Shown here in pieces: positions 1-64,000 of a stretch of 64,000 bases of DNA (position 1 is the stretch's first letter; each line of letters begins with the position of its first letter). The translations under genes were made by a program, and so were the position numbers. The notes beneath the pieces were generated by a model, which was given only the letters and a program-made list of their open reading frames with translations, ran no database searches and was not told where the DNA came from. This stretch comes from Podarcis liolepis (taxonomy: Eukaryota): NCBI GenBank assembly GCA_965112155.1, contig OZ218099.1; one strand, written 5' to 3'.

Positions 1-427
1 CAGTAAAATTATACATACCCTCCAATATCTGGGGCTGCTCACTTTGCTAGCAGGTGTTAGAAATCTGAAAGCGGAGTTAGTGTTCCACTTCCAGCTTAAA
101 TCAGAGCAGCGGCAATTGGCTTCTGCTAGATCATCCATGTCTTGAAGCATCCTAAGTTGTGACTTAGGGTATCAACAACTTATTTCCTGAGCCTTGGCTT
201 TCAAAAAATACGGTCCAGAAAGCAAGGGACTGGAAATCGTTTCCAGTTGGGAAACACTGTTCTATGCCAACTCCCGACTGTTTCTGTGACATCTTTCCTG
301 ACATCTCTTGCTGTAAGTTGCCCTTATGTCTACAGCCATGAAACTCGACTCTCTCTCAGTAATATCTTCTTGCCTGAAGCTGTATAATCCCACTTGTGAT
401 TCTTCTCCTCCTTTGCCTGTCTTCTAG

Positions 428-540
428 GTCCAGGCTTGGCATTCGTGGTGTACCCACAAGCCATGACAATGCTTCCTCTTTCTCCTTTCTGGTCTTTCCT
501 TTTTTTCTTCATGCTGTTGACTCTTGGCCTGGACAGTCAG
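428..540 (+). CDS. SLC6A7: SLC6A7 (Na+/Cl- dependent proline transporter PROT) internal coding exon, (G)[37 protein letters not shown]
   Basis: ttctag| acceptor at 427 and |gtaaga donor at 541; 113 bp; classic SLC6 GPGLAF..YP and LGLDSQ motifs. Confidence 0.96.
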
Positions 541-646
541 GTAAGAGTGTACTCTGCTGTGAGGAAGGACTTGAACTATATGGCCTCAAGCGAATGGTGC
601 TTATGGCTTACAGTACAAGAGAGCATCTGTTATTATCTGTGTGCAG

Positions 647-778
647 TTTGCCTTTCTAGAGACCATTGTTACTGCGGTGACAGATGAGTTCCCATATTAC
701 CTGCGGCCAAAGAAGGCTTTTTTCTCAGGCGTCGTTTGTATTGTGATGTTCCTGATGGGGCTCATCCTCACAACAGAG
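647..778 (+). CDS. SLC6A7: SLC6A7 coding exon, [44 protein letters not shown]
   Basis: gtgcag| ... |gtaagc; 132 bp; phase 0 joins the previous exon. Confidence 0.96.
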
Positions 779-1298
779 GTAAGCAAAATGGACAGTCAAA
801 GACTGCAGCCGCCAGACCTTTCCGTTGATCATTTAAGTTGAGGATTTACAGGGGCAATTGATGTGTTCTCCCTCTTTCCTCTCTCTGTGCCCTCCCTAAA
901 TGTTCTAGGGGTTCCCCAAACCCTCTGGAGCAGATTTGGGGAGGGCATAGGGACACACAAGGAAACAAGAGGGGGATGTCCTGTTGTGCAATCAGAAATC
1001 TTTGTGCTGAAGGGACTCAGTAGAATTCCACCTGTAATTTGAGCTGTGATTCAGAAAGCTAATCATAGTGTTTTCTGTGCCCTGATAGAATGAGCCCATG
1101 AAATTCCTAGAGTGACTTTTTTGGTATGAGACACCCCCCCACCCCCACCCCCGCCCATTCATACTTCCTAAATATTCAGGTTATTAAAATGCTGGTGCTG
1201 GCCTGTAGAACTGGATGTATTGACACAAGTAAGCTCACTGAGTTGACAAGCCCACGTCTTGATAGAGGCTTAGACCATTCACTGCTTCTTCTCCCTAG

Positions 1299-1398
1299 GG
1301 CGGGATGTATTGGCTGGTGCTGCTGGATGACTATAGTGCTGGATTTGGACTCATGGTAGTGGTCATTACCACCTGCTTGGTGGTGACACGTGTCTATG
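1299..1398 (+). CDS. SLC6A7: SLC6A7 coding exon, GGMYWLVLLDDYSAGFGLMVVVITTCLVVTRVY(G)
   Basis: ccctag| ... |gtaaga; 100 bp; GGMYW..LLDDYS is characteristic of PROT TM10. Confidence 0.96.
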
Positions 1399-1960
1399 GT
1401 AAGACCAGATACACTGATAGTGTAGACATTCAATTCTGAATTGCTGAGTATGTGTTGAGATTTTTAAAGTGACATTGGTAAATACAAAGAGATATATGCT
1501 GGCTTGTGTGGGGTAAGTAAGACTGCCAATAAGCTATGCAACATCTCAAGATGCATGTGGCAGTGGGTAAAATAATAACTTAGAATTGTACCAGGAGGTG
1601 GTGGTGGTTGTTACTACAACTAAAAGTCTCAAAACCACTAATATATAATAAATGCAAAAAATACAGTACATATAAATAAGTTTTAACATTTAACATATTG
1701 TTTGTTTTGTGGGTAAGTCACACATCTTTATGTACTATTAAAAATTGCTTCTCTGGAAGTCAGTTGAACTGTGTTCGATGGAGTATACTCCCGGATAGCC
1801 TCAGAGAGCCATCCTTTGCATTATTACTTGGGGCCAAGCCACATTAACCATAGTGGGGCTTACTTCTGAGTGAACTTGCATAGGGTTGTGGCGTTAATGA
1901 TTTAGTGGAAAAGAGCTGATTTAACATCCCATTTCTTACACATCATTTTGTTCTCTGCAG

Positions 1961-2061
1961 GCATGAAGAGATTCTGTCGTGACATTCATATGATGCTGGG
2001 TTTCAAGCCAGGGATATACTTCAAAGCCTGTTGGTTGTTCCTGTCTCCAGTGACAATGATG
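1961..2061 (+). CDS. SLC6A7: SLC6A7 coding exon, (G)MKRFCRDIHMMLGFKPGIYFKACWLFLSPVTMM
   Basis: ctgcag| ... |gtaaat; 101 bp; phase-1 entry matches the previous exon; not in the ORF track. Confidence 0.96.
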
Positions 2062-2574
2062 GTAAATATGCTCCAATATCCACAGCTGGACAATACCCTC
2101 ATCAAAACCATCTAAAATGTCACAAGAGAGTGGGAAGCTTCTCAAATGGAAACTACAGACTGATTAAAGGCTTGACCTGTGCCTAGAAAGAACACATCCA
2201 AATGGTTTTCTGCTTGTCCTGCACGTTCTAGGCATGGGTCTGATCACTTTTGTATTTGCCCCGCTGCTATGTGGAACAAATAGTGCTAGTGCTATGTGGA
2301 ACAAATAGCAATCTGCAGAAAATCCAATTGCCATTTGTTCTGATTCAGCGCTGCAGATTTTGGCGGAGGTATGGATAAACCTTCAGTCTCTGCCAGGTGG
2401 TGGTTTTGAATCATTTCCCCCAGCTCATCTCATTCTCCCCTGGTCTGTTAGCAGGGTCTTGTCCTACACCTCCTGAGATTAAAAGTTCATCTGTAGGACA
2501 GCACTCCCTACAGCTGACTCAAAATGGAAGGGGAAATGCCTCGTGCAATTCTATGATGACACTCTTTGTTTCAG

Positions 2575-2745
2575 GCTCTGCTGGTGTACAGCATCATCAA
2601 GTATGAACCATCAGAGTATAATGGATCCTATCGTTTTCCATTTTGGGCTGAGATTCTGGGCATCCTGATGGGAATCATCTCCTGCCTGATGATCCCCACG
2701 GGGATGGTTTTTGCTGTGCTCCATGAGGAAGGAACACTCTGGCAG
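2575..2745 (+). CDS. SLC6A7: SLC6A7 coding exon, ALLVYSIIKYEPSEYNGSYRFPFWAEILGILMGIISCLMIPTGMVFAVLHEEGTLWQ
   Basis: tttcag| ... |gtaagc; 171 bp; TM11-EL6-TM12. Confidence 0.96.
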
Positions 2746-2780
2746 GTAAGCAGCTTCTGGGGTCATTTTCTTTGTTTTCT

Positions 2781-2893
2781 CATACCCTCCAACATTTCTC
2801 TGATGAAAACAGGGATGTCCTAAGGAAAAGCGGGATCAAATCAGAAACCAGGACAGTTTCTGTAAATCCAGGACTGTCCCTGGAAAATAGGGA
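2781..2893. mobile_element. hAT-like DNA transposon/MITE fragment
   Basis: Begins CATACCCTCCAAC (also seen at 14-25); internal GGGAC/GTCCC-type subterminal motifs; truncated by the adjacent L2. Confidence 0.45.
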
Positions 2894-3248
2894 TAATAAT
2901 AATATTATAATAAATTATTATTTATACCCCACCCATCTGGCAGGTTTTCCCCAGCCACTCTGGGCGGCTTTCAACAGAATATTAAAATACAATAGTCTAT
3001 TAAACATTAAAAGCTTCCCTAAACAGGGCTGCGTTCAGATGTCTTCTAAAAGTCTGGTAGTTGTTGCTCTCTGTTCTCTTTGACATCTGATGGGAGGGCA
3101 TTCCACAGGGTGGGCACCACTACCGAGAAGGCCCTCTGCCTGGTTCCCTGTAACTTGGCTTTTTGCAGTGAGGGAACCGCCAGAAGGCCCTTGGCGCTGG
3201 ACCTCAGTGTCCAGGTAGAACAATGGGGGTGGAGACGCTCCTTCAGGG
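2894..3248 (-). mobile_element. L2-clade LINE 3' fragment
   Basis: Minus-strand ORF2 C-terminal remnant LKERL..TLRSS..RAFSVVVPTLWNALP plus a (TTA)n-type tail. Confidence 0.8.
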
Positions 3249-3664
3249 GCACTTGGAGAGTCTGTTTTCTCATGGGATCTTTGTTTTTGCACCTTTTAGG
3301 TCTACTTTATATGACCATTGTGGCTACAAGCAGAAGATTGGAAGCTTTCTCTTTTGTTTTAACTAGCCTCAGTTTAATGCTTTGTCTAAACAGATTTGGT
3401 CATACCATTAGGTACAATGAATGAGACTGCCATCATTCCCTTCTGCTAGAGGACAACTGGTTGTCAATTTCATTTTATTTAGCCATTTAAAAAGAATGTG
3501 TGGAGAAAGCAAAGGAACTTTCCTTGCCACCCAATCTTAAAAAAACTGACTTTCCAGAGATACTCTAAATACCAATACCCCCACCCACTTTCTATCTTCA
3601 TTTGAATTTCTTCCTTTAAATAGCTTTTAATAATGTCAAGTTTCTATATTGCTGGGACAGACGT

Positions 3665-3694
3665 TGCCATCTAGTGGTGTTTATGTGCATTGCA
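3665..3694 (-). promoter_or_regulatory. Candidate CTCF site in the last SLC6A7 intron
   Basis: Minus strand TGCAATGCAC-N7-CCACTAGATGGCA: core motif plus upstream motif at the usual spacing. Confidence 0.5.
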
Positions 3695-4156
3695 TAAACT
3701 TGAAATATTTTCAAACATAGAATCAATATGAAGATCTGTAGAAAAATAGCAGAGCCTTGCACTTCTGCTTTGCAGAAAAGAACATGATATTGTTGCTAAT
3801 CTCAGACTATGTTGCATATTTGCTGTGCATTGCTGAACAGTCAGGGCACCCTGTGAAATTAACAGAACTGTCTGCTTCCACAGGTGCTGATAACTTCTTT
3901 GGAGTTAAAAAGTTAACACTAATAGTGAACAAAGACCAGTGCTCTGTGTTCATCAACCTTACTGGCTGTGCAAACACTAACCACTGTTTGGGTTTACTTC
4001 ATTGGCAGTGCCTTGGGAGCTTTGGAGATGTTCTTCCATGCTCTTTCACAGAAATGCTTCGGGCAGTATCAAAGCAATTTTGGACTCCCAAAGATGGACG
4101 TTCTTTTGGATGTCCATCACGGTACCTCCTGTAATTGTTTGTCCTTCTACTTGCAG

Positions 4157-4369
4157 AGAATCCAGCAAGCTAGCAGGCCAACCATGGACTGGGGTCCTTC
4201 CCTGGAGGAGAACAGAACTGGCATGTATGTGGCTACTCTGGCAGGCAGCCAGTCACCTAAACCTTTGATGGTCCATATGAGGAAATATGGAGGGATAACC
4301 AGCTACGAGAATATAGCCTTTCAGGTAGATAAAGAGATTGAAGAGGATGAAGAAGAGTCCATGATGTGA
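4157..4369 (+). CDS. SLC6A7: SLC6A7 terminal coding exon, RIQQASRPTMDWGPSLEENRTGMYVATLAGSQSPKPLMVHMRKYGGITSYENIAFQVDKEIEEDEEESMM*
   Basis: ttgcag| acceptor at 4156; TGA at 4367-4369; the cytoplasmic tail ending EEESMM matches PROT as recalled. Confidence 0.97.
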   Translation, partial: RIQQASRPTMDWGPSLEENRTGMYVATLAGSQSPKPLMVHMRKYGGITSYENIAFQVDKEIEEDEEESMM

Positions 4370-5052
4370 ATGAAGTGGCAGCCTCCCAGCTCACCACCCA
4401 TGTGGGGGAAGGTGGAGGGAACGCAAGGAAACAGACAACTGAACTTTTGCACAAAGTTGCACTTTGGCACTTCCAGATGCATTTAGCATCTCATAGCAGT
4501 GAACTCAGCATAACTCTGCTGAGAATCCCAGTGTTGTTGAGGTTTCTGTTCGATGTGGAGAGGTGTGCAATGAATCTGTGTCTTGCTGCTCTAATGTCTA
4601 GGACAGGTCACTTGGATCCACTCATGTTTTCCCTTCCTCACCGAAGCAGTGATGAATTCCTCAGGGTCAGGGCCTAGCATCCCATAAACTATCTTCTTCC
4701 TATCTAATCTATCTCCCCACCCCCTTGATAGTCACCTAGCTATTCATTTGCAGTTTTTAGCCTACATATTTTCACTCAGAATAGCTCTCCCAAAGCTGCC
4801 GCTACGTTCTGTGGCCTAACAACTAAGTCAAGGATGGGGGACCCCTCAAGCCTGGGGATCAAATGTGGCCCTCCAGGTCTCTCTATCTGGCCCTTGAGGC
4901 ACTCATTGGGCCACACCCCTCTTTAGCCCTGCTTTGCACTTTGAAAATGCTTCTTGCTTGCCACTTGCCAGGGTAGAGGACAGGGAGAGATGTGTGAGCA
5001 TGTGTAGAAATCATCCTACATGTAAACACAATTTGTATAATCATTGGAATGT

Positions 5053-5142
5053 AGGGTTGTATCCAATGCAGAGTAAACCCATTGAAGTTAATGGGCATTG
5101 CTAGCTTAGATCCATTCATTTAAACTTAGCTGGATAAAACCC
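5053..5142. mobile_element. Short palindromic MITE
   Basis: TIR GGGTTGTATCCA ... TGGATAAAACCC. Confidence 0.5.
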
Positions 5143-5665
5143 ATCCACTGCCTGAAGTGCAGAGTGGAGGGGCAGACATGCAAACCTTCTACTATGTCAG
5201 ACAGTTTGTCCATCTCATTCATATAAAGCATGTTCTTTACCACTGAGTTACAGACACCTCCTCTCCTTTTGAGGAGGAGCTATCACATACACTGGACTTT
5301 GTTTTGTATGGCCATATGTGCCCTAATGCCACACACTACCTAAAATACGTAGTGGAGGGGCACACATGCAAACATGATAGGTGGGTGAGTTGCTGAAATG
5401 GCCCAAAGTGCAGTTTGCTCTTCAGATTTCAAAATGTATTGGGTTGGCAATTTTGCTTGTGAGGCTTAAATTGCAGTTTTATGCTTGAATCAGTGTCTAA
5501 TGGGAATGTAAAAAACAAACAAACAAGCCTACAAGAATGACTAGAATGTGCATTCTATATAGCTTCTGAATTCTATCCCCTCACACCACTCAAATGTTGC
5601 ATAAGTAGCAGGAGGGAGGATTTATGTGCACTTTGGGTCCTATGCATGAAAACAGCCTCCTATAG

Positions 5666-5977
5666 CAGGGGTTGGCAACCTAAGGCCCATGGGCCGGATG
5701 CGGCCCAATCACATTCTCTATCTGGCCCACGGACGGTCCGGGAATCAGCGTGTTTTTACATGAGTAGAATGTGTCCTTTTATTTAAAATGCATTTCTGGG
5801 TTATTTGTGGGGCCTGCCCGGTGTTTCTACATGAGTAGAATGTGTGCTTTTATTTAAAACGCATCTCTGGGTTATTTGTGGGGCATAGGAATTTGTTCAT
5901 TCCCCCCCCCCAAAAAAAATAATATAGTCCGACCCACGGTGGACCGACCCACTGCTGAAAAAGGTTGCTGACCCCTG
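5666..5977. mobile_element. hAT-Charlie-type non-autonomous element
   Basis: TIRs CAGGGGTTGGCAACCT / AGGTTGCTGACCCCTG; degenerate 8-bp TSD tcctatag/ttctgtag; internal ~71-bp tandem duplication. Confidence 0.85.
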
Positions 5978-6049
5978 TTCTGTAGCAACCACCAAAGAGA
6001 GAGAGGAAACACAAGATCTGAGGGGGGGGGGAGTTACAGCTGAGAAGGA

Positions 6050-6449
6050 AGCCAAGCTGAGGGAGGAGTTAGCAACCAGCAGCAGCTCAGTGCAGATCCT
6101 GGGAGCTCGCAAACAGACCTTTCAAGCAGGGGTGTTTGCCAGGGCGTTTAGCAGGGGAGGCCCGGAGTTCTGTCTCTTGGTGTGCACAGAACCAGAAACA
6201 TGGAGAGTGAGGCAGCTGCTGCAGTGACCTGTAACACCTGTGCCATGTTTGCCATTCTGCTAGAGAATAAGCAACAGTACACTTGTAGCAAGTGCAAGCT
6301 GGCTGTCTTGCTGGAAGAGAAGGTGCTTGAGGCCCACCTAGCCACCCCTCAAGCAACAGGACAGCTTCAGCTGAGATTCCTGCATTGCAGGGTTTCGGAC
6401 TAGATGACCCTTGGAGTCCCTTCCAACTCTAAGATTCTATGATTCTAAG
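6050..6449 (+). mobile_element. CR1 LINE remnant: 5' UTR and ORF1 zinc-finger start joined to the 3' tail
   Basis: ATG at 6200 gives MESEAAAAVTCNTC..YTCSKCK (CxxC-CxxC); 6365-6449 is the CR1 terminus ..CCCTTCCAACTCTAAGATTCTATGATTCTAAG; 5' boundary approximate. Confidence 0.75.
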
Positions 6450-7980
6450 AGGCAAACTTGGTTCTGTTAGCACTGCCACTTCTTTATATAAAGGTTCACA
6501 GTATTTCAAGGCAGCCTCTTTCCTGAAGTGTGTGTTACAGTAAAACCAGGAAAGATCAAATCTGACATTCTAAGTCCTATTTTTCAAAACTGTATGAAAT
6601 GCTGCTATTTTACAAAACAATGCAAATCACAATATCTATTCTTTCATCCTCTAAAGAGAAACAACAGGTAGGAGCAATTTTCTACCTCCAGCTTTGGGGA
6701 GAGCTTTAGTGAAGGAAGATCAAGAAAGGACTTTGGTGTGAGGCCATTACCTATCTGGCTCGCTGTCAGCAAAAGTACAGACTGGAGGCTTGTTGTATTG
6801 TGTGGGACCTGTGAATAGACTGGGTTTTCTACAGTACCTCTAATACATTATGAGGGAAAAGGTACCTGGGAGTTTTTCCCTTACATGGCTTGATTTTCTA
6901 ACAGTTGGCCTTTTTCTGTTCCTTCTTAAACCAATATGCATTGGGAAATGGGCTATTTGTAGAAGCGCAATGCAGTTCCCATTTCCTGGCACAGATACAC
7001 GCTGTTCTTCTGTGTGACTGTCTGCATTCTTTTCTCTAGTGGCCTCTGTAGTTATAGGTCGGGGGAGGGGAGGCAGTCCATTAGTGAGCAATATTTTAAG
7101 ATTTTGCTAAAAATAATTGGCAGAAAAAGAGGGAAAGAAATCTCTCTCGCCTCTAGCCTGGCATATAAATGTGCTGTCTGTAGTCTGGCTCCAGATGATT
7201 TTCTGGGACTGATTGTCCACACAGGCTTTTCTTCCTGAGTTGGCCAGCAAATGTGTGCATCTATGTATGGGTGTTCCAAATCCCAATGAAAACCCTTGGA
7301 GAATCCAGGCTTCAGAAAACTTTTATATACAATCTACAAAGCCTCTTTTGGGTGTTGAGAAGTCCCTGTTTCCTTACAAAGCAAACAGATGAATGGACAA
7401 ATAACTCTGATCAGGCATTTCTAAAATTCTAAAATTCAATAGGTTCCTGACCTGATCTCTGTGTTAAGTGCACATGTGAGTCTGTGTGTCAGAATCTTCT
7501 TCTTTTCATGTAATTATGGACAGCACAGGCCACTCCCCCTTTAAAGAGCAGTTCTAATGCTCAGCCACAGTGGCCAGCATTTACAATGTATTCCAGCTAC
7601 TGATATGTGTTCTTGAGTGAGCGTGGGTGTGTACTATTTGACATTAAAATAAGGAAGAACCAGTCTGCTCAAGTGTCATGTGTCTGTGGAACACTAGTCT
7701 TGAGGAGTGATGGTAATATGCATATGAATTATTGCCATGTATCTTTTAAAGTCTGTGTTTTTATTTGTTTATTGAATTTATATACTGCCCTATACCTGCA
7801 GGTCTCAGGGCAGTTCACAGAAGAAAACCACAAAATACATAATCAAAATAAAAACAGCAACAACGCAATAACCCTGCCCCCACCCCATAAGAGTCCTGAA
7901 GGATCAGGCCAAAGGCCTATCTTGCCCAAAATCCTGTCTCCCACAATAGTCAAGTAGATACCTATGAGAAGTACACAAGC

Positions 7981-8128
7981 TTTAAAGCACATTCTTTCCC
8001 TCAAGGAATTCTGGCTCTCTAGCTTGTTAAGAGTTGCTGGAGATTGTAACTCTGTAGGGAGTAAACTACAGAGCCCAGAATTCTTTGAGGGGAAGAATAT
8101 GCTTTAAGCGTATTGTGTGTATACAGCC
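7981..8128. mobile_element. Palindromic MITE (Harbinger-like)
   Basis: ~40-bp inverted arms AAAGCACATTCTTTCCCTCAAGGAATTCTGG / CCAGAATTCTTTGAGGGGAAGAATATGCTTT; related copy at 29309-29509. Confidence 0.6.
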
Positions 8129-9209
8129 TTCAAGGAGCTTTAAGCCTCTGTAGATGTGCGTTTAAATTCATAGACAGGTAACTGTGTTAATCTGTGTTTA
8201 TTTTATTTATAAAAAAACATATAAAGCAAAAATTCATTAAAATTCATTAAAATCAAAGCAGTGTGCAACAGCCACACCCACACCATGTAAAAACCAAAAT
8301 CACAGATCACAGCTTTGACAAAGAATTGATGCAAAAACAACAAAGGGGTATTTTAAAGGCTGCTAGCATATTTCTTATGCCACAAGCTCTCATGAACTAG
8401 CCTAGAGTCTACTTCATTAGGTCCATGTCAAATGTAATCCTCAGTTGCATGTATATATAAAGAGGAGTGAGTGGGGATTCTGAGCAGTGGGGTCAAGTGG
8501 AAATTAAATGCAAAAATTGCAGCCAAAGACAATTCAATAGAGCATTGCTACACTGACAGTGTACACACCTGTGAACTGAACAAGGCACCCACTCATTCTA
8601 GCCATCCCTGCATGCATGGGAAGGCTTCCTTACCCAGTTCCCCTTTCCATGACCATGAATATCTGTGTGGCGTGACTATTTTGTTCACTGCTTTTTGCAG
8701 TCTCTGGTGAAATAGATGAGCTAAAGGAAAGCCCTGATGGTGTAAGGACTCTAGCGCAACCAGATGTCCCGGTTTCATGAAGCACTTACCCTTGAGCAGG
8801 CGCTCACACACAGGGCTTTCTTTGCAGACAGCCACAAACAACTCGTGTTTTAAAGGAAGAAGATGCAACATAAGGGAGTGGGGCTAAAAGTGCAGCACCA
8901 CTCTGTGAGGGCACTACACATCAGCTAATATGAAAACAGACCACTGAAAGTCACTGAGAAAGCATCTGTCCACTACTCATATACAGTATTTATCAAGTGT
9001 CAACAATAGGAAGGAAGTGGCATGGGTTAACTAGGCCCTTAAAAACAACAACCACCTGAGACACCCCTCTAAGCATAGTTTTAGACACACTCTTTGAGAA
9101 CCTCATAGTGTGGACTCACTGTCCAGCCAAGCTCATAGTACTGCACCCATTGTTGTTTTCTCCCAGCTCTCAGGTCTGATTCCCGCCCACCCACCCACAG
9201 GTTGCTCTC

Positions 9210-9348
9210 TTAGAATGGTAAAGTTGGAAGTGACCAGGAGGGCCATCTAGTCCAACCCCCTGCAATGCAGGAAACTTTATCCCAATGTGGGACTCGAACC
9301 CACCACCCTGAGATAAAGAGTCTCATGCTCTACCAACAGAGCTATCCC
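9210..9348 (-). mobile_element. tRNA-Lys-derived SINE with CR1 tail (Squam2 / P.s.1-like)
   Basis: Minus strand GGGATAGCTCTGTTGGTAGAGCATGAGACTCTT..GGGTTCGAGTCCCAC (A/B boxes) followed by a CR1 3' end. Confidence 0.75.
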
Positions 9349-10810
9349 ATACTACAGGATTTCTAACTATCAGCTGGCTGGATGAATGCCACTTGGAAAT
9401 CATGATGTCTGAGGTGACAAGAAGTGAAATAAAAACTATATCTATGGATATTTCTGTGATGGCTCACGGGTTGTCTCTGAATATTATAGTCATCAAGTGA
9501 TGATGAAGATGCATATGTGAAACAGTTCTTAGAAGAGTGATGGACAACCCCTGCCCCTCATGCCCAGTGTTGTTGAAGTACGGCTCCCATCATCCCTGAG
9601 GATGGGATTTATAGCCCAACAACAGGAAGTGCCACATGGTTCTCCACTCCCTGCCTTAGAGTCACCTGAACACAGATAGCAGGGTTGCAATCAATTATTT
9701 CCAATTATCCCAAGTATGCCAGGAATAGTAATGGCTGAAATTGAAAGCACAGCTGCTGTTTTTTTCTCAATGATACTTGAGCTAGTAGGTTAGAAATTCA
9801 GGAATTAACCACTGAGATATTTATGAGAAAGAGAGATTCTATTATTAGAGTCCAAACAATGTAGAATTCAGCATTTAAAATAGGATCCCTCAAGATTTGT
9901 GACTACAGAGCGAAGTTGGAGAGTGCCTTAAAAATAAATAAGAGCCTGGGGGGGGGACACAAATTTTCTCATCAGGTCATTGAACTGTAGCCAATTTCTC
10001 TCCTCCTCATTTATCTGGAAGGGAAGCATCAGAGGCTGGGAAGCTTTGAAATGCTAGTTTTGAGGTGCACGGCAATTTGAATGTTGATGGTATCAGGCCC
10101 TCATACATACATGCATACATACATTGCAGAATATTCCTTCCCTCTTTCGTTCTCCTCCCACCTTGAGGCAAGCGTTCTGAGGGGGTTACCAGAGATTTAT
10201 GTGTAAATTATCTGGGGATGGAGATTCACAGCCCAAATTCATTCAGATGGCTTCCCCCACCCCACCCCTCCCTGTTCACAGGGATGCAAAAGTGTGTCCT
10301 TCGATTCTCTCTTTGCCTCAGGAAGTTGAAATCATAGACAAGCCACCACAGCGAAATCTAAGGAAAGGAATCAGCCTGCCATGTGAATTATTTAAATGGA
10401 CTTCAGGGATGGGGATAAAGCGTAAGGTGACAGTTCAGAAGAGCAACATCCTGTTTACATACCTCCTTTGTAGAAAAGATGTTGGATTCTCTAACGTGTA
10501 ATAAAATGGAGCTGCATGTTAAAATTAAGATCCTGGATTGAGTTAAGCCCAACACTTCTCATTTTAAAGGAGAGACTGAATAAAGGACAGGAATTTTCCC
10601 TTTTATTTCTCTACTTACATGCCGATTTACAAACGTCAGGAGAGTGTCCATTTTGCCACATGTACATAAACAACATTCTATATCCAGCTGCACCAAACCA
10701 CATTTCATTTCTGGGTCATGTTTTTAATGCCAAGGTGCAAACATTTTGAATGACAGCAATAAAAAAGGAAGTTTTCCATATATATTCAATGTTTTCTCCT
10801 TGGCATCAAC

Positions 10811-10813
<3 letters not shown>

Positions 10814-10853
<40 letters not shown>
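10814..10853 (+). repeat. (GT)20 microsatellite
   Basis: direct reading. Confidence 0.98.
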
Positions 10854-10859
<6 letters not shown>

Positions 10860-10938
10860 GAGAATGTGTGCTATTCTTATTTATTTCACATTTATATTCC
10901 ACTTGATTGTAATAACACCTCAAAGTGTTTACAAAAAG

Positions 10939-10943
<5 letters not shown>

Positions 10944-10994
<51 letters not shown>
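10944..10994 (+). repeat. (AC)25 microsatellite
   Basis: direct reading. Confidence 0.98.
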
Positions 10995-10998
<4 letters not shown>

Positions 10999-12769
10999 TA
11001 CTTTCCAGCTCCGCAACGGAAATGCTTTTCAAAATGTCAAGGCTTCCCCTGGGGCAGCAATTCCATTTGTCATCAGCTCTACAGGAGAGCAACACTGGCA
11101 GTGCATAATGGACTGCAGCTGCAAGTTCATAATGTCGGCAGATTCCCACACCCTGTTGCTTTCCTTGCTTCCCAGCAAAAAAAAGAATGAGAGAAGGAAA
11201 GGAAAACATTAAATACCAGATTAAGATTTAGAAGACCAATCCTGGATGTAAATAACACTAAAGCCAAGTAAAGGGACTTCCTTTGGAGCCCCTGCTTTCT
11301 CAGCGCATATCACATGGCACTATTTGTTTCATTTACAATATGCCAGCCAATAACAATGTTTTATAGATAGCTTACAGTTGCAAATGGGAAAAAAGCTGTT
11401 GCAGCACCCTGGAACTATTCTCCCGGAGGTGTACTGCTCATATCAGAAGGAGATATACCGTATGTAAAAAATACTCCAGGGACATCACTCATTGCTCCTG
11501 GTCATTCTGACCCCATTGGCAAGAACGTTCTGCATGAGGGAATGTTGTCCCTCAGATTAAAAAAGACCCTGCAGCTCTAGACTGGAGTAGAACTGGGCAG
11601 AATATCAAGGTTCGAATCCTCCTTCACCCATGAAACTCACAGAGTCTTGGTTTGCTGTGTGTTTTCAAGGCAGTGGGGGAGCGGGGTAGGGGGAGAGAAA
11701 TTTAAGGGCCTTGAGGGGAAAGGTTTGTGTAAATATAATAAATAGAAACTATGCCTTGCAAGATCTGTCCATCAATTCAAATGCTAGTCACTTCACATCA
11801 GCGCTTGCTAAGCAAGCAGATAGTGGGACACTGAACTTCTTCTTGAATGCTCATTCTAAGGTGAAGTTTCCAGACAGTTCAAATTTTACCTCTTGGTGGA
11901 AGCCATAGTGGATGAGGCAACATCCACAGTACTGTATGTATTACTGTACTCTGCTCTTAACTATGGCTGGGCGATATATCAGTGTATCATCCAAAACTAG
12001 TTTCAAGTCCATATCATAACTGACTGGATCAATTTACAGTGTAGCAGGCTAAAAATAGAAACCCGGAGTGGGGCGGGGAGTCCTATGTAAGAATTCCCAG
12101 GACTTAATGACATTTTATTTTCAGATTCTCATTCTAGTGTATCTTGGCATAGGAAACTAGCCTCTTAAACCACAGGACAAGCTTTAATTTAAGAAAAGGT
12201 CTGAAATATCTCTCCTATACCCTTTAAAAGGTGGCTCCTTGGGGGGGGGGCTATTGAATTATTTTTATTTTTAATGTTATATATTGTGATTTTTAAATGT
12301 AATGAAATGAAAATTACTGTTTGCTCTGCACTATGCTTTACAGAACAACATGAATCAAACAGGCAGTCTAAATCATGGGTCACCAACATGGAACCCATGT
12401 GCCCAAAGAGGCCTGTCCTTTCTTATCCCTATGCTGAAGTTTGACTCAATGCAACACTACAACAGAATAGGCTGCACTGTGTGCTTGGTTGTGAGGTGGG
12501 TGTAATGACCACAGTTTGCAGAGGTACCCATGGGCCTAATTTTGTTTTGGCATCTCTTGATCTAAACCAATTGCTGCCTTTATACAACTTTCTTTAATGT
12601 TCTCAATGGAAAGCATTTCAGCGTGGAATCATCACTCTTCCAGTTCCACCACCATCCTTCCTTCTTGAAATGATTTCCCTCTCTCTTGTTGCCCCTGATG
12701 TTTGGAAGGACCTCCCAGCATACCTGCATGATGCCTCCTCTCCCATTCACTCATTCATTCATTCAACCT

Positions 12770-12965
12770 GGACAGCTCTAAAAGGTGATTAGACCAATAC
12801 ATGGATAAGACTACCAGTGACCACTAGCCATGATGGCTATGACCTACCTCCAGTATTAGAGGCGGCATGTCTCTGAATACCAGATGCTGAGGAGCACAAG
12901 TGGAAAGATCACCACTTGTTATCGGCGCCTGGTTGACCACTATGAGAACAGGTTGCTGGGCTGAC
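12770..12965 (+). mobile_element. Degraded CR1-type 3' fragment
   Basis: AAAAGGTGATTAGACCAATACATGG..ACTAGCCATGATGGCTAT..GAGAACAGGTTGCTGGGCT; related pieces at ~13670-13780 (minus) and ~63550-63730. Confidence 0.55.
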
Positions 12966-15900
12966 TATCCGTGGATGTGCCTTTTTAGGAAAAGGAGTCA
13001 ATCCACTCAGAAGATGGGGTTAAACCTCTTTTGACAATAAGACCACACCGTCCACATAACAATACTTTCCATTCCATTTCAGAACTTCAGGTGGGGAAAC
13101 TACATTGTTATAACCTTATTTAACTAGAAAGGAATTGAGCAAGTTTCTTTGCTTTCTCCGTTCCAACACTCTTAACGCTGGAATCAGTCAATTGTTTCTG
13201 CAGCTTAAAAGTCAACTTCATGCTAAGAAGAAGAGACTGCAGATGCCCTTCAGAGTTCTTGCACTACCAGTGCCTTCTGCAGAGCTTTGCAAGCTGCTAA
13301 GCTCCAAGTTAATCATTAGAAGAAGACCTACTATAAACCTAGCGTTTATGGAAAGTTTAGTTTATGATGGGGGATGGGAAGAAGGGGTTGCAATAAAGAT
13401 TTATTACGACAATGAATGACTTGCTCTAACCTTGACACCGTTTACCCAAGGAGAGGCTGGTTTAATTGCCCAGATTGCCTTTGATTGGGTGAGAGTTGGG
13501 GAACCCAGGAACATACTGAATTCAGATGGAACAGGAAATAGGAAAACTATTGGTTTGTGCCAAGATAACTAATTAACAGGTAAGTTACTGGTTGGCTCTG
13601 AAAAAGATCACAGGCAAACTGCTGAATCCTGCCCTTTTACAACACAGTCCAGTGAGGCCATAGTGCAGTAGGAATGTAAGAACGTAAGAAGAGCTCCGCT
13701 GGATCAGGCCAAAGGCCCATCTAGTTCAGCATCCTGTTTGCACAGTGGGTAGCCAGATGGATAAGGGAAGCCTGCAAAGCGGTGTGGACCAAGGAGCTGC
13801 TCAAACTGTTGCATTCCTCAGTTCTGTTGTGCACAGGAAAAATGATGGCATGGAGACAGGTTTGCGTAAGCTGCCTTTTCAGTTTTCAATGAGGGGGAAA
13901 TGAAGCCACGGGCATAGAAATGTCTGACCATCCCCATGTGTTCAGTTTGGGTCTCCCTTGTCTTTCACCACATGAACCAATCCATCCTTGTGCATCATGC
14001 ACATAATGTGACAGTACAGTGAGAATTACAGATGTATCCTGGAAAATGCTATGCCACGCCATGCCACCATATCAAAGTTTTCTTTTCATGAACATCCCCA
14101 ACCTCAGTGCAAGAAAGGGAAGTCCTACATTTTACTAACAATGGGCAAATTGTTCTCACATCACTAATTCATTTCAGGTCACCATTGTGACCTAAGATGT
14201 GAAGAGTCCCACGTGCTGTTTCCTTCTTACGCAACACAAACAAGTGTTGTGTGAGACTGCTCTTATAAATAGGCTGGGCCAGGAGGCGGAAGGTCAGGGA
14301 CCACCAGCCTCCGTTGCTGGACCCCTGTGGTTCCTTAATGCAAAGGCACTTTTCACATGCAAATGATAACAGGATCATAAACAGGCTGTAATGGTAGGCA
14401 TGCTTACTTCATGGTTAACTCCATCAAATAAATAGGACTTATTTCAAAGAAAACGTGTTCAGGGTGGCAGTGTGAATATGAAATGTACCGTTACTGATCT
14501 TTTAGAAATCTAACTTGTGGGACAAAACTCCACCTCTCCCAGATTACATGTTGCTCCCCACACCCCATCCTCAATTATATTTTCCTGCAGATTCCACTGG
14601 TCCCATGCAAAGGCACATGGCTAAGGCTATGTACACATTATTGGCTTAAAACGCAGCAAGGTTGTCGTCCCTCCCTGCCCTTGAAGTCACACACTTGCAT
14701 GTTGCTGTACACACCAGACAGAGGTGGGATGTCTTCATTTCCTATTAGCGTCCCTCGCCACTGCAACTCCCAGAACTCCGATGCACGAAGCAGTCATCTG
14801 CACATGTACAATGGTTGACTCAAATGTACGCCCTTCAGCTTAATGGTGAAGTGACTGTGGCTTATGTTTCAAATCAGATGGAAGCTGGTTTATGGGGAAA
14901 TGCATCAAATAGCAGTATTTTTGAGGGAAATTCAGGAGATATATGGACTGTAACTAATGCCCTTCAAATACCAGTAGTGGGAGTGCACTGGAGCCAGAGT
15001 AAACAGAATGTCAGATGTATGGACCAGACCCTAGTGTGTGTGTGTCCCCGTCCCGCAAGAGTTGGTTCACATGCAGAACCAAATCACAAAGCAGTGTGAC
15101 AAGCCTTCCGGACAGGTGTTTTGAAAAAATCCCTATTCTGAGGGACGGGAGTTCTTCCTCATCAAATGGCAATTTGGGGATGAGGATGAGCATGGGGTAG
15201 GGGAAGGTGAGTTAAGACTGAGGTGAAAAATCTGTTGCCTTAGTACAGTAAGGGAGTTTTCCTCAGAAGCTGAATTCTCATGGGAATAAATCCAAGCTGT
15301 CCTGACTTGATCTAACACTTCCTCTTGCTCCTAGAAAAGATGTTCATAAAACATTTACAGAGCTTGGCGCCTATGTCAAATAAATTCATCCAAACATCTT
15401 ATGTCACTGCTATGCTGCGGAGAGAGGGTGGAGAAGCAACAGTGCACACTCCCGTGCTCTGTTTATGGTTGCTGTTACCTGACTGTGACTAGGGTAATTG
15501 TTCCATGGAGGGTGGGGAACCCCACGTCATCAACAGATACACACAGCAGTAGAGCAGTAGAGCAACCCTCTTCAACGGGAAGGAGGGCTACACAGAGGGC
15601 TAGTACAAACGCAAAGAGTCATCATTTACATGGGGAAAGTCATTTGGCAAAAAGGCAAGAAGAGAGAACAGAGCATCACATCCAATGTACATATGTAAGT
15701 TAATGGGACTTCCTTCATGTTCAGGTCTGTGCAGATTGTACAGTCAGTCCAGCACACCCAGGTTGGGTAAAAGAGGTCACATTGACCACCCTGCCGCAGA
15801 AAGTATGGCCACCTTTGTCTATGAATAACTAAAACATGTGTGACCAAAGGTCTTCTAAGACTCCAGCTCCAGCCTAGTGCCAGGACTATCAACACAGAAG

Positions 15901-16911
15901 GTTCATAGTACCAGAACTTAACCTATTCAACCAAGCTTGCTGTATGTCACAAGCAGAAAACAGGAATGTTGCACAAATATATCTATATGTAAATATAACT
16001 CAGATTAAGCAATATGTGGTACAAATGTCATAACCAGTCCAATCCTCCTCAACCTGCATGGAGCCCAGAAGGCTTGTGGGAAACACAGATTAAGTACAGA
16101 AGACAGGTACAAGATGCAGGGCCTTTTCTGTTGTGGCCCCCAAGTTATAGAACTTTCTCCACAACTGCATGTAAAAAAACCATTTATTTCAGACTACTTT
16201 TTTTCTTTAATGAGGTCTCTTAATGCTGGAGTTTTTAAATTAATCTTTTAGTATTACTAATTTATTGGATTCTATGCTGCTCAGTTGATTCATCCATCCC
16301 ACCAAATCTTGCATTTACCAGTGCCATTCATTAATAAGGCAAAAAGAAATGTAAGGTCACTATTAGAATGCAGGGAAGCAACGTAGGTTTCTTGACAATG
16401 TTTTTAAGGGACTGACTAGCTAGCAACCAAACAAAGAAAACTCTTCTGGGAACTATTGCTGTAAATTAAAAAGAAGCAATTTATTATTTCTGTCAGCAAT
16501 GGGCCTCAGCACTGTTTTGGTTAGGATGGATTTTACTGTAGTGTTTACAGCAGAATGATGTACATGTTTGTTTGAATTACAGTATTTTGCTAGATTATAA
16601 TAATTGTGTTCATTTATAATATATAGTTTATAGGGAATAGCTACTTCATTTTGAAGGAGGTAAAGCCATGGTGGGGTTGTTTAAAAATCAGCAAAATAGC
16701 TTTGCTTGTATAGTCAAACTGATTTCCTTATCTATATTCCTCAGTGGGAAGCCAGCCTCAGAAATTCAAATTTCCATTCTAGTTTCAGTTGCATGTAGGC
16801 ATTCTGCTACCATTGATACTAGAACCCTCTAACAGCTCATGAAGATTACTAAGATTACAGTGAGTACCCAAGAAATCTGATGTGCAATATACTTTCCTAT
16901 ACATGTTCCAC

Positions 16912-17236
16912 GGGACGTGGGTGGCGCTGTGGTCTAAACCACTGAGCCTAGGGCTTGCTGATCAGAAGGTCGGTGGTTTGAATCCCAGCAACGGGTTGAG
17001 CTCCCATTACTTGGTCCCAGCTCCTGCCAGCCTGGCAGTTTGAAAGCACGTCAAAGTGCAAGTAGATAAATAGGTACTGTTCTGGCGGGAAGGTAAATGG
17101 TGTTTCTGTGCGCTGCTCTGGTTTCGCCAGAAGCAGCTTAGTCATGCTGGCTCCCTCGGCCAGTAAAACGAGATGAGCGCTGCAACCCCAGAGTTGCTCA
17201 CGACTGGACTTAACTGTCAGGGTTCCTTTACCTTTA
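16912..17236 (+). mobile_element. Sauria SINE (POM/Squam1 type), near full length
   Basis: GGGACGTGGGTGGCGCTGTGGTCTAAACCAC head, (ACCTTT)n tail, perfect 14-bp TSD tatacatgttccac (16898-16911 / 17237-17250). Confidence 0.92.
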
Positions 17237-17323
17237 TATACATGTTCCACTATTCAGGGATGCCAACCTTTTTGAGCTCTTGAGCACATTTTCAAACTGG
17301 AGGTCTTAAGTAATGCCCTACTG

Positions 17324-17460
17324 TAGGTGTGGGGAATCTTTGACTCTACAGATGTCGCTGAAATGTAACTCCCAATATCGCCACCCACTGGCCATGCTTT
17401 TTGGGGCTGGAAGTTGTGGTTCAACATCATCTGGAGGGCCAAATCTTCCCCCCACACCTG
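17324..17460. mobile_element. Short hAT MITE
   Basis: TIRs TAGGTGTGGGGAA / TTCCCCCACACCTG; perfect 8-bp TSD ccctactg; relatives at ~9535-9655, 48400-48515, 49845-49974. Confidence 0.85.
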
Positions 17461-20400
17461 CCCTACTGGATCATGCCAAAGGCTCATCTAGACTGCAGCC
17501 TTAGAGACTTCGTGGGGCATCATAAATTGTGAAGCTCACATAATATCCTTTGTATAAGTATTCATAAGCTGCTGACTGGCCATGGCAAGGTGTTAATGGG
17601 TTTTGTCTCCAGAGAGCTGGAATGAAGGCACTATTAGGATTTGTAGTAATAGTGGGGAAATGTGGGGGGGAAACTGCATATGATGTACACTGGGGTCACA
17701 GTACCAAAGTGAGCAAAGAGTGTATTTGTGGGAAGGTGGAAGGGAAGAAGACTGAAAACTAAAAGCAGGTTTTGATTGCAGCAAAATGAAAGTGGCAAAG
17801 AAAGAAATTAGTTGGTGGGCTTTGGGCAATGCCTTATTAAAGGAATTTTCACTGGCGGGGAACAAATTCCAAACAGTGTTTTTAACTATATAAAATGGCA
17901 CTTTAAAATCTTCATAAAAATACATATCACATAAACAAAACAAAGACTATAATAAATGTATTTTAACATTAAATGTGACTAAAAGAAATTTGGCACTTAC
18001 ATTTCAGAGTGATCTTCTCTGTTACTCCAGTTTGGAGCAGTTTTGTTCTTTGAGAACTTCTTGCTTCCGCTGTATCACCACAGTTTATGGGCAATATGCA
18101 CATCCCCAGGCCACCGCTTTCAATTATCGGATTTTTTTATTTTAAAAATCCTCACATCAAGCCTCATGCCTTGATAATAACTGAGTCCATTTTGATTGGC
18201 TGCCTCTTTTGTCAGATTTTGTCAAATCCTTCTGTAATTCAACTTCTTGTGAAGGGGGGGGGGAGTGATTAGCCAGTATTCTGTTTTTTTTGCACACACC
18301 TCACCTGAGACACAGGCTGCTGAGCTGCAGGCTGCCATTTAGGCCTTCCTGTCTCTCACACAGAGGAAGAGAGTGCAGGGAAGTGCTTGCTTGTACTCTG
18401 ATTGGCTCTCCAGTAAAATCTTCCTCTTGGCCTTTAGGGCTGCCTGTTTATTAAGATAGGGCAAGATATTTTGTTTGCAGGCCAGCGAGAAATTACATAC
18501 ATACAGGATCTCTCTACAATCATGTAGACTAGGGAAGGGATTCAAGGAATGCACGGGGTTCCCAAAGTAGATGAAAGCAAGTTAACTCTCTTCACAGTGA
18601 CCTCAAAAGTACTCTCTCATTTATTATGTATTTAGCAAGGCAGAGTGAGATTCTCTCCCTCCTCTCATTCCCTCTTAGCACTATGAACAATACAAAAGCC
18701 TGAGTATGGGGAATTTTCCCAGACTCTTTTCTGTCTGCTTCCAGTTCTAAGAAAATAAAATTATTGAAGTGGGCGTGTAAATACCTCCTCAAGTTTTCCT
18801 CACATTTAACATTCAAGCTTGCATCCCCCCCACCCGCCCCCCCAGGCAGCCCTGTCATGTCCATCAGCATTCACAGCTCCCAGCTGGGCCTTTAGAGAGG
18901 CTTTCAATGAACTTTCTTGTCATGTTCCTTGTCTGTTTGGGGAATCTGAAGAAGACATTTTGGAGGGGTCAGAGCAAAAAGAGCACCGGAAGGGGAGAGT
19001 TGGAGTTTCCTGAGAAGGGACACAGCATTGGCCAGAGGAGCCCATGTCTTCATGCTGAATAAAGAAACTTGGTGAACACAAAAATGCACGTGAGGAGAAT
19101 TCCTTCACTTTTTTAGATGTTCTATTAAAAAAATTAGCAATCCAATCCCAAATGTATTTATTTGAAATGCAGCAACAGGCTGTATACATACAGTTAAGGC
19201 TGCAGGGCTGGGGAAGCTGGGGGCCAAAATATCCCTTTCTATTCAATGTGTTCTATTATGTGCAGAAAGGACTCTTTCCATTCAGGCAAATATGCTCTCT
19301 CCCAAGATACAGTCACTCACCCAACGCAATATTAGGGTTCATATACACAGTTTAAAACTCTCCCATATACACACACGGTGTAGGAACAGTTAATGTATTA
19401 AATTTTATTTACACTCTTTGAATCCTCGAGTGTAATTGCCCATCTCATTAAAAAAAACCTACCCCCATCTCCCTACATGATTATGGCCTTTCTCCTTTGA
19501 TGCTAGCTTTCCACAGACAGGAATTTTAGGAGGGGGAACTCCACCATACAAAACAAAATAATCCCAAGAAACCTGTGCTGTGCCTCATGGTCCACCCAGA
19601 GTTCCTATTACTACAACTGCTCCTCACAGTGAGCTGCTGACATCTTGTGGGCAGAGATAGTGTTGCACACTTAACCTGCTACAGGTCAAACTTAAATCCT
19701 TTAAAAGTGAAGGTGAGCAAGGACAGGTTGAAAAGTCTCTTCTTCACTCTTTCCTTCACAAAGCTGCTTCTTCTCAGCCGTCTTGGTTTTAGTCTGGGAG
19801 TTACTTAGAAATTAAGTAACTCTCCTATTTTATTTTAGTTTTTCAGGCACATATATTCTTAGATGCAGTTGGGTTGCTTTTCCTCATTCTTGTATGACTC
19901 AGAGAGCCTTGATTTACACAATATTCATTTAATTTCATCTAGATTTAATTTCTAACCAGATATCCGAATAAAAACATCATTGTCATTTAGCACCTCCTAG
20001 TGATAGAATTTATTGATGTAAATAATATAGAGGCTAATTTTAATCCTGATTTCTAAATATTCCATATATTCCATAGCTGCATAATATTTTAACAAGGAGT
20101 TCTATAAGCATAGTGAACTGCAGTAGATATGGGAAGAGGATATAGGAACTATATAAAGATAGGGGTATCCTTATCTAAAACCGCTCTAAAAACAAAAACC
20201 ACTCATGAAATTATTTCATCCATGTTACAATCTTGTTCCTTGACAATTATGCAGTAACATCATCCAATTAATGGAGGTTTTCTGTTAAATATATTTCCAC
20301 CTGACTGCTTCTAAGACCTTCCTGTTCACCTTACAAAATGCCTTTTGGACATTTAGGCAGTACATGTTTCTGAAGGCTTAACTAGGTCCTTATCCAGAGA

Positions 20401-20587
20401 TTCATGCTTGTAACAGTGGGCTGTACATGCACTGCTATGCTCACATATCTGATGGATGATGTGAACTCTGCCCAACAGGTCAGGGGGGAACAGATTCAGC
20501 AGTCATCATGAGCGGTGGTTAAACTACCTTTCATGCAATTGAATGGTAATTATAACTACTTTATGAAAAGTAGTTAAAAATGACATA

Positions 20588-20840
20588 CAGTCGTACCTTG
20601 GAAGTCGAACGGAATCCGTTCTGGAAGTCCGTTCAACTTCCAAAACATTCAGAAACCAAAGCGTAGCTTATTCTGATTGGATGCCAGAAGCTCCTGCAGC
20701 CAATCAGAAGCAGCAGAAGCCCCGTCAGACATTCGGGTTCCAAAGAATGTTCGAAAAATGGAACACTCACTTCCAGGTTTGCAGTGTCCAGGAGCCAAAA
20801 CGTCCAAGTACCAAGGCGTTTGGGATCCAATGTACGACTG
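20588..20840. mobile_element. Tc1/mariner (Tigger-like) MITE
   Basis: TIRs CAGTCGTACCTTGG / CCAATGTACGACTG; TA TSD on both sides. Confidence 0.85.
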
Positions 20841-21086
20841 TATTTTAAAACTATTTTTGTTTGTCACTACTGGGGGGGGGGGGCGGACCTGTTATATAAA
20901 CAACTGATCATTTACTATCATAATGAAAATTTTGTATAAATCTCAAGGGCCCTTCCAGGCTGGTGTTTTTGGCAGGTGTACCCTGCAACCTGTCACTGAC
21001 ACAACATCAGCAGCAATTTTTTATTGAACCATCCTCACATCATTTCACTTTGCTAGTTGCTCTGCAATGTGAACAACACTGCATTA

Positions 21087-21315
21087 CAGTCATACCTCGG
21101 GTTACAGACGCTTCAGGTTGCGTTTTTTTGGGTTACGGACCGCCGAAACCCAGAAGTACCAGAACGGGTTGCTTCCGGGTTTCGGCAGTCATGCATGCGC
21201 AGAAGCGCCGAATTGCAACCCGCGCGTGCGCAGACGCGCCACTGCGGGTTGCGGATGCTGGGGGTTGCAAATGTGCATCCCACACGGATCACGTTCGCAA
21301 CCCGAGCGTCCACTG
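21087..21315. mobile_element. Tc1/mariner (Tigger-like) MITE, CpG-rich
   Basis: Imperfect TIRs CAGTCATACCTCGGGTT / AACCCGAGCGTCCACTG; TA TSD. Confidence 0.8.
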
Positions 21316-22678
21316 TATTGCCCTTTGGAGAGACACTCTTGCATTATGGCACAATGAATACAAAAAGCCCTCAAACATTTGTGGTATAAATGTTACAGTA
21401 TTTTTCCAGGAAACTACAGGACACACAGTGACAGGAAACAAAGCAAGATGTTTGTCTTGAAATGGTTGTAGGGGCAAAGATGATAGAAAACGGTTTTGAG
21501 TATAACTGCGCCAACACCAATGAATGAATGCACAGTAAACAAGATGTCTGGATGGGCCCAAGAGAATATGAAAGGAAACACTAAGAAGAATGCAGGCATG
21601 CCTGCAATTACCAGCAGATGGTGTGGCAACCCTTCTATACTTCCTACACAGTTAGCCGCTAGAGCCTTGCTCAGTTTTCAGCATTTCTAAAGGCTATGGT
21701 ATTGATTATGCTGGCACAGGGATGGGAAACCTGTTCCCCTCCATAGGTTGCTGCTTACGGGCTGTGGTGGCTATTGCCCATTGAGACTGGTACCGCAGAA
21801 GGCAGGGAGACCCACAGGAGGCAGAGCCAAGGATAGGCCATTCTAATTTTGTCTCCATCCTCCTTTCTCAGATCTGCAAGGGACAACACTGAGGCTAAGG
21901 AAGAGGCTGATGAGGCAGTGTCACCCCTTGGAATGAATGTAAGTAAGAAGTCAGGTAGGGCCCCATTCACACTACTGGACCAGCCTCCATTGCTCCCTTT
22001 TCTTAAAGGATCCCTATCAGATTCCTGTGAGTAGGGATTTCAGTGTGGAATGAAGAAAGACATGGCCAGCAGGTCAGCCTTGATCAAATAGTGCTGATGA
22101 ATATTGCATTTTAGATTTTTGTTTTAATGTTGTGGCTTTTAGATTTTGTTAGACACCCCGTGCTCTGTGTGAGAAAGGGGAAGATGTAAGACAGTAGTCG
22201 TAGCAGCAGCGGCAGCAGCAGAGGTGGTGTAGTATTGCTGTTATTTTTATTATTCCCTCAGAAGTGAGAGAGGGCAAGCTAGATCTCTGTGTGAAAAGAA
22301 AACAAGGGTCAGAATTTTAGTGGACACCCAACTTGTGTATATTTTAAAGTCATAAGCCTCCAAGGGACCTCCTTACAATAAACCTCCAGAGGTTTCTAAA
22401 CCACCACCCCTCTTTCCATCCAAGTATATCAAGAAGCATAATCACAATTGAAGGAAACATCCCAACCAGGAAAAAGCACCTGAGGAGTAGAAGACAGGCC
22501 CTAAGTCACCAAAGAGGAAGAGAACTTTCAGTCCTCCTTTCTGCTCTGTCCCTGAGTGTTGTATTCCAGATATGATACCCCTTAAAGACAGAAGCATCAC
22601 AATGAAATAGAAAGTAAAATAGAGTCGGAGTCATTTAGTGACAATCAGCATTTTCCATACTCAAGAGTTTGTAGCTAT

Positions 22679-22751
22679 TTTATTGCACTTGAAACACCAA
22701 GAATAAAACTGACAATCCCCATCTCCCCCACCCCAAAAATATAGCATAAAA
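22679..22751 (-). promoter_or_regulatory. Polyadenylation hexamer plus two CPE-like elements flanking a G-rich tract
   Basis: Minus strand: TTTTAT (22746-22751), GGGGTGGGGGAGATGGGG (22717-22734), TTTTATT (22702-22708), AATAAA (22679-22684). Confidence 0.72.
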
Positions 22752-23490
22752 TTTTAGCAGTGATCATTTTGTTCACAGCCACAGCTTCAAAAAACTGGAA
22801 CAATGAATCCAACACAGTCACACCGCTTTACAGGTCTGATTCACTTACAAAAGATACTGAAGGATTTTGGAATATTCCAGTCACATCAAGTTAACAAACA
22901 TGAGAGGGGCGCTCCCTGACTGTTTTGTTTGATTACATTACAAAGCTGCTTTTTTCCCCTTCCCTTCTTTTTTGTGATTTTTTTTTTTTTTGCATTCATG
23001 TGAAATAAATATTTCCATAGAGATTTCATATATTTATATGCATATATATTTATATCTTTATATATATCTTCTTATATACATTTATACTTTCTTCTCAAAC
23101 CACTTTTCCAGCTTCTCCCCCCAAATGTTACAAAAGCCAAAAAATTGTGCAACAGTAGAAAAAAACCCAAAAATACCAAACTTTGCCTTCTCGCGGATTT
23201 TCCCTTACCAAAAAGGGGCAGGGAGCAGGACAAAAAGTGGCTGATTTGCAGCCATGCAAGAACTAAGGAGGAGGAAGGGAAGCCATCTTAACAAAAAGGA
23301 GAACATGTGGCATAACTGAAGGAGAAAAGACAACTGGTATTCTCAGTTAGGTAGGAAGCAAAGTCTGAACATATAAGGCTTTGCTCATCTATCTGGAGTA
23401 TATTTGAATATATTTATTTTTTCGTTCCACCAGCACATTGGCAGCTGTAATGTACAGTGGAAAGGGTTTCCTAGGAATCATTCTGTCACA

Positions 23491-23675
23491 CATAGGAACC
23501 TAGGAAGCTGCCTCTTACTGAGTCAGATCCTTGCTCCATCTAACTTCACTTATACTGACTGCCAGCTGCTCTCCAGGGTTCCAGGCAGGAACCATTCCAA
23601 GCCCTACCTGGAAATCAAACCTGAGAACTCCTGCAGGCAAAGCAGATGCTCTGCTACTAAGCCGTGGTCCTTCCC
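23491..23675 (-). mobile_element. tRNA-derived squamate SINE (Squam3-like) inside the CAMK2A 3' UTR
   Basis: Minus strand GGGAAGGACCACGGCTTAGTAGCAGAGCATCTGCTTTG head and GGCAGCTTCCTAGGTTCCTATG tail; another copy at 35531-35668. Confidence 0.7.
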
Positions 23676-24880
23676 TACTGCTAACTTCATCTCTAGCTGG
23701 AAATTAATTTCTGGGATCAGTTGTGAAGTAGGTAAGATGACTAGACTTCAGCAAGGAGCAGGCTAACTTTGCAGTTGTTTTCACATCAGTGGTAGAATGC
23801 TAGATGAGGTAGCCCAGTTTCCCCCCACCTTGCCCAATTCAATAGGCATAAACTGTCCCTGATACAGGTACATCCCGATTCATCTTGAAAGTAACGAAAT
23901 ATGGAGATTACTCCTGTGCAGCTGTAGAAAATGCCAATAAATGCAGCACACCTTAATCCTGGTTCTAGATTGTTATGAGGAGTAATGTCCAAGTCAGGTT
24001 AGTTTGTCCCTCTCCTTCCTGGTTATTGTGCCTTTTATTGCTCTTCACTGCTTTCCTATACATCCATGGTTTCTTTCTGTTCAAGACCGTAGACGAGGGA
24101 TATTTTTATTTTATAAAATAAGCACAAATATAGCTATATAGATGTGCAGCCCTTCATGCACCAATAACTTTGATGTGGGATGCCAAAGGTGTTGAGGAAT
24201 TGAAATATTTTTGTGGGGTTGTGTAGAAGCTGAGGTTGTGCTGTGGGAAAGCCCCTCTATTCCACTTCCACAAAGGGTAGCAGGAGGTGTTTGTGAGGTT
24301 TCTATGGGGAATGGGTTGAAATGCATGAAAGCTTGCAGTTGTGGTTAAAAAGGCAGGGCTACGCTAATGAAAGAGGAGGTCCAGGACAATGCTCTGGATC
24401 AGGGAAAGAACAAGATGTTTGAATAAACATTAGCAAAGGGCATTGTGGTGGGAAAGGTTAGCACGGGTACCAGCAAAACCCGGTGTCACATTATTTGGAC
24501 AGATTGTAAGATAAAAGTGTGAGCCATTTGCAACACTTCCTCCCCAGGACAAACCATGACAAAATAGGCCTGTCCAGGCACAACTTTAGGATTTTTAACT
24601 GGTGTTTCCTCCTGGATCATATCACTAGGCTGCCACTGAACATTTGACTTGGCTGATAATGACAGTGATGGTGATTAATAGTCAAAGCACATTTTCCAAC
24701 AGCATCCCTTCTTGCTGGACTTCATAAAGCTCATATGGAGCCATGATCTTGTTTTGTGCTCAAACAGATGCTGCTAACAGCCTACCACATACTAGAGAGG
24801 AAATTCCAGTTATATTTGTACCTTTCACCATCTGAAATCTGCCTCACAGCCTAAAACTGAGGGGCAAACTACACATTGTC

Positions 24881-24945
24881 TTGCAGGGGGTTGGAATAGG
24901 TGACCCTCGAGGTCCCTTCCAACTCTCTGGTTCTCTGATTCTGTG
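24881..24945 (+). mobile_element. CR1 3' tail fragment
   Basis: TTGCAGGGGGTTGG..GGTCCCTTCCAACTCT..GATTCTGTG; similar tails at 55200-55263 and 61875-61990. Confidence 0.75.
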
Positions 24946-26733
24946 TTACATTACACACAAATGCACACAGTGAAGCTCTGCTAATGTTTATAATGAAAAG
25001 CAGCTTCAGGAGTCTACAGTTTTGAGTGTTGTACTAAGAGGAGGAATGGAATGCTTAACCCATGCCCTGCCAGGTGTTTTGTTGGGTTCCACCCACCAAC
25101 ACGACACACAAAACTGTTTCACCTTTGTGGGAATTCCAGGAGCGTTTACCCTCCTAAAGCACTTCAACCCTATTGTGGGGAGGACGGGGAGGTGGGGTGG
25201 CTTTGGGGCAGAAAGACGTAAAGCATTCCTTTCCCTTTACCATGCCTTCAAAATCCCAGCCCCTTGATGCTGCTTGTGAGTTTGCTACATGCATTTCTGT
25301 GGAACATGTACTGCCTTACTGACATCTGTAGCCTATGGAACCAGAATTGCACTTGGAAGAAGTCCCCAGGCTATGTGCTCCAGAAGTGATTAGGATTCAT
25401 AGGCCAGTGGGCCTCCATGATGGCAGAGAAAATGCAAGCGTCCTTTATTGTGGAAGCCAGGAAAGGTGAACTGGTTTCTCTCTAGGTATTATGCCACTGA
25501 TACGGAAGAGTAAAGGTGGGGTTTGGGGAGGTACAGACAATGGATCAAAATCTGGGTACAATTGCTTTCATGGTCAAAACAGGGTTTCAGAAATGCCAGT
25601 GCTAATCAGGGCGAAGAATACATGAGAGGGCCTTGAAAATAACTTCATGGTAGGAGGCCCCTCCTTAAAGTGCAGGTGCTTAATCAGATGTTTTGGGCAA
25701 AATTGTAATGGGATGGATTGGATGCCTTGTCACCTGTCAGGTTCCCCTCTTTACTGGAAGACTTGAGAGAAGTCAGGCTCTGCTAGGACAGACTCCCCTT
25801 CTCTTTGAAATGTTGAGGTTTATGTTTGGAAAGGATGCCAGAAATTACGAAATATAAATTCAATGCAGGAGATAGTATTAATGTTGCCCAAAGAAACACA
25901 GTCAAAGCAGCTAATGCTTGACAGAATGTGTGCTTGGGAAACAGGAAGGAAGGGCCTCCTCATTCCTGAAGTACTCATCATAATACACTGGAAGCAAAAG
26001 CCCGGTGCAATGGGTACAGCCCAGACAAGCCAGGCTATCAAGGTTTATCAGATTCATCACCTGAGCAGAGGTTTTCACAGAGAAATGGGTCAAAAATAGT
26101 TCAGTGGTCAGGAAATTTCAGTGCTGCTCAACTCAAAAGGAGAGAACTTCATTGAAGTCCAATGTAAGATCAAGACATGTGAACACTGGCAGCTGAAAAA
26201 TTAGGCCTGTAGTTATAGATATGTAAAGATGAGCTGCCATGTATGTTTTAAATGCCACTAGTAGGTGAGGATAATGAAACAAAAATGAAACAAATTGACT
26301 GAAATCCAAGTAATTTGAGTGGGGAAATGCAAACAGGTCCTCAGGTCTATATTTTTATGGCAAGCCCCCCTGATATGAAAGCCCTTCTCACCTCAGTATA
26401 ATTTTTTGTATTCAGTTGAGCATCAAAAAAACTCCAATGATTCAATCACGTTATACTTTTTCTGTTAGAAATTGGAAAATGGTACACTGACAGCCCCTTC
26501 TGAGTAAAAAGCAAACTCCTGTTTAGGCAAATCAGATCCTGTCAAACGGCCCTCCTTCCCCCTTAGTCACTTTCCCCCCTCATCTCCAATGGGAAGTTAT
26601 TCTTGCACTTTGCAAAACTTGGCTTTATATTGACAGATGTCTGCCCTGCCTTACAAGATGGAAAGCTAAGCACTTCAAACCACGGAAAAGGCAAAATCAC
26701 ACCATTCAAAATTTACACAGAGAGTTTCCCCCA

Positions 26734-26762
26734 CTGTTGTTGTTGCTGTTGTTGTTGTTGTT
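26734..26762 (+). repeat. Imperfect (TGT)n microsatellite in the CAMK2A 3' UTR
   Basis: direct reading. Confidence 0.85.
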
Positions 26763-29077
26763 ACTGTCCCCAAACAAGCATGTTTGTTTGCTTTGAAGTA
26801 CACGTAGCTGTCTATAAAGTTAAATGTCATGCAAATGAAGAAAGTGCCATTTATAAGTTCCCTTGGTAGTAGAAGTGCACGGTAGTTAATCTCACATCAA
26901 AGAGTAAAGACTGTTAAAGTTTCAAAAAAATAAAAGATAACAAGAAACGGAAAGACTGCCAAAAAATTAACAACCATCACACTTCCCATACCTGTACTAG
27001 AAGGCAAGAAGGTGATGCCAAAAATAGAAGATCTTTCAGCCCCTCCATATGCCATCAAAACAACAATGGGGTCAGGGACATTCTGGCTTGTGAAGAACCC
27101 ATTCCTGCATTCCTTGAAGATGACGCCAGTGTTTTTAAAAGCAGATGCTGTCGTTTGACCCCAGTTTGGAAGTTTCTTCAGTCTCTCCATTGGGTTCCTT
27201 TCATTAAGATGTGTGATTCTGATTGCCAAACCTTTCTCATGGCATATAGAGAGTACACGACCACAAGGAGTCCTATTATGGCGTAAAGCACTCTGAGATG
27301 TGCCAGAAGCCCACATCAGAAATCCTGCCCACATGTCCAGCTTATTGTGCCCTTTTGCACTTTCAAGAACAATTTGCCACAAAGTCAACTCCAAATGTAA
27401 ACAATAACATATTAAGCCCCACCCACCCCATCCCAACTTCATTAAAAATCAGCCACAAACCCAAACAATTGATATTTCTAGGTATTACATAAAGATCCAT
27501 TTTAGCAAATACTCAAAATCCATTTACGAAATAGCACGGAAGGGTTTTGTTTGTTTGTTTTTCATATAAAAAGGCATGCGCTCAAAGTACAAGAGATAGC
27601 GAAAGGTTTCATTTTGTTTGTTGAAAGCATAATCAAAACGCCTCAAAGTGTCATTAGTAAAGCTTGCATTCGCTGTCTTTGCTGGAAAGTGTTGGCCTCT
27701 ATTTTTATGTCAAATTGAAGGGGCAGTTCTGTTTCCATAGTGCCCACATCTTCAATGCTGTCAAATTGCCTGAAGTGTGTATGTGGGAAATTGTGGGACT
27801 AAAAAGGTTCAGCCTCCCCTCTTCCTCTTAATGGTGACTCTAAGTCTTGAAGGGACAGAGGGGGAAAAACATGACTCAAAATCCTGCCAGAAAGGAGCAA
27901 AAGGCCAGTTCAAAGAAAACTGAATTCTAAGCACAATGAAACATCTAGGAGATCCTTACTAAGCTGAATAAAGGAAGTTCCTATGGTGTGCTGGATAGTG
28001 GCAGAAACTGCCTCAACTATATCACTGCATTACAAATAAGGTGAAAAATACCCTGCTGCCATGCTGAATTTCCAACCTATCATTTCATTTATTTATGTGC
28101 TCTTAGACACATTATAATGCCAATATAGTGTTAACAGTTTCATTTCATGCACGTTCTGAAAAGAGAAAGGAATTGTCATGAACCTCAATTGGTCCAGGCA
28201 CACAAAAAGTTACGTTCTCTGGGAAGAGAAATGGATTCTGCATTTTATGCGCCATAAAACCATATTCATCCCAGCAGAATTTTACTAGGCTTTAATGAAT
28301 ATAGGCTGATATTTGTAAGGTTTTAACTTCACACAGAACAGAAGCTGTAGATGTAGATGAGTGACAGCGGTGCAGTGTGAACTGCTCCGGATTTAAATAA
28401 TGAATGGTGGCATAGAAATATTTAAAAATAAATAAAATGATTGAGGTCATGATCAAGCAAGAATCTTGCGTTGCATGTATGCTTATCGATCTGGAATTTA
28501 GGTAACGCAGGGCAGTATAAAAGTATTTTTGATTTTGGCTGAGATCATAATCGAGCAAGAACTTTGCATTGTGTGGATGGGCATCAATCTGCCATTGCAA
28601 GGAGGTGGCTTCTGATTCTGCACTGGAACATGCTCCCCTTTCTCTCAGGCCCCTTAAGACTTAGTGGAAAACAGCAAAGAGACCAAAATAAACCATGTCC
28701 TTGTTAGGAACACAGTTAATTTTAAGTACTGAACCAGGGTGGTTCCATGAGATCTGTGGGCAGTAGTGGCTGAAGGCTACCCCCCACATTGGGTTTCTCC
28801 TGTTAACCACAGAAAAGCTTTTTCATGCAATAGGGTGTCTTGCCCTGTTCTACTACAATGGCACAAAGTGGCAAAACGCAGAGCGTGTGAAACAGAAGGA
28901 GAAAAAGTCTATTAAATTCTTGGTTTATTTTGGTGAGGAGCTCTGTGTGTGAAAGGAATTCCAGCAAGAACCAAGGAGGAGAGTCAGCAGCAGCAGCCAA
29001 GTTCCCTAGGTAAAGGATAGCAGGGATCTTCCCTTTGTAGTGAGGCAGTGAGAAACCTGGCCTGAGGGGCTGATGCT

Positions 29078-29081
29078 TCAG
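29078..29081 (-). CDS. CAMK2A: CAMK2A terminal exon coding part: last base of the His codon plus TGA
   Basis: ttccttttgtgtttttcag|C TGA completes ...SVLPH*; downstream TTGCTGGAATTC resembles the start of the mammalian UTR as recalled. Confidence 0.88.
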
Positions 29082-30729
29082 CTGAAAAACACAAAAGGAA
29101 ACGGCTTTTTACTCCACCAAAATGGTGACCTTCCCATCTGGTTCTCCCCCCAACCCCAGCCACCCCCACCCCAAATAATTACTCTTTTCTATTTGTGAAG
29201 CCTTGTCCTCCAGCTGGCATCCACCTCTCAAGCTTTGTGGCGGGGCAGGGGTGAAGGAGTGAAGAGCACAAGTGGACAAGAGATGTCCAGGAGAATGTAA
29301 AACATTCGGTCACACCCACACTGTACACTGAAAGCATTCTTTGATGTCATGGCTTCGCCCCAGAGAATCCTGGGAACTGTCATTCATTAAGGGTGTTGAG
29401 AGTTGGGTAGGAGACCCCTCACAGAGCTACAGTGACCAGGACCCTTTGGGGGAAGACATGCCTGCTAAAGTGGTACAGGAGTGCTTTCATTGTGTTGGGT
29501 GGATGTGACTCATGTTGAGGGGGCCCACCTTCTTTCTGCAACTTTCACCACTAGACTACTTTTGAACAGCCTTGCCCTGAAAAGAGAGCAGCAGCAGCAG
29601 CAGCAGCAGGAGAATAAGAGAAGAGCTGGGTGAGGGCTGCACCATCCTGGTAGCTGCTTGCACCTCAAACTACTAAGTGCCACCATCTCTCAAGCGGAGA
29701 ACAGAGCATTCAGGGAACCCAAATGAAAAGAACAGGCAGGAGCATACACCTAGATTGTCAATTAGCCTCAGAGAAGCATAAGAAGCAGTACGCCTCTTTA
29801 GTGCTGCTGAGACATCACTCTTGCACTGCGAGCTGGATGGGGAATTAAAATAGCGGTTCCGTGTAGCACAGATCTTCCCCATTAGCATCCTGCAATGCCT
29901 ATACACATGATGAAGGAGGAACAGGGCATGGCAGCTATTGAAAAAAATGGGGGAGGGGGATTAATTTTGTTTTAAAATATTGGGGAAAGGGTTCCTCCAC
30001 CCCTTTATGAACGCACCAGTTAACTTTTTTTCTTAAATTCCCACATGCCAGGGAAATGACACAAGGCATCTCTGACAAGCAGGGGACAGAGGAAGGATTA
30101 GGCCTGCATTGCCTGACATACCATTTTAGGTGCTTCTAAAAAATGGTCCTTCCTTGTTATGCTGAAGTGCAAGTGCAGCAAGGCCTTTTCATTAGAATTC
30201 CAAGCTCTACAGCTGAGAGAAACCAGAAAATGATGGGATGGAATCCCCTTGCTTGCACTGAGCCCCAGAAAGGCTTGTAAAATAGTGAGAAGTCTCCCTA
30301 GCCCTCTCTGGCTTGAAACTGTAAGGAGCATCACAATGTTGTTGTGGTTCCCCACCCCAAATTTGTGCATGCCTCTATTGCTCTACATGCAGCAGTGCAA
30401 TAAGAAAGTGTCAAAAATATTTTTAAACCCTAAAAGTCTAACAGTGGCTGCACATGGGCAGAAGTGAAAGCCAGTTGAATCAATAGCTCTTTGCATAACC
30501 ATGCTGAACAAGCTAGTGGGTTGTCCCCCCCCCCCCCCCGGTTCAACTGGGAAAATTGCCACAAATTAGATATGGGATGGGGGATATGGCAAGGTGACAC
30601 AGAAAACACCAGAATGCAACCATCTGTCAAAAATTTCATCTGGATTCTCTATGGTACCTAAATGAGGGACGGATGGCAATTCCTCAGAAAACAGTGTGGA
30701 GGCAAACAGGAAAAGCAGCTACCACAAAT

Positions 30730-31057
30730 AGGGTAGATGATTCTGTCAGTTTCACTTTTTCTCTGTCCCCAACCTTAATTTAAGTTCACCACATTTGTAT
30801 CAGTCTGTGATTTTTCTTTTTAAAAAGTCCTCATTAAAATTTGCTTGCATTTTAGTGCACATTTCTCCTAATATACACATTTTTGCAAGTAAATTATCTA
30901 ATGCAATGCATTTTAGCATGTTGCTTTCACTAATATATATGTATTTTATGCACACTTTCCCCTAACAGACATATTTTTGTTCACATTTTCTGAACATTTT
31001 CTGAATTTCACAAGTGGGAATTACACAGGTTTGCATGGCATTTTTCCTCCATCCCTA
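30730..31057. mobile_element. AT-rich degraded DNA-transposon derivative
   Basis: Repeated TGCATTTT/CACATTTT motifs, ends CATCCCTA (hAT-like terminus). Confidence 0.4.
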
Positions 31058-32752
31058 ACTGCAAATAAATTTGTTTAATCCCCAGTGGGGTGTGTTCTTG
31101 TACACCACCTTGAACACTTTTTTATTTAAGCAGAGAGGCAATTCATAAAAGCAATGAATGAATGACTCTAACTTCAGTAGTAGCTTTCAACAGAATGAGT
31201 AACCACTATCACGCTGGCCACTAAGGGCTAGCCGTGGAGTCTCATCAAACCTGGACAAAAGATACTCTTCTCTGCTATCAGGGATGCCCATATGGAATCT
31301 TCTTGCACTCACATCAGAAACAGATGATCAGACACACGTGAAGTATCTGATGCTGGACTGTATCATTCCAGAGTGCAGGTGGGGGCTTGTGTGTTTGAAT
31401 GTTCCCGCCTATTAAAAAACAAACAGTGTATACCCTTAACTTCATTTCTGCACCTTCGCACCTTGTTATCAAGAAGTTTAGAGAGTGATAAAATAACACA
31501 GTTTTTCCCTCTTCACTTTCAACTCTACCTTATGGATAATAAAGTTATTTTCATTTCTTTTGATGATTTAAACTGGCAGTGCATTAGTTAACATGAAATA
31601 CGAGGATGCATCTTTCTTTACTGAGAAAACACCTATGACAGTCATAACATCACAGTAAGAAAATGAATGGGGATGGGGAGAAGAACGTGAGAGCCCCAAT
31701 TCTGAATGACATCACTAAAAGTTGAAACTTCTAAACCAATATAAACCGGGTTGGGTTGGTATTTTGCAATTAATTTGGCTTGCTCTGGCATAATAAATAT
31801 CTCCTGTCATGTGACCAGATTCAAACATCATGTTCATAAATAATTTGACATGGTGAAATTACCATGTGAAAAAGTGACCTGTGAACTGGGCCTGAGAGAG
31901 AGAGCGAGAGAGAGAGAGAATGTTAAACTTGCTCTAACTCCAAGAACCAGTCATTAGACACTTCTATTCCATGCATGTCATTGCCACCAATAAAATACCA
32001 TTCTGAGCCTACCACATGGGGGGCGGGGTATTCTCCATTCTGGTAGCATGCATGTGGATCTTAGCAAATCATCAAACAATAATGTGTGACTGTAACTGGT
32101 GGGAGGTTAAACTAAATATGCATGAATTGCCTTCAAATCTCTTGTAATTTAATGCCATGAATGCATCCTTGCATAAAGGCAAATGAATAATCCCCGTCTG
32201 GGGTTCCCAATGTGGTGCCTGTGGGCACTACAGCACTCTCAGGCATCTGTCAAGGCCCCCTCCAATTTTAAGTTCTGTTTTAAAATTGTGGTTTGGGGCT
32301 TTTTGTTGTCTTCGGGGGAGGTACCTGCGTTGGGGGGGGTTTGCATATTTTTTTTATTTAAAAAATCTGTTTTATTTGTTGGGAGTGGTGGTGTAGGTGT
32401 TTGATTTTGAGAGACCGGGGGGGGGGGTCCTGAGCACTGTCAGTTTTTCTTTAATCTGCCCACAACAGATTTACAAAAGCGCCCCCAGGCCCAACAAGGT
32501 GGGGGACCACTGACATAGATAAAAGTTCTTTCAGGAAGGTTTTGACCTAGCTACAAATATTGTTAAGCCATGCATATGTGTGTTACATTGGGCCTTCGCT
32601 GCTGTTCTTTTCCTTCTACTGCCTTGCTTATACTCTCACCTTTAATTTACACTTATCTACTCCTGTTTGCACTGTGGAAACAGAATATTCAGTTTTCAAT
32701 GGTATGACAAGAGTGGCTTTGAGAGGGATCACCAAGGCCTGGGGCTGACTTA

Positions 32753-33010
<258 letters not shown>

Positions 33011-34019
33011 TCAATGCTGCCTGCGTCTCCCCATAACTAGGACGGACATCTTTCTCTAATCTTTATAAAACCATTGCAGCAACAAGGAAAAAGAAGGCAT
33101 ATGCACAATATTTCTAGGCTTGTTTCAGTTTATGTCCCAATCATAGGGAGATTATTCTCTTAAAAATTCATTAAATTGCATTCACTGACCAGTCCACAAT
33201 CTAAAAACTAAAAACATTGTTTGGGATTTCAACATTGTCAGCAAAAGTACTGTAGCTTGCCAGGTGGAACAATCCCCCCTCCCCTGCTGTGTTGTTCTGG
33301 GGGGTTCTCCTGACCCCCACCCCAGCCTTTGGGGATGGGGCACTGTGCAAGCAGAAACCCTCAAATAGGGCTGGTGCTAACAGGGTTCATTAGGTGAATC
33401 CTGCTCATCCACTCTACATTCAACCATTTATGATTTGGTTTGAAACTTTGGAAATGAGTGAGAGATTAAGAGCACAAGCCTAACCAAGTCTACTCAGAAG
33501 TAAACCTTCAAATGCATACCTATGAACTTACAAAGCTGACACATACTACTGGTCCATCCAGCCCAACATGGTCTATTCAGACTGGGAATGACTTTCCAGG
33601 GCCTCAGCCAGAGCTCTTTCTTAGCCTTGATACAGATATGCTTTTTAACAGGAGGTGTCAGCAATTAAATCTGAGTTTGTGCTGTATCTCTGATATACTG
33701 TCCTGCCCTTAAATGCATGTGCTAGTTCAGCCAAGTTGTCCTTATCTTTTCAGAAAGCTCAAAAAGAGATAAGACAAATTTAAGGGATGTTAGGCCTATC
33801 TATTGCTATGAACCAAAATGTTCAAAGGATGAAATTTCTACTCTGACAAGCAGAATCTTGGCAGGTAACAGGATAGAAGATTCCATCTATATACCTTCAA
33901 ATCTCTTAGCATACTTTATTTTAAAACAAACTGGCTGTAGTTAAGAGGCTGGTCCCTGGGCTAGAAGGCTGATGAAGTGACCCAATATTGCAAATATTTC
34001 CATTCTGATAAGAGAGTCA

Positions 34020-34214
<195 letters not shown>

Positions 34215-34699
34215 CTAGTCACATGTCTTCATTCCTATGGATTTAACACCAATGAAGTTAACCTGTCTATGCAATACAAATACATAATTTATTTCTCATA
34301 ATATATTTTAATTTCTTTCTCTTAGCTCTTAAGCATACCACTGTGCTCAGTGACACACTTCAATAGCTTCTCTGCTTCTTGGCTTGTGACCTTAAAGGAC
34401 ATGTTCTTCTCAGTTTTGAAGAGTGAGGGGCTGCAATAATTTCCTAATGGATTGAAGAAATTGTCATTTTGGTGGCAGGTTAAAGGAAGCATCTGTAAAA
34501 TCCTCCTGCAGGATGGACAGGCTTCATGTCCTGAGTGCCCTTTATTTGCCCCAGAGCTTTCCCCGCAAAAACCCGCTCTTTAAAGCTCAATCGGAGTAAA
34601 TGGCAATCCATGAAAAATCTGAATTGACATTTGCTCTGATTTTGATGTGTTGGCAGGTGGGCTCTTTCTAGGCCCAGGTAAGTGTGAATAAACTCAGAG

Positions 34700-35240
34700 C
34701 AGTGCTGGCTCCCAATGTCTTTCCAAGCACAATCTGCAAGGCTGGTGTTAATAGCTCTGAATGGTTATGGTGTGTTTCATATTAGAGAACACTCCCTGCT
34801 CCTGTATGAGACCACCCGCCAATACATCAAAATCATCTGACAGGTCTCTGCTTTAACTTTCATCTTTGTCAGAGGCTAGAGGGAAAACAACAGTAAGTAG
34901 CGCCTTCATTATGGAACACTGTTTTCCTGAAGACTCACCACATCAGCTCATTTTTTATTTTTAGAAAGTTAGTTAAAAGACAAAAAAATCATTTTGTTCC
35001 AGTGGGATTTTGGGAGGGTCACTTTGTTGACTGTATGACCTGGCAGAGATTTTTATGTTTCATAAATCTACTAGGGAAGGTTCTCTGTCGACTCTTCCTT
35101 GCCACTGATTCGTTCTTGATTTGTTGTCTATATCTGTAATCTAATTGCTTCATATTGTTTGTATTAATTGTTGTTTTATGCCACGCTGCCAACTGCATGG
35201 GGGACTTTATGGAGCCATCCTTGGGCAGATTCAAAACAAA
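34700..35240 (+). mobile_element. Old L2 LINE 3' fragment
   Basis: Degenerate similarity to the 58793-59285 copy (GCTGGTG..CTGTATGA..ATCATCTGACAGG..) with a GGGCAGATTCAAAA..AATAAA tail. Confidence 0.5.
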
Positions 35241-35530
35241 TCAATAAAATATATCCAGCCTTATTGAAGTTAGCAGAACATGCATCAGTTCCAGTGTGCT
35301 GGCATCCTGCCTTAGTAAACAGATGGGTTTCAAACTGATGAGGTTTCAAATAGTATATGTAAAAATAAATAAATAGGTGAAAGGCATTCAATTAACCCAT
35401 TACCCACAATGGAAATACTATTATAAATTACGGAGGTTAACTTTGGGTTCCTCATTATCTTGTTAAGCTTTAATGAGTTAGTGCTAACTATTTTGAAGTT
35501 ATGCTGAGATGAGCGTAAAGTAAGATTCAT

Positions 35531-35668
35531 TTAGGAACATGGGAAGCTGCCTTATACTGAGTCAGCCTATTGGTTTCTCTCTCAGCTCTACCTGGGAAGG
35601 CTAGGGATTGAGCATGGAACTTTCTGCACAAAATGCAGAAGCTCCCGCACTGACCTGTGCTCCTTCCC
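35531..35668 (-). mobile_element. Squam3-like SINE, internally deleted
   Basis: TAGGAACATGGGAAGCTGCCTTATACTGAGTCAG tail and tRNA-like head. Confidence 0.65.
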
Positions 35669-36191
35669 ATAATATTACCGTGCTAACTGGTTGATTCATA
35701 AAGTTAGAAAGGGGTTTTGTTTGCACGTTTGTTTTCAAACAGGCCCTTCTTGTAGACAGGAGAAAAACAAACTCAGCAGCCTCTACTCTTCATCAATAAA
35801 CCCATGCTTCTTTGTTCTCTTAACCAGGAATCCAGGGCCTTTGCTTGCTCACTCAGCAGTAATAGCTGTGATTTATCCTTGGCCAGACTGCAAAATGAAT
35901 CCATCCATTTTAATTTTGATGGGAGATAATAATGACAGAGTGGCTCAGTATGAACAGAAGAAACGGAAAACACAAGTTCTTGAAGTCCATTTCTAGCTGT
36001 GCTTTGAAAACCCATAAAAGAAAACCACTAATTTGCTTGCCTTCAGAACAACCTGACATTTCAAAACTGTTTTTTCAAAGTTAAGGCCATTTGAAGGATT
36101 TCCTGCTAACCCTCTTCCTCCATACTGAGCCAGCTCAGGAATATACTTCGCTCTCTTGTTAAAGTTCAAAACACCCACTGGGCACACTCAC

Positions 36192-36267
36192 GTGTAGGAC
36201 TCAAAGTCCCCATTGCTTATTGCTTCAATCAGCTGCTCCGTCACCTTAATGATTTCCTGTTTTCGTA
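36192..36267 (-). CDS. CAMK2A: CAMK2A hub exon, (V)[24 protein letters not shown](T)
   Basis: caacag| ... |gtgag; 76 bp. Confidence 0.96.
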
Positions 36268-39200
36268 CTGTTGGGTTGGGGGGGGGGGAGAAGGGAGAGA
36301 AAATATTGAATGTAAATAAGACAGTGAGAAAGGGCATTGTTAGAGCTGTATGGATGTCACAGTGCTGTGAACCGCAGAAAGTGGTAGTGCACGTAGAACT
36401 CGACTTTCTAAAAATGCCTGCTTTCATTTTAAAAAGCACCTCAAGTTTCTAGTCCTTATTGCTGTGAAGATGTATTTGAAAATCTTTGGGGCAATGCCTT
36501 GGAAAACCTCAGCAGGCGGCCAAGAAGATCAGAGGTTGAGGACAGGGCTTCTTTGCTTCTGCCCTTCTCAGAACTACCAAAACTAGAAAACTGAATTGCT
36601 TGCATACAGATTTATTTATTGATTTATTTTAACGTACAGACAGCCCTGGATAGTCTGGCAGAAGGGGGGGGGGATTTAAAGAAAGACTTACTAGATGGAG
36701 AGATTATAAAAACGGCTGGGAAAAGATACTCCTCCAGAATGAGGAAGATTTAGAAATCTTTGGTTGTTTCTACCTCTCAGTGGAAGGGCTGAGGGAAAGG
36801 CCAGCTCAGTATTTAGTGATTGCCTAGAGCAGGGGTGAGGTCCATGCAGCCCTCCTGATGTCGCTGGACCACAACGCCTGTCCATTTAGCTATGCAGGCT
36901 GGAGGTGGCAGATTAGTTCCCAGCCTCGGAAGAATCAACTACAGGGCAAGCCTTACCATAAACACCTCAGCTGTGGTGGTGCTTGGCAGGTGACACACAA
37001 GCAGCCTTCAGAGGCATTTACAGACATGGCTGGTGCTTTCCTGCCAGCCTGCACAGCTCTTTCAACACAGTGGCTGAAGCACAGACAAGCAATTACACCA
37101 GGTTTAGGGAGGCAAGCTTTTGTTGCTCAGCTACATTACACCCCGGTAGGGAGAGGAACTGGCAGAGGAAACAAATGGAGCAGCAAAGAGACCCTGGCAG
37201 CGGGGGAAGGATAGTAAGAGGGGGTAGAATGAGAACAAAAGGCATCAGTGCAGACTAAGGACTAAGAAGAGGCGGAGGAGAGCGTTGTTACAAAACGGCA
37301 CCTTTCTTGGCCAAAAGAGCAGCTTGTTTTCACTTTTGGCCATGAGTGAGTGACTGCCACTTCATTTAAAAACAAACCTTGGCAGGGCAGGCTGCTTTCC
37401 TGGCACTCTGAGCAACACTGTTAGAATAGCCGTGGTGGTATCTCCTTTTGCATGTGCAACTTTTTGCACAGTGGAGAGCACAGTCTTAGACTATGGCCAG
37501 GGGGTGCGACAATCACATATGCAAGCACGGCTCGCCAGTTTGTGGGAGGTTCCCACACCCGTAGCAGCATCTTCACTGGAGAGATGGCTCTGGACACACC
37601 AGTCAGGAGACCCACACAGGTGCCAAGTGGGACCAGTTGTATTCAGAGGCCTGAGACTCTTAGTGGCCTAAAGCACAGCGAGGTTGTCCCCTTCTACTGG
37701 CCTGCTGTGTTTCAAGTTGCAGTTGCACACAACACACCCCAGAAAGGGGGCCGGGATGCCTTCACCTGATGTGTGTTACCTGTTTGGTTTCCCTGCCAAA
37801 CTCCTCTGCGTTAAGTTGTCATCTGAGCATGTGCAATGGTGGTCTCAAATGTACACACCTCAACTTAACGGTGATTGTGGCTTATGTTTTCAAATCAGAT
37901 GGAAGCTGTTGTGAGGGAAAACACGCCAAACAGCAGGATTTCTTTAGAAACTACTGGTTGTTGTTGTTGTTTTGTTATTATTAGTAGTAGTATTAGGATT
38001 AATTGCAGGATTAGTATTAATTGATATCAAGCATAAAATGAGTAAATGAATGACATGTTACAAGGTGCTCCCTTCTTCGGGCTTCAAGATATGTGAGGAG
38101 GCAACTATTTCCTTCCTTTAAATTTCCGAAGGTTCAAAACATTGGTAAATATGTAATTTTGATCTCTGCATAGGGAAGCTGTTGTGGGGATGGCAGCTTC
38201 ATGAGCTGAGAAATGCCAGATAGGGAAAGAATTAAGCACACAGTATCCCAAGCCACTGGCTTCTCTGCCCAAAGCCTTCCTCGCACAAAAAAAGCCTTCC
38301 TCACAAACCTTTTCTTTTAAAAAATGGTGCTGGGACTCGTTAAAGGTACCTGTATCTCATGTGCTTTTAGCCCCTACACCCTTGTGAACAAATGACTTGT
38401 CATGGGAGGCTGTGTGCCCGGATTATATGGGATTATTATTCCTGAAAGGCAGGCTTGAAGTAGTGACTGTGAGGTTTACCTGGATCCCTGTGTCAGAATC
38501 TGTGTGGGTTGCTTGCAGCAACAAAATATGAACAGCCTCTTTGTGCCTCCCCCCCCCCCCCAAGGAATGAGAAAATGTGCCAAGTCAAGTTCCTCAGGTT
38601 TCTTTCACTGCCCTTCAAAAGATAGATGCTTTAAAGTTTGGAACAACAAACTTCTTTAAAAAACAAACATCTCACCATTACCCTCCTTTTCACTTTAAAG
38701 AAGCCTTGAAGACAATACAAATTTTAGGATGATTCTTTTCTGTCCTCCTTCCTTACCTCTGCTTTTTGTTGGATCTGCAAGAGGGCTGAAATCTCTTAGA
38801 AATCCAGCAACACATTCAGGGAACTGGATCTTCCAAAAGACTGTGCCAAAGCATTCCAATGTGCTTATTAATAAGGCTAAAATATGGGTGTCCTGTGGGT
38901 AGATCTAATTCCCTATACTAAAGAGACAAAGTGGTTAATGATAAAATGCGCAGGGAAGGCTTTCCTCATCAGCAGTGTTTCTATCATTTCATATTAATTT
39001 GCCACACACACACACGCCTGCCTTTCCTGCGGGAGTTATTCCCAGAGAGACAAATTTTCAATTAACTTTAATGTCAGGCCAAAGTCCATCTCCACAGCAG
39101 ATGAGTTCCCTTCATTTGGGGAGACTTTACAAATTAACACTGATTTCCCAAGCTATTATGGGAACACTGTGGCCTTGTCAGGCAGTAAGAAAGAGGCCTC

Positions 39201-39513
39201 ACTAAGGTTCTTCCCAAAGACTGGTTTAAAATGGTGACAGTGAAACTACTTCCATAGAGACTCGGTGGAGAAGAGGAATGAAAAAGTCAGTGTTTGCCAA
39301 GTTGTTAGAAAAATCACAACACACTGCAAGCTGAACCGAGGGAGAGCAAGGGATTTAAGTATCTAAGGCAGCCTTTTGCAAACTTGAGTCTCTAGATATT
39401 GCTGAACTTCAACTCCCATTAGCCCCTGCATGCATAGCAAATGGCCAAAGACAATGGCAAAGGCGAGGCTGGGATTGAAAGGTGCATGACTGTTGAGTCC
39501 TTCGCATGCTGCC

Positions 39514-39620
39514 CTGCTAGCCCTATGCCACTTCGCGAGGCTGGAATCTGATCTGAATGATTCACCCGGCAAATCATTCAGATCTGATCCCAGCCTCGCC
39601 ATGTGGTGCAGGGCTGGCAG
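39514..39620. repeat. 49-bp inverted repeat with a 9-nt loop, probably MITE-internal
   Basis: Arms 39514-39562 and 39572-39620; 41/49 complementary by manual alignment. Confidence 0.85.
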
Positions 39621-40214
39621 GAGGTGTGAAGAGCCAAATGTGCAGTGCTCCCCAGAAAAATGTGCCCAGGGTCATCGCCCTGGCAGCGCCCCCGTCCAAC
39701 GCTATGTCCCTGAGTAGGTGTGGTGCAGTGGTATGTACAAATGAGGTCTAATTGCCTTGCTAATTCACAAATGGTAGTCACAACAGCGGTATTATTCTGT
39801 AGGAGAATTTTGCGCATTGCACATAAATTGATACAGGACCACTTATAATGAAATTTGAGTCTTTTAGACTCATCACAGTAAATTTCTGCATACAGTTGAT
39901 TTTTCTTTTACTTCACAAAATAAGTTTTAGGTTGCAAATTCACAACAGAATAGTTTTGTGACAGCTGAACAGTTTTACTGACCAATCCTGGTCAGTGGGC
40001 TATAGAGTAAGGATGAAGTTTTCATTCATTGAAAAATGGATGAAAAATAAAACTCTAAGCTTCAAATTTCATTTTAGTATTTGAACAGCTCTACCTATAT
40101 AGGCTGACAGCAAGAATTGCCTAGGGGTCCATAATCTCACAACTCATGCTTACTGGAAGTCATTGACTAAAATGGGCTTCCTTTTACCTCTTCCGCCACA
40201 GTCTTATACTATAC

Positions 40215-40263
40215 CTTTGGTGTCTTCATCCTCAATGGTGGTGTTTGTGCTCTCTGAAGATTC
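40215..40263 (-). CDS. CAMK2A: CAMK2A exon, ESSESTNTTIEDEDTK(V)
   Basis: ctccag| ... |gtata; 49 bp. Confidence 0.95.
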
Positions 40264-41319
40264 CTGGAGAAAGAACGGAGAGGACAAAAGCAAAATAAGA
40301 TGCACCCAAATGGCTTCCCCCCCCAGAAAAATCCTGACCGGTAACCCATCACCCAGGTTCTACCTCAACAGGATCAAACACTGCAAAGGGACAAAAACCA
40401 GGTAAGCATCAGATAAAAGCACTTGTCAGTAACCACAGATTTTGCTTTGTGACTGTAATACTTGTCTTGACTTTGAAACCACAACTGAGCCGGAGGTCTG
40501 ATTGTGAAGAATCTTGCAGGAGTGAATTCACTAGTATTCCACTGCACTACTATCAGGAGTGAGAGGCTTGACATCTCCTACAGCTAGCATGGGGCAAGAA
40601 GGGCTGTGTAAGGAGTGAAAGACACCATGTTGACTACAGTTGGGAGAGGAATGTACAAATTAACAAAGAGAGGGAGCTAGGATGAGAGAGTGAGGGAGAT
40701 TGTGCAGGAGTGAAAGAGACCACATTGACCGCATAGTAAAGAAAGAAATGTACACTCAAACAGAGAGGGCTGCCAAGAACCACATGGACCGCCAAAGGCT
40801 GACACACACCTCTTTCCATAAACAGCCAACTGGTACACAGATTAACACAGAGAAAGGGAACCATTTGCTTCTCATCAAGACAACTCTGGTAGCTGGACTG
40901 CAACCACCAGTTCATCCCACCAGAGACATATTGCAAACAATATTAAACAGCAGATTGACCAAGGCCGTGCCAGCCATTTGGTCTCCTGTGACCGAACAGT
41001 TCCAGCAAAGCCATATAAGATGGCCTTTCCTTCACGGCTGCTTGGACTGGTGCAGCTTGCAGATCTGCTAGAGGAGAAGTTCCATGGAGAACCTTTCGCT
41101 AGAAAATGGAATTAGGTTCTCAGTGCTCTTGGGCTTCAACTATCCTTCTGCTCCAGCCGTTCCTGTTTAGAAGGATCCCCATAGGGGAGGATGCTGCTCT
41201 GAAGGAATTACTTTCAGCCCTGCTCTCCACACCTCAGAGTGATTCCCCAAAACAGGGAGGGCTGGAACATGTTGAGAGGCCCAACATTATCAGCATTGAG
41301 GAAGACAAAGGACACTCAC

Positions 41320-41352
41320 CATTAACTGAACGCTGGAACTGGACTTTCTTTT
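41320..41352 (-). CDS. CAMK2A: CAMK2A 33-nt alternative exon, KRKSSSSVQLM (alphaB nuclear localisation insert)
   Basis: long pyrimidine tract + ttccag| ... |gtgag; frame-preserving, phase 0. Confidence 0.95.
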
Positions 41353-43480
41353 CTGGAAAAACAAGGAGAAGAGATAGGACAAGAAGAGACACAGAGTGAG
41401 AAAGAAGGAAGAGAGCAGAACATGGGACACAGTGGGTCCTAGGACACCTTTTTGCGATCCTACTAGAAAGGTGAAGAGTTTGTGAATAAATCTGATGCTT
41501 AATGCCAAAGAGTAGTCAAAACTCTCACAATGCAAACCATGCCAATCTAACTTTCCAGCACAATTAACAAATCCATCAGCCTTGTCCACTATTCTATGTT
41601 TGGACCCACAGATGTCTGCATCCCTATGAACCTTAATATCCTGACCCAGGGCAGGGCTCCACCTTAACATCTCTCCTGCCATTTTCTAATCCAATCCAAC
41701 AAAAGATTTCCAAGCTGAAGAGGAATCATGTTTTGAGATCTGTAAATACTAGTCAACAAGCTAAAACTGCCACACCAACTTAACTTGTGGACACAACAAT
41801 ATCTGAATACAGCCCTCCGCAAATGAAATGCTATACTTTTCCAACCCTCCTTGCCACTGTGACTTTGCATCATTCTACTTGTGGCAGCAAAAAGCTGGAG
41901 ACATTAAATACTGGTATTGTTCACTTTGAATCCTAAAAGAATAAAGCCAGAAGAAATCCAAATGATCCTCTACTGCACCGAATGAGGATGGGCATTTTAC
42001 ATCTATAGCATCTCTGAAAGCCTTCATAGACAGTTACACTACTGCTGAACAGTCTTGTTATTCACTAATCTAAATCTGCATTCTCACTGTGATCGAAATT
42101 TGTTGCTTCTCATCCTGTCTTCAGTGATCACTCTTCTAAGGTCATGTCTGCACATCATTTTGGCATGATAATTCAGGTACCAGTAAAGCACTTAAAAGTC
42201 TTCACTATCCACACTAAGATGCAAGCATCTTGCCATTTGCAATGGTTATGAGATAATATCAGTGTTTGTTTGGAGTAGCCCAGTTATAATGCTGTACATT
42301 GCACCAAATCAGAGTGGGGGTTGTTTAGGTGGGATGTGAATACCGATATCAGAGCTAGGAGAGGCTTGCTAGGGCATGAAAAATACAAATGAAGTAGATG
42401 ATGGTCAAACTTTGAGCCAAGTGACGCCCTTTTTCTAGATTTGTTCAAGTGCAGCAACAAGTATCTGGGTGAGAAGAAACAGAACAGCGTGCAGGAATGT
42501 GCTATCACATAGCTTTCACCAGGGATTTCTTTTAAAAGTGTGATAAAACCTTGAGAGAATGACTGAAACCACAGGCAAACTGCAATGTTTACATGGACTA
42601 TGACTGCAGTTTTTAGGAGTGGAAAGTCTGGTTCATATAATCCCAGCATTGTACCAAAGGTGGTAAATCAACACAATGCCAAATGGTGGAAGTGAGTTTA
42701 TTTGCATTGCAGACATGACCTAAGAAGCTCCTTCTATGCCTCAAAGTAGTACTGAACAGCTCACAGAAGAAATCCTGCAAATAATTCAAGATTTAAGACT
42801 TTTGTCTTTTGATTCTTGATGAGCTTCTCTCAACACAGCGCTTTAATGTACATCAAAAGAGAGGCACATCATGTCAGATTCCTAATTATCACTCAAAAGA
42901 GTCTTGAATAAGTTCTCTATTTGCTATCCCACAAATCCATTCTTGGCTTCTTCTTGCCTTCTCCACACTACTTCTTTCTGTCCTGTAGATGAAACTTGGA
43001 AAATGGATCTAGATGAAATCCAGAAAATGCGGCATCTAAACAGGCTCACCATAGGCATAGTGTAGAAGCCTCCATCCTAATCTTCTTCACTATTATTTAT
43101 TTAAAAAGGTATCAAAACTGCATATATCTGGTGAGATGAAATGCGTTCTATGAGCTACAGTAGAATGAGCCCATTGGCACTTGGCGATTCTGACTGCTTT
43201 ATTTCATCATATGATATCCTCAGCTAGCCCTCTACAGCTTCTTCTCCAAAGCCAACCAAAAGACAGAGAACAGACTCTACTACAACTCTTAGATTTGGTA
43301 CTTAAGCTATATATGATGGAGGTAGCTAGGCTCAGATGCATGGTGGCTCCACTGAGAACATACCAAGAACCAAGAACTGTCTAGGAAACCTTACTGGACG
43401 GTAACTGTAGAAGCAATTGACGCAACATGACGCAACACAAAAGTGGTGACCTTATTAAAGTAGGACGTACATACAATAAA

Positions 43481-43590
43481 AGGATGCAACACAGGGCAGT
43501 GACTTTATTAATTTAGGATGTAACAGGATGTGACATGGGGCAGTGATTGCATTAATTAACAATGTAACAGGATGTGACACAGGGCAGTGA
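43481..43590 (+). repeat. 44-bp-period minisatellite (~2.5 copies plus a degenerate upstream copy)
   Basis: AGGATG(C/T)(A/G)ACA..GGGCAGTGA units start at 43481, 43525 and 43569. Confidence 0.8.
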
Positions 43591-45575
43591 ACTTGTTGAG
43601 TATCCACTGGTTACAAGAGGGGCAAAGCCTCTTCTCTCAATAAACTATTTGTGAAAGGGGTCCGTTGTCCTTTCTACTCTCCATGGATAGCATGTTTGCA
43701 GAAGTGGCACATAAATATCTACTTTTTCACTAATAGGTGTAGCCAAAGTAGGGGGTAATATCCTTTCTGCAATGGGGGGGGGGTGTTGCCATTACCATGT
43801 TACTTCAAACACAGTAGGTAGGTTCTTTCTGTTAACACGAACTGGTTAAACCAGAGAGTTTCATCAGAAAGGCAAGCTAACCATGAGATCGTGAACTAGA
43901 CCCCACAATTTGTGGTGCCAACAGCCATCTCCTTCTACAGAGGGGGATATCAAAACCAAACAAGGTGAGGGGGGAGGAGAATCTGCAGCCAAGCCATTTG
44001 ACAATTAAGCCAAGTGGGATTCCACTGCTGGAATTGAGGTCTGTCCATTTGGGGTATTTCTGAAAGGAAATGGGAGTGAGATGACAGTGCCAGGAGTGGC
44101 TGTTAGCATAGGAAATAGGCAGATGGGCAAGCGTAAGTGTATCTCTTGGCCAAGGAATACTGTTGTCAGAATCTTCTTCATTCTTTGAAGAAACCTTTGC
44201 CACATCCTCAGATAGCCACCAAGTCTCAATTTGGCACCGTGGAAAGAGATGCCAGGCAGCTGTCCAGAATACTCCAGTTTGGTTTCCAGAAAAGAAAATC
44301 ATTATAATATCAGCACAAAGCCATTCTTTCAAACGCTAGCATTCAAACTTCACAAATATTTCAGAGCTGGAATGGATGATGTCACTGGAATGAGCAAACC
44401 TGTTCATCCATTAATCTGCATCTCTGCCAAATCAATGAACCAGGTTTCAAGGCATGATATGAGTGCTGCAAACCCAAAGGGATCAATGTAGAATCAAAAG
44501 CCTGGAGAAGGCGAGTGTGTTTGTGTGTGTGTGTTGGGGAGGATTTCTTGTGTCCCTAGTTCTGTTTTCAGTTTTAACCCCTTTCTCCCCTCCTTTTGGG
44601 TTGATGACAGAAACATCTATATTTTCTCATTCCTCCCAGGTTTTCAGTTGACCAGAAGATAGTTCATCAGGCCACCGTGGGAGACTCAGACTCAAATAAA
44701 ACAGCAATGACCTATCTGAAAAGAAAAGCCACTGCTCAGAGGCTCAGTCTAAACTGATGTCCACAGGAGCCAATCAAAGAAAGAGTCATCCTTGCTCCCA
44801 CTCCCCATCCCATCTCCCTCTCTTCCATATTAAGTGTCTTTCAGTTTGTCTTACCTGTCACAGCCCCCTTTACAGGATTAAGAAATGCCCTAGAGCCAAT
44901 TCAAATTGTTGGGCAGGGGGATGTGATAAAGCTCTCTTGGCCGATCCATAACACCTCTAAATTCACTCAGGTGTTGATTTGTTTGGAAGTGCTTCCGTGT
45001 CACGATATTCCTTCACACAGAGATAACAAGCCAGGAAGAAGGCCTGCCTGATTTCTGAGGCACACTGTGGCATAATTCACTCCCACACAAGGACCACAGG
45101 AGCATCAACCTCCAGATTTCTGAATCAGTTGGACTTGTGAGTTGCTGTCCTCTTGTGGGGCTGTTTCACCATGGACTCCAAACATTTGGATTGGCTCTAT
45201 TTCCCCGAAATGACCGTAGCATAGTAACAGTAAGACGGCAGGAGAAAGGCACAAGCTTTTTTTCTCCTCTTTATGAAAAGAAAGCAGGAATGGGAAGAGA
45301 TTATGAGGATATGAGTTAGCCAAGCAAATTGAACATGAGTCAAGGCATCCATTACTCTAAGCAGCAAACTTTGCTTAGGTAAAGGTATTTGTTTTTCCTT
45401 TTTCGCTTTCAGAATGTGGAAATGTATTTCATGATGAGAAGAGGATGATGCAAGAGATCCTTAACACTAAGGGCCTGGGCCACGCAGGGACCCATGACCA
45501 CACAGTCCACCAGCCCAAACATTCCTGCCTTCTTGAGTACAGGCAAGCTGGTGGCTCTATGAGCCCAGGACTTAC

Positions 45576-45616
45576 CTTGACGCCATCGTTCTTCTTGTTG
45601 CCACCACTTTTCCCTC
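45576..45616 (-). CDS. CAMK2A: CAMK2A linker exon, (G)GKSGGNKKNDGVK
   Basis: ccacag| ... |gtaag; 41 bp; alpha-specific linker. Confidence 0.96.
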
Positions 45617-45689
45617 CTGTGGAGAAAAAGTACCACGTCAAGAGGAACAGGCACGGTATCAGGGTCAGCACACTGAGAACCAGCAACAT
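45576..45689 (-). CDS. CAMK2A: Alternative first coding exon of the alphaKAP-type isoform, MLLVLSVLTLIPCLFLLTWYFFST-GGKSGGNKKNDGVK
   Basis: ATG at 45689-45687 is in frame with the linker exon; 24 uncharged, mostly hydrophobic residues; resembles the rodent alphaKAP N-terminus as recalled (MLL..L..LVPCL.LLTLYFLSSTGGKSGG). Confidence 0.85.
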
Positions 45690-45832
45690 GGGGGGAGTTG
45701 TGTGAGAGCAGCAGAACGCAGGAACCAAAGATCACAGATTCAATTCCACCGCTTCCTCTGCTGGTAGCGAACTTGCTTTGCAATGATCCAGAGTTCTGGA
45801 GGAAGTCTCTTTCAGAAAACTATGCAGCTCAC

Positions 45833-46343
45833 CAGCTGGATTACTGGGATCCTTCCCCGTGAAAAGCCACAGCCACTTGTACTCTCGGACTCCCAAATCT
45901 TTGAAGGAACCAGCAGAATGGCCAGCGACGGAGATAGAAGGGAGCTGACAGAGCATTCTCTGACACTTGTTTCCTTCCTGAGAGGGCTCAAGGATCCTTC
46001 AACATGGCTTACAGGGATTCAGTCCTGCCCTGTGCCATCACCCTCACCTCCTGGGCTTGCCTGCCCTGTTTCGCGGTCTCAGATATGAACGCTAATGGCT
46101 CAACTATGATAAGATCAGCGTGCAATTGCCTGCCTGCCTGCCTTTCTCACACTCTGCCTCTTTCGCTAATTTTAGATCCCCATGCTGGTGGGGTCATGTG
46201 CTACAATTATGACATCCTGACAGCTGCAGCCCACATTTTGACAATGATGAAAAGCAGACATCTTCCCCCATGCCTCCCTCCCCCATGACTATCCCAGAGC
46301 CAGCCTCGTCTCCTGGGACTGCAGCCCACTCATAATCCCGCCC
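45833..46343 (-). promoter_or_regulatory. Candidate muscle-type internal promoter/enhancer for alphaKAP
   Basis: MEF2 consensus CTAATTTTAG 46166-46175; E-boxes CAGCTG 45833-45838 and 46221-46226; GC box 46337-46343; all upstream of the alphaKAP ATG. Confidence 0.45.
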
Positions 46344-49300
46344 TCTTCCCTCTGTTGCCTTCAAATAGATTCTGAATGCATAAAACACAGAGATATGAAG
46401 CATGGCATAAGCACGCTTGGCCTGACTGCAGCTTCTGAGCAAAAGATGACCCGGGTAACCCTACCATCAGTAGCAATCACTACTCTGGTTTTGGGCGGGG
46501 GGAACACACATCTGAACATGGAGGACAGAAAACTAAATAAAGGATCAAGTTTTGAATTCCCTGATTTGAATTTCAGTGGTGAACCCTTATCACTTTTAGA
46601 GCAGTCTCAGCTGATTAGCTCTCCTCCACCTCCACATTTTTTCATTTTTTTAAAGACAAACTTCCTAAGAGTGTCATGGTAGACAATCAACCCTAATTTC
46701 CTAGATTTTTCTTCAGTGATTTAATTATGTCCCCATTTGACCTTGTTTACTCCATTCAATAAGCAACCAGCCTGCATTAGCTAAGCATCTTATGTTATCT
46801 TTCCCTACAGTTTAGCATTTATTTATTTAAATTCTATCCAGCCCTTTCCCCTTCGTCCAAGTGCTCATTGTGGCTAAGTGTTCCAGCTTATAATATGCAG
46901 CCCTGTGCATAGTTTGTCACATGTGTATATTACACAGGTGTACTTCACTACATGTGCATGCTGTAGGAAGTCACAACCAATTGTGGTTTCACACTGCATG
47001 TACTCCATGTTGGAAAACCAAATATTTGTTTATTATCAGCTGTGATTGTGTACATACAGATGGCACATTATTTCCTACATGAAGCAGGAATGAGGAACCT
47101 TTTTCAGCTGGAGGGCCACATTTCCCTTTTGAACAAGTTTCTGGGGCCACATGCCACACTACTTCTAATAATTTGGCCACATACTAAATGTAATCACAAA
47201 CAATTGTCCCCCTACATTTTCCAAGGAGCTAGTTTTTGCCATGTTTCAATAAAAATGTCAGCAGATGGAAGTCATCCTTGGAAGTTCCTCATAAAGTGCT
47301 TCTTGGAAAAGCCTCTTCAAATTCTGCCTACCTTAAATTAAAATTAAAAAAAAACAACTTAGAAGAGGCTTTTCCTGAACACTGGCCTTTTGAGGACACT
47401 TGTAAGCAATTCCTGTGTGCTGGGAAGGAACCTTCAACCTATCTAGTTCCTGTGTTCCAAAGAGGCAATCACAATTTTGTAATCCTTCTCCCCTAATATC
47501 CCCCCTCTCCCCATACGGTATATTTCGGGTGGAGCTGCACATCCACACAATAGCTGCCTCTCCAGAGTACAAGATTAAATCTTGCCCCCGCCTTTTTTGG
47601 GTCATCCATAATTTAAAGCAAATGTAAAATCCTGCCAAATCAAGGTGATGCTGTGAATCTTCCGTTGTGTGAAGGGAAGAGGATTGGCAGCTGCACTGAT
47701 CCACTGACGGCAGCCTTCCCAGCAATGTGTCACAAAGCGTTTTAGGAATGATTAGTTGTGCTTTGTCACTTCTTTGTGATCTTTGGGTAAACGATTAATA
47801 ACTATATACGAATGTGACGTGAGAAAAGCCACAAGTCAGTGCCTGAGTTAAGGACTGACATCAGCTTTCTGCCGTAGACAACTAAGCCACAATCCAGCAC
47901 AGAGTCGGGCACACTTAAGCCTCTTGAAAGAAGTAAGTTGTGCAGTACTGCACAACCGTACGTGTCTCAATAGGACTTACTCCTCACCTCCCCAGATATC
48001 TGTGTATAGGATTGCAGCTTAAGTGCACCTAACTGCGATCAATTGTAGTCCTGGTTGTGTATAATTACCTCCAAACTGTGAGCTTTTCACTTTGAGTAGT
48101 TATCACAGCGTGGAACCAGGGGAGGGAAGGAAAGAGGGGAAGCTTAGTGGAGAGGTGTGTGTGTGTGTGTGTGTGTAGAGTGGGAGGTCCTATGCATAAG
48201 AAGTAGTTTTCTTTCTCTTTCAAAATTACAAAGTGCTCACTTTTAAGTAGTAAACACACCTCAATACCTCCCACCCGTGGAGTGGAAGAATGCATGAATC
48301 TTATTAAGCCATATAGTAAATCCTTGTCAACTCTGTAGCATCTCTAACATGCATTCTTTCCATGTTCAAACTGTGCTGCTTGGAGACCTTTGGAAATAGG
48401 TCTGGGGTGGGAAGCCTGTGATTTTCCAGATCTTGTTGGACCCCAGGTTTCATCAGCTGCAGCCAATGTGGCCAATGGTCGGAGGTCCAGCAACATCTGA
48501 GGGCCACAAGTTCCTGAAATAAGTAATATGTGAGCTATGTCTGGACACCAAACGTTTGAGTCATACTCCAAGAATAGGTCTGAGACATTGAGTGCTTTCT
48601 TTCCAGGCTGCCACGACAAGGAAAGCCTTGCTGAGCTAGATGCCCAGTGAAATGAAAGGAGGCTGTGCACAGAAACAAATCTTGGACGAAGTTCCTGACA
48701 TAGCAGACAGCGACAATGCATGTCGTGAATATTTAGGGAATTTTAAAATGATCGTTTATACATCAGTACTCCCTGCCACGAGCAAACTAAATTATTTTAC
48801 CAAGGCACTTGATTTATGCTGCAAATCTATGGATGCTTTCTTCTAAGTGAGTAAGCACCATTAAACACAGTTTACTTCTGAGAAGCAATGCACAGGAACA
48901 CACAGATTCTGTGCCACTTTCCCAAGCATAACCGATAACAGGGCTGGAGCCCAAACTTAGAGGCAGGCTGCTGGTGCATTTATCAAGTCCATTTGTCAAG
49001 CTTCTTTTCCTAAAATGTAAAACCAATAGGATGGTGAAATCTGGGGAATGTTATAGAATAGGAACATGGTGCAAACAGACCAACCCAAATATCCAAAAGG
49101 TTTTGGTGTATTGGGGGGGGGACCTTAAGTTGTGCTGGTTTATACCAGGGATGAGAAACCCTGCCTACTGCCCCCCAGGGACTCATGTGGTGGTGTGGGT
49201 AAGTGGTCAGGTGCTGCATGCCAGTTGGCATGGCTGGCACAAGCAGTGAGGGCGCATGTGATTGACAAGCTGCAGGTTGGCTGCCTGTGATTTACCTAGT

Positions 49301-50140
49301 AATAAACCCCCTGAGTATTAGCAGTGTGTCAGTATGAAAAATGAGAGTACAGTATCAGTTCAACCACATCCAGACTTTGCAATGCCCTATTCCCCTGACT
49401 GCACCACAACCAGGAAGACCCAAACATCATATTAAAATGCAAGCTATCTCCAAAGCATGTGATCTTCATTAGTAAATCAAAATTCAACAACCCTGGATTT
49501 TTAAGCATAAGTCAAAACATCATTATAGGATTCCACTGCAGTCCCAGCATCTTGCTTTCCAAATTGTATCTGCTTGTACAGTGCTGAAAGTAGCAACCTG
49601 CAGGGAAGCTGCAGAAATGCTAGAATTTCAAGACAACCAATAGGCAGCCTTGTCTACTGAGTAAAATCCAGCAAATGGATTTATGCATTGAGCAAGTCTG
49701 GGACATACAAATTGACCTTCATTAATGCCAAACCAACAAGGGTCAGAATGTAAATTTAAAATGCTTCTCCGCTTTTCTTTCTTTCCTGCATTAATGTTTA
49801 GCTGCAGGTAGAAATGGCAGAAGAATTCCAAAATGCTATCATAGCAGGGGTGGAAAACCTCTGATGATGCAGTTGCTGTTGGACCACAACTCCCATCATC
49901 CCTGAGCATTGGCCATGCTGTTTGGGGGCTGATGGAAACTGGAGTCCTTCAGGATCGGAGGTTCCCCACCCCTGCTTTAGGGCCATGCATGAAGATGCCC
50001 TGTGCCCAGTCTTTTCCAATGAGAGCCAGGGTTTTGGGAGCCTGTCACACTGGCCAGTCATATTAAGCACATATGACTAGCATCCAACATATGAAGAGGC
50101 AGCAAGTCAATACTGTCCTGGAGAGAGTTGGGTTACCTAC

Positions 50141-50183
50141 CAGAAAAATTCCGGGTTGCTAGCATTGTAGTGAGGATTGCACC
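50141..50183 (-). CDS. CAMK2A: CAMK2A exon, GAILTTMLATRNFS(G) (CaM-binding region, Thr305/306)
   Basis: tttcag| ... |gtagg; 43 bp. Confidence 0.96.
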
Positions 50184-52636
50184 CTGAAATACACAAAAGA
50201 CAAAAAGAAAACGGGGAAGCAAGAAACATCACTGGGTTCAGAATCAGACCCATCCCTTCCCCCAACCCTAGTCTCCTTCCTCTTAAAGGCATCTAGTGGA
50301 AAATGGAGCTGGCTGGGGCTCCAAGAGGGATGGCTCTTTGGCATGGTTCCAGGGGTATGATGAATATAGTTCGGAGGTGGTATTAATAGATATAGCTAAC
50401 TGTTTGCAGAAAACAAGTCACTGGATAGTGGCTCAGGGATTTTTAACTACTCTGCAAGTTTCTCAATGATGGCAGCAGGGGTTTATTATAGCCACCTTAT
50501 AGAGACTCAGTATCCTTTCTTGCAGTGTTAATGGGATTTCATCCTCAGATGAACAAGCAACCTCCATGCTCTGATGAGACCAGGACAACTGACAAGTTTC
50601 TAGCAGTCACTGATGAGGAATTCCCATTGCGTCTCAAGGGGAACTCCCCATATCTCATCTCCCCATAGAAGCTGCAGTAGCACCTAGACTCTACTAGACA
50701 CATCAGTGATAGAAGCCCCCTGCCCTGCCTGAGAATAACCTGCTTTCATATTGTTCAGAGCTGTGCCCAAGCCCCAGAATGCTACATGGTACTCCCAGAC
50801 TTGATATATTGTGAAATTAAAAAATACTGGGCATTGAGAGACAGATCTATATACCGTATGTGGCATGGTTTGTTTGTTTTAAAAAAGCAATTCAATTTTA
50901 GCACCTGATAATAAAATCTACCACAGCTACCACTATTTCTACTACTATTACTACACATATCTGTTCTCACATAGCATATTGTCCCATAGATGTCAAAGAG
51001 CAGATTGGTCTCCTCACATCCATTTTATAGATGGGAAGACTATGGTACAGTACTGAAGTAACATCTTCAGAGCCATTCTCTGCAAGTTAATAAAAGAACT
51101 GGTTATAGATCCCTGCTCTCCTTTGCCAAGCATTTAACACCGACTATCTCTCAGTTGCGACTGCCTGTTTTCTTACTGGAAAAGAAAACATCTCACAAAA
51201 GGAAGGGGCACTACTGTGCATAAAACTGTTTCTACTTTGTCAAAGAAAAACAGGACGTAGACACACATATTGGCGCTGGATAAAGATGCCGAGCTGTACC
51301 CGGACATTCTCTGTCCACTAGCACAAGAGCTCTTGTTGTACTAAAGTGCAGGTGAGTTTTAATGTTGCGCAACAGTTAAATCCTGTGCAACAGCTAAGCT
51401 AGCGAAAACTTCTTGTGCAGCGGATTGTTCAACCTGTGCAACAAAGTTACAAGCAACCTGCTAATGCCTTCTCTTCCACAACAACGTTCTGCAGTTGGAA
51501 AACATTTCACCAGTGGAACAAGTGTACCACTAGGGGATTAGAAAGTGCCATGTCAGATACACCCTGCATGATGGAACTTAGCATTTACTCCCACTGGTTG
51601 CAGAGGACTCAAAACATCCATCCAAATACAACTTTCCAAGTGAAAAAGGTCAACTGGGCTATGCCTCTTTGATACTCTTGGTCTCTCTCCTCATTTTTGT
51701 GGGTAGGTGCGGACACACAGAGCATTTCTCAATTTCCCAATCAATTTCATGAGCTAGTAAGAAGACATGTATAATAGGATTACATTAACATAATTGAAGC
51801 AGTAACAGATTACTGGAGGAAAAGTAAACACAAATCATTATCTGTTTCCTTGCTCAGTAATCTTATTAGCCTCCAGCCCTGAGGCTGGAAACTTGCACAG
51901 TATTCAAAGGAAGAATAACAGCATGTGGAGATATCCAACAAGGCCTCGGAGGAAGGTGCTGATGATAGCACTGGTGGCAATAAACTTCTTAGCCGATACT
52001 GAACCTTCCCCCTGGGAATAGGACTGGCGGACAGTGATTTGAAAATGGTGAATTTGGACACTGATCCCAATTTCATTGTCTTGAAGGACGTTCCATGGAA
52101 ATCAATGGAAGTGCCCTTAAGGAATTCAGATTCAGTGATTCCTAGGAAGCAACTTCAGTTTGTCCTAGAATCCTTTAAAAAAAGGGGTTTAGTCTAATCA
52201 GTGTTCACTTTTCAGGAATTATTTTAGTGGACTTTATCAAAGAGCAGTCCTTGACATGCCAAGAAATGGTGACACTGTAGGCACTGCAGGCTCGAGTGAG
52301 CCTGAAATGGGTTGTCCCTTCTGCAGCCACTAGCATCTAGTTATACAACAACAATCAATGGGGGCAGTGGGGAGCCACTGCTCTACTTTATCCTTTGTCA
52401 TTCAGTGCATACAACCCGAAGACTTAATTAAGACATCTAGGAAGGCCTTTCCTTTCTCAGCACAAAGGTGGCCATTCTGAAAGCCAATTTCTTGGAAGCC
52501 TCACAGCTTTCTTGGAAAGTCAATTCTTTGGAAACCTTTATGAACACAGGAAGGCAGATGAAATGGAAAAGAGTCTGGTGATGTACACCCATTTCCTAGA
52601 AGACCACCCACAAGTCAGAGAAGAGGCATGGATTAC

Positions 52637-52720
52637 CTTTAGCTTCCTTCTGGCATTGAACTTCTTCAAGCAGTCCACAGTCTCCTGCCTGTGCATGCAA
52701 GATGCCACGGTGGAACGGTG
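52637..52720 (-). CDS. CAMK2A: CAMK2A regulatory-segment exon, [28 protein letters not shown] (Thr286 autophosphorylation site)
   Basis: ttacag| ... |gtaatc; 84 bp; [16 protein letters not shown] is the alpha-isoform form. Confidence 0.97.
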
Positions 52721-53970
52721 CTGTAAGGCAAAAAGAAAGTTGCTCAGAAATGGAAGGGAATAGAAAATAGAGAGGTTTATCCCCCCCCCAAAACACACAC
52801 ACCCTGCCTTTAAAAAAAAAAAAAAGCAACCTGGCTTCTTTTACTTGTGATATTCCTTGGTTTGCATGAGCCCATGTGTCCTAATCAGAACTTGTTCCCT
52901 GCCCACTGTAACCAGGTAAGATCAGTAAAATCTTTTGGGGAGCCTGCATTTGGAGGCTCCAGCCTTTGCGCAGTGGGTTAGCCTAGATAACTCTCAGCTT
53001 CTTGCACCTTTGTGCAGGATGGTTATTCCATGGCTACACATACAAGTCTGAACTCTGCACCATCTCTGTGTCTCTTGAATGTGCACTCATATATTAGGCA
53101 TAGGTTTGAATTCTCCAAGCAGTAGAAAATAAAACTTTAATGGTTTGTGCAAACTAGTTTTCCTGCTTATTCATTTGTTCCTTCTTTTGCTACACCAGAG
53201 ATTCTGGAGATGGTTCATTAGGTTGATGGTGGCCTCCTCAGTCTGATTCTCTTATGCACTGGTGGCTCAGACTATTGTCCTTTTCGAGCACAACGGACAT
53301 TCAAAGCAAAGACCTGAATATAAATGTTCCAGCCCCTTGGGAAGGAAACCCATAGTTTACCAATCTATGTAATTGTGGCAGCAACACTTGCTAGACAGAA
53401 GTACACAAGTAAAAAATGTTCCAGGAAACTGAGGATATTGCTTTAATGATAAGCAGTGGGGTTTGGGGAAATCAGCCTATATAGGCTCCCTGATTCTGAG
53501 TGGATGAGAGCTAGAGGTTTTTTTTTAAATTAAAAATAAACTTGTCAAAGTCCTCTGTAACAGTTTTATTCCAAGAGCACAGCTGAGTTACAATACGGGC
53601 TGTGGAAATAGTAAAAGTGCATCTCAAACTGTTATTTCTATAGATTAGAATGACTAGGTCTGGTGGAAAACAGGAAAAGTGATTTTAAAAATTATGTGCT
53701 TTGCGCTCCTCTGAAGCTGTTTTTTTTTTTCCTGGGAGCCCGTCTTGATTGCTATAAGTGGACTGCATGAACACAGACACTTAATAAGTGCCATCAGCAA
53801 ATGGTTCAGTGTTTTTTTGGAGCCACATAACTAGTTGCCCATAATAAGCATATACCTATGGCATGTACCTCACGTGATACAATGCTTATTAATCAACATG
53901 TGAACAAATGATTACTCTGCTGTGCGTGTGCTACATAACTGAAATATATTTTGTCCCACTGAGACCCTCA

Positions 53971-54213
<243 letters not shown>

Positions 54214-55499
54214 TCATGCAGTTTGGCCTATTTGCACACTCTCTTTTTCACACGATACAATAATGCGGATTTGAGATAGGGAAGGGATAAAAGCATCCAT
54301 TTTTGTAGGAAATGGTCTCTGACATGCACAGGACACTGTCAGAGTTTGTTAATATTTTTACCGCTGATTTCCACCCAGCAGCTTTTCTTAAAACAAAACA
54401 AAAAAACCCGTTTCACAAGGCCAACATTAAGGCTGGGTGCATTTCTTGCTAATCACAGTCAATACAAGGCAGTAAACATAGCACAGAATGACCACTGGGT
54501 GGGGGCCAGGTGCTGAAAATGCTCTGCCAAACCCTGTTCTCTGCTGAATTGCCATCCAGCTGCAGGTCTGCCAGTTTGTTAACACACACAGAAAAAATAA
54601 AAACATCCACGGAGCAGCCCTGTTGCATGGCCCATTTGGCCTTGGTGTGTACTGAGGGGAAGCCATAAGGCCTTGCCCTTGAACTGTCACAGAGTGGGGT
54701 GGAAGAGGTTGGCAGCTAGAAACTATCAGGACCTTGACCAGTATTTTTTCGGTGTGGATTTTCACAACTGAACTTTGTAAACTTTTATTTCCTACGTTCA
54801 TCCACTTGGTGGGTAAAGCTGGAGGAGAGCCAGGTGCGTGGCTGCAATTTGCATGTTCATTCTAGGTCGCCCCATTTGCCATCTGGCCCAGATCCACTTT
54901 CTTTGTTCCCTTAATGGTCCACCACCCAGGCGATTGCCTCATCTGGAAGCTAGCCTGACTATTCCAAGAATTAGGAGGGGGGCAGGTATTAGAAAGGGCT
55001 TGGTATACAGCCTACTCCCCCTATAAAACTCACAACACTATCAAAAGCCCTGCATGCCTTGGGTACCTGAAGAAAACCTGTTCCTACATAAGCTTGCCTG
55101 CACAGCAAGGGTGTTCCTGAAGTGAGGGAAGTTGCAACCAAAGAAAGGAATATTTTAATTGTCACTTCGTTATGGAAATCCTTTCCCCAGAGACTCTCAC
55201 CTGCTTGGCAGGGGGTTGGACTCGATGGCCCTTGTGGTCTATTCCAACTCTATGATTCTATGATCTTTTCAACAACAGGAAATTGCCTTTTTATCCTCCC
55301 AAGCTTTTTAAGCTTTGAGTTTTAACCATTTAAACCTCTGCTTTTATTTATTAGGGGGGGGGGCTGTGCTTTAATTGGCTTTTTCTGGTTTCTTTCTTTC
55401 TTATACTGTTTTAAACCAATTGCTTAAAGGGTCACATACAAACCCATGAAATAAATAGCTACAAATTACTTCCTTTAAAAAAAGACAAATATCCCCACT

Positions 55500-55659
55500 T
55501 AGCTCACTATATTTTTCCCCTCACAACAACCCTGTGAGGCAGGTTAGGCCAAGAGACTGAGACTGGCCCAAGTTCACTCAGGGAGCATCACAGGTGAATA
55601 GGGATTTGAGTCCAGGTCTCAGAGCCCAACCTACTAACCACTTCACCACACTGGTTCTC
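55500..55659 (-). mobile_element. CORE/MIR-like SINE
   Basis: CCTCACAACAACCCTGTGAGGCAGG..GACTGGCCCAAG..GGGATTTGAGTCCAGGTCTC; partial relatives at ~58030-58125 and ~51010-51150. Confidence 0.7.
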
Positions 55660-55727
55660 AAATAAGCTTTCAGACCTGGTGCTCTGTCTCTCTGTGTGTA
55701 CAAAAAGCGGGAGTTGAGAACTCTTCA

Positions 55728-55913
<186 letters not shown>

Positions 55914-58415
55914 TTATGTAAGCTCCAGCCACACACAGGTGGGAAAAGGGGTTAGTTCAGTGACTCAGAAGCCTGGAGCAGCAGGCCTACACTGTCTGTG
56001 AGACTCAAAACTGAAGAGGATGTGAAAAGGCTCCTTCTTGTCTAAATTGTCAATGATAAGTAGGAGCATTTTTATAGTTCAGGCTGAGTCGTCAGTTAGC
56101 ATCAGAACCTGCCTGTCAGGGGGCACTAACAAATGACCAGCTCACTGAGCAATTGGCTATGTAATTAGCATTCACTCATTAAGTTGTGGGTAGGTTAGAG
56201 CAAGTGTTAACACACATTTTTCAGTGTTTCCCTGTCACTTTCCTTACTGCAAAAAATCCTATGCTTTGAGGAAGCCGTTTCTTGTCCAGTTGTTATCTGA
56301 GGGAAGCACCCTCTGTCCCAAACAAAGAAATCACTTGCCACTTAATTGTCAGATACCGTGAATCCAGTTAGTAAAAAGTATCTTGTCAAGTATCCAGAAC
56401 AGCATCCATTCTAGCTAAGTAACAACATCCAGGAACTGCAACACTGCAGTCTGCTCTGTGGGCTTGTTTAAGCCCAGTCTTTCCTCCATATCAGTTCATA
56501 CAGCTGAACTTGGGTGGGACAAAGAAGAAATCCTATTTCTCACCTACCATTTCTACCTGTTCTCTTACACACTATCAGGTCCCTATGTCTGATCTCAGAC
56601 ACCAAAACACTGTCTGAGGTTTATTATTTTGAAGAAATTTCTTTATCAACAACACACATCACAACTCCCCCTCTCTTTCTGTACGGCATATATGCTGCCC
56701 AGGAAATGTTCTTCCACTCTAATAGGTTTTTTGTATATAGGAATTGAACTTTGAACATCTGGTCTGGGAATGCCTTGGCAAACTTTTGCAAGGATTGGCA
56801 CCGTTATGCATGCTAGCAGCAGTAATGCAACATTCAGACACATCAGACCCTGCTCAAAGATTCTTTTGGAATGAAAATGTAACATCAGGTGTATGTTCCT
56901 CATCTGTTTCCTACAACATTCTGCAACCCAACACAGGAAAAACTGTTCCTTCCATGTGTGTGCTGTGAAAATGAGGCTGAAGGTAAAACGTTTAATTAAG
57001 TGAGTCACTGATGCATCAACATGCCAAATAGGCAACATACACATACAATCTGGCCTCATGAGAAGGCTTGTCCTTTTTTGAGAGCACCATCTGATTAAAA
57101 AAAAAAAAATCACTGAACTTGTGTGATGAGCAACATATTACTGTTGAGACTCATAGAAACTGCCTGAGACTCCACTTAAGACTTATTCTTCAGAAGTGGC
57201 CCTGCTGAGGGGATGACTGCATGTTAAGTCATTGCACCAGGACACAGTTTCAGTTCCTACCATTCAGAAGATCTTTGTTGTTCATTATTCACATCAATTT
57301 TTTTTTAAAAAAACAACACATGCCATAGGAAGCCAGGTGTTTTGCCAGAAAGGAACACATTCCATCTGAAATAGCACCCATTCATAAAGTTTAATTCAGG
57401 CCACCTGCGCTCGCTTTCTGCTCTACTGTAACTGCTTGTTTGGGTTACACAAGTGATTTAGGCTTCCTATGTTTCCTTTTCTCATTCTCATATGGATAAG
57501 AGCTCTTCCCTGAGTCCCAAAAGAATGATGAGGATAAATAGATTATTGAGTGAGAGACTCCTTGATGCTATGGTGAGGGGGGAATATAATGGACTCTCCA
57601 AGTTAACAAGCATCCAGAAACACAATTTTTAATCTCCAAATTGCTCTTGTGGAAGTTACTCTCTGGTGAATGCTAAACCCATAAATCCATAAACTTTGTA
57701 GCATAATGCTTCCTGGCTGCTAGAAGCTCATTCAGCTAGCTAGCCATTCCTCCCACAGGTCATAGGAGTAGGGTTTTGGTTGTAAAATTTTCAGCCCATC
57801 GCTTACAAAACATTTATATGGTTTCCTCTAGTACACATGATTGTGGAGTCACAGATTCATACATGAGTTTCTCATATTGACCAGAACAACTTTGCTATTT
57901 TTACTAAGAGCTTTAAGGACAACAACCCATCAGAGGGAGCGCTGAAGTGGGGAGGGAGCCATGCCAGTGCTTTTACAACTGCATTCAAATACAGAGCATA
58001 AAATATTTCCCTTTGAAAAGCTTCCCTTATTTTATCATCACAACAATCCTGTGAGCTAGGCTGTGAGGAGAGATTGTGACTGCTCTAAGGTCACACAGCA
58101 CTCTAGCCATTGCACCACACTGGCTCACATGGGGGTGAAGAATTCTGGCTTTCCATTTGATCCATGGCAGAGGATGACAATGAATGCTCACATCTTCTTT
58201 CATGATGTGCTACTAGAATTCTGTAGAGTTTATCAGTCCACTGATACTAGTTCACACAGCAGCACTGACATATCTCAGAGGTAACCAAGCCCTGTGAACA
58301 AGCCAGGGACTGCACACAGTACGAAAGATGGTGAGAGAATCACAGCGGCTGCCATCTTATTCCTCAAACTTTTATTTTGCCTGTTTAGCCACTTTCGAAA
58401 CGTAACCTGACTTAC

Positions 58416-58499
58416 CACATGCCCACAAGTCCACAGCTTTGCCATAGGGGTCCTTTCGGAGCACCTCGGGTGAAAGGTAGCCTGGAGTACCTGCAAAAC
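58416..58499 (-). CDS. CAMK2A: CAMK2A exon, (G)[27 protein letters not shown](G)
   Basis: ttctag| ... |gtaag; 84 bp; subdomains VIII-IX. Confidence 0.96.
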
Positions 58500-58792
58500 C
58501 TAGAAAGGCAAAGAGTTACAATATGCAACTAGTTACACATCATGGGGTCCAGCGGAGTCTGCAGCGAAAAGCACAAGGCAGCTATCAGTCGAATGGGAAA
58601 AGAGAATTGCTCTCTAATATTCCCACCAAACCTGATGTTTGTTCTGCACTAGATACATGCTATCCTGGAGCACCTTTGCTGAAAATCACTCCTAATATCT
58701 CTGATTCAGGTCTTCCTGTGCTTGTAGAGCTAGTGCCACAACCTCACTGCCCATCAACAAGAGAAAAGTGTAGGTAGTCTTGTGGTAACCTG

Positions 58793-59285
58793 ATATTGGT
58801 TTCCGGGCCCAATTCAAAGTGCTGGTTTTGACCTGTAAAGCCTTAAACAGCTCAGGACTGCAATACCTCAAGGACCACCTCTTTCCATATGAACCTACCT
58901 GGACCCTGAGATCATCTTCTGAGGCCCTTCTTTGTGTGCCTCCTCCTCGAGGTGTCAGGAGGGTAGCAACACAAGAATGGGCCTTTTCTGCAGTGACTTC
59001 CTGTCTGTGGAATGCTCTCCCCAGGGAGGTTTGGCTGGCGCCTTCATTATACACCTTTAGGCACCAGGCAAAAACGTTCCTCTTTAACCAGGCATTTGGT
59101 TGATCCGATTTACATCCTAGGCCCTTTTAAAATGTGCTTTCTTTGGGGGGGGGGTATTAGGTTGCTGTTTTTATTTTCATTAGGTATTTTGTGGTTTTAT
59201 ATCTTGATTTTATTCTGTGAACCGCCCTGAGACCCCCGGGTATAGGGCGGTATATGAATTCAATAAATAATAATTATAATAATAA
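58793..59285 (+). mobile_element. L2-clade LINE 3' fragment
   Basis: ORF2 C-terminal remnant FKVLVLTCKALN..YLKDHL..TLRSS..AFS..LWNALP..FRHQAKTFLFNQAF, stem-loop ACCGCCC..GGGCGGT, (AAT)n tail. Confidence 0.88.
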
Positions 59286-61874
59286 TCTTTAGAAAATAGT
59301 CCAAAGGGGAGGAGCCCCCAAACCAGCCCCATAAGAACTCAATGGCCAGCTTCACAGCTATCTCTGACACCTCCGCAATGCCTTTCACTATGTTGGATAG
59401 ACCCCTGCCTCTCCAGAGGGGGCAGAGACACTCCCTCCCTCACCTAGCTCCTGGAGGTACCAAGGGAGGTGTGAACAGATGGGAGAGATCTTGCCTTCAA
59501 GGCAGAATGTTAGGTTGCTTGCTAAGGAGCCGAACCACTCACTGCACTAAGTTAAGCCTGCCCCATATAAAAATGTGTATAATAGAAGCCATACTAAAAG
59601 GCTGAGGAATGTTTGTGAGGATTAAAAAATAATAATAATTGTAAACTGATGTAGAAAAGTGGAGCATTGAATTTAACACTGTAAAATGAGAAATCAAAAT
59701 GGACATGTTTGTTTTTCCTGAGTGTCTATGCAGTCCTAGTTTGCCCCTCAGAAAATAGGCTGCTACCCCATCTAGGACAGCATTTTCTGAGCTAACAGAA
59801 AGATCTCTTCTAGCCTTGTTGCTGAGATCCTTTTGGGACTTTCTGCATGCAAAGGTTTGTGCTGTGCTACTGAGTTATGCCCCCTCCCCTAACAAATTGC
59901 ATCTGCCAAAATGTATTTGTGGTTTGAGAAATTATAAATGGATTCCCTTAACAGCCTATGTCTACAGCTCAAAGATACAATAGCAATGTAAGTTATGATG
60001 ACCTTAGTAAGTTACATTTATAGCTGCAAGTTATCGTGAGTTCATTAAACCACATCTAGTACCCAAGTAGACTTTTTAGAAAATGCAATTAAATGGCTAA
60101 ACAAATTGAAGATATGCCACTAGCTCAGTAAAAGAAAGCTCAGGGGAGAAGAACTAATATAGTTTGGCTAAACATATTGGCCATCGTAACTCAGTTAAGT
60201 CAGGGGACTCTACGTAGTCAAAACCAGGGTGGGTGGCATTTTTAGAACTGAAGACTATATTGGAGCAATTGGATCTAAAAATGCTTTGTATATTACAGCT
60301 ACACAAAATCCTCACACCTTTTACACAAAAGGCAGCAAACCACAAATGGTTGGTGTGTTCCGTTACTTTCAGTAATACATTTACTCAGCCTCTTACAAAG
60401 CATGACAGATTGCCGTTTGGGGGGTTTGCTTTCTCAGCCTTTAGTTTCCAAAAGCTTATTTATGGAACTAAGGTGGCTAGAACGTTTCTCAGTGTTTTTT
60501 TTTACCAAGCCTGCCTGTCGGTCATATAGGAGTTCCAAAGGGACCAGATATATGGAAACATGGGTCTTTTGTTTACCGCTGAATCGAAACAAACGTCAAT
60601 TCATGGAAAACACAATTGGTGTTTGTTCTTCCCCACAAGGTTCTTCTGGCCTCACACACATGGCAAGGAATTCCTTAACCCAAGCCAGAAAAAAGCTGGG
60701 ATTTTGAATGCCACATCACCATACTTCTCAGACCCTTCTTTCTCCTAGCCTAGCAGTTCTTAAATTCTTAGTTATGATTGGCCAAGATTATAATCAAATG
60801 CATCAACCACATCAAATGTGCTCCCATGCCTAATTAGTAATAAAATTGTATTGTAATTGATATGCCTGGATTCTTCAGTTGCAGTTAATGAAGGCTTCCT
60901 GGTCCAAGTGAACTTCATGATTACACCCATACTCAGGCACAGATAGGCTGGTGCCTGTTGCTTTCTGGCAAAACATTTTTGCTCCTTTCTGGGAGCAGGT
61001 GTTCCGGGAAGATGGAGTGTGTAGTGGATCCCACAGGAGTCCCCCTCAGACATTTGTAACACTGCTGCAGGTTATCATGTTCCTATCTAATATGTATTTA
61101 CACTGCATTAATTATGGTGCATTATCCCATTTAGAAGTGCAGCAATCCTGTTCTATATTTTGATTATCAAACTGAAGCTTAATAAGCTGAGATATGAAAG
61201 AGCCTCATCCACTTCCACGCAGCCCCTTCACTCCTGCTGTACAAGGAAAGAAGCCGGGAAGCTGCAGTTAACCATAGCTTCCCTTTACAACACAAATGTC
61301 TTCTAAGCAAGCCAGTATATGAAGCCAAGGTTTAAAGGTGGCTACCAGATCAAGTTGGCTTTCATGGGAACCATTAATCACAGCTTTATGGTTCTAATGC
61401 CATATTGGCACAGAATGTAAAGCCATGATTTATTTAAACTGTGCTTTGTTTTAAAAAAACTACAAGTTAAGCACAAGTTGTCCCACAGACAAATCAAACA
61501 TGACTTGCTTCTCTCTCTAGCTCTCACCCTGTGCCTTTGTATTTTGGTGAGTGCCCTGGGTGGGGCAGGTAAGCAAACCATGGTTAAGGAAAGGTGTTGG
61601 GTTTACACACAATGCCAAGCCATAGTTAAAGTTTTGTAAGTCAATGACAAATCATGGCTTCAGATCATGCTTTGTTGGTAGTAAACAAACCAAGGCTAAG
61701 GCACTGGGCAAGGTTCCCACATAATACTAAGACATAGTTTAATAAACTTTGGCTTAAAATCACATGTGAACCAGGTCACAGGGAAGCAGTAGTTAACTAT
61801 GGCTTCATGGCTTGTTTGCCCATTTGTGTGAAGAGAAGAACAAATGTGCAGATGTAGGAAGCTCATTTATATAC

Positions 61875-61990
61875 TTCATTGGAGGTTTTTAAGCAGAGGT
61901 TGGGTGGCCACCTGTCATGGGTGCTTTAGCTGAGATTCCTGCATTTCAGGGGGTTGGATCCTTGGGTCCCTTCCAACTCTAAGATTCTAT
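61875..61990 (+). mobile_element. CR1 3' fragment
   Basis: TTGGAGGTTTTTAAGCAGAGGTTGG..CTTTAGCTGAGATTCCTGCATT..CCCTTCCAACTCTAAGATTCTAT. Confidence 0.8.
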
Positions 61991-62573
61991 TATCTCATTG
62001 TGTGAATGTGGTCCATGCATTATATTTTTATTGACAAATAGGATGATATATGAACGGGCAGCTGTGCTACTTTGAACCCCTCTCTGTTCTACATATTGTA
62101 CATGACTACCTACAACAGAGATTATCAAATCTCATCTAGCAGATTTACAGGATAGTGCAATTATATAGCTTTCCAGATCTTTAATGGAAAGCAACACATA
62201 TCAGGTATACCTTTAATGTGATCCAAACCAGAGTGACCCATAGAAGAAAAATAACACAGACATGCTTAAGGCAAGTGTGGCTAACTTGTGGTCCTGCAGA
62301 CGTTGTTGTACTACAACTCCTAGCATCTGTGACCCCCCCCCCACCTCTCTGTGTAGTGATAGTTCTAAAATATTCAAAAAAAGGAGAATATGTTTTGGTT
62401 GGTGGTTATTTGGGAGTTTTCCCCTGAGGTACTAACCACTGTCATACACCTACTCTGAGCAGAATAATCACCATGTTTATGGTTTCTAAAGCTTATACAA
62501 CAGATATGTACAACGTACTGGGCTTAAGGTCCGAAGATCCTTAAAATATTCACAGCAATTGAGTCCCTTGTTA

Positions 62574-62738
<165 letters not shown>

Positions 62739-62980
62739 CTATGGGAGGAATCGGTTAGAGGATAAACATACAGAAGCACAACTCTGAAGTACCCGTCAAA
62801 TCTGCTTAGCCCTCTTCTAATTTCTGAGTCTTTAAAAAGCACCACCTGCACATTTTCAATTATAACCATGCTGGTCAAAAAGTATGTCTATGGTGCAGCC
62901 CTCCTCTCTCTGCCCCATGCTCAGCATTGCGGATACTTATGTACCCCACTCCCCTCACCACGGGAAGGTGTGGGATACAC

Positions 62981-63305
62981 AGCGCAAGTGACGCTGTGAT
63001 CTAAACCACTGAGCCTCTTGGGCTTGCCGATCAGAAGGTCAGCAGTTCGGATCCCTGTGACAGGATGAGCTCCCATTGCTTGGTCCCAGCTCCTGCCAAC
63101 CTAGCAGTTCGAAAGAACATCAAAGTGCAAGGAGATAAATAGGTACCGCTCCAATCGGAAGGTAAACGGCGTTTCCGTGTGCTGCTCTGGTTTGCCAGAA
63201 GCGGCTTAGTCATGTTGGCCACATGACCCGGAAGCTGTACATCGGCTCCCTCGGCCAGTAAAGCGAGATGAGCACCGCAATCCCAGAGTTGTGGTTCCTT
63301 TACCT
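62981..63305 (+). mobile_element. Sauria SINE (POM/Squam1 type)
   Basis: Body nearly identical in layout to 16912-17236; ACCTTT tail; flanked by a 43-bp direct repeat. Confidence 0.9.
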
Positions 63306-64000
63306 TTATGTACCCTGCTCCCCTCACCATGGGAAGATGTGTTATACAACATTATTTATTTCCCTCGAGACTGCTTCCTGTACATTCAAGCACTAAACAT
63401 CAAGCCCAGGGTGCTTCAGTGTGAATGAAAACGAAACTGGAATGCTCAGAGCTCTCCAAACCAACTGAATGGGTGACCGAGTGGCAACTGCAGTGCCAAG
63501 TGAGTATAAAGTGATGCAACATGGGGCAAAAAAATCCCCCTAGAAGCCTATCGTCACCAATGGCTACTAGTTATGCTCACTATATATGCTGCTTCCAGAA
63601 TCAGAAGCAATAGTATCTGTCTGAACTCTAATTGGTGGGGGACAACCAGAGGAGGGGCCTGTGTCCTATTTATGGGCTTAGTACTGTGGGAAACAGGATG
63701 TTGAGCCTTTGGTCTAACCCAGCAAGGTTCATCTTCTGTACCAGCTTCTGTTCTCTCCTGGCCACTTAGCGGGAGCCCTGTCACATGGCTGCGTGGGCCA
63801 TTTTTCTTGGTAATGAGTGTGAGCAGGGAGTTTAGCAGCACTTCAGTAGGTGGGAGAAATATAGAGGGTGACGTGTATTCTGGAGGAGGGAGAAAAAGGA
63901 GCGAAATAACAGAAATGAAGCGTGTGTTTCTTAAAGCAACAGGCAAAGGAATCGCTTATGGTGGTGACTGCAGGTGGGGACAAGGATTTGGAAACAGGAC

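What the first reader, a model, noticed from the sequence alone, without database searches (positions are those of the whole stretch)
45576..45689. Gene within a gene: an alphaKAP-type membrane anchor encoded by a CAMK2A splice acceptor
Seen: the 73 nt before the GGKSGG exon serve as branch point and pyrimidine tract (..TTGACGTGGTACTTTTTCTCCACAG) for the kinase mRNA. They also read in frame from ATG 45689 as MLLVLSVLTLIPCLFLLTWYFFST, an uncharged signal-anchor. Splicing onward gives a kinase-less protein of 199 aa with the NLS exon (188 aa without) that retains the whole hub domain. Established: rodent alphaKAP is made this way from an intronic promoter in muscle and tethers CaMKII holoenzymes to the sarcoplasmic reticulum. 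Inference: the system is conserved in squamates and so dates at least to the amniote ancestor. It is easily missed by annotation.
Basis: partly seen in the sequence, partly recalled or inferred. Interest (0 to 1): 0.75.

Follow-up and report, generated by a model that had tools for sequence, protein, structure and literature searches.

The report
Lizard αKAP: CaMKII's known membrane anchor
This lizard's CAMK2A kinase gene has a 73-base splice site that also reads as a membrane-anchor peptide, and likely makes the same kinase-less tethering protein (αKAP) long known from rodent muscle, so this is a real but already known system, seen here in frog-type and fish sequences too.

Summary
Observation confirmed. 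On the minus strand, ATG 45689 opens 24 uncharged, hydrophobic codons that run through the acceptor of the 41-nt CAMK2A linker exon (45616-45576). Splicing on gives 199 aa, or 188 aa without the NLS exon, with the whole hub domain and no kinase. The pattern occurs at 1 of 12 real acceptors of the gene. It is the orthologue of rodent αKAP: anchor 15/24 and remainder 159/163 identical to mouse isoform 3. (1) It is older than amniotes: a search with the hub alone returned spliced anchor-plus-hub proteins from frog-type contigs and a named teleost. (2) It is not unannotated: a UniRef protein matches the window's product at 187 of 187 residues. A MEF2/E-box-like cluster about 480-540 nt upstream is a candidate muscle promoter. 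No read-level evidence of transcription in the lizard was obtained. Side lead: an upstream ATG and splice donor could remove the anchor in frame. Verdict: real, already known, low interest.

The parts
45617..45689 (-). Dual-use 73 nt: branch point, pyrimidine tract and AG for the kinase mRNA, and the 24-codon hydrophobic anchor of αKAP
   Evidence: 24/24 identical to UniRef P0162 and 15/24 to mouse P0165
45576..45616 (-). 41-nt linker exon shared by kinase and αKAP; lysine-rich flank after the anchor (4 K, 1 D in 14 residues)
41320..41352 (-). 33-nt optional exon with the basic nuclear-localisation signal (alphaB-type; label recalled)
   Evidence: present in P0079, P0155, P0192 and absent from P0078, P0140, P0162
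40215..40263 (-). 49-nt linker exon
36192..36267 (-). 76-nt hub exon
34052..34146 (-). 95-nt hub exon
32754..32982 (-). 229-nt hub exon (Pfam CaMKII_AD positions 58-128)
29078..29081 (-). Start of the probable last exon: completes the final His codon, then the stop
   Evidence: the named lacertid kinase P0197 ends in the same His
46166..46226 (-). Candidate intronic muscle promoter or enhancer: MEF2-consensus site (46175-46166), CAGCTG E-box (46226-46221) and TGTCA sites; consensus motifs recalled, function inferred
   Evidence: 2 such MEF2/E-box pairs in 64 kb; run of 16-17 identical translated codons over the E-box in two unnamed squamate-type contigs
45833..45956 (-). Upstream ATG (45956) and strong donor after 45833: a 74-codon upstream ORF if unspliced, or a possible anchor-less first exon in frame with the 41-nt exon if spliced (speculative)
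50141..50183 (-). Last upstream kinase-mRNA exon (43 nt), whose donor pairs with the 45617 acceptor in the full-length kinase

Best explanation
This is the lizard orthologue of αKAP: the last 73 bases of a CAMK2A intron encode a 24-residue hydrophobic peptide in frame with the linker and hub exons, likely translated from a transcript started by a promoter inside that intron, giving a kinase-less subunit predicted to sit in the sarcoplasmic/endoplasmic reticulum membrane and tether active CaMKII holoenzymes there. Shown here: the frame, the exon chain, the 188/199-aa products, the intact hub, and the orthology. Inferred from rodents and general rules: (1) a MEF2/E-box element about 0.5 kb upstream drives muscle transcription; (2) the 73 nt stay in the first exon, so the same bases are a splice signal in the brain kinase mRNA and coding sequence in this one; (3) the uncharged helix with a lysine-rich C-flank inserts N-terminus-in-lumen, leaving the hub in the cytosol (positive-inside rule, recalled); (4) the hub co-assembles with kinase subunits of other isoforms; (5) the optional 33-nt exon adds a nuclear signal.
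For: Frame and lengths. Rarity: 1 of 12 real acceptors, 3 of 1335 pyrimidine-rich cases. The window's kinase exons are 351/351 identical to a CAMK2A named for Podarcis muralis and Zootoca vivipara. UniRef P0162 equals the window's 188-form at 187/187, and its tail maps to an acceptor at 31408; a second squamate-type record, P0168, is 181/187. Mouse isoform 3 (NP_001273738.1) has the same layout. A search with the hub exon alone, blind to the N-terminus, gave 6 spliced anchor-plus-hub proteins among the 22 proteins of at most 320 aa in the 120 listed, of 4525 hits. Two of these, from sequencing-run contigs, group with named frogs at 100/99; one is an NCBI isoform of the teleost Paramormyrops. 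Of 70 stored proteins with the linker exon preceded by something other than the kinase exon, 64 have the nearest Met 24-28 codons up and only 3 of those have a charged residue; 4 more have an internal Met, and 2 have no anchor (redundant, mostly found by similarity to the anchor). Random substitution keeps start, frame and lack of charge in 12% of trials at 63% amino-acid identity and 0.7% at 31%. Literature passages: αKAP comes from an alternative promoter, has the complete hub and is thought to target CaMKII to the SR (PMC5882894; PMC9913510).
Against: No read-level evidence that this lizard transcribes the segment. No spliced squamate form from a sequencing-run contig was found; the two squamate records are database gene models that could be projected from mouse. 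The ATG context is weak (C at -3, T at +4) and an upstream ATG at 45956 opens a 74-codon ORF. The NLS exon's acceptor also reads as a conserved hydrophobic stretch in lizard, birds and mammals, so hydrophobicity plus conservation can come from splicing constraint alone. No orthologous DNA was obtained, so no dN/dS. The MEF2/E-box pair is not unique in the window (2 pairs).
Confidence: 0.92

Rival explanations
1. The 73 nt are only a conserved splice acceptor in lizards; the anchor frame is a silent relic or a by-product of pyrimidine-rich sequence, and no αKAP is made in this species.
For: No reads and no spliced squamate contig were found. The neighbouring NLS-exon acceptor shows a conserved hydrophobic read-through with no fixed Met. 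Weak initiation context.
Against: The Met keeps a 24-28-codon distance from fish to mammals, with length changes in whole codons. The first 12 codons lie upstream of the pyrimidine tract yet stay hydrophobic. Squamate-type anchors vary in sequence but none of P0002-P0006, P0162 or P0168 has a stop or charge. Both mammal-type and frog-type spliced forms occur in sequencing-run contigs.
Confidence: 0.05
2. The peptide is made but is a cleaved signal peptide, or a short-lived targeting signal, rather than a permanent membrane anchor.
For: One source names the mouse isoform 'precursor'. The segment ends in small residues, as signal peptides do.
Against: There is no basic N-region, and the basic residues follow the helix (4 K, 1 D), which favours a cytosolic C-terminus. 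A hub exported to the lumen could not join cytosolic kinase, which the rodent literature reports (PMC9913510 passage). No signal-peptide predictor was run.
Confidence: 0.03

Closest known systems
Mouse/rat αKAP (CAMK2A isoform 3, NP_001273738.1; P0165)
   Same: Same gene, same position of the start codon before the 41-nt linker exon, no kinase domain, full hub, optional NLS exon; 159/163 identical after the anchor.
   Different: Lizard anchor is 24 rather than 25 residues and 15/24 identical. Promoter, tissue and localisation are shown in rodents (review passages only) and only inferred for the lizard.
UniRef100_A0A670IGQ0 (P0162), a lizard CAMK2A hub-only model
   Same: 187/187 identical to the window's NLS-less product.
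   Different: It uses another last exon (acceptor at 31408) and carries only a generic domain name, not αKAP. The organism name was cut off in the output.
Teleost and frog-type anchor-plus-hub proteins (P0155 Paramormyrops isoform X4; P0149, P0192; P0131, P0140)
   Same: Met 24-26 codons before the linker exon, uncharged hydrophobic segment with a central Pro, spliced to the hub.
   Different: Anchors diverge strongly from the lizard's. A Trp-Ala-x-Val-Pro core is shared by mammals and some teleosts but not by the lizard. Zebrafish αKAP is recalled from Francescatto et al. 2010 (PMID 20630945), of which only the title was seen.

Membership tests
αKAP (CAMK2A anchoring isoform) | Encoded by the CAMK2A gene | tested here: met
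   Window exons 351/351 identical to a named lacertid CAMK2A; hub exon 100% identical to snake CAMK2A records.
αKAP (CAMK2A anchoring isoform) | No kinase domain, complete association (hub) domain | tested here: met
   Conceptual product; the identical P0162 matches PF08332 over 1-128 of 128 and no kinase family.
αKAP (CAMK2A anchoring isoform) | Hydrophobic N-terminal segment from intron sequence directly before the linker exon, in frame | tested here: met
   15/24 identical to mouse.
αKAP (CAMK2A anchoring isoform) | Optional NLS exon giving two forms | tested here: met
   33-nt in-frame exon with AG/GT. Met at DNA level only; use in the lizard not shown.
αKAP (CAMK2A anchoring isoform) | Transcribed from an alternative promoter inside the gene | tested here: inconclusive
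   MEF2/E-box-like cluster, conserved in two squamate-type contigs; database gene models exist; no reads or start site obtained.
αKAP (CAMK2A anchoring isoform) | Expressed mainly in skeletal and cardiac muscle | not tested
   No tissue-resolved expression data were obtained.
αKAP (CAMK2A anchoring isoform) | Co-assembles with active CaMKII and targets it to the SR membrane | not testable with these tools
   Needs fractionation and co-immunoprecipitation; inferred from the near-identical hub and rodent reports.

The most novel reading that the evidence does not exclude
The same intronic promoter makes two kinase-less products, switched by one 216-nt intron (45832-45617). Retained, it gives membrane-anchored αKAP. 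Spliced from the donor after 45833 to the 45617 acceptor, it removes the anchor and joins a 41-codon exon from ATG 45956 in frame to the hub, giving an anchor-less hub subunit. The donor scores 9.0, third best in the 4.5-kb intron and above 9 of the 11 real donors scored. The ATG and frame are kept in five unnamed squamate-type contigs, although those were found as open frames. No spliced protein of this kind was seen.
Probability: 0.12. Interest if true: 0.5.

Novelty: already known. Interest (0 to 1): 0.2.

Why it matters
As a discovery it matters little: αKAP has been described since 1996 (reference lists) and this lizard product is already in UniRef. It is a clean example of one stretch of DNA constrained both as a splice acceptor and as a membrane helix. 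The frog-type and teleost forms indicate that this double use has lasted since the bony-vertebrate ancestor, so fish and frogs could serve as models for αKAP at the SR and neuromuscular junction. Practical point: CAMK2A counts in muscle RNA data from any vertebrate may report αKAP rather than kinase, as noted for mouse in PMC8155201 (passage). The anchor-removing splice, if real, would add a way to switch CaMKII between membrane and cytosol.

Tried and rejected
Whole-genome search: no genome is held for this window. Sequencing runs: no RNA holder listed; no run was laid on the stretch, so transcription, start site and strand stay open. Metagenome scan for orthologous DNA: 611 pattern matches, none confirmed, so no dN/dS and no DNA-level promoter alignment. 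Search for spliced squamate forms from sequencing-run contigs: 8 of 8 candidates were already-seen proteins; the 188-residue start of P0162 is not in the collection as an exact sequence. Profile search of 50% representatives gave 29 hits, diluted by intron read-through columns; it added fish-type read-through anchors P0183, P0184, P0186, P0187. Structure prediction was of mouse P0165, not the lizard protein, and was poor (mean pLDDT 55); it shows only a helix at 2-24 with block means 72 and 79, so little weight is put on it. The hub tree leaves fish rows unresolved and misplaces P0168 weakly; it is used only to place P0131 and P0140 with frogs. Sharks: the two shark records seen give no anchor with a start codon, so the age cannot be pushed to jawed vertebrates. 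Primary papers were not held. Nine library searches listed no paper on αKAP outside mammals, but most subscription papers are missing, so this is no proof of absence. Earlier scan notes: nothing. Rejected: 'gene within a gene' as a nested independent gene, since the frame and exons are shared; and an N-terminally extended anchor from ATG 45956 without splicing, since that frame stops after 74 codons in this genome.

Full report
Observation. The minus strand carries an ATG at 45689 whose frame runs for 24 codons through the AG at 45618-45617 and on into a 41-nt exon, 45616-45576. A splice-site scan recovered twelve CAMK2A exons from 62738 to 32754, all with AG/GT ends, and a probable last exon at 29081. 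Joined, they are 351/351 identical to a CAMK2A named for Podarcis muralis and Zootoca vivipara, so the window is a lacertid-type lizard gene. Starting at 45689 and splicing onward gives 199 aa, or 188 aa without the 33-nt exon.

Is it more than chance? Pyrimidine tracts tend to read as Phe, Leu and Ser, so I tested the pattern directly. A Met-started, open, uncharged, hydrophobic extension of 19-30 codons is found at 1 of the 12 real acceptors and at 3 of 1335 pyrimidine-rich YAG-by-phase cases in the window, this one included. The acceptor of the NLS exon is a useful control: it also reads as a hydrophobic stretch and is conserved in bird and mammal records, but its nearest Met is 106 codons away here and at other distances in those records. 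Hydrophobicity and conservation are therefore not enough on their own; the fixed start codon is the distinguishing feature.

Relatives. A search with the 40-residue read-through gave 37 hits of 43 candidates, all unspliced genomic read-throughs from unnamed contigs. A search with the hub exon alone is blind to the N-terminus. Among the best 120 of 4525 hits, 22 were at most 320 aa, and 6 of those were spliced anchor-plus-hub proteins: two mammal-type, two frog-type, one NCBI isoform of the teleost Paramormyrops and one fish-type UniRef record. The frog-type pair groups with named frogs at 100/99 in a hub tree of 26 rows. Cluster look-ups added mouse isoform 3, a fish-type spliced contig with the NLS exon (P0192), and two squamate-type UniRef records. 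One of these, P0162, equals the window's NLS-less product at 187/187 residues, and its tail maps to an acceptor at 31408. Over 70 stored proteins in which the linker exon is not preceded by the kinase exon, 64 have the nearest Met 24-28 codons upstream, 4 have an internal Met and 2 have no anchor; 3 of the 64 carry one charged residue. This set is redundant and mostly found by likeness to the anchor. Random substitution would keep start, frame and lack of charge in 12% of trials at 63% amino-acid identity and 0.7% at 31%. Mammal and teleost anchors share a Trp-Ala-x-Val-Pro core, which favours one origin. The system thus likely dates to the bony-vertebrate ancestor; sharks were not shown to have it.

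Mechanism. Shown: frame, exon chain, intact hub (PF08332 1-128 of 128 in the identical P0162) and orthology to mouse αKAP (anchor 15/24, remainder 159/163). Inferred: a promoter within the 4.5-kb intron starts a transcript that keeps the 73 nt in its first exon. A MEF2-consensus site at 46175-46166 and a CAGCTG E-box with TGTCA sites at 46226-46210 form a candidate muscle element (motifs recalled; 2 such MEF2/E-box pairs in the window). Two unnamed squamate-type contigs keep a run of 16-17 identical translated codons over the E-box. The helix has no charge and is followed by 4 Lys and 1 Asp in 14 residues, which by the positive-inside rule (recalled) leaves the hub in the cytosol, free to co-assemble with active kinase subunits. 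The branch-point-like pentamer at 45641 coincides with the Leu-Thr codons that are nearly invariant in the 13 aligned amniote-type sequences, a likely sign of the double constraint.

Against. I have no read-level evidence for the lizard. No spliced squamate form from a sequencing-run contig turned up, and the squamate records are gene models that may be projected. The initiation context is weak and an upstream ATG at 45956 opens a 74-codon ORF. No orthologous DNA was obtained. The structure model was of the mouse protein and of low confidence.

What is known. I saw passages only, not whole papers: PMC5882894 (alternative promoter, complete hub, SR targeting), PMC9913510 (muscle expression, heteromultimers), PMC4033055 and PMC7916148 (acetylcholine-receptor stability), PMC8155201 (αKAP transcripts highly abundant, confounding Camk2a primers). 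PMC8327911, PMC9816872, PMC10766190 and bioRxiv 10.1101/452797 gave only reference titles or nothing on αKAP. The primary papers were not held. That zebrafish αKAP is in print is my recollection of Francescatto et al. 2010, whose title alone I saw. Nine library searches listed no paper on reptile αKAP, which is weak evidence given the library's gaps; no supplements were opened.

Side lead. ATG 45956 and a donor after 45833 bound 124 nt, which matches the phase of the 41-nt exon. Splicing there would delete the anchor in frame. The donor scores 9.0, third in the intron; ATG and frame are kept in five squamate-type contigs, with ascertainment bias, and the translations of two mammal-type records are compatible with a donor at a similar distance (P0024, P0164; inference, no DNA). 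No such protein was seen; I give it 0.12.

Verdict. Real feature, correctly identified, orthologue of a known and already annotated isoform. Novelty: already known. Interest 0.2.

Noticed in passing
window 45956-45833 (minus): Upstream ATG and strong splice donor in phase with the 41-nt exon; could give an anchor-less hub protein. ATG and frame are kept in five squamate-type contigs.
   Followed up: partly
window, acceptor of the 33-nt NLS exon (minus): The intron end reads as an open hydrophobic stretch, conserved in bird and mammal records; several gene models and one sequencing-run contig (P0048, P0188-P0191) start hub-only proteins there. The Met position is not conserved, so it is probably splicing constraint or intron retention, but a second anchor form is not excluded.
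   Followed up: partly
window 32753, 31408 and 29081 (minus): Three possible ends after the 229-nt exon: read-through gives Gln-stop, the 29081 acceptor gives His-stop, the 31408 acceptor gives a 15-residue tail used by P0162.
   Followed up: partly
window 428-2745 (plus), probably also 4157-4324: 3' exons of a sodium:neurotransmitter symporter (PF00209, 5 of 5 exons tested), tail to tail with CAMK2A; likely SLC6A7 by recalled mammalian gene order.
   Followed up: partly
window 9287-9344 (minus): Partial Rfam tRNA match (37 bits, model 8-63 of 71); likely a tRNA-derived repeat or pseudogene.
   Followed up: no
window 53530-53585: Second MEF2-consensus plus CAGCTG pair, in an upstream CAMK2A intron; possible further muscle enhancer or chance.
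   Followed up: no
window 43477-43608 and 39513-39621: A 44-nt tandem repeat of about 3 copies and a 50-nt inverted repeat with a 9-nt spacer, both intronic.
   Followed up: no
P0148, P0173: Gene models for Coilia grayii and Camelus ferus splice the anchor into the middle of the full kinase; likely mis-merged isoforms.
   Followed up: no
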